A DNA stretch of 32,905 nt, from NCBI GenBank assembly GCA_964467615.1, contig CAYXRK010000032.1:1-32905 (forward strand), written 5' to 3'. Positions 1 to 32,905 of the stretch are shown one piece after another; the first letter of the stretch is position 1; each line of letters starts with the position of its first letter. The position numbers were made by a program, and so were the translations under genes. This DNA is from an uncultured Nitrospirales bacterium. Its GTDB lineage: Bacteria > Hydrogenedentota > Hydrogenedentia > Hydrogenedentales > GCA-2746185. The notes under the pieces were generated by a model. The model saw nothing but the letters and a program-made list of their open reading frames with translations, was not told where the DNA came from and searched no databases.

Positions 1-864
1 ATTTTGCTGGACGAGCGCGAGAAGGCTTCCGATGATCATGGACAAGGCAGCGGTCAGCGCTACGAAGCTGAGAAGCGCTTGGAAGGCAGCGCCATTGCTG
101 AACGCGAAGTAGCGGACGAGGACGGCGAGAACGCCAATCTTGGAGACGGTCGACACGAACGCGGTGACGGGGGCGGGCGCGCCTTCATAGATGTCGGCGG
201 TCCAAAGGTGGAAGGGGGCAAGGGAAAGTTTGAAGCCGACACCGGCGAACAGCATCGCGACGCCGAGAAAGATCACGCGGTTCGCGGTCTGATCCGGGCG
301 CGCGTTGACGAGTGCATCGAACTGCATTGAGCCGAGTTCGCCGTAAATCAGGGCCATTCCGAAGAGCATGAACGCGGCAGATGCGGCAGCGAGGACGATG
401 TATTTGAGCGCGGCTTCGGTGCCGCGCGGGTCGCGCCGGACGTACGCGACGAGTCCGTATTGGGCGACGCTGAGGACTTCGAGCGAGATATAAAACGATG
501 CGAAATGGGTGCTGAGCGCCATCGCGCAACCGCCCGCGATTGCGATGAGCATGAGTACATAGTATTCCTCCGGTTGCGAGTCTTTGTGCGAGAGGTAACG
601 CGGACCCAACACGAGGACCACGATTCCGGCGATGAGCGTCACCGTGACGTAGAAGAGGCCGAAGGTGTCGATGACGAACAGGCCGGTGAGCTGGCGTGGC
701 GCCTCCTCGCCAGCAACAAAGACGAGGCCGAGCGAGAGAACGAGAACGAACAGCGACAGTCCGAGACAGAGGCTGTGCCGCCTGCGTACGGCGATGCACA
801 ACATGATGAGGAGGGGGGCCAACGCCAGCACTTCGAGCGGCGAGCCCGCGTAGAAATCGGCCAT
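1..864 (-). CDS. nuoN: NADH-quinone oxidoreductase subunit N, partial. The C-terminus lies beyond the window start.
   Basis: Minus-strand ATG at 864-862, 2 nt after the nuoM stop (TGA 869-867). It translates as MADFYAGSPLEVLALAP... and is open through position 1 (288 codons). The product is a polytopic membrane protein in the nuoN position of the operon. It is not in the ORF track because there is no stop inside the window. Confidence 0.85.
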   Translation of the reverse strand, partial: MADFYAGSPLEVLALAPLLIMLCIAVRRRHSLCLGLSLFVLVLSLGLVFVAGEEAPRQLTGLFVIDTFGLFYVTVTLIAGIVVLVLGPRYLSHKDSQPEEYYVLMLIAIAGGCAMALSTHFASFYISLEVLSVAQYGLVAYVRRDPRGTEAALKYIVLAAASAAFMLFGMALIYGELGSMQFDALVNARPDQTANRVIFLGVAMLFAGVGFKLSLAPFHLWTADIYEGAPAPVTAFVSTVSKIGVLAVLVRYFAFSNGAAFQALLSFVALTAALSMIIGSLLALVQQN

Positions 865-866
865 GC

Positions 867-2336
867 TCACGGCAGGTCTTTCTGCACATGCGCCGAGGTG
901 ACCGCGGTGCGGGCGGCGTCCAGGATCGGCCGGGGATAAATCCCGATAAAGACCAGCGCGGTAATGAGGAGACCCGAAACCACCAGGACGAGCGCCGGGG
1001 CGTCGCCTTGGGCCGGGTCGCCGGTAGCGGGGCCGTAGAACACGCGTTGCATGACGCGCAAGGAGTAGGCGGCGGAGAGGACGGCCCCCCCCACTCCAAT
1101 TGCGGCAATGACGGGGTACGCTTGGAAAGCGCCGGCGAGGATCATGAACTCGCCGATGAAGTTACCGAGGCCGGGAAGACCGAGCGTTGCCAGAACGAAG
1201 ACGAGCGAGACCCCGCCCAGGCCGGGCGCTCGCCGCCAAAGCCCCCCAAATTTGGAAAGATCGCGCGAGCCCGTGCGTTGCTCGAGCACGCCCGCGATGA
1301 GGAACAGGCCGGTGACGCTAACGCCGTGGGAGATCATCTGGACGAGCGCCCCGCGTTGGCCGAGATCGTTCATCGAGAACGCGCCGAGAACGATGAAGCC
1401 GAGATGGGCCGCACTCGAGTAGGCGATGATGCGCTTCAGATCGTCTTGGGCAAATGCGAGCCACGAGGCGTAGAGGATGGTCACAACACCGAAGACCATC
1501 GCGTAGGGCGCGATCTTGGCGGCTTCGGCGGGGAAGAAGGGTATTGCGAAGCGCAACAGTCCGTATCCAGCGGTCTTGGCCATCAGCGCAGAGAGGAGAA
1601 TGCTCGCCTCGGGGGGCGCGCTGGCGTACGCGGCGGGTTGCCACGAGTGGAACGGGACAATCGGGAGTTTGACGGCGAACGCGATCAAAAAACCGCAAAG
1701 GAACAACATGGAAAAACCAGATTCCGGCGCGGACTCGAGAAGGTCGGCGTAGGCGAAGGATGGTCCGCCGGTCGCGTTGTAGTGCGAAACATACAAGCCC
1801 AAGATGGACACGAGCATCAACAGTCCGCCGGCCTGAGTGAAGATGAAGAAGCGAATGGCGGCGCGTCGGCGATCTTCGTTTCCCCAAATTGCGATGAGGG
1901 CAAAGGCCGGAAGCAGCATGACCTCGAAAAATATAAAGAAAAGCATCAAGTCGGCAGCGAGAAAAACGCCGAGCAGCGAGGAAATCGCGGCCATGAACAG
2001 GAAGATGAAGAACCCTTCGTTCTTTCGCTCGACACCCCAGAAACCGACGAGCGCGGCGAGACCGACGCCGCAGGTGAGCAGCGCCATGAGGAGCGATAGG
2101 CCGTCCATGGCGAGGTGGAAGTTGATCCCGAGCTGCGGAATCCAAGGGACGGTGTATTCGGCGATCCATCGGACACTATCCCCGGCGGCGGAAAGACGGC
2201 CCCACAGCCAGACGAGAAGGAACGTATCCAACGCCAAGGCGGCGCAGGCGGCGTACCGGGGCCAGGCGCGTGCGCGGCCGCCGAGAGCGAGCACGCCTCC
2301 GATGAAAGGAACGATGAGAATCCACGGGAGAATCAT
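867..2336 (-). CDS. nuoM: NADH-quinone oxidoreductase subunit M
   Basis: 489 aa starting MILPWILIVPFIGG..., with ...HSWQPAAYASAPP..., closely resembling E. coli NuoM (MLLPWLILIPFIGG...). The ATG overlaps the nuoL stop (ATGA). Confidence 0.93.
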   Translation of the reverse strand: MILPWILIVPFIGGVLALGGRARAWPRYAACAALALDTFLLVWLWGRLSAAGDSVRWIAEYTVPWIPQLGINFHLAMDGLSLLMALLTCGVGLAALVGFWGVERKNEGFFIFLFMAAISSLLGVFLAADLMLFFIFFEVMLLPAFALIAIWGNEDRRRAAIRFFIFTQAGGLLMLVSILGLYVSHYNATGGPSFAYADLLESAPESGFSMLFLCGFLIAFAVKLPIVPFHSWQPAAYASAPPEASILLSALMAKTAGYGLLRFAIPFFPAEAAKIAPYAMVFGVVTILYASWLAFAQDDLKRIIAYSSAAHLGFIVLGAFSMNDLGQRGALVQMISHGVSVTGLFLIAGVLEQRTGSRDLSKFGGLWRRAPGLGGVSLVFVLATLGLPGLGNFIGEFMILAGAFQAYPVIAAIGVGGAVLSAAYSLRVMQRVFYGPATGDPAQGDAPALVLVVSGLLITALVFIGIYPRPILDAARTAVTSAHVQKDLP

Positions 2337-4219
2337 AGGTAGGCCACCAGATAGATCGCGATGGCCGCGCCGATACCCATGCAGGCCATGTACCAGCGAA
2401 GGCGGCCGTTTTGGGCGAGGCGGAGGAACGTGGCGGAGGCTTCGGTGCCGCGAACGACGGCGCCAACGACGGCGTCAACGATGTCGGTCCGGTTTAGCCG
2501 CGCGCTGATGGTAAACGGCAACACGATAAGGCGCTCGTAAAGCCAATCAAATCCGAGACCCGAGGCGAGCCAGGCGTGCAGTCCTTGGCGCGAGGCCGCG
2601 AAACGATCAAAGGACGCGTTCGGTTTCCCCCAAAGCGCGCTCGCCGATAAGACGCCGAAAATAACCGCGCCGACCGAGAACAACTGCAGGGAGAGTTCCT
2701 TCCCGGCGGAAGTTTCATTGAGCGGGGCGTGCGGGAGCGTGTGTTCCATGAAGGAGGAGAACAGAGTCAGGCCGCCGAGCGTGCGGGGCAGCTCGATGAA
2801 TCCTGCGAACAGCGCGCCTGCGGCGAGGGCGAGCAACGGGCCGTTCATGGCCCATTCCTCGGGCTTGTGGGCGTGCGATTTTTCGTCGCCATAGAACGTG
2901 ATGAAGACCATGCGGAAGCTGTAGAGGGCGGTGATGAACGCGCCGGTTAGTCCGGCGAGCCAGAGGAGAATTCCGCCGCGCTCGGAGGCCCAGACTTCGT
3001 AGAGAATCATGTCTTTGCTGTAGAAGCCGGCGGTGATGAGCGGCAGGGCGCTCAGCGACATCGCGCCGACGAGAAACGTTACGAAGACCAGAGGCATTTG
3101 CCGACGAAGGCCGCCCATCTTGAACATGTCTTGTTCGTGGTGAAGTGCGATGATGACAGCGCCCGCAGCCATGAAGAGCAGCGCCTTGAATATCGCGTGG
3201 ACCATGAAGTGAAACATCGCCGCGCTGTATGCTCCAACGCCGAGCGCGAGGAACATGTAGCCGATTTGGCTGATGGTCGAGTAGGCAAGGACGCGCTTGA
3301 TGTCGCGTTGGGCAAGCGCCGCGCAACCCGCGAGAAGCAGCGTGGCCGCACCAATAATGGCGACCGCATGTTGGGCGAGGGGAGCAACTTCGAAGAGCAC
3401 GTGCATCCGCGCGATGAGGTAGACGCCCGCCGTGACCATGGTGGCGGCGTGGATGAGCGCGCTGACCGGCGTCGGACCGGCCATGGCGTCTGGAAGCCAC
3501 ACTTGCAGCGGCAATTGGCCCGATTTTCCCAACGCGCCTGCGAGAAGTAGGAAGGCGGCGAGCGTGGCGACGCCGGAGCCGCTCGTCCATGTTGCGGGAG
3601 CGCGAGTCAGTATCGTCTCGATGTGTAGTGTGCCGAAGTGCGCGATCAGTAGAAACATTCCGACGGCCATCGCGGCGTCGCCGATGCGTGTGACTAGGAA
3701 CGCCTTCGTGGCGGCACGGCTGTTTTTGGGGTCTTCGTACCAGAAACCGATGAGGAGGTAGCTACAAAGGCCGACGCCCTCCCAGCCGATGAATAGTACG
3801 AACAGGTTGTCGGCCAAAACGAGGAGAAGCATGGCGGCGACGAAGAGGTTCATGTAGGCGAAGAAGCGGGCGTATCCGGCGTCATCGCGCATGTACACGG
3901 TCGAATAGAGATGAATGAGGAAGCCGATGACGGTGACGACGAGGACCATTAGGAGGGACAGCGTGTCGAGGCGCAACGCGGCGGTGACTTCGAGTCCGCC
4001 GACATCGAAGAGCGACCAGAGCGATTGAGTGACGACGTGCCCCTCGGGCGGCGCCGCGAGGAACTGTATCGCCGTGAGTACGGCGACCACGGCGCTGACG
4101 CCGATGCTCCCGACACCAATGCCGGAGATTGCTTGGCGCGAGATGCCACGGCCCCAAAACGTGAGCGCGAGAAAGCCGGCGAGCGGCAGGGCGGGAATTG
4201 TCCAAAGTATCGAAAACAT
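2333..4219 (-). CDS. nuoL: NADH-quinone oxidoreductase subunit L
   Basis: The internal start MFSILWTIPALPLAGF... at the ATG 4219-4217 gives 629 aa. It carries NuoL/Mrp antiporter-like motifs (GWEGVGLCSYLLIGFWY, LQVWLPDAMAGPTPVSALIHAATMV). The 182-aa Arg/Pro-rich extension in track ORF 2333..4765 runs through nuoK and nuoJ in another frame and is rejected. Confidence 0.92.
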   Translation of the reverse strand: MFSILWTIPALPLAGFLALTFWGRGISRQAISGIGVGSIGVSAVVAVLTAIQFLAAPPEGHVVTQSLWSLFDVGGLEVTAALRLDTLSLLMVLVVTVIGFLIHLYSTVYMRDDAGYARFFAYMNLFVAAMLLLVLADNLFVLFIGWEGVGLCSYLLIGFWYEDPKNSRAATKAFLVTRIGDAAMAVGMFLLIAHFGTLHIETILTRAPATWTSGSGVATLAAFLLLAGALGKSGQLPLQVWLPDAMAGPTPVSALIHAATMVTAGVYLIARMHVLFEVAPLAQHAVAIIGAATLLLAGCAALAQRDIKRVLAYSTISQIGYMFLALGVGAYSAAMFHFMVHAIFKALLFMAAGAVIIALHHEQDMFKMGGLRRQMPLVFVTFLVGAMSLSALPLITAGFYSKDMILYEVWASERGGILLWLAGLTGAFITALYSFRMVFITFYGDEKSHAHKPEEWAMNGPLLALAAGALFAGFIELPRTLGGLTLFSSFMEHTLPHAPLNETSAGKELSLQLFSVGAVIFGVLSASALWGKPNASFDRFAASRQGLHAWLASGLGFDWLYERLIVLPFTISARLNRTDIVDAVVGAVVRGTEASATFLRLAQNGRLRWYMACMGIGAAIAIYLVAYL

Positions 4220-4230
4220 CGGGACCCGGT

Positions 4231-4548
4231 TCAGCCCTTCATGGTGCTTGCCGAATCGACATCGAGCGTTTGGAATTGGCGATAGAAGCGCAGGACGAGC
4301 GCAAGCGCCACGGCGACTTCCGCGGCGGCCATCGTGAGGATGATCATGTACATGATTTGGCCGTCGGGCTGTTCCCAGCGCGAACTGGCGACGATGAACG
4401 CAGTGCCCGCCGCATTCAGCATGATTTCGACGCTCATGAGCATGTAGAGGATGTTTCGGCGGACGACGAGTCCAACGAAGCCGAGAACAAATAGCGCGGC
4501 GCTTAGCATCAGGCCGTGCTCGATGGGGACGTTGGCCATCTCGGTCAT
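4231..4548 (-). CDS. nuoK: NADH-quinone oxidoreductase subunit K
   Basis: 105-aa small three-helix membrane protein (…EIMLNAAGTAFIV…) in the operon position expected for nuoK, overlapping the nuoJ stop by 4 nt. Confidence 0.9.
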   Translation of the reverse strand: MTEMANVPIEHGLMLSAALFVLGFVGLVVRRNILYMLMSVEIMLNAAGTAFIVASSRWEQPDGQIMYMIILTMAAAEVAVALALVLRFYRQFQTLDVDSASTMKG

Positions 4549-5060
4549 TTGCGGCCGTCCTTATGGTAGTCCGGCTCGCGGCGTCCGATGTGGTATGCGG
4601 CGACGAGGCCGGCGAGCAACAACAATGACGCGAGTTCGATGATGAGAATGTAAGGCCCGAACAAGGCGAGGCTGACTTCCTTGGGCTCGACGATGCGGTC
4701 GCCGGGGAGCCAGGAGCCGTCGCCTCGAGCGATGAGGACCATCTGGGCAAAGAGGACACCGGCAAGGAGTCCTGGGCCGATCCACGCGCGCCAACTCGCC
4801 AGCGCGCGTTCGTCGAGCGCGGCCTGACCTCCTTGGTTGAGCATCATGATGACGAAGATGAACAAGACCATGATCGCGCCCGCGTAGACGATGGTTTGTA
4901 GCGCGGCGACATAGGGAGCGCCTAGAACGAAAAAAATGACGGAACCGGCGAGCAGTGACGTGATCATGTACAGCAGCGAATGTACCGCGTTAGTGCGCGT
5001 GATTGCGAGCAAGGTCGAGATCACCGCAACGCCGGAGGCTATGTAGAAGACGGAGTTCAT
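4545..5060 (-). CDS. nuoJ: NADH-quinone oxidoreductase subunit J
   Basis: 171-aa membrane protein ([20 protein letters not shown]...) in the operon position expected for nuoJ, overlapping the nuoI stop. Confidence 0.9.
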
Positions 5061-5572
5061 GGTAAGAGGCTATGAACATCGACCGGCGGCGACTCGTTTT
5101 CGGCCTCGCCTTTGCCTTTGTCTTTTATCGCAAGCCCGGCGACGTTGTAAAAGCTGTATCCCGGATACTTGCCGACGCCGCTGATGAGCAGATCCTCTTT
5201 CTCGTAAACCAAGTTCTGGCGGTTGTACTCGCACATCTCGAAATCTGGCGTAAGTTGGATTGCGTACGTCGGGCAAGCCTCCTCGCAGTAGCCGCAAAAG
5301 ATGCAGCGCGAAAAGTTGATGCGGAAGAATTCCGGATAGCGGCGGCCGTAGGGGTCCTCGGTGGCCTGGAGCGCGATGCAATCCACCGGACAGGCCACGG
5401 CGCAAAGATAACAGCCAACGCAGCGCTCGCCGCCATCGGGGTCGCGGGTGAGGACGATTCGCCCGCGCCAGCGCGGCGCGAGCCTGGACCGCTCTTCGGG
5501 ATACTGCACGGTGACGCGCTTGGCGAAGGTGTGCTTGAAGACGACCCACATGCTGCGAAGTTGACTGAACAT
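5057..5572 (-). CDS. nuoI: NADH-quinone oxidoreductase subunit I, a 2x[4Fe-4S] ferredoxin-type subunit
   Basis: 171 aa with two CxxCxxCxxxCP motifs ([12 protein letters not shown] and [12 protein letters not shown]). Confidence 0.93.
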
Positions 5573-5581
5573 GCCTGGCCT

Positions 5582-6535
5582 CTAGTTCCGCGCGAGCACT
5601 ACCGCGCCGGTAATCATGAGATTGAGCAACGCAAGCGGCAGCATGAGTTTCCAACCGAAGCCCATGAGTTGATCGTATCGCATGCGCGGAAGCGATGCGC
5701 GAACCAAGATGAAGAGACTGATAAAGAAGAACGTCTTGAGGAAAAACCAAACGAGCGGCGGCAAAAATGGGCCGTTGTACCCGCCGAAGAAAAACGTGAC
5801 GACGAGTGCGGAAATTACGGTGACGGCGACGTATTCGCCGACGAAGAACATGCCGAACTTCATGCCGGAATACTCGGAGTGGAACCCAGCGACCAGTTCG
5901 CTTTCGGCCTCGGGCAAGTCGAACGGAATGCGGTGCGTTTCGGCGATTCCGGCGATCAAAAAGACGACAAATCCGAGAAATTGGGGCACAACGAACCACA
6001 TGTGCTCCTGGGCCGCGACGATGTCCCGTAAGCTGAACGATCCCGCGAGGAGCACGACGCCCATGAGCGAGAGGCCCATGAACACTTCGTAGGCGAGCAT
6101 TTGGGCGGCGGCGCGAAGTCCGCCGAGGAGCGCGTATTTGTTGTTGGACGACCAACCGGCAAGCGCGACGCTGTAGACACCGATGGACGACATCGCGAGA
6201 AAGAAGAGGACGCCGACGTCCAGGTCGACCACGTAGATTGAATCCGCGAGAGGGATGACGGCGAACGACATGAGGGAGGTGGTCATGATGATCACGGGCG
6301 CCAGAACGAAGACCGGTTTGTCGGCGAAGGGCGGAATCCAGTCCTCCTTGAAGAAGATTTTGATTACGTCCGCGACGAGGTGGCCGAGCCCGAAAGGGCC
6401 GATGCGATTGGGGCCGTAGCGGTCTTGCCACAGGGCGAGCAAGCGGCGCTCGTACCAAATGAGGAGCGATGCGGTCGTCATTACCGCGCTGAGGACGAAC
6501 ACGGTGGCCAGGAGGGGTTGCACGAAAGCGGGCAT
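5582..6535 (-). CDS. nuoH: NADH-quinone oxidoreductase subunit H
   Basis: 317-aa membrane protein (…[30 protein letters not shown]…) typical of NuoH/ND1. The ATG overlaps the nuoG stop. Confidence 0.93.
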
Positions 6536-9255
6536 TAGGCGTCCGCCTTTCGCACGGTGGCCGCTGTGCCCGCGCCGATGTAGGGAGCGCCGGGCAACCC
6601 GATCGGAATTCCGACAGTCCCGCGGGCGAGGGCGGCGTTGAGTCTTATTGGCGCTACGAACGTTGCGCCGTCCAACGCCGCGTGCGCGGGCTCGTCTTCA
6701 GCGACATCAAGGGCGGCTGCGTCGTCGGGATGCAGCATGATATACGGTTTCGGTGTCAGTTCGGCGACGGCCGGGGCGAGCGCACTGAGTTCTTCCGAGC
6801 CGAAGACGTGATACAAGGGCGCCACCGCGAACGCACCATTGGGTACAACGTTCGGGCTGGACGCCACGAAATATGGAATGGCCGAGTCCGGCTTCGGCTC
6901 GATCAGTCGAATGCCTTGGTCGCCGCCCTCGAGTGGGCCATTGACCTCTTCTTGAAATCGCGTGACGGCCAGCGCGGAGTTCCATCCGGGGACCCAGAAC
7001 GACGACATCAGCGCCGCGGGCGTCAGCATTTGAAAGCCTTCCATCGAGAAGGACATGGCCGAATCCCGGTCGTCGGCCACGCCGATCTCGCTGACGGCGA
7101 CGTCCGCCTTCATCGCGGTGCGGCCGCTGTACCGGTGCGATTGACGGGGAATTTTTTGACCGCCGACACGAAACTGAGCGGACGGAGCGGTTTCGAGGAT
7201 GCGGATGAAGGCGGGTATTTCCGCGACGAGCGCGTGGAGGAAGATGTCGAGATCGAGCCATTCGTCGCTGCCGCCCCGTCCCGATGCCGCGCGAAGACGG
7301 CGAAGCCAGCGCCAACTCTCCACGATGTCCCCTTCAGGTTTGTAGACCTGAGTAAGACGTTGAGCGCGACCGATATTATTGGAAAGCGTTCCATCGCCCT
7401 CGGCAAAGGTCGCGGCGGGAAGGACTACGTCCGCCTTGCGCGTGGTTTCGTGCTGCGTGTGATCGACGACCACGACGTGCTTCGCCTTGGCGAGCATGTC
7501 GTCGGCGAGCGCGGCGGGCACGCGGCGGTAGAGATCGTTCTCGAGAATGACGAGTACATCAACATCGCCCGCTGCGATTACAGCGGCGGCGTCCTCGATG
7601 GGACGCCCGCCGAATAGTCCCATGCCAATCGTATTGCATTCGTGAGCGTTGTAGTAGACGCCGGAATTCTTCCCCCGCCGGTGTAGCGCCCAGGCGACAT
7701 TGGCGGCGGCCTGAATAACCGCCTCGTTCCGCAACGACGGCCCGGACATGATGAGCGGTTTCTCGGCGGCGAGCAGTGCGTTTGCAATGCGTTGCGCGAG
7801 GGCGAGCGTTTCGGGCGACAGGCCAATGGCCGGAGGCGATTCGGGATCGATCGCATGCGCTACGGCGAACCCCAGCGCGGCTACGTCATCGGGCGCGGCG
7901 CGGTGGGTCTCCGTGGCGATCTCGTCCAGCTTCGTCGCCGCGGGTGTAGAAATAAAGAGAGGCCCGCGCTCGTCTCCGATGGCGCCGCGAACGGCAAGAT
8001 CATTCCAATCGGGGATACCGATCTTGCGCGAGATGGCCTTGGGCTGGTTGCTGACACATCGGCGGACGCTAAGCGCAGTGAGTGGCGCAACGTTCGTCAG
8101 GTCCTCGCCGAGAATGTAGACGGCATCGTAGTCTTTGATCCAACCGAGACCCGGCTGCCGGACGGGGCCTTCGGAGGCGATGTGAATGATCGCCGAGAGA
8201 AGGTCGTTCTCGGCGCGAGCGAGGCCGCTGTAGAAGTTTTCCTTGCCGACGAGAGCGAGTAACGCGAAGTTCGCTTCGAGCGAGGCGCGCGGCGACGCGA
8301 TGCCGATCACCTTCGCGCCATTGCTGCAAAGGCCGCCGAGGTAGGACATGGCCTCGTGGTGCGACATCGGGACGGTGGCCGGCGAATTTGGCTCGGTATG
8401 CCGGCGCAACGCAAACTTGGGGCGGTCCTGACGATTGACGAATTCGTATCCATAGCGCCCGCGATCGCACAGAAAATAACCGTTCACCGCACGGTTGTAG
8501 CGATTGCGAATCCGGCGCAATTGCCCATAGCGTTCGCCGGGCGTGATGTTGCAGCCGAGCGCGCAATGGACGCACACGGAGGGGGCCGTGGTGTAGTCCC
8601 AACGGCGCGTGAAATGGCCTTTGAGCGTCTTGTCGGTGAAGACGCCCGTGGGACACACCTCGACGAGATTGCCGCTGAACTCGCTTTCGAGCACGCCTTC
8701 CTCCTGCCGCCCGAAGTAGACGTGATTGTGACTGGCAAAGGCGTCCAGGTCGTGGCCGCCGGCGACATCTTTGTAGTATCGGACGCAACGGTAACATTGG
8801 ATGCAGCGGTTCATCTCGTGGTTGATGAGCGGCCCGAGATATTGGTTGTTGTATGTTTTTTTCGGGAAACGGTAGTGACGATAATTGTGGCCGGTCATGA
8901 GCGTCATGTCTTGAAGGTGACATTCACCGCCTTCGTCGCAGACGGGGCAATCATGTGGGTGATTGGTCATCATCCACTCGATGACGCTGGCGCGGAAATC
9001 CTTGGACTCGGTGTCGTCGACGGAAATCCGGGTTCCCTCGGCGGCGCTGGTCATGCAGGCCATAACGAGCCGGCCTTGTTTGTCGTTCTCGTCGCGGTAT
9101 TGCTTGACGGCGCACTGTCGGCACGCGCCGACGGAACCGAGCGCGGGGTGCCAGCAGAAGTAGGGCAAGTTCAAACCGAGTTCGATGCACGCCTCGAGCA
9201 AGTTCGCGCCTTCGCGCACCGTTTTGGGCTCACCGTCGATGTAGATAGTCGGCAT
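6535..9255 (-). CDS. nuoG: NADH-quinone oxidoreductase subunit G, the long E. coli-type form with a molybdopterin-like C-terminal extension
   Basis: The internal ATG at 9255 gives 906 aa starting [10 protein letters not shown].... It carries [42 protein letters not shown] and [13 protein letters not shown] and is near-colinear with E. coli NuoG over the N-terminal 300 aa. The 37-aa Arg-rich extension in the track (start at 9366) is rejected. Confidence 0.95.
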
Positions 9256-9260
9256 TCTGG

Positions 9261-10535
9261 TCAATTCCACGGACAACGCTTTTCGCGGATGTGCCGGTCG
9301 AAGTCGTCTTTGAATCGGGTTAGCGCACTGCCGACTGGGGCCATCGCGCCTGGGGCGAGCGGACAAAATGTCATGCCGGGACCGAGCAGCTTGACGTGTT
9401 GGCGCATGGTGACGAGGTCTTCATCGCAACCCGAACCCTCCTCGATGGCATCGAGAATTTTTTCGAGCCAAGGCAACCCGTCGCGGCAGGGCGTACACCA
9501 GCCGCAGGATTCGTGGGCGAAGAATTGCGTCAGGTTTCGGATCATACCGACAGGGCAGGTCTCGTCGTCCAACACGATCATCGTTCCGGTCCCCATGCGG
9601 CTTCCCGCCTTGGGCACAGTATCAAAGTCCATTTGCAGTTCGAGGTGCTCGGGGCCGAGGAAATCCGTCGACGCGCCGCCGGGGATTATTCCGCGCAGGG
9701 TGAGGCCGTCACGCATGCCGCCGGCCAGATCGAGAATCTCGCCAACAGTGGTGCCAAGGGGCAATTCCCAAAGGCCGGGACGTTTGACCTTGCCGCTAAC
9801 GCCATAGAGTTTCGTGCCACCGTTGGACGTTTTGCTGAGACCCTTAAACCATGCCGCGCCGTTATTCACGATATGCGGCAAGTTGCACAATGTCTCGACG
9901 TTGTTGACGATGGTCGGCTTGCCCCACAGGCCGCTGATTTGGGGAAACGGCGGCTTGGAGCGCGGGGTGGCGCGCTTGCCTTCGAGGGCGTTTAGCAGCG
10001 CGGTTTCTTCGCCGCAAATGTATCGGCCGATGCTCATGTGCAGGTAGAGTTCGACACCGTACTCGCTGCCGAGGATGTTCTTTCCAAGAAACCCAGCCTC
10101 ATAGGCTTCGTGAATCGCGGTCTCCAGACGTTCCTGTGAGAGATGATATTCGCCGCGCAGGAATATGTAGGCGATGTCGGCCTGGATGGCGTAGGCCGCG
10201 AGGATGACACCCTCGATGAGCGTGTGCGGTGAATCCTCCAGCAACACGCGGTCCTTGAACGTCCCGGGTTCCATCTCGTCAGCGTTGACCACGAGATACT
10301 TCGGATGCGGAGCATCGGGACCAATAGGCACGAGGCCCCATTTGACGCCGGTGGGGAATCCCGCGCCGCCGCGTCCGCGGAGGTTCGAGTCCTTGACGAG
10401 TTGCGTGACCTCGGCGGGCTGCATCGTCTGGATTGCTTTGCGGACGGACGCATAGCCGCCTTGGCGCTCGTACTCCTTGATCGTAGGAGGCGATTCGCCT
10501 GGGCGGATGGATTGTGTCAGCGGACGTTCGGCCAT
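9261..10535 (-). CDS. nuoF: NADH-quinone oxidoreductase subunit F, carrying the NADH, FMN and 4Fe-4S sites
   Basis: The internal start MAERPLTQSIRPG... (ATG 10535-10533) overlaps the nuoE stop as ATGA and gives 424 aa. It has the GRGGAGFPTG nucleotide motif and ESCGWCTPCR cluster motif. The 76-aa Arg-rich extension in the track is rejected. Confidence 0.95.
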   Translation of the reverse strand: MAERPLTQSIRPGESPPTIKEYERQGGYASVRKAIQTMQPAEVTQLVKDSNLRGRGGAGFPTGVKWGLVPIGPDAPHPKYLVVNADEMEPGTFKDRVLLEDSPHTLIEGVILAAYAIQADIAYIFLRGEYHLSQERLETAIHEAYEAGFLGKNILGSEYGVELYLHMSIGRYICGEETALLNALEGKRATPRSKPPFPQISGLWGKPTIVNNVETLCNLPHIVNNGAAWFKGLSKTSNGGTKLYGVSGKVKRPGLWELPLGTTVGEILDLAGGMRDGLTLRGIIPGGASTDFLGPEHLELQMDFDTVPKAGSRMGTGTMIVLDDETCPVGMIRNLTQFFAHESCGWCTPCRDGLPWLEKILDAIEEGSGCDEDLVTMRQHVKLLGPGMTFCPLAPGAMAPVGSALTRFKDDFDRHIREKRCPWN

Positions 10536-10999
10536 CAGGTATACCGCTCGAGAATCGCGTCGAGCCGCGCGAGGTCTACGTCTTGGTGCAGGTCGCCGTC
10601 GATGAGCATTGCGGGCGCGTGATCGCACGTGCCGAGGCACTGATTGGGGAGGACGGTGAAGCGGCCGTCTTTCGTCGTCTCGCCGAGCGCCACGCCAAGT
10701 TTCTTGAGGAGCGCAGCGCGCAGCGCATCGTAGCCCATGACCCAACAGCTCACGCTCGAACAAACGAGAACGACGTGGCGGCCAACGGGACGCCGATGGA
10801 TTAAGTTGAAGAACGTGGCGACGCTATCAAGTTCATGGGTAGTCATGCCGAGAAACTCCGCGATGTCGCGGAGGCTGGCGTTGTCGATCCAGCCGCGTTC
10901 GCGCTGGACGATGCGCAGGGCCTCGGTGCACGCAGCCTGGCGATGCTCCGGCTCGTGGATGTGCGCCGCGATTTCGTCTTGTAAGGCTTGGCTCAACAT
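10535..10999 (-). CDS. nuoE: NADH-quinone oxidoreductase subunit E, a 2Fe-2S thioredoxin-like subunit
   Basis: 154 aa with conserved Cys spacing (CSSVSC…CLGTCDHAP). It sits 7 nt downstream of nuoCD. Confidence 0.92.
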   Translation of the reverse strand: MLSQALQDEIAAHIHEPEHRQAACTEALRIVQRERGWIDNASLRDIAEFLGMTTHELDSVATFFNLIHRRPVGRHVVLVCSSVSCWVMGYDALRAALLKKLGVALGETTKDGRFTVLPNQCLGTCDHAPAMLIDGDLHQDVDLARLDAILERYT

Positions 11000-11006
11000 T
11001 TGTGGG

Positions 11007-12758
11007 TCAACGGTCCACGTCCGCCAACACGTAATCCATGCTTCCGAGGATCGCGAGAAGATCGGAGACGGTCACGCCCTTTCCCAACACGGAGAGCATT
11101 TGCATGTGCGGGAATGACGGCGTGCGTATGCGCGTCCGGTAAGACATGGTGTTGCCGTCGCTGATGAGGTAGTAGCCATACGCTCCCTTGCTTCCTTCGA
11201 TGCCGTAGAACGCTTCGCCGGGGGGAATGATCGGCCCCCAACTCACATTGAGAAAGTGGTTAATCAACGTCTCGATGTCGTGCATCGTTCGGTCTCTGCG
11301 CGGCGGCGTCGTCAACGGATGGTCGGACTTGTATGGACCGCTCGGCATGTGGTCGAGACACTGTTGGATAATGCGCAGGCTCTGGCGCATTTCCTCGATG
11401 CGCACGACGGCGCGGGCGTAGCAATCGCCGTCGTGCGCGATGGGCACATCAAACTCGAAGTTTTCGAAGCCGGAATAGGGGCGCTTTTTTCGCAAGTCCC
11501 AATCGAAGCCGCACGCGCGCAGACCGGGGCCGGTCACGCCCCAGGCGATGGCCTCCTCCGTGGTGTATGCGCCGACACCGATAGTGCGGTTCTTGAAGAT
11601 CCGGTTCTTCATCAGCGCGTTGTCGTAGTCCTTCAAACGCGGCGGAAGGTACGCAAGGAACCCGCGAACAAGGCGGTCCCAGCCCTCGGGCAGGTCGTGC
11701 GCGACCCCGCCGATTCGAAACCAACTCGGGTGCATGCGTCCGCCGCAAATCGCTTCGACGACGTCAAATATTTTTTCGCGATCGTTGAATACGAAGAAGG
11801 CAGGCGACAGCGCGCCAAGGTCTTGCGCGAAGGTGCCGTACCAAACAAGGTGGCTTGCGATGCGGAAAAATTCGGACATCATGACGCGGATGACTTGCGC
11901 TCGTGCGGGAACTTCAATGCCCGCGAGCGTCTCGACGGCGAGGAGGTACGGGAGGTTGTTCATCACGCCGCTGAGGTAGTCGATGCGATCCGTGTACGGG
12001 ATGAACGTGTGCCAGGTCTGCCTCTCCCCCATCTTCTCCGCGCCGCGATGGTGATAGCCGATATCGGGGATGGCCTCGATGATTTCTTCGCCGTCGAGTT
12101 GAAGGATGATGCGAAGCAGGCCGTGAGTGCCGGGGTGGTGTGGGCCGAGATTTAAAAAAAGATAATCGAAATCATCCGTGCCCCGCGATAGCCCCCACTC
12201 TTCGGGGCGAAACTGCATCGCCTCCTGTTCGCGCTGGAGTTTCTCGTCGGGTAATTGAAACGCTTCGATTTCGGTCGCGCGCGCGGGATGATCTTTTCGG
12301 AGCGGGTGGCCCACCCAGGTGTTCGGCATCAGCAAGCGCCGAAGGTTCGGGTGGCCTTCGAAACGGACGCCAAACATGTCCCAGGCTTCGCGCTCGTACC
12401 AATTGGCGGCCGGCCAAACGCTGACAATCGAATCGATGGACGGCGAATCGCCGGTCAGGGCGACCTTGAGGCGGAGGTCCCGGTTCCGCTCATACGAGAG
12501 CAGGTGGTAAACGATGGTGTAGTCGCCGAGCGCCGGGTGCTGCGCGCGGTCGCTTCGGACCCGTTCGTCGATGACGCAGAGGTCGTATAGGAATGTATAG
12601 GGCTGATCGATTTCGTTCTTGAGGTGCGCGAGCACACTCCTGATGGACGACGCCTCGACCCACATCGTCGGAATCCCGTCGCGAGTTTCGCGATGGGCGC
12701 TGATCGCGTCGCCAAAATGCGTTTGAAGTTCCTCGCAGATGTTTTCCGTAGTCGTCAT
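11007..12758 (-). CDS. nuoCD: Fused NADH-quinone oxidoreductase subunit C/D
   Basis: 583-aa single ORF. The N-terminal about 180 aa are NuoC-like (30-kDa subunit). The remainder is NuoD-like (49-kDa; …[12 protein letters not shown]…, C-terminal …RTPSFPHMQ…). There is no stop or frame break between the halves, matching the E. coli fusion. Confidence 0.95.
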
Positions 12759-12795
12759 GGGCGGATTGCCAAATTCGGCGTCGAGATGTGTCTGC

Positions 12796-13428
12796 TCACA
12801 CGCGATCCATGCCCCGGAGATCGGTCGCCTTTATCCGCTCGTCCCGCTTCAGATCGCGCTGGCTCGGGCGCTCGGGCCGTACCGTACCCTGGGGACCGGC
12901 GATCCAACTGAGCGGGCGGCGTTCGCGGCCGATCATGTCTTGGAGAAGCATTAGCCCCTCCATGAAAGCCTCGGGCCTCGGAGGACAGCCGGGCACATAG
13001 ACATCCACGGGCAGAAACTTGTCAACCCCCTGGACGACGCTGTAAATGTCGTACATGCCGCCGGAGTTCGCGCACGAACCCATCGAGATGACCCATCGAG
13101 GTTCCATCATCTGGTCGTACAACTGACGAACGACGGGCGCGACCTTGATGAATACGGTCCCGGCGACGACCATGACGTCGGCCTCGCGAGGTGTGGCGCG
13201 GATGACCTCCGAGCCGAAGCGCGCCAGGTCGTACTTGCTCGTGAGACTCGTTGCCATTTCGACAAAGCAACACGACAGCCCGAAGTTAAATGGCCAGACG
13301 GAATTTTTACGGCCCCAACTGATAAGGTCTTGTAGTCGCGCCATGATTAGGCTGTCGCGAACCGCTTCCGTGGCCGGGCGCGCCGCGTCGCCGGACAAAT
13401 CTTGGGGCTTGGAAAGTGACCAGTTCAT
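12796..13428 (-). CDS. nuoB: NADH-quinone oxidoreductase subunit B, the N2 cluster (PSST) subunit
   Basis: 210 aa with the CCxxE….C…C…CP motif set ([24 protein letters not shown]) plus a basic C-terminal tail of about 40 aa. Confidence 0.93.
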
Positions 13429-13434
13429 GGCTAT

Positions 13435-13809
13435 TTACCGTTTGGCCTCCAGTGCGCCGAGTCTCCACAGATACACGAGCGTCGCCACAATGGCGCCTAC
13501 GAAAACGCAGATTTGCCCGTATCCGACCCAGCCCAATTCGCGCGCGGCAATCGCCCACGAATAGACGTACACGGATTCGAGATCGAAGACGACGAAGAAC
13601 ACCGCGAAGAGATAGAAGTCCGCCGAGAGCCGAACGCGGGCAGACCCCGTCGAAGCGATTCCAGATTCGTACGGTTGGACGTTGGTTCGATTTCGGTTTT
13701 TGGATCCTAGCAAGTACGACCCGCCAACCATCGAGGTCACGACGACGACGACCCCGGCAAAGTAGACCCCCATGGGCCAGAAGATAATTTGTGGCGCGTT
13801 GGCGTCCAT
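13435..13809 (-). CDS. nuoA: NADH-quinone oxidoreductase subunit A
   Basis: 124-aa three-helix membrane protein (…PYESGIASTGSARVRLSADFYLFAVFFVVFDLESVY…) matching the E. coli NuoA core. It is the first gene of the operon. Confidence 0.87.
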   Translation of the reverse strand: MDANAPQIIFWPMGVYFAGVVVVVTSMVGGSYLLGSKNRNRTNVQPYESGIASTGSARVRLSADFYLFAVFFVVFDLESVYVYSWAIAARELGWVGYGQICVFVGAIVATLVYLWRLGALEAKR

Positions 13810-14238
13810 TAACGAATTCTACTGTGTGTCCTAAGCGTGGTACTTAGCGAGAATGGAATGAAATCAACAAAACCTGCTTGGGCCGGATCCGTTGCCGGAT
13901 TAGAAGTTCCGCCGCCGCACGATACGTCCGGGTCTGCTCGGCCTGCGCGCACCCGCGCGCCATTCTGGCGAACGAACGCGCGAATCCCCCATCCATACAT
14001 CAGACCATTTCCGCGACGTACACACCGCAACCAACGGAGCCACAGATGCTAGCGAATCCGCTTGCGCAATTCAAAGGAATTCAGGCCCCATCGCGATCGC
14101 GCACCGGAGGCCTTCGGCCAGGCCGGTGGAGAGCCGGATGCCAAATGCTGCGTTTTCCGGGTATGCTTCGCGGGTACGCTCATCCTGCGAGCAGCGTCCT
14201 GGAAATCGTGGTTCTCGAACGAGACGAAGGAGAACCGA

Positions 14239-15435
14239 GTGGATCGGTTGGCAATCGACGGCGGCAAACCCGTCCGTGACACCTACTTGGCATTTGGAAA
14301 ACCGTGCATTGGCGAAGAGGAAATCGCGGAGGTAGTCGCCACGTTGCGCTCGGGCTGGATAGGGACGGGCCCGAAGGCGCACGAATTCGAGGCGCGGTTC
14401 GCGGAGTACGTGGGTTCAAAGGAAGCGGTTTCCGTGAGTTCATGCACGGCGGCGTTGCATTTGGCGCTACTGATCCACGGTGTCGGGCCCGGCGACGAAG
14501 TCATAACGTCGCCCCTGACGTTTACGGCGACGGCGAACGTAATTGTCCATTGCGGCGCGAAACCGGTGTTCGTCGACATCGAACCGGACACGTGGAACAT
14601 CAACATCGATCTCCTAGCGAAGGCGATCACGCCAAAGACGAAGGCGATCATCGCGGTCCATTTCGGCGGACTGCCCGTCGATCTGGACGCGCTTCGTAAA
14701 GTAGCCGGCCCGATCCCGATCGTCGAAGATTGCGCTCACGCTGTCGCGGGCCGGTATAAAGGGCAAATGATCGGCGGATCGGGAAACCTGTGCTGCTTCA
14801 GTTTCTACGCCAACAAGAACCTTACGACCGGCGAGGGCGGCATGGTGACGTTGAACGAGTCCGAGATCGCGGACCGATTGCGCGTGCTACGGCTGCACGG
14901 CATGGATCGCGACGCGTGGAAACGCTTTTCGGACAAGGCGAAGCTCCGGAATTTCGTCATCGAAGCGGGATACAAGTACAACCTCACGGATTTGCAGGCG
15001 TCGCTCGGAATCCATCAACTGCGCAAGATCGAAAGGTTCACGGAAGAACGCGAGAAAATTGCGGCGGCGTTCGATCTGCACGTCGATTCAATCCTGTCCG
15101 TCAGCCGGCAGTACCGGCCGCCAGGTATCGATATGGACCGTCACGGCCTTCACCTGTATTGCGTAGTCCTAGACCTCGACCGATTCTCTAAGACGCGGGA
15201 CGAAATCGTCATGGCGCTACGCGCGGAGAACATTGGTGTCGGCATTCACTACGGGGCATTGCACCAGGAGCTTTTCTACCAGAATCTTCTCCACCACGCG
15301 CCGGGCTCGTTCCCCGTAGCCGAGCGAATCGGCAACAGCATCTTCACGCTGCCGACCTTTCCGGGCATGACTTCGCAGGACATTTCCGACGTATGCGCCG
15401 GCCTCGACAAAGTCTTGAATGCCTATCGGATTTAG
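14239..15435 (+). CDS. DegT/DnrJ/EryC1/StrS-family PLP-dependent aminotransferase (ArnB/PseC-like sugar aminotransferase)
   Basis: The track ORF 14062..15435 begins at a TTG. Homology to ArnB-type enzymes starts at ...IDGGKPVRDTYLAFGKPCIGEEEIAEV. An in-frame GTG at 14239 is preceded by a perfect AAGGAG SD (14227-14232, 6-nt spacer), giving 398 aa. The active-site-like region is …FSFYANKNLTTGEGGMV…. Confidence 0.85.
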   Translation: MDRLAIDGGKPVRDTYLAFGKPCIGEEEIAEVVATLRSGWIGTGPKAHEFEARFAEYVGSKEAVSVSSCTAALHLALLIHGVGPGDEVITSPLTFTATANVIVHCGAKPVFVDIEPDTWNINIDLLAKAITPKTKAIIAVHFGGLPVDLDALRKVAGPIPIVEDCAHAVAGRYKGQMIGGSGNLCCFSFYANKNLTTGEGGMVTLNESEIADRLRVLRLHGMDRDAWKRFSDKAKLRNFVIEAGYKYNLTDLQASLGIHQLRKIERFTEEREKIAAAFDLHVDSILSVSRQYRPPGIDMDRHGLHLYCVVLDLDRFSKTRDEIVMALRAENIGVGIHYGALHQELFYQNLLHHAPGSFPVAERIGNSIFTLPTFPGMTSQDISDVCAGLDKVLNAYRI

Positions 15436-15526
15436 TCGAGCGCGGCGACCACGGACTCGAATTGAAACGGCGCAGGCCGTCGGGAAGTCTAGTTTTCCGG
15501 ATTTGACCCGTTTGGAGTTGAACACG

Positions 15527-16663
15527 ATGCGAATCTTCCTGGTCGCCACACTGAGTATATTGCCGTTTTCGGCGTCCGCCCATGAAACAATCGTCTCCGG
15601 CGCTTTAGGCCAAGAACTCGACGCATACCTGGCCCGCATCGAAGCGAACGGATTCTCGGGCGTAGTGTTGGTCGCGAAGGGGGACGAGGTCATTCTCGCC
15701 AAGGGTTACGGTTATGCGGATCGCGAGGCCCGCCGGCGTTGCACCACCGATACCGCGTTCGACATCGGGAGCATCACGAAGCAGTTCACCGGTGCGGCAA
15801 TTCTCAAACTCGAAGAGATGGGCAAACTCAACACCGAGGACAAGATAGGCAAGCACTTCGACGACGTGCCCAAGGACAAGCGCGCGATCACGTTGCATCT
15901 CCTCCTCACGCACAGCTCCGGCCTGCGCGACGTGTTCGGGCCCGATTACGTCGAGATGACGCGCGACGGAATCATTCAGACGGCGATGGAGGGAAGGCTG
16001 AAATTCGGCGTGGGAGAACGATACTTTTACTCGAACTCCGGCTACAGCCTGCTCGCCGCGATTGTCGAGCTATTGACCGGCGCTTCATACGAATCGTTCC
16101 TGCGCGAACAATTCTTTGCCCCTCTCGGCATGACGAAGACCGGCTACCGATTGCCGAGCTACTCTGACGAAGAGGTCGCGGTGGGGTACAACAAGGACGC
16201 CGGACGCTGGGGCACGCCGACGGAAAAACTGTGGGCCAAAGACGGGCCCTATTGGAACTTGCGCGGCAACGGCGGCATCCTCAGCACCGTGTGGGACATG
16301 TACACGTGGCACAAGGCGCTGCTGGATGATTCGGCGCTGACTGCGGCGTCGCGCGAGAAGTATTTCGCGCCGTATGCCGATGAGGGCGGCGACCGCAGCC
16401 ACTACGGATACGGCTGGGTGAATCTCAAGACGCCGCGTGGTACGACCGTCTACACCCATAACGGCGGCAACGGAATATTCTTCGCCGACTGTTTTCGATA
16501 CGTCGAGGAACGGGTGTTCATCATGGCGATGACGAACACCATAAGCACATTTCCTGAGGAGGGGATGGTGCTTCGCAAGATCATCTTCGACCTCGGCGAA
16601 TACGAGCTGCCCCCGGTTACTCCGCCGGAATGGCTCACGGAAACTCAGAATTCTGCAAAATAG
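15527..16663 (+). CDS. Beta-lactamase-fold serine hydrolase (class C / esterase EstB-like), secreted
   Basis: The internal ATG at 15527 (GGAG 10 nt upstream) yields a signal peptide MRIFLVATLSILPFSASA, giving 378 aa. The SxxK motif SITKQF and the Y-x-N (YSNSGY) motif are present. The 36-aa track extension is rejected. Confidence 0.8.
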   Translation: MRIFLVATLSILPFSASAHETIVSGALGQELDAYLARIEANGFSGVVLVAKGDEVILAKGYGYADREARRRCTTDTAFDIGSITKQFTGAAILKLEEMGKLNTEDKIGKHFDDVPKDKRAITLHLLLTHSSGLRDVFGPDYVEMTRDGIIQTAMEGRLKFGVGERYFYSNSGYSLLAAIVELLTGASYESFLREQFFAPLGMTKTGYRLPSYSDEEVAVGYNKDAGRWGTPTEKLWAKDGPYWNLRGNGGILSTVWDMYTWHKALLDDSALTAASREKYFAPYADEGGDRSHYGYGWVNLKTPRGTTVYTHNGGNGIFFADCFRYVEERVFIMAMTNTISTFPEEGMVLRKIIFDLGEYELPPVTPPEWLTETQNSAK

Positions 16664-16799
16664 TCGTTCCGGCAGACGTTTTCGGTACGTTTATGCCAAC
16701 GATTGTGTTGATTTCTGTCGCCTTATGGTACAACGTATCCAGAGGTTACGGATGCGTTCGTTCGGGAACCTATCCGCGAGCGCAAAAGAGGGAGGACAC

Positions 16800-17690
16800 A
16801 TGAGTACCGTTAAAACGAATTGGTGCATGGTGCTTACGGTCGGCCTGATGATCGCCACTGCCACAGGGTGCCCGCGCCCACCGGCACAGAACGCGACCGT
16901 GACTACGGCGCTCACGGCCGACGCGTCATTCGGGAAAGCCTTGCTCGATGCCGTCGCCAAACAAGCCAGCGATGTAGACATCGAGGATATCGAAAGCCTT
17001 ACGGTTACGATCGAAGAGATCGTGTTGCTCCGCCGCGGGGCGGAGGGTGAAGGAGAAGGCGAGGGTGAAGGAGAAGGCGAGGGAGAGGGAGAAGGCGAGC
17101 CAGAAAATCGCTTCGTGGTGTTCGAAGGCTCGATGGACGTAAATCTTGTCGAGTTGCTCGGCGTGTCGGAACTCATCTCGACCGAGGAAGTTCCGGCCGG
17201 CGACTACAAGGAAATCCGACTCTCAATCTCGAATCCCCGGCTGGTCTTAGTGTCCGATCCCGAGACCGAGATAACCGACATTCAATTGACCGCCAGCGGT
17301 CGCCTCTTCCTGAAACAGAATTTCACGCTGGAAGAGGGCGAGAACAGTTTGATTCTCCTGGACTTCGGCGGTGTGATGCTGGTGGAGCGCGGGAACGGCG
17401 GTTTCGTGTTGACGCCGCATCTCGACGCCGACTTGGAAATCGTGTCCGCCGACGTAGTGGCGATGGGCACGATCGAGAGCATCGACACGGAAGCGAACAC
17501 GTTCACGCTGACCGTCGGTGAGGACACGTTCCAGGTCACCTATGTAGAGACCGCGATCTTTCTGCCGGGCGATGGGCCGGACACGCCGACCGGGACCGAA
17601 GCCAGCCTTACTGTTGGAGCGGCGGTCGATGTGAATGGCACGCTCAACGTAGACGGAACGGTGGATGCCACGGCGGTGTTCGTTCTATAA
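16800..17690 (+). CDS. Putative lipoprotein, DUF4382-like, with an internal (Gly-Glu)11 low-complexity tract
   Basis: ATG 16800 with SD AAGAGGGAGGA immediately upstream, giving 296 aa. The N-terminus MSTVKTNWCMVLTVGLMIATATGC has a lipobox-like ATG|C. The central region (…ASGRLFLKQNFT…LILLDFGG…GFVLTPHL) resembles DUF4382. That assignment is from memory of the family pattern. Confidence 0.5.
   Translation: MSTVKTNWCMVLTVGLMIATATGCPRPPAQNATVTTALTADASFGKALLDAVAKQASDVDIEDIESLTVTIEEIVLLRRGAEGEGEGEGEGEGEGEGEGEPENRFVVFEGSMDVNLVELLGVSELISTEEVPAGDYKEIRLSISNPRLVLVSDPETEITDIQLTASGRLFLKQNFTLEEGENSLILLDFGGVMLVERGNGGFVLTPHLDADLEIVSADVVAMGTIESIDTEANTFTLTVGEDTFQVTYVETAIFLPGDGPDTPTGTEASLTVGAAVDVNGTLNVDGTVDATAVFVL
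17043..17099. repeat. In-frame tandem repeat. An 18-bp unit, gagggtgaaggagaaggc, occurs about 3.2 times and encodes (GE)11.
   Basis: Read directly from the sequence. Units sit at 17043-17060 and 17061-17078, with an imperfect third at 17079-17096 plus gag. The antisense strand gives an (SP)n ORF artefact (16691..17176). Confidence 0.9.
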
Positions 17691-17713
17691 GCGGGCCGTA
17701 ACACTGACGAAGA

Positions 17714-17754
17714 GCGGCCCTGGGGCGTAGGCTTCGGGGCCGCATTGCTTTTGG
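17714..17754 (+). terminator. Candidate intrinsic terminator downstream of the lipoprotein gene
   Basis: GCGGCCC (17714-17720), a 16-nt loop, then GGGCCGC (17737-17743), followed by aTTGCTTTTgg. It lies 24 nt after the TAA. Confidence 0.4.
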
Positions 17755-18022
17755 CCGGATCGCGCCACGCGACCGAGGCGCGCCACTCAATCAATTCGAT
17801 GCTGCAATCGCTCCGGCGAACCAGTCCGCGATCTGTCGCGCGGCGTCGATACGCGATGGATCGAACCGGGCCATAGAAGCCTTGACACGCGCGTATCGAA
17901 GGATTCATTCTCCTCGGACGATTTATTCCCGTCACATCGCATGCCAATGACACCCTCGTTATGAGTCCGTACAGCAATCAATTCGACGCGCGCGGAACAT
18001 AGTCAAAACCTGGAGAAGCCCC

Positions 18023-18856
18023 ATGGAATTCACCGAAGTCCTTTATGACGTAAGCGACAAAATCGCCACCGTCACCCTAAATCGCCCCGACAAACTCAAC
18101 GCCTGGACCTCCACCATGGACCGCCAATACCGACGCGCCATGGCCGACGCCGAATCTCGCGACGATGTCCGCGTCATCATTGTCACCGGCGCGGGCAAAG
18201 GCTTCTGCGCCGGTGCGGACATGGGCCTGCTTCAGGCTATCGGCTCCGACAACGCCACCGTCGGCGGAAACGGTTCCGGCGAACCCTTGGCCGAACCGGG
18301 CCTCAAGAACAACCCGCGCGCCGATTTCCGGGCGCACTACTCCTGGCCGCCCTCCGTCCATAAGCCCATCATCGCCGCCATCAACGGCGCGGCCGCCGGC
18401 CTCGGTTTCGTCCACGCGCTCTACTGCGACATGCGGTTCGCGTCCGACACCGCCAAGTTCACCACCGCCTTCGCCCAACGCGGTCTCATCGCCGAATACG
18501 GCCTCGCGTGGTTGCTCCCGCGCGTCGTCGGCATGCACAACGCGATGGACCTTCTCTTAAGCGCCCGCGTCATCAAGGCCGATGAAGCGCACAGCATGGG
18601 CCTCGTCGGAAAAGTCTTCCCACACAACGACCTCATGCCCGCCGTCCGCGAATACGCCAAGCAACTGACGACACTATCATCGCCCCGCAGCCACGCCGTC
18701 ATGAAGCGCCAAGTCTGGGACGCCCAATTCACCGATCTAGCGAGCGCCCTCGACCTCGCCGAAAAGGAAATGTTGGAAAGCCTAGCCTGTTCCGACTTCC
18801 GCGAAGGCGTCGCGTCCTTCGTAGAAAAACGCGCCCCGCAATTCACTGGGAAATAG
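18023..18856 (+). CDS. Enoyl-CoA hydratase/isomerase (crotonase) family protein
   Basis: 277 aa with the crotonase fold signature …VTLNRPDKLNAW…VIIVTGAGKGFCAGADM…AAINGAAAGLGF…. SD GGAGAAG lies 5 nt upstream of the ATG. Confidence 0.85.
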   Translation: MEFTEVLYDVSDKIATVTLNRPDKLNAWTSTMDRQYRRAMADAESRDDVRVIIVTGAGKGFCAGADMGLLQAIGSDNATVGGNGSGEPLAEPGLKNNPRADFRAHYSWPPSVHKPIIAAINGAAAGLGFVHALYCDMRFASDTAKFTTAFAQRGLIAEYGLAWLLPRVVGMHNAMDLLLSARVIKADEAHSMGLVGKVFPHNDLMPAVREYAKQLTTLSSPRSHAVMKRQVWDAQFTDLASALDLAEKEMLESLACSDFREGVASFVEKRAPQFTGK

Positions 18857-18878
18857 CCGTAAGCCACATCCGCGAGTA

Positions 18879-18901
18879 GGCCACATACGCCGGATGTGGC
18901 C
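18879..18901. terminator. Perfect 8-bp stem hairpin between convergent genes. This is a possible bidirectional terminator or a protein-binding palindrome.
   Basis: GGCCACAT, loop acgccgg, then ATGTGGCC. A third copy of the arm (CCACATCCG, 18864-18872) sits 8 nt upstream. There is no U-tract. Confidence 0.35.
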
Positions 18902-18923
18902 CGCAAATGTAAGATCGGCTCAA

Positions 18924-19376
18924 CTACCCTTCGAGCGTGGATTCCGACATCAGTATCACGCGTACGCTCGGTAAGGCGCCTAAGTGTTTGTCGTTCGTCA
19001 CGAAGAAGTCGCAGCCAGAAAGCTTGGCAGTCGCAGCGTGAATCGCGTCCGGCAGCCGTAGCGCCGGGATTTCTGATCGAAGACGCGCTGCCTCCCGGAT
19101 CACCGTTCTGTCTACCGGCATGATCGAAAACCCGGGCCGTGACGTCAATGCGCGTTCGTACGTCACGACGCCGTCGGCTTGCCCGAGCCGCAGCGGCCCC
19201 ACAATGCATTCGGCAAGCGACAATTCGCTGCTTACCGCTGCGAATTCGTGCGCTTCCATCTGGAGGAACAGTTCCCTGGCTATTCTTGCCCAGGGAGCGG
19301 CGCCTTCCAAGGCATAGATGAAGACGTTCGAGTCGAGGTAAACGCGTCCGCCTGCGAGAACGCTCAGTCGTCCCAT
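18924..19376 (-). CDS. vapC: PIN-domain ribonuclease toxin VapC
   Basis: 150 aa with …VYLDSNVFIYALEG… N-terminal Asp, …DAIHAATA… and …FFVTNDKH… matching PIN catalytic acidic positions. It overlaps the upstream antitoxin ORF by 13 nt. Confidence 0.8.
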   Translation of the reverse strand: MGRLSVLAGGRVYLDSNVFIYALEGAAPWARIARELFLQMEAHEFAAVSSELSLAECIVGPLRLGQADGVVTYERALTSRPGFSIMPVDRTVIREAARLRSEIPALRLPDAIHAATAKLSGCDFFVTNDKHLGALPSVRVILMSESTLEG

Positions 19377-19612
19377 TCGTTACGTAGCTGATCGAGATAC
19401 TGATCGATTTCTTCGGCACTCGAAAAACACCCCTTGGCCGCGCCGATAAGACTGGAGAGCAGCGGGAGCGATGCGTCATTTCGTTCGACCACGACCGTCA
19501 CGTCAGCATTCGCGCCCTCGGGCAAAGCTGGATCGTGGATCTCGATTGTACCGCCGGACTTTACGACCGTACGTTGCCGAACAATATTCTCTTCGTGGCG
19601 ATACGCGGACAT
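19364..19612 (-). CDS. vapB: VapB-type antitoxin, with a DUF104-like N-terminal segment and a C-terminal EEIDxYLxxLRxEWD tail
   Basis: The track ORF starts at a TTG (19654). The first ATG (MSAYRHEENIV…) at 19612 gives 82 aa. …GGTIEIHDPALPEGANADVTVVVE… resembles DUF104 antitoxins. It is small and overlaps vapC, the classic type II TA arrangement. Confidence 0.55.
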   Translation of the reverse strand: MSAYRHEENIVRQRTVVKSGGTIEIHDPALPEGANADVTVVVERNDASLPLLSSLIGAAKGCFSSAEEIDQYLDQLRNEWDD

Positions 19613-19669
19613 TTCAACCACATTTTGCCATATCCGGGCGGCAGCAGCCAACAAGTAGATATCGACGCG

Positions 19670-20773
19670 CTACTTCACCTGCTCCAGCACCACAAAATCC
19701 CCTGGGTTCCAGGCCTGCGCGATGACGTAGAACTTCCCTTCGCGCTGCACCAACACAGCATTGTGTACGTGCGTGAAATCCGCCAACCCCAGATCGTCCT
19801 TCGGCATCAACGTCGATACAATCTCGCCGTCTTTCAGAATGTAAATCGGCGCGCCCTTCGTCTTGTCCGGCCCTTCGAGACACCCGACGGCAGCGTACCC
19901 CGCTTCAAAGTCCACGTCGCACGGGAGCGAACCCTTTGGTAAATCCAGCGTCTTCTTATATTCGCCGCCCGGCGTGAAATAGTCGATCTCCGAATTCGGC
20001 CTGTCGGCAATCGCCAGCGTATCGCGCTCGGGCGTGATCGTGATGCCGTGGCCCGTGCCGAATTGCCCCGGCCCCGTGCCCTTCCCGCCGAACGCCAAGT
20101 CGTTCCACGTCACCACCACTCCGTCCTTCGTATCAACCGTCGCCGTCAGCACGTAGTCGAGCGCCGAATACCCTGTCGTGATGAAATAACGGCCATGGAG
20201 AAACACCACGTCCGTCGGGATGAACTTGAGGTCCTTCGCGAAATACTCGTTCACCGCCGCGGGCCCGAATTTCATCTCCTTGCCCGGAGGATCAAGCGTA
20301 GTCACCAACTCACCTCCGAGCGTCGTCGTGAACACCTTCCCAATGTCATTCCCTGGAAACGCCAGATACGGCGTCCCCTCCCCGTCCGCCCAAATCGACG
20401 CGTTGTGCATGTTCGTGTTGCGCATCGCGTCGTTCGTCGGCAACATCCGCGCATTCGACAAGTCGCGGCTCAACTGAATGATCCCCGCACCCGGCAGCGC
20501 GAAATACACCTCGCCCTTGTCCGCCCGCCGATCCACGGCAAAGCCCCCGTGCGCCGCCTTCAACACCGCCTGCGCTTCCGGCGGCAATTTGCTCCGGTCA
20601 TGCAACACCCGGAACGTCATGTTCCCCTGCCCCGTCACCCCGCCCGTATTTTGCGACATCATGAATCCTATCGTCTGGCTCGGATGCACATGCCCCGGGC
20701 CGCTCCCATGCCCCGAATGCGCAACCGCCGCCGCCGCTGAAACAAACACAACCATCAACGCTTTAGTTTTCAT
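19670..20773 (-). CDS. Secreted beta-propeller protein, NHL-repeat-like
   Basis: Signal peptide MKTKALMVVFVSAAAAVA from the ATG at 20773 (the track uses a GTG one codon upstream). It is Gly/Thr-rich with repeated strand motifs (…GPGQFGTGHGITITPERDTLAIADRPNSEIDYF…) suggestive of NHL blades. The family call is tentative. Confidence 0.4.
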   Translation of the reverse strand: MKTKALMVVFVSAAAAVAHSGHGSGPGHVHPSQTIGFMMSQNTGGVTGQGNMTFRVLHDRSKLPPEAQAVLKAAHGGFAVDRRADKGEVYFALPGAGIIQLSRDLSNARMLPTNDAMRNTNMHNASIWADGEGTPYLAFPGNDIGKVFTTTLGGELVTTLDPPGKEMKFGPAAVNEYFAKDLKFIPTDVVFLHGRYFITTGYSALDYVLTATVDTKDGVVVTWNDLAFGGKGTGPGQFGTGHGITITPERDTLAIADRPNSEIDYFTPGGEYKKTLDLPKGSLPCDVDFEAGYAAVGCLEGPDKTKGAPIYILKDGEIVSTLMPKDDLGLADFTHVHNAVLVQREGKFYVIAQAWNPGDFVVLEQVK

Positions 20774-20870
20774 CACGTAAAAGTTGTCCTATATGTCAGG
20801 CCCACTTCCGCCAACCTCTCGCCGATTATAAGGCCGCCTCCCCGTCCGATAAAGCAAGTCCCCGCACCCA

Positions 20871-20899
20871 TTGCCAAACCCGGCCCCGTATGCGATAGT
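20871..20899 (+). promoter_or_regulatory. Possible sigma70-type promoter for the NfeD-flotillin operon
   Basis: TTGCCA (20871-20876), N17, then GATAGT (20894-20899), about 85 nt upstream of the NfeD ATG in a locally AT-richer divergent intergenic region. Confidence 0.25.
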
Positions 20900-20986
20900 C
20901 CTACCCTACGAATACTTCGATTCACATAGGTGTATTGTAGGCGGTTGGGCCGGGGTTGCGGACCCCGCGCGGGAAAAGGGAGGGCT

Positions 20987-21550
20987 ATGGTCACCTTCTA
21001 CACGATCTGCGCGATCGTCGGCAGCGTTATCCTTCTAGTGCAACTCGCGCTCACCATCGTCGGCGCGGACCACCATTCCGGCGACGCACTTCACGGCGCG
21101 GGCCTCGGCGCGGAATACACCGACACCCACGCCGGCGCGTCGTCCTTCTTCCACGTCCTCAGCTTCCGATCCATCGTCGCGGCCATCGCCTTCTTCGGCC
21201 TCGGCGGCCGCGCGGCCCTCGCGGCGGACATGCCCGCATACTTCGCGTTCATGGCCGCGCTCGGCGGCGGCACAATCGCGATGATCCTCGTCGCGTGGCT
21301 GATGAAGCTGCTCTTCTCGCTGCGCGCCGAAGGCAACGTCCACATCCAAAATTGCATCGGCATGCCCGCCACCGTCTACCTCAGCATTCCCGGCGCGAAG
21401 AAAGGCGTCGGCAAAGTCACCATCGCCGTGCAGCAACGCACGATGGAATACGCCGCCGTCACCGGCGCGGACGCGAGCATCCCCACCGGCGCGCGCGTCG
21501 TCGTCGTGGGAATCTCCGGCGCAGACACGCTAGAAGTCGAGCCGGAATAA
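20987..21550 (+). CDS. NfeD-like (YqiJ-type) membrane protein with a C-terminal OB-fold, partner of flotillin
   Basis: Internal ATG 20987 with SD AAAAGGGAGGG, giving 187 aa. There are three to four TM helices, then a beta-rich soluble C-terminus (…GKVTIAVQQRTMEYAAVTGADASIPTGARVVVVGISGADTLEVEPE). It lies directly upstream of a flotillin gene, as in yqiJK. Confidence 0.6.
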   Translation: MVTFYTICAIVGSVILLVQLALTIVGADHHSGDALHGAGLGAEYTDTHAGASSFFHVLSFRSIVAAIAFFGLGGRAALAADMPAYFAFMAALGGGTIAMILVAWLMKLLFSLRAEGNVHIQNCIGMPATVYLSIPGAKKGVGKVTIAVQQRTMEYAAVTGADASIPTGARVVVVGISGADTLEVEPE

Positions 21551-21650
21551 AACGTTCTCGGGGAGGGCGAGGCTCCCGCCGGGCCGCGCCCAAGCCGTAT
21601 AACGACACAAGACCCCGTGGGATTCCCACGGTCGCGAAAGGAGCACGTAC

Positions 21651-23336
21651 ATGCAATCCATGATCTGGATCCTCTTGATCGCCGTACTCGCCGCGGTCGT
21701 CGGCTTTTCGTTCATCATTCTCCTCAGCCGCCGTTACAAGCGCTGCCCAAGCAACCGAATCCTCGTCATCTACGGCAAAGTCGGCGCGGGCGGCAGCTCG
21801 AAGTGCATCCACGGCGGCGCGGCCTTCATCATCCCTCTCATCCAGGATTTCGACTTCCTCAGCCTCGAACCCATCCAAATCGAAGTCCCCCTCAAAGACG
21901 CGCTCTCGATGGAGAACATCCGCGTCGCCGTGCCGAGCGTCTTCACCGTCGCCATCGGAACCGAACCCGAAGTGATGCAGAACGCCGCCATCCGCCTGCT
22001 CAACCTCGACACGCACCAAATCAAGAAGCAAGCGGAAGACATCATCTTCGGCCAACTCCGGCAAGTCATCGCATCGATGGGCATCGAGGACATCAATCGC
22101 GACCGCGAAAAATTCCTCCACAGCATCCAAAATTCGCTCGAACCCGAACTCCGCAAAATCGGTCTCGTCCTCATCAACGTCAACATCACCGACATCACCG
22201 ACGCCTCTGGCTACATCGAGGCCATCGGCCAAAAGGCCGCGGCCCAGGCCGTCCAACAGGCCCGAGGCGACGTCGCCGACCAACTCAAAATGGGCGAAGT
22301 CCGCGTCGCCGAAGCCGAGCGCGAGAAACTCGTGATCGTCGCCGACAACCGCAAGACCCAACAGATTGGCGTGCGCCAGGCCGAGAAGGACCAGGCCGTG
22401 CGCGTCGCCGAACTCCAAAAGGAGCAGACCGTCGGCGAGCAGACCGCCGCGTTCCAGCGCGAATCGGAAGTCAAGGATCGCGAGCGCGAAATGCGCGTGC
22501 AAGTGGCCGAGGCCGAGGCCAAGGCCGCCGTCGGCGAACAGACCGCCGCGTTCCAGCGCGAAGCCCAAGTCAAGGCCGCCGAACAGGAAATGCGCATCAA
22601 GGTCGCCGAGGCCAACGCCCAAGCCATCACCGGCGAAAACATCGCCAAGGCCGCGATCGCCGACTCCGAAGCCAAGCTGAAAATCAAAGAGGCCGAAGCC
22701 TTCCAAGTCAGCGCGACCCGCTCCGAACAGGCCAAGGCCGCCGTCCTCGAAGCCAAGAACAAGGCCCTCGCCCAGGCCGCGATCGCCGAGGCCGAGAAAG
22801 TCGAAGCCGAGCGCCGCGCCGCCCTCGAGGCCCCCGCCAAGGCCGAGAAGGCGCAGACCATCGTCGTCGCCGAGGCCGAAAAAGAAAAGCGCCGCATCGA
22901 GGCCGAAGGCGAGGCCGCCGCCATCTTCGCCAAACTCGACGCCGAGGCCCGCGGCCAATTCGAGATGCTCGCCAAAAAAGCCGAAGGCCTCAAGCGCATC
23001 GTCGAAGCCTGCGGCGGCGCTGACGCAGCCTTCAAAATGCTCATGCTCGAACACATGGACAAACTCGCCGAGACCTCCGCCAAAGCCATCTCCAACATCA
23101 AATTCGACAAAGTCATCGTCTGGGAAACCGGCGCCGGCCAAAACGGAAAAAGCAGCACCTCCTCCTTCCTCAGCAACCTTGCGCAAACATTGCCCCCGAT
23201 GATGCAAGTCATGAAAGACGTCGGCGGCGTCGAGTTCCCCGAATACTTCGCCAAAATCACCGAAGACAGCGGCAAGCCGACAGTGGGTCCTGCCGCATCA
23301 ACTCCCGCAGCCACCCCACCACCCAAGGCGAAATAG
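21651..23336 (+). CDS. Flotillin-family SPFH/band-7 protein (YqiK/FloT-like)
   Basis: 561 aa with one N-terminal TM helix, an SPFH domain (…SLEPIQIEVPLKDALSMENIRVAVPSVFTVAIG…) and a long Ala/Glu/Lys-rich coiled-coil with EA repeats, ending in a conserved C-terminal segment. SD AAAGGAG precedes the ATG. Confidence 0.88.
   Translation: MQSMIWILLIAVLAAVVGFSFIILLSRRYKRCPSNRILVIYGKVGAGGSSKCIHGGAAFIIPLIQDFDFLSLEPIQIEVPLKDALSMENIRVAVPSVFTVAIGTEPEVMQNAAIRLLNLDTHQIKKQAEDIIFGQLRQVIASMGIEDINRDREKFLHSIQNSLEPELRKIGLVLINVNITDITDASGYIEAIGQKAAAQAVQQARGDVADQLKMGEVRVAEAEREKLVIVADNRKTQQIGVRQAEKDQAVRVAELQKEQTVGEQTAAFQRESEVKDREREMRVQVAEAEAKAAVGEQTAAFQREAQVKAAEQEMRIKVAEANAQAITGENIAKAAIADSEAKLKIKEAEAFQVSATRSEQAKAAVLEAKNKALAQAAIAEAEKVEAERRAALEAPAKAEKAQTIVVAEAEKEKRRIEAEGEAAAIFAKLDAEARGQFEMLAKKAEGLKRIVEACGGADAAFKMLMLEHMDKLAETSAKAISNIKFDKVIVWETGAGQNGKSSTSSFLSNLAQTLPPMMQVMKDVGGVEFPEYFAKITEDSGKPTVGPAASTPAATPPPKAK
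22431..22628. repeat. Internal in-frame 99-bp (33-aa) tandem duplication inside the flotillin coiled-coil region
   Basis: gtcggcgaGcagaccgccgcgttccagcgcgaa at 22431 and gtcggcgaAcagaccgccgcgttccagcgcgaa at 22530, a 33-nt core with 1 mismatch. The peptides are VGEQTAAFQRESEVKDREREMRVQVAEAEAKAA and VGEQTAAFQREAQVKAAEQEMRIKVAEANAQAI. Confidence 0.85.
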
Positions 23337-23538
23337 TTCGCTGTCATACAAGTAGTACCAGCCTAGCTGAGGCCGGCCCTTCGGGCCACACCGCCGTCCT
23401 ACAACCTTCAACATTCCTCCACACCCGCCGACGTCCGCCCCGTCCATCCTGTCCTCCTGTATGCCCGCGTCTGCCCGCTCCCGTACATATCAATCTGTGC
23501 CCTCCGGTGCAGCGCGAACTTTGAACTTTGAACCTCTC

Positions 23539-24189
23539 TTACGCTTCCGGCGTGTAGCCCATCACCACATCGAACTTCGCCGCCAACTCCCCGATGCGTG
23601 AATCAGGGACCTTGGCGAAATCGACAATCACGGACTCGCGGGCCTTGGCGTCGCGGATGCCGCGCAGCACGCCGTCGGTCTCGTTTTGAGAATGGCCCTT
23701 GATGTAGCACTGCGTGGTGAACTGGTCGTGGCCTTTGACGTTTATCGCAAAATGGATGTGCGGCGTGCGGCCGGGATACGGCACCGGCTTGACGGTGCGG
23801 AAGTAGTATTCGCCGGAGGATCCGGTCAAGAATCGGCCGAAACCCTGGAAGTTTTTGTCCAAGCCGCCGTGATTGTTGCTGTCGCTATGAAGGTAGACGC
23901 CGTTGTTGTCCACTTGCCAAATTTCGACGAGCGCGTTGCGAATTAGTTCGCCCGATGGGCCAAGTATCCGGCCGCTCAGATGCGTGATGTCGCCAATCGC
24001 TGGCGAGAGCGCATCGTTCACGATGATGAGGTCGTTGTCCGTATCGAGCGGCAAATGATCCGGGTAGAACGGCCCCTCCGTCTGCATTGGCGTCCGCAGC
24101 AACTCCTCCGCAAACGCACCGCGCGCCGAAAACGCCGCCGCGCCGATGGCAATGTTCCGCAAAAATTCACGCCGATTGGGTTGATTCAT
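23539..24189 (-). CDS. TAT-exported intradiol ring-cleavage dioxygenase-like protein (protocatechuate 3,4-dioxygenase beta-subunit-like)
   Basis: The internal ATG at 24189 gives 216 aa beginning MNQPNRREFLRNIAIGAAAFSARGAFA, a twin-arginine signal. …GRTPHIHFAI… is a His-x-His iron-ligand-like motif. The 68-aa Arg-rich track extension is rejected. Confidence 0.6.
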   Translation of the reverse strand: MNQPNRREFLRNIAIGAAAFSARGAFAEELLRTPMQTEGPFYPDHLPLDTDNDLIIVNDALSPAIGDITHLSGRILGPSGELIRNALVEIWQVDNNGVYLHSDSNNHGGLDKNFQGFGRFLTGSSGEYYFRTVKPVPYPGRTPHIHFAINVKGHDQFTTQCYIKGHSQNETDGVLRGIRDAKARESVIVDFAKVPDSRIGELAAKFDVVMGYTPEA

Positions 24190-24257
24190 GATTGATACCC
24201 TTTCCTTTTGTGCCGCGCCGAGTATGCGCCAATATACCATCGCCTGTGGGCGCTCAA

Positions 24258-25118
24258 TCACACGGGTCGCTCGCCCTCGATGGTCACGCGGTGCATTTCG
24301 CGGCGCTGGCCGTGGTAGTCGTTCAGTGCGTAGTGCTGCGTGCAACGGTTGTCCCAAAACGCGAGTGCGCCGCGCGTCCACCGAAACCGGCACGTGAACT
24401 CTTCCTGCGTCGCGTGGCGATACAAATACTCGAGCAACGGTTTGCTCTCGCGCCGCGTCATGCCCTTGAACTTCAGCGTGAACCCGTCGTTCACGTACAG
24501 CGCCTTGCGGCCCGTGTCGGGGTGCGTGCGCACGACCGGATGTTCAACTACCGCCTCCGCTGCCTCGGTCACGGAAACGCTCATTCCCTTGCGCTTCGCG
24601 TTGTTCTTGTCCGATTCGCCGCCGGGCGCATACTGGCTCGACGCGCTGTGAATCGCGGTTAGACCGCCGAGCATCTTCTTCATGCCCTCGGACAGCCGCT
24701 CGTAGGCCAGGTACTGGTTCGCCCAAAGCGTATCGCCGCCGAACTCGGGCACCTCGAGCGCGTACAACATTGATCCAAGCGCGGGCTTTTCCATGAAGCT
24801 CACGTCCGTGTGCCACCCGCCGCCAAAATTCGCGCGGTCCTCTTTCTCCTTGATGATGGGGACGATCTCGGGATGGCCATCGAGCGATTTGACGAACGGA
24901 TGCACCGTGAGCTCCCCGAAACGCCGCGCGAACGCCTTCTGCTGCTCCGGCGTCAACTCCTGGTCCCGGAAAAACACCACGCAATAGTCGTTGAACGCCT
25001 TCTTAATCGCCCCGAATGTCGCGGCATCGAGTTCCTCCGAAAGGTCTACCCCTTCGATCTCCGCACCCATTGCACCGGCGATCGGTTTGACGGCGATTCG
25101 TTCCAATGTAGAAATCAT
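24258..25118 (-). CDS. TauD/TfdA-family Fe(II)/2-oxoglutarate-dependent dioxygenase
   Basis: 286 aa with …GGGWHTDVSFMEKPALGSMLYALEVPEFGGDTLWAN…, an HxD…H facial-triad context. SD GAGGAG lies 9 nt upstream. Confidence 0.85.
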   Translation of the reverse strand: MISTLERIAVKPIAGAMGAEIEGVDLSEELDAATFGAIKKAFNDYCVVFFRDQELTPEQQKAFARRFGELTVHPFVKSLDGHPEIVPIIKEKEDRANFGGGWHTDVSFMEKPALGSMLYALEVPEFGGDTLWANQYLAYERLSEGMKKMLGGLTAIHSASSQYAPGGESDKNNAKRKGMSVSVTEAAEAVVEHPVVRTHPDTGRKALYVNDGFTLKFKGMTRRESKPLLEYLYRHATQEEFTCRFRWTRGALAFWDNRCTQHYALNDYHGQRREMHRVTIEGERPV

Positions 25119-25260
25119 GTTGTGCGTCTCCTCAATTCAGTGTGTTCAGTCTGACATGAAAAGGAACCGAAAGGCCACTCGGAGATGAACGCCTTCGCGA
25201 GGGCTGGAGGCGCAGCATCATCGGTGTTTGATACCCTCGCCACGACCCGGAGATTGAACG

Positions 25261-27270
25261 ATGCGCGTCTCGTTAAGAATTGCGGCTGCTCTGGCGATCG
25301 GCAGCGTGTCGATGTTCGTTCTGTTGGTGGCGCGCGCGGCCGATTCGGACTACTCCTATCTTATAGGGCGCGGCAAGGCGGACATCACCGGCCCGGCCGT
25401 AGGTGTACAACTGTGGGGCTTCGTGCGCCCCGACCAGATCGCCGAGGGCATTCATTTCCGGCTCTTCTCCCGCGCATTCGTCATCGCCGAGCGCAACGGT
25501 GAAAAGAGAATCGCGTTCGCCAGCGTGGACCTCGGCAGCGTGACCCACGCCATTCATCAGGAAGTCGTCGAGCGCCTCCAGAAGAAGTACGGAAACGCCT
25601 ACACCGAAGACAATGTGATCCTGAGCGCGACGCATACCCACTCGGGCCCGAGCGGATATTGGCACTACGGCACCGAAGGCCCGATCGGCATGCCGTTTTA
25701 CCAGGCGCACTTCGAGGCCATCGTGCAGGGAATCGTCGATTCGATCGCGCAGGCGCATGAGGACTTGCAGCCGGGCGATATTCATCTCGCCGAGGGCACA
25801 GTCGAGGGCGCCGGCGCGAACCGCTCGACGACCGCGTACCTCAACAATCCGGAGTCCGAGCGCGCGCGTTACGCCGCGGACACCGACACGCAGATGACGC
25901 TGCTCAAGTTGGTCGATGTTTCCGGATCCATCGGCATGATCAATTGGTTCGCCAGCCACCCCACCGCCATGAATTTTTTCAACCGCCTCATTTCCGGAGA
26001 TCACAAGGGCCACGCGTCGGCGCGATTTGAGGCGGAAGCAGGGAACGGGCTCGTCGCCGCGTTCGCCCAGTCCAACGCAGGAGACATCACGCCAAATCTG
26101 AATCTGAATAACACCGGCCCCGGCGAGAACGATGTCGAGACCACCCGAATCATCGCCGAGCGCCAGCTCGACGTGTCCAAGAAACTATTCGAGGCGGCAT
26201 CGGAAAAGGTGCAAGGGGCCATTCTCGTTCTGCACGCCTATGTGAACATGGCGTACCACCCCGTGAGCGGCGAGTTCACCGGCGCGGGCGATCAACGCAC
26301 CTGCCCGAGCGCCTTCGGCTACGCGTTCGCCGCCGGCTCGACGGAGGACGGCGGCGGAAACCCTTTGTTCAAGGAAGGCATGAAGATACGCAGCGCGATG
26401 ATCGATGGCGTGGTGGAAAAGCAATTCCATTTGCCTCCGCCGAGCGACGAGTGCCGGGAATGCCAGGGCGAGAAGGTCATCCTCTTTGCACCCGGCGACA
26501 TGAATCCACCCGCACAGAGCCAAATCGTCCCAATTACTCTCGCGCGCGTCGGCCAACTCACGATCGTATCCGTCCCCGCTGAATTCACCACGATGGCAGG
26601 CCGTCGCTTGCGCGAATCCGTCGCGAAAATTCTCGGCGATTCGAGCAAGCATGTCGTGCTCGCGGGTTACGCCAACGAGTATGCCGGCTACGTCACGACC
26701 CGCGAGGAATACGCCACGCAGCAATACGAAGGCGGCCACACGCTTTTCGGCCCGTGGACCCTCGCCGCCTACCAACAGGAATTCAGTCGCCTAGCTCGCG
26801 CGATGGTCGCGGGCGAACCTGTCGATCCCGGTCCTGCGCCTATCGACATGCGCGGCAAGGTCAAGGGCAATGCGCTCGAAGCTCCGGCCGATTCGTTGCC
26901 AGCCTCGGCCAAGTTCGGCGACCAGGCCAATGCGCCGAAGCGTTCCTACAAGCGCGGCGACACCGTCGAAATGGCCTTCTGGTCCGGCGACCCGCGCAAC
27001 GACTTCCGCACCGGCAACACGTTTCTCCGCATCGAACGCAAAGAGGGCGACAAATGGATCACCGTCGCCGCCGACAACGATTGGAGCACGAAATGCCGCT
27101 GGGTCCGCTCAGCCGACAAGCCGACTGAACTACAATTCGCCGTCACGTGGGCGATCCCAGCCGACACATCGCCGGGTGCCTACCGCATCGTTCACGAAGG
27201 CAACGGCAAACTATCCGACGGCCGAGCCGAGCGCTTCACCGGGACCTCGTCCGAGTTTCAAATCAAGTGA
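25261..27270 (+). CDS. Neutral/alkaline ceramidase, secreted
   Basis: 669 aa with signal peptide MRVSLRIAAALAIGSVSMFVLLVARA. The hallmark N-terminus is …YLIGRGKADITGPAVGVQLWGF…. It continues …SATHTHSGPSGY… with a C-terminal tail domain. Length and motifs match bacterial neutral ceramidases. Confidence 0.85.
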   Translation: MRVSLRIAAALAIGSVSMFVLLVARAADSDYSYLIGRGKADITGPAVGVQLWGFVRPDQIAEGIHFRLFSRAFVIAERNGEKRIAFASVDLGSVTHAIHQEVVERLQKKYGNAYTEDNVILSATHTHSGPSGYWHYGTEGPIGMPFYQAHFEAIVQGIVDSIAQAHEDLQPGDIHLAEGTVEGAGANRSTTAYLNNPESERARYAADTDTQMTLLKLVDVSGSIGMINWFASHPTAMNFFNRLISGDHKGHASARFEAEAGNGLVAAFAQSNAGDITPNLNLNNTGPGENDVETTRIIAERQLDVSKKLFEAASEKVQGAILVLHAYVNMAYHPVSGEFTGAGDQRTCPSAFGYAFAAGSTEDGGGNPLFKEGMKIRSAMIDGVVEKQFHLPPPSDECRECQGEKVILFAPGDMNPPAQSQIVPITLARVGQLTIVSVPAEFTTMAGRRLRESVAKILGDSSKHVVLAGYANEYAGYVTTREEYATQQYEGGHTLFGPWTLAAYQQEFSRLARAMVAGEPVDPGPAPIDMRGKVKGNALEAPADSLPASAKFGDQANAPKRSYKRGDTVEMAFWSGDPRNDFRTGNTFLRIERKEGDKWITVAADNDWSTKCRWVRSADKPTELQFAVTWAIPADTSPGAYRIVHEGNGKLSDGRAERFTGTSSEFQIK

Positions 27271-27282
27271 GACGCACGGAAA

Positions 27283-28089
27283 TTAACGCGTGAGCAATCC
27301 CGCATCAATCACGAACTGCGAGCCCGTCACGTACCGCGCCTTGTCCGACGCCAAGTACAACACCGCGTTGGCCACGTCCTCCGGCTCGATCCACGGCACC
27401 GGCAGCAGATTGCCCGCGGAGGCCTCTGCAATTTCCTTCGGCGTTTTCCCCTCTAGCATCGCGAGGCCATCATTCATCGGCGTGTTCACCCCGGTCGGGT
27501 GAATCGACAGCGCGCGAACGCCGTAAGGCGCAAGCTCTATCGCCCACGACTTCGTCAGCCCCGTCAAGCCCCACTTCGACGCCGCGTAATGCGACAGCCG
27601 GTTCATCCCGCGAAAGCTCGCAATCGAAGCGTTGTTGATGATGACGCCGCCGCGTTGCTCGATCATGAGCGGGATAATCCGCCGCCCCACCATCCACGCG
27701 CCCTTCAAGTTGATATCGAGCATCGCGTCCCACGCTTCTTCGCTAAGCTCGTGCGACATTCCGTAAAAACAGATGCCCGCGTTGTTGAACAAAATGTCGA
27801 TCCGCCCGAACCGCGCCGCCGTCTCGTTCACCGCCTCCGTAATCGCGGCGTCGTCGCGCACGTCTCCCGCAAACACCAGTGCCTCGCTGCCCGCGTTGCG
27901 CACGTCGCGTTGCAATGCATCGAGATCGTCCTGCGTGCCTAATGCGTACCCCGGATACTCAATCTGCCGCGCAATGTCGAACGCCGCCACCCGCGCCCCG
28001 GCCGCCGCGAGCGCCAGCGCCGTGGCCCGCCCCTGCCCGTGCGCCGCGCCCGTGATGAACGCGATCTTCCCCTCGAAATCACGCGCCAT
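27283..28089 (-). CDS. SDR-family NAD(P)-dependent oxidoreductase (carveol-dehydrogenase/mycofactocin-coupled-SDR-like subgroup)
   Basis: 268 aa with N-terminal GKIAFITGAAHGQGRATAL, NNAG, and the catalytic Y-x3-K (SHYAASKWG). Confidence 0.85.
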   Translation of the reverse strand: MARDFEGKIAFITGAAHGQGRATALALAAAGARVAAFDIARQIEYPGYALGTQDDLDALQRDVRNAGSEALVFAGDVRDDAAITEAVNETAARFGRIDILFNNAGICFYGMSHELSEEAWDAMLDINLKGAWMVGRRIIPLMIEQRGGVIINNASIASFRGMNRLSHYAASKWGLTGLTKSWAIELAPYGVRALSIHPTGVNTPMNDGLAMLEGKTPKEIAEASAGNLLPVPWIEPEDVANAVLYLASDKARYVTGSQFVIDAGLLTR

Positions 28090-28630
28090 GCTTCACCTGT
28101 TCGCGCGCGCCGTCGCGATACGCGTAGAGATACTCGTCCAGCTCGACCTCGAGCACGTTGTTGATGATGTTCGTCGCCACCATCAGCGCCGCGAACGCCG
28201 TCAACGCCACGATTTGTTCCGGCGTGAAGGACTCGGCCACGCGCCGATACGTCTCCTCCGGTACGCGGCTCCCCTGCCGAGCTATGGCCCGCCCGAACTC
28301 CACCAGCGCCGCGCCCTTCGCGTCCAACGCCAACTCACTCGGGTCATCGCCCCGCTCGATCAAGATGCGCCGCATGAACGTCGTGCAGATCAGGCAATCG
28401 CTCTCCGACGAAATCGCGTGCGCGAAAATTATCGCGAGCCGCTCGCCCAGGAACGGCGTGATCGAATCGAACAACGTATACCATTCCATCAACGCGCGAT
28501 ACGCCGTCGGCGAATGCAGCAACGTCCGCTTCATATTCGTCATGCGGCCCCACCGCGCCATGCTGTCATCGAAGGCCGAGCGCGCCTCGCCGCTCAACTG
28601 TTCTCGTTCAAGAGGTGCTATTCGCGGCAT
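28079..28630 (-). CDS. Carboxymuconolactone decarboxylase (AhpD-like) family protein
   Basis: 183-aa all-helical protein containing a Cys-x-x-Cys-like pair (…SDCLICTTFMRR…) typical of CMD/AhpD-like proteins. It overlaps the downstream SDR gene by 11 nt, so they form an operon. Confidence 0.65.
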   Translation of the reverse strand: MPRIAPLEREQLSGEARSAFDDSMARWGRMTNMKRTLLHSPTAYRALMEWYTLFDSITPFLGERLAIIFAHAISSESDCLICTTFMRRILIERGDDPSELALDAKGAALVEFGRAIARQGSRVPEETYRRVAESFTPEQIVALTAFAALMVATNIINNVLEVELDEYLYAYRDGAREQVKHGA

Positions 28631-28665
28631 GTTGTCCCTAGTCCACGAGGTAATTTCCAGCGCCC

Positions 28666-28698
28666 GTTACGTCGCGGTCGCAATTGTAACCCGCGACG
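28666..28698. promoter_or_regulatory. Inverted repeat in the promoter region of the CMD-SDR operon, a candidate operator
   Basis: CGTCGCGG (28670-28677), a 13-nt loop containing palindromic CAATTG, then CCGCGACG (28691-28698). An alternative GTTAC/GTAAC pairing also exists. It lies 40-70 nt upstream of the CMD start codon. Confidence 0.35.
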
Positions 28699-29050
28699 AA
28701 AGTCAATCGCTTCTCATTCATTCGGCATTCCCTACCAACATTTCGATCTTGCTAACGTTCGGGAACGCGGATCGGCTAGAGGCGCGTAAGGGAGCGTGGA
28801 GCAGAGGCTGACCGATCTATTCCCCCCAAGGCATTTCCTACCGCTTCATCGCCACGTTGTTGCACTCGCAGCTTGAATCCACGGAAGACGGCCGAAATCG
28901 GCAGTAACTTCAAGAGCATTGATGTCGTTGCCAGTGAAATAGCTGGCAAATCGATCACCGCAAACAGCGCAAGCTTGTTTAGAAACGGATCGCCGGTATT
29001 TGTGCCTGGCCGCCCTATGATTTCGACCTCGATTTAGGGGACCGCCTTCT

Positions 29051-30667
29051 CTACTCCGCGAGCACCGGCAACACGATCGCGCTCGGTCGCAACGGCTCGT
29101 GATACACCCGGTTCAGCGCGACTCGCGCTTCCATCGCCGGCACGCCGGTGTTCGGGTTCACGTCGAACCGCGGATAATTGCTCGATGTCACGTGTACCGC
29201 GATGCGATGGCCCTTCTCGAACGTAATCGCCGTGCTCCACAAATCGATTGTCAACAACTCCGGCTCGTTCGGCCGCATCATCATCACGTCCTGCGGGTTT
29301 CGTCCATGCCGGAAACGCGCGCGCATCGGGTTGTCCAACACGAGCGCCTCGTAACCGTCGGGATACACGTCCACCAGCTTGACCATGAAGTCCGTGTCCG
29401 GACCGTCCGTCGATGCCCACAATTCCATCGTGACCTTGCCGGCGATCGCAACGTCCTCCTCAATCGGCGCGGTCTGAAATCGCAGATAGTCGTCGCGTTC
29501 CCCGACCGCCCGCTGGTCCATCGGCCCGAGTTTGATCGTCAAATTCGATCCGCCAATGGTCGGCACCGGGACGTGCGGATCGAACTTATATTCCGTAAAT
29601 GGCTTCGCCGCCGCCGATGCTTCCAGCGGGTCCTTTTGAAGCGCCTTCTTGTCCGTGAGATACAGCCTCGTCGCGGTGGTCTGCGGCGGCCACGACTCCG
29701 CTTGCCGCCAGTCGTTCTTCGGCGACAACGCCCCCTTCCGCGCCGACGCCATCATGTAGTACGACACCGCCGGTTCGTCCATGATTCCGTTCTTCTCGGC
29801 CTTGAGCCAATACGCGAACCACCGCATTTCGTTGTCGCCCCGGCCGCCGTTCACGTATTCGAGATCGCCCGAAAGCTGGCCGTGTCCGAACGGCCCCATC
29901 AGCAGTTTCTGATTGCCCCGCGCGCCGCGTTTGCCCTTCTCCTGAAGATATACGAAGTTATCGATGTTCCCTTCCAGGAAAATGTCATACCATCCGCCCA
30001 CGTTGTACATCGGAATATCGACCTCCTGGATGTGATGAACAAGGTCTGTCTCCATCCACCCGTCATCCACCACCGGCCTTGCGAGCAACCCCGCCACCTG
30101 CGAATCCGCGCCCTGTGCCTTCATCCACCCCGAGATCATTGACCACTTGAACGCCCCGTTCGTAAACCACATCTGATCGAGTGAAGACTGCGGCGCGACG
30201 ACCACATACGCCGCCGCGAGACCGGGTGGGTCCGAGGCCGCAGCCATGTTCGCCGTGATCCCCATCGCCGAGCCGCCCGTAATGCCAATCTTTCCGTTGC
30301 AAAACGATTGTCCCTTGATCCAAGCGATCGTGTCATAGCCGTCCTCGCGGTCTGTCGCGAACGGTTCATACGACCCCTCCGATGCAAACCGACCGCGGCA
30401 GTCCTGCGCGACGTACGCGTAGCCCGCATCCGTGTACTTTTTCGATCCCTTCGAGAAACCCTCTTTGTTATAGGGCGTGCGAACCACAATCGTTGGAAAC
30501 GGCCCCGCCCCCTCCGGCAGATTCACTGCCGTCGCCAGCTTCACGCCGTCGCGCATCGGCGCCATGTAGGACGACGTCTCCGCGCTTTGGACAACGTCGT
30601 CCGCCGCCCAAACAAACGGCGCGCACGCAACCACGAAAAGCAGCAATACGTTCAACGATTTCTTCAT
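29051..30667 (-). CDS. CocE/NonD-family hydrolase (S15 X-Pro dipeptidyl-peptidase-like alpha/beta hydrolase), secreted
   Basis: ATG at 30667 (MKKSLNVLLLFVVACAPFVWA signal peptide) with SD GGAGAGGAGAGGG 2 nt upstream, giving 538 aa. …GITGGSAMGITANMAA… is the nucleophile-elbow GxSxG context. There is a C-terminal beta-sandwich domain. The track start is a TTG 6 codons upstream. Confidence 0.8.
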   Translation of the reverse strand: MKKSLNVLLLFVVACAPFVWAADDVVQSAETSSYMAPMRDGVKLATAVNLPEGAGPFPTIVVRTPYNKEGFSKGSKKYTDAGYAYVAQDCRGRFASEGSYEPFATDREDGYDTIAWIKGQSFCNGKIGITGGSAMGITANMAAASDPPGLAAAYVVVAPQSSLDQMWFTNGAFKWSMISGWMKAQGADSQVAGLLARPVVDDGWMETDLVHHIQEVDIPMYNVGGWYDIFLEGNIDNFVYLQEKGKRGARGNQKLLMGPFGHGQLSGDLEYVNGGRGDNEMRWFAYWLKAEKNGIMDEPAVSYYMMASARKGALSPKNDWRQAESWPPQTTATRLYLTDKKALQKDPLEASAAAKPFTEYKFDPHVPVPTIGGSNLTIKLGPMDQRAVGERDDYLRFQTAPIEEDVAIAGKVTMELWASTDGPDTDFMVKLVDVYPDGYEALVLDNPMRARFRHGRNPQDVMMMRPNEPELLTIDLWSTAITFEKGHRIAVHVTSSNYPRFDVNPNTGVPAMEARVALNRVYHEPLRPSAIVLPVLAE

Positions 30668-30893
30668 CGCCCTCTCCTCTCCCAAATCAACCTCGACGCG
30701 AATTCGAAGAATACGTCACGCATCCCACTTTCGCAATCGCACCGGCAATTCGTGACCGAGTTGTAAATTCCTTTCATGGCACTTCCGACTACCGAGAGTA
30801 GTCAACTGACTCCGCTTCCCTCGCTGGCGATACCCCGCTTCGTCGTTTCGCGCCCCATTTTTAGTCGCTCCACTCTGGAACGAAATTAATCTC

Positions 30894-30922
30894 TTGACAA
30901 CCGTTTCAAATGTCGCTATATT
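30894..30922 (+). promoter_or_regulatory. Near-consensus sigma70 promoter, TTGACA-N17-TATATT
   Basis: TTGACA at 30894-30899, a 17-nt spacer, TATATT at 30917-30922. It sits in a locally AT-rich stretch 40 nt upstream of the ATG at 30962 and predicts a TSS near 30929-30931. Confidence 0.6.
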
Positions 30923-30961
30923 CTTGTCGTTCCACCATATATAGGGAGTCATCTGGGGAAG

Positions 30962-31567
30962 ATGGCTGTATCTAGTGTAGAGGACTGGGGGGATCGGTTC
31001 CTTGCCGCCCTATTCGCGTCTAAAGCGCGAATCGCGGTTCTGCGCGTATTTCTAGTCGATCCGCGCCGCGCCTACTACCAGCGCCAAATCGCCGCCGCAG
31101 CCGGTCTCGCGCTGCGCGGCGTCCAGGCCGAACTCGAACGGCTCACCCAAAGCGGCCTCCTCTACCGCCGTACCGAGGGCAAGCGCGCCTACTACCGCGT
31201 CGACCTGAACTTCTCCTACTTCCATGAGTTACGTAGTATGGTATTAAAGTCCGGCACTGACTACGACCGCCTGCGCGGCTACCTCGCCATGGTCGAGACG
31301 ATCCATCTCGCGTTTCTCCACGAGCCGACCAACCGCGTCCTCGCCGTCACGCGCGACGCCAACCGCACCACGCTCTCCACGCCCAAGACCTACATCCTCC
31401 ACGTCATGACCGGCGAGTCGTTCGCCGATGCACTGCACCATCGCGATTCCGAGCTCACGCCCTTCCTCGCCGAAGGCGTCGACTTGCTCGGCCGCCGCGA
31501 CGACATTATCTGGCATCGCATTCAACGCTGCGGCTACGACGTTCCGCGCGGAAAAGGAGTCCCTTGA
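30962..31567 (+). CDS. Winged-helix (MarR/ArsR/TrmB-like) domain protein with a C-terminal domain of unknown function
   Basis: 201 aa. The N-terminal …ARIAVLRVFLVDPRRAYYQRQIAAAAGLALRGVQAELERLTQSGLLYRRTEGKRAYYRV… is a typical wHTH recognition-helix/wing pattern. The C-terminal about 110 aa are unassigned. Its stop overlaps the next ATG (TGATG). Confidence 0.5.
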   Translation: MAVSSVEDWGDRFLAALFASKARIAVLRVFLVDPRRAYYQRQIAAAAGLALRGVQAELERLTQSGLLYRRTEGKRAYYRVDLNFSYFHELRSMVLKSGTDYDRLRGYLAMVETIHLAFLHEPTNRVLAVTRDANRTTLSTPKTYILHVMTGESFADALHHRDSELTPFLAEGVDLLGRRDDIIWHRIQRCGYDVPRGKGVP

Positions 31568-32905
31568 TGGAGTCACAGAAGTTGACGAAGCTATGCGAGT
31601 CGTGGTGGGGCCGTCTCGCCCACGCGAACCGCGCGGACCTCGAAACCTGCGCCACACAGTTCCTCGATCTCCTCGGCTGGCCCGCCGCCGCGAAGTCCGA
31701 ATCCACGAACGACGGCGTGCCCACGGGCCCCATCTGCTTCACGCTCAAAGCCGGCGGCGACGACACCATCGTCGCATGGTTCGCCATGCCCGGCGCGCTC
31801 GACCCGCCCACCTCGCTCGTCGAACACGGTCTCGACTTCTGCGAACTGCCCCGCGTCCTCGCCACGGCCTCGCGACGCCGCCGCGCGCCTTACGCGTTCG
31901 TCACCGACCTCTCGCGCTCCTACTTCTACGACGTTGAAACTGACGAATTGCTGCTCTACGCAGACACCCCGGACCTCTTCAACCGCGATCTTGCCCCCGT
32001 CCTCTCGCGCTCGAGCATCGAGCGCGGCGATCTCGAAGACCTCCGCCGTCCCCCGCGCAGCGCCCTCGCCCGCCAACTCCGCGACTGGTGTACCGCGTGG
32101 CGCGAGGTGCTCGTCCGCGAGCAAGGCGTCCGCGAAGAGACCGCCGAGGCCGCCCTCGACCGCCTCCTCCTGCTCCGCTTCCTCTTCGATCACGACATCC
32201 TCAAGCGCTCCGATTGGCGCCTCCGTCAACGGTTCGACGACCTCCTCACCCGCGCCTTCGAGACCTCCACCCCCAACTGCGGCGGCGCGCTCACCTCTCT
32301 CTTCCACGACCTCTGGTTCGATTGGAAAGCCGAACTCTTCGCGCCCATGCCCGAACTCGACCGCGCGCTCGAGGACGATGCCATCGCCCGCCCGATGCTC
32401 CGCGAGTTTGCGCTCATGTCCCGCGCGAAATTCACCATCGGCGCAATCCTCGAATCCTTCAACTACGGCGACGCCATGGAAAAAGCCCGCGTCCGCCTCG
32501 TCCCCGAACCCGACGAATCCCGCTCCCGCTTCCTCGGCAAACAATCCCTCGCCACCATCGACGCCGCCCGCGTCACCATCGACCTCGCCGAAGAAGGTTA
32601 CCGCGCGATCTTCCATTGGTTCGACGAACTCGTCAACGCGTACGAGCGTCTCGGCGTGCAGTTCGACGCCCAGACCTACGACCCCCAACGCACCCCCAGC
32701 GACCTCGATCTCTTCCAATGGGGCGAACTCGACGCCACCCGCCCCACCGCCCTCTGCGACAAATTCCAACACGCCGTCGAAAAAGGCCTAGTCATCTACT
32801 ACAGCACCCCCCGCCAATTTCGCACCGGCCGCCTCATGCTCTACCTCCCCCTCGTCGCCTCCTACCGCGACTCCCGCCACCGCTTCGACCAATTCCCCCA
32901 AATCG
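31567..32905 (+). CDS. MmeI-family (Type IIL restriction-modification)-like protein, N-terminal nuclease-like and helical domains. It is partial and continues beyond the window end.
   Basis: The ATG at 31567 is preceded by a perfect AAGGAG (31554-31559, 7-nt spacer) and is open for 446 codons to the window end with no stop, so the stop-requiring ORF track misses it. It aligns by eye with MmeI. …PYAFVTDLSRSYFYDV… matches MmeI …RYVLVCDFQRFRLTDL…. The helical-domain motif …ALDRLLLLRFLFDHDIL… at aa 198-214 matches MmeI LVRLLFCLFAEDTTIF at aa 190-205, at the same distance from the N-terminus. The methyltransferase motifs would lie beyond the window. Confidence 0.5.
   Translation, partial: MESQKLTKLCESWWGRLAHANRADLETCATQFLDLLGWPAAAKSESTNDGVPTGPICFTLKAGGDDTIVAWFAMPGALDPPTSLVEHGLDFCELPRVLATASRRRRAPYAFVTDLSRSYFYDVETDELLLYADTPDLFNRDLAPVLSRSSIERGDLEDLRRPPRSALARQLRDWCTAWREVLVREQGVREETAEAALDRLLLLRFLFDHDILKRSDWRLRQRFDDLLTRAFETSTPNCGGALTSLFHDLWFDWKAELFAPMPELDRALEDDAIARPMLREFALMSRAKFTIGAILESFNYGDAMEKARVRLVPEPDESRSRFLGKQSLATIDAARVTIDLAEEGYRAIFHWFDELVNAYERLGVQFDAQTYDPQRTPSDLDLFQWGELDATRPTALCDKFQHAVEKGLVIYYSTPRQFRTGRLMLYLPLVASYRDSRHRFDQFPQI

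Follow-up and report, generated by a model that had tools for sequence, protein, structure and literature searches.

At the right-hand end of the window, by which we mean the whole 32,905-nucleotide stretch of DNA that was analysed, two overlapping genes follow a near-consensus promoter, with all of the features described here on the forward strand. The first gene, ORF1 (30962-31567), runs from an ATG start to a TGA stop at 31565-31567 and encodes a protein of 201 aa. The second, ORF2, begins at 31567 and its frame stays open for 446 codons to the end of the window. As an earlier, sequence-only reading had noted, it was missed by the ORF track since it runs off the window end without a stop. 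That reading had proposed a winged-helix protein coupled to an MmeI-like enzyme, and had put the pair forward as a candidate non-canonical defence or RM system.

The promoter reported ahead of both genes is of sigma-70 type and is found at 30894-30922, with a -35 element TTGACA (30894-30899) and a -10 element TATATT (30917-30922) separated by a 17-nt spacer. It scores 11 out of 12 and is the sole such site in the interval 30500-31700 (mean of 0.3 in shuffled sequence); among 67 related loci, 46 have a promoter scoring at least 10 out of 12 ahead of their copy of ORF1. The "AT-rich island" in which it was said to sit holds up in composition, at 49.6% GC against 61% for the window, but is merely the 276-bp divergent intergenic region at 30686-30961. 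Between the promoter and the ORF1 ATG lies a short 5' leader (30923-30961) with purine-rich ribosome-binding stretches, AGGGAG at 30943-30948 and GGGGAAG at 30955-30961, and an Rfam search of 30600-31100 matched no RNA family.

A GACTAC box embedded in the promoter is specific to the ORF1-ORF2 operon, with 22 matches ahead of ORF1 and a single one at other places in 818 kb. The window's own ORF1 promoter is without this box, and its ORF1 carries alanine at three near-invariant HTH positions. When changes in the recognition helix of ORF1 are set against loss of the box, the lineage formed by the window and its closest relative, L001, alone differs, and the comparison amounts to one event.

ORF1 and ORF2 are joined by a translational coupling signal at 31554-31569. 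The strong SD sequence that had been claimed for the large ORF, AAGGAG at 31554-31559, sits within the last codons of ORF1 (K-G-V-P), 7 nt ahead of the ORF2 ATG (31567-31569), and the A of the ORF1 stop codon at 31567 is also the A of the ORF2 start, giving the predicted TGATG overlap at 31565-31569. This overlap is kept across homologous loci, and the two-gene coupled module is genuine: the distance from the ORF1 stop to the ORF2 start, read in 72 loci, is -4 in 31, -1 in 18 and 0 to +2 in 19, and lies within -4 to +2 in 68. Codon usage in the large ORF is host-like and GC3-rich, as had been stated; GC3 is 0.85 in ORF2 and 0.77 in ORF1, comparable to the 0.72-0.83 of eight other genes in the window. 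The two products differ in charge: the median pI is 8.0 for ORF1, which is basic, and 5.7 for ORF2, which is acidic.

From its sequence, ORF1 is predicted to be a DNA-binding protein that joins a winged helix of ArsR type to a further, C-terminal domain. A putative ArsR/SmtB-type winged helix-turn-helix (wHTH) occupies approximately aa 5-110 (30974-31291) and is matched by the PADLOC candidate PDC-M05A (E = 1.2e-17, residues 15-119 against positions 8-112 of the 201 in the profile). It is followed by a conserved alpha/beta domain (aa 111-201; 31292-31564) bearing the motif GVDLLGRRDDxIWxRI, in which we looked for the nucleotidyltransferase signature G[SG]...DxD and saw none.

A search for relatives of ORF2 found 186 homologues, and lengths were read from the best 120 of these. 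They span 393-496 aa, with 117 at 456-496 aa; the other three, of 393-418 aa, align to no more than 81-87% of the query. The nearest, P0001, is 480 aa long and 93% identical; its contig, L001, has the same ORF1 upstream, and the reading frame there meets a stop 34 codons past the position at which the window ends. Extending the ORF, as the sequence-only reading had advised, therefore gives a protein of about 480 aa with no room for a methyltransferase (MTase) core or a TRD.

ORF2 can be divided into three regions. Residues 1-134 (31567-31968) appear to form a PD-(D/E)xK-like alpha/beta domain of the HSDR_N/MmeI_N type without D...ExK, as judged from the secondary structure of the model, hhalign and alignment. 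Residues 135-300 (31969-32466) form a predicted multi-helical spacer, homologous to the helical connector of Type IIG/IIL enzymes, with the motif LDRLLLLRFLFDHD at aa 197-210. The remainder, residues 301-446 of about 480 (32467-32905, cut by the window end), belongs to a C-terminal domain that hhalign and MAFFT alignments place collinear with the start of a gamma-class MTase, through the positions of motifs X, I and II, and that stops short of motif IV. At the position of the SAM-binding motif the alignment has IDLxxEGYRAIF in place of DPACGSGSF, and the similarity of this domain to an MTase fold, taken on its own, is weak (P = 0.0055). The predicted structure is a confident model with a compact C-terminal domain, and the family shares very strongly conserved polar residues in ILESFNYGxxxEKxRVRxVP, DEGYRAIF and DLFxWSE. 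A non-canonical active site could be built from the invariant residues D90, D114, R117 and D122 of the nuclease-like domain, and the invariant D339, E343, G344, Y345 and R346 may still allow a nucleotide-like ligand to bind.

Searches of ORF2 and 42 relatives against Pfam, NCBIfam, PADLOC and PHROG models gave no significant match. At E-values up to 1, no Pfam model matched the window protein or its 42 relatives, PADLOC, searched with ORF2 and 9 relatives, gave best chance-level E-values of 0.0096 and 0.05 to unrelated models, and a profile search of PDB sequences yielded chance matches only and no MmeI. Searching with the ORF2 family profile brings up proteins of 950-1218 aa that carry Eco57I/N6_Mtase/MmeI_Mtase, TaqI_C and HSDR_N domains (E = 7e-8 to 4e-4, profile positions 28-294), and hhalign pairs the family with Type IIG N-termini over 272 columns (98.7%, E = 3.5e-16). 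These alignments indicate that the N-terminal 290 or so residues of ORF2 are remotely homologous to the part of Type IIG/IIL enzymes that comprises the nuclease and the helical spacer, and that the nuclease-fold domain and helical spacer typical of the N-terminus of those enzymes are present in ORF2. With MmeI domain boundaries taken from PMC4833311, the 255 residues matched to 5HR4 correspond to the spacer and the start of the MTase fold, because 5HR4 is without the nuclease domain (PMC4833311). The N-terminal likeness to MmeI that had been proposed thus survives as remote homology to the nuclease-spacer region, whereas the MmeI_N and MmeI_hel models themselves do not match.

The catalytic motifs are a different matter. 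In 42 ORF2 family members, the columns opposite the D and ExK residues of eight Type IIG relatives contain 0% Asp/Glu (residues 56-62 and 67-78), none of the 42 has Lys or Arg at the ExK position, and column composition shows that neither an acidic residue nor Lys is conserved on the strands at residues 56-74. NPPY and DPACGSG both occur in all eight Type IIG relatives and in none of 120 ORF2 family members, and a search of the 120 proteins for [NDS]PP[YFW] also found none. Of the MTase motifs I and IV that the sequence-only reading had proposed to look for downstream, motif I is replaced and nothing NPPY-like is found (0 of 120). The identification as an MmeI-like enzyme does not stand: homologues of 456-496 aa are without TRD, NPPY, DPACGSG and D...ExK, and the MmeI_N, MmeI_hel, MmeI_Mtase, MmeI_TRD and MmeI_C models match neither the window protein nor any of 42 family members. 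With nuclease residues, SAM motif, NPPY and the whole TRD lost, ORF2 is most likely a non-catalytic "pseudo-enzyme".

Relatives of the pair are encoded in at least 92 GTDB species. The 80 loci that we kept, each from a different assembly (one per assembly hit), are nearly all titled Hydrogenedentota, and across this phylum the module retains 33-60% identity. Where gene calls place ORF2 in its cluster, ORF1 lies directly upstream in 62 of 79 loci, and it adjoins ORF2 upstream in about 90% of the loci with enough upstream DNA; the wHTH partner, whose conservation the sequence-only reading had proposed to check, is thus conserved. The pairwise identities of ORF1 and ORF2 correlate (Mantel r = 0.67, reached in 0 of 999 permutations), and the two genes co-evolve. 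Relative to L001, synonymous and non-synonymous codon changes number 32 and 12 in ORF1 and 76 and 29 in ORF2. An adjacent ORF1 is missing in one clade (L051, L054, L055, L065, L063 and L069, with upstream DNA of only 48 bases in L063 and about 400 in L069) and also in L009 and L048, and most relatives at greater distance, 430-460 aa long, are solitary. These cases imply that ORF2 can work without a neighbouring ORF1.

The genes around the pair are variable housekeeping genes (amtB-glnK, cinA, a peptidase). Clustering of neighbours at 83 loci identified amtB-glnK as the only recurrent neighbour besides ORF1, in 13 loci of one subclade, and revealed no recurrent defence or mobile genes, while IMG/VR viral contigs, PLSDB plasmids and GenBank phages contained no ORF2 relatives. 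We rejected a mobile or defence-island context on these two results. The pair is chromosomal and host-like in composition, and the operon has probably been inherited vertically within Hydrogenedentota.

We favour, with moderate confidence, a reading in which an autoregulated wHTH DNA-binder and a catalytically dead, RM-derived partner make up a chromosomal operon characteristic of Hydrogenedentota. ORF2 would then trace back to a Type IIG/IIL enzyme, or more exactly to its N-terminal half, and would have kept the nuclease-like domain, the spacer and a stub of the MTase. The strong promoter would drive ORF1 and ORF2 together, and the stop/start overlap would hold their amounts in step. We suggest that DNA binding is the task of the basic ORF1, which probably also regulates its own promoter, and that the highly conserved C-terminal domain of the acidic ORF2 may bind ORF1, allowing ORF2 to modulate it as a co-regulator or sensor, with no cutting or methylation of DNA. 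A bolder form of this proposal, which we offer only tentatively, is that ORF2 is one member of an ancient superfamily, as yet undescribed, made up of "fossil" Type IIG enzymes of about 430-480 aa, all truncated at the same point of the MTase and all without catalytic motifs. In Hydrogenedentota, such a protein would have been exapted as an obligate partner for a wHTH DNA-binder, its remodelled cofactor pocket or nuclease-like fold serving as a sensor for gene expression or chromosome biology and not for defence.

We considered whether ORF2 might instead be a new kind of enzyme or ligand-binder, using the half-Rossmann stub IDLxxEGYRAIF or a relocated nuclease site in a housekeeping nucleic-acid process, with ORF1 merely a transcriptional regulator. 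The very strong conservation of the polar stretches, the confident model of a compact C-terminal domain and the clades in which ORF2 occurs without ORF1 are compatible with such a role, as is the position of distant solitary relatives among tRNA-modification and housekeeping genes, where two loci have queH upstream, one of them with mnmA alongside. The queH association, however, amounts to two of the four loci examined, no known catalytic motif is left, and the C-terminal similarity to an MTase fold is weak alone. Moreover, the tight coupling and co-evolution with ORF1 suggest a protein-protein partnership over simple regulation, and we regard this alternative as unlikely.

Quite improbable, in our judgement, is a non-canonical defence or toxin-antitoxin (TA)-like module, in which the wHTH protein would be an autoregulating antitoxin or sensor, as are AbiEi and PDC-M05A-type wHTH proteins, and ORF2 a nucleic-acid-damaging effector with a non-canonical active site. 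The PDC-M05A match, the restriction-enzyme descent of ORF2, its invariant D90, D114, R117 and D122, a HicAB pair just downstream in L001, and overlapping genes behind a strong promoter with a possible operator (typical of TA and C-protein/REase operons) speak for it, but that match is limited to the generic wHTH half, ORF2 is not HEPN, has no PADLOC or PHROG match and is missing the canonical D...ExK, SAM motif and NPPY, and the pair co-evolves as a single-copy unit at 33-60% identity phylum-wide, among housekeeping neighbours with no recurrent defence genes and with no relatives in phage, plasmid or viral collections. RM and defence systems are patchy in distribution and associated with islands, and a single-copy module nearly confined to one phylum in housekeeping context shows the reverse; the defence claim is therefore unsupported. 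On present evidence, the ORF1-ORF2 pair does not qualify as a new defence or RM system.

If the reading of an autoregulated DNA-binder with a dead RM-derived partner is right, the operon represents a clear domestication of a selfish or defensive enzyme in which every catalytic motif has been lost. An RM-derived single-copy gene would then be under purifying selection across a whole uncultured phylum, tied to a DNA-binding partner, and a family would be added to the RM-derived pseudo-enzymes that is invisible to curated databases, with no Pfam, NCBIfam or PADLOC model. The pair would also provide a regulator and co-factor open to testing, with a promoter box that can be recognised. The locus warns annotators that N-terminal similarity alone is no ground for an "MmeI-like RM" or "defence" label.

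Several known systems invite comparison. PglX/BrxX of BREX, about 1200 aa long, combines a TRD with an active MTase that binds SAM (GxG, NPPY); its partners are BrxA, BrxB, BrxC, PglZ and BrxL, and the genes form a brxA-brxB-brxC-pglX-pglZ-brxL cluster. ORF2 differs in lacking the MTase motifs; no BREX Pfam families stand beside its homologues in the gene tables read, nor does a BREX cluster emerge from the 83 clustered loci, whose sole recurrent neighbours are ORF1 and identified housekeeping families. PDC-M05, a TA-like candidate system described as enriched in Archaea, consists of a wHTH-nucleotidyltransferase, M05A, and a HEPN protein, M05B (PMC12988326). ORF1 resembles M05A in its length class of about 200 aa, its N-terminal wHTH and the two-gene TA-like layout; in contrast, its match ends at the wHTH, and both the nucleotidyltransferase signature and a HEPN partner are missing.

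The arrangement is also reminiscent of the C-protein circuits of PvuII, AhdI and Esp1396I, in which a DNA-binding gene lies upstream of, and overlaps, a gene of restriction-enzyme type. By analogy, the ORF1-ORF2 operon would share with them a small DNA-binding gene overlapping a downstream RM-type gene and a specific box embedded in the promoter. C proteins, however, have an HTH of Xre type and a length of about 80-100 aa, whereas ORF1 has a putative ArsR-type wHTH and an extra domain. The gene that follows ORF1 is degenerate in its catalytic motifs, and the neighbours that we examined included no cognate methyltransferase gene. The Type IIG/IIL enzymes themselves (MmeI, BpuSI, DrdV) are single polypeptides of about 900-1200 aa that combine an HSDR_N-type nuclease, a helical spacer, an Eco57I-type gamma-class N6A-MTase, a TaqI_C TRD and, in MmeI, a C-terminal bundle. 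At about 480 aa, ORF2 has neither a TRD nor a C-terminal bundle, with D...ExK not conserved, DPACGSG replaced, NPPY missing across its family, and no Pfam match to MmeI, Eco57I or N6_Mtase models. Unlike those enzymes, it has a wHTH partner, is restricted to a phylum and is single-copy.

The 201-aa winged-helix (wHTH) gene ORF1 (30962..31567, + strand) and the overlapping gene downstream of it, ORF2, occupy 30894-32905, and the features claimed there by the sequence-only reading are present: ORF1, the overlap, the open ORF2 frame, the Shine-Dalgarno sequence, the promoter and the codon usage. The TGA stop of ORF1 (31565-31567) shares one base with the ORF2 ATG (31567-31569), and AAGGAG lies 7 nt 5' of that ATG. 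From 31567 the ORF2 frame contains 446 codons without a stop, up to the final base of the window, and because it stays open ORF2 is missing from the ORF list. GC3 is 0.77 in ORF1 and 0.85 in ORF2, similar to the other genes in the window; two alternative-frame ORFs overlapping ORF2, at 31591-32772 (-, 393 aa) and 31934-32791 (+, 285 aa), were rejected as genes and regarded as shadow ORFs of a high-GC3 gene. The supposed AT-rich island does have a low GC content (49.6%), but it is merely the 276-bp divergent intergenic region lying between ORF1 and an S15-family X-Pro dipeptidyl-peptidase/CocE-like gene (29051-30685, - strand; Peptidase_S15 and PepX_C). This peptidase gene is missing at the equivalent place in L001, the closest related locus, where ORF1 is flanked directly by an SDR gene and a gene of 183 aa; two distant loci, L075 and L076, do have a homologous peptidase upstream of ORF1.

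ORF2 has 186 relatives among the 5.8 billion proteins searched. In the best 120 of these, full-length members span 456-496 aa; all are either nameless or labelled "hypothetical", and where a source is named it is a Hydrogenedentes/Hydrogenedentota MAG. The closest, P0001 (480 aa, 93% identity), is encoded on L001 straight after an ORF1 of 94% identity, and its stop lies 34 codons past the window end. Relative to L001, both genes have more synonymous than non-synonymous changes. On L001, ORF2 is followed by a hicA/hicB toxin-antitoxin pair on the opposite strand (4883-5349, -), which probably also lies just outside the window. ORF2 matched nothing in Pfam, NCBIfam, PADLOC or PHROGs, 42 of its relatives gave zero Pfam matches, and an NPPY-like motif occurs in 0 of 120 family proteins (the best 120 of 186). 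With a stop shortly beyond the window, no methyltransferase (MTase) or TRD domain and no HMM support, all of them outcomes that the sequence-only reading had itself named as refuting it, the proposal of an MmeI-like enzyme fails for the protein as a whole; the part of it that stands is N-terminal homology.

We searched a profile of 42 family members against 1.84 billion representatives. Its positions of about 28-294 match the N-termini of proteins of 950-1218 aa (E 7e-8 to 4e-4) that carry Eco57I, N6_Mtase, MmeI_Mtase, TaqI_C and HSDR_N domains, with MmeI_N sub-threshold, and that are Type IIG restriction-modification (RM) enzymes; the search also reached a broader group of proteins, about 430-470 aa long, beyond the ORF2 family. 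Profile-profile alignment with the Type IIG N-termini gave a probability of 98.7% (E 3.5e-16, 272 columns) and covers the helical motif, LDRLLLLRFLFDHD aligned to ILDRLVIIRYADD. Judged from these alignments, the N-terminal likeness is real homology. P0001 gives a confident AlphaFold model (pLDDT 89.7, pTM 0.87). Since residues 1-155, the nuclease domain, are disordered in the comparison structure 5HR4 (PMC4833311) and PglX is without such a domain (PMC11341690), the roughly 250 aligned residues must correspond to the helical spacer and the start of the MTase fold.

The catalytic motifs of these relatives are lost in ORF2. Where the Type IIG proteins have the D...ExK motif (VDVgLE...vfvEaKRFG), the family reads YxLRxG...VAAxFVMPG, with 0% acidic residues in strands 56-62 and 67-78, and MTase motif I, DPACGSGSF, aligns with IDLxxEGYRAIF. 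In the alignment the protein ends past the helix following MTase strand beta-2, short of motif IV. The C-terminal domain alone retains a weak profile similarity to MTases (P=0.0055, 86 columns, register unchanged), which is suggestive only of a vestigial MTase stub. The truncation point and the motif losses are common to about 20 divergent clusters whose proteins span 430-480 aa, and the truncated architecture thus appears to be old.

When GTDB was scanned with one genome for each species, relatives appeared in 92 species, with identity as low as 33% in Ca. Hydrogenedens terephthalaticus; IMG/VR contigs, plasmids and phages yielded none. We kept 80 loci from 80 different assemblies; nearly all are titled Hydrogenedentota, a few Nitrospir* or "uncultured", and one Bathyarchaeia. 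Pair-bearing L011 (DATKVG010000106.1), L004, L005, L006, L009 and others have the titles "Candidatus Bathyarchaeia archaeon" or "uncultured Nitrospirales/Nitrospiraceae"; such titles on contigs with a Hydrogenedentota-type pair suggest mislabelled bins or bin contamination in public records. The wHTH partner pointed out by the sequence-only reading is conserved: it lies directly 5' of ORF2 in 62 of the 79 loci with an ORF2 gene call in its cluster, and by tblastn it is present in about 90% of loci with enough upstream sequence. The distance from ORF1 stop to ORF2 start (n=72 loci) is -4 in 31, -1 in 18 and 0 to +2 in 19, and across 67 loci the pairwise identities of ORF1 are correlated with those of ORF2 (Mantel r 0.67, 0 of 999 permutations as high). 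An adjacent ORF1 is missing in L009, L048 and one clade (L051, L054, L055, L065), of which L063, L069 and L081 have little or no upstream DNA from which to judge; ORF2 begins MQNSASEI... in this clade, and a cinA-like gene lies downstream in 5 of 7 (L051, L063, L065, L069, L081). Other neighbours vary, the commonest being opposite-strand amtB and glnK (13 loci, one subclade), and no recurrent defence or mobile genes were found among the clustered neighbours. A more distant ORF2 relative, P0271 (442 aa), is likewise preceded by an ORF1-like gene (28% identity, E 7e-28); still more distant ones (429-459 aa) are solitary, amid housekeeping genes. In two such solitary superfamily members, of 442 aa (L089) and 429 aa (L090), queH (epoxyqueuosine reductase) lies directly upstream on the same strand (4107-4685 and 4222-4797, respectively), and mnmA adjoins in one.

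The promoter, TTGACA-N17-TATATT (30894-30922), matches 11 of 12 consensus positions and is the sole such site in 30500-31700, where shuffles average 0.3. Promoters of at least 10/12 precede ORF1 in 46 of 67 loci, and 22 of those 46 carry a GACTAC box inside the spacer (TTGACW-N2-5-GACTAC), a composite that has 22 occurrences upstream of ORF1 and one at other sites (818 kb, both strands). The box could plausibly serve ORF1 as an operator. The fuller form, TTGACA-N2-5-GACTAC-N5-8-TATACT, is present in many homologous loci, for example L032, L025, L031 and L064, about 100-115 nt before the ORF1 ATG; the 5' leader is about 70-100 nt in most relatives and about 32 nt in the window. The window and L001 promoters are without the box, and their ORF1 proteins have Ala at HTH positions E44, T47 and R56 (31091-31129, aa 44-56), which are at least 90% conserved in other homologues; the two changes coincide in a single lineage, so they are not informative as covariation.

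An autoregulated operon, in which a wHTH DNA-binding protein is paired with a catalytically degenerate RM-derived partner, is the best-supported interpretation. We infer that ORF1 and ORF2 interact, that the operon regulates itself and that ORF2 lacks activity. DNA would be contacted through ORF1, with ORF2 modulatory and non-DNA-binding, a division that fits a basic ORF1 (median pI 8.0) and an ORF2 (median pI 5.7) whose three domains are all acidic. That ORF2 keeps some enzymatic or ligand-binding activity, or has a novel one, is less likely, because the motifs are missing and because the distribution is phylum-wide, single-copy and embedded in housekeeping genes. The same evidence makes a toxin-antitoxin or defence-like module less likely; the RM or defence role first proposed is not supported.

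About 191 ORF1 homologues, roughly 200 aa in length, come from a range of sources matching that of ORF2. Their most conserved part is the C-terminal motif GVDLLGRRDDxIWxRIxxxG...KGKGVP, of which the terminal KGKGVP codons (31547-31567) are purine-rich and double as the ORF2 Shine-Dalgarno sequence; its conservation may partly reflect nucleotide-level constraint. Among known systems, ORF1 matches PADLOC PDC-M05A (E 1.2e-17), confined to the wHTH half. PDC-M05 is a candidate system of a wHTH-nucleotidyltransferase and a HEPN protein (PMC12988326). In contrast, the C-terminal domain of ORF1 is without the nucleotidyltransferase signature, and its partner, ORF2, is not a HEPN protein.
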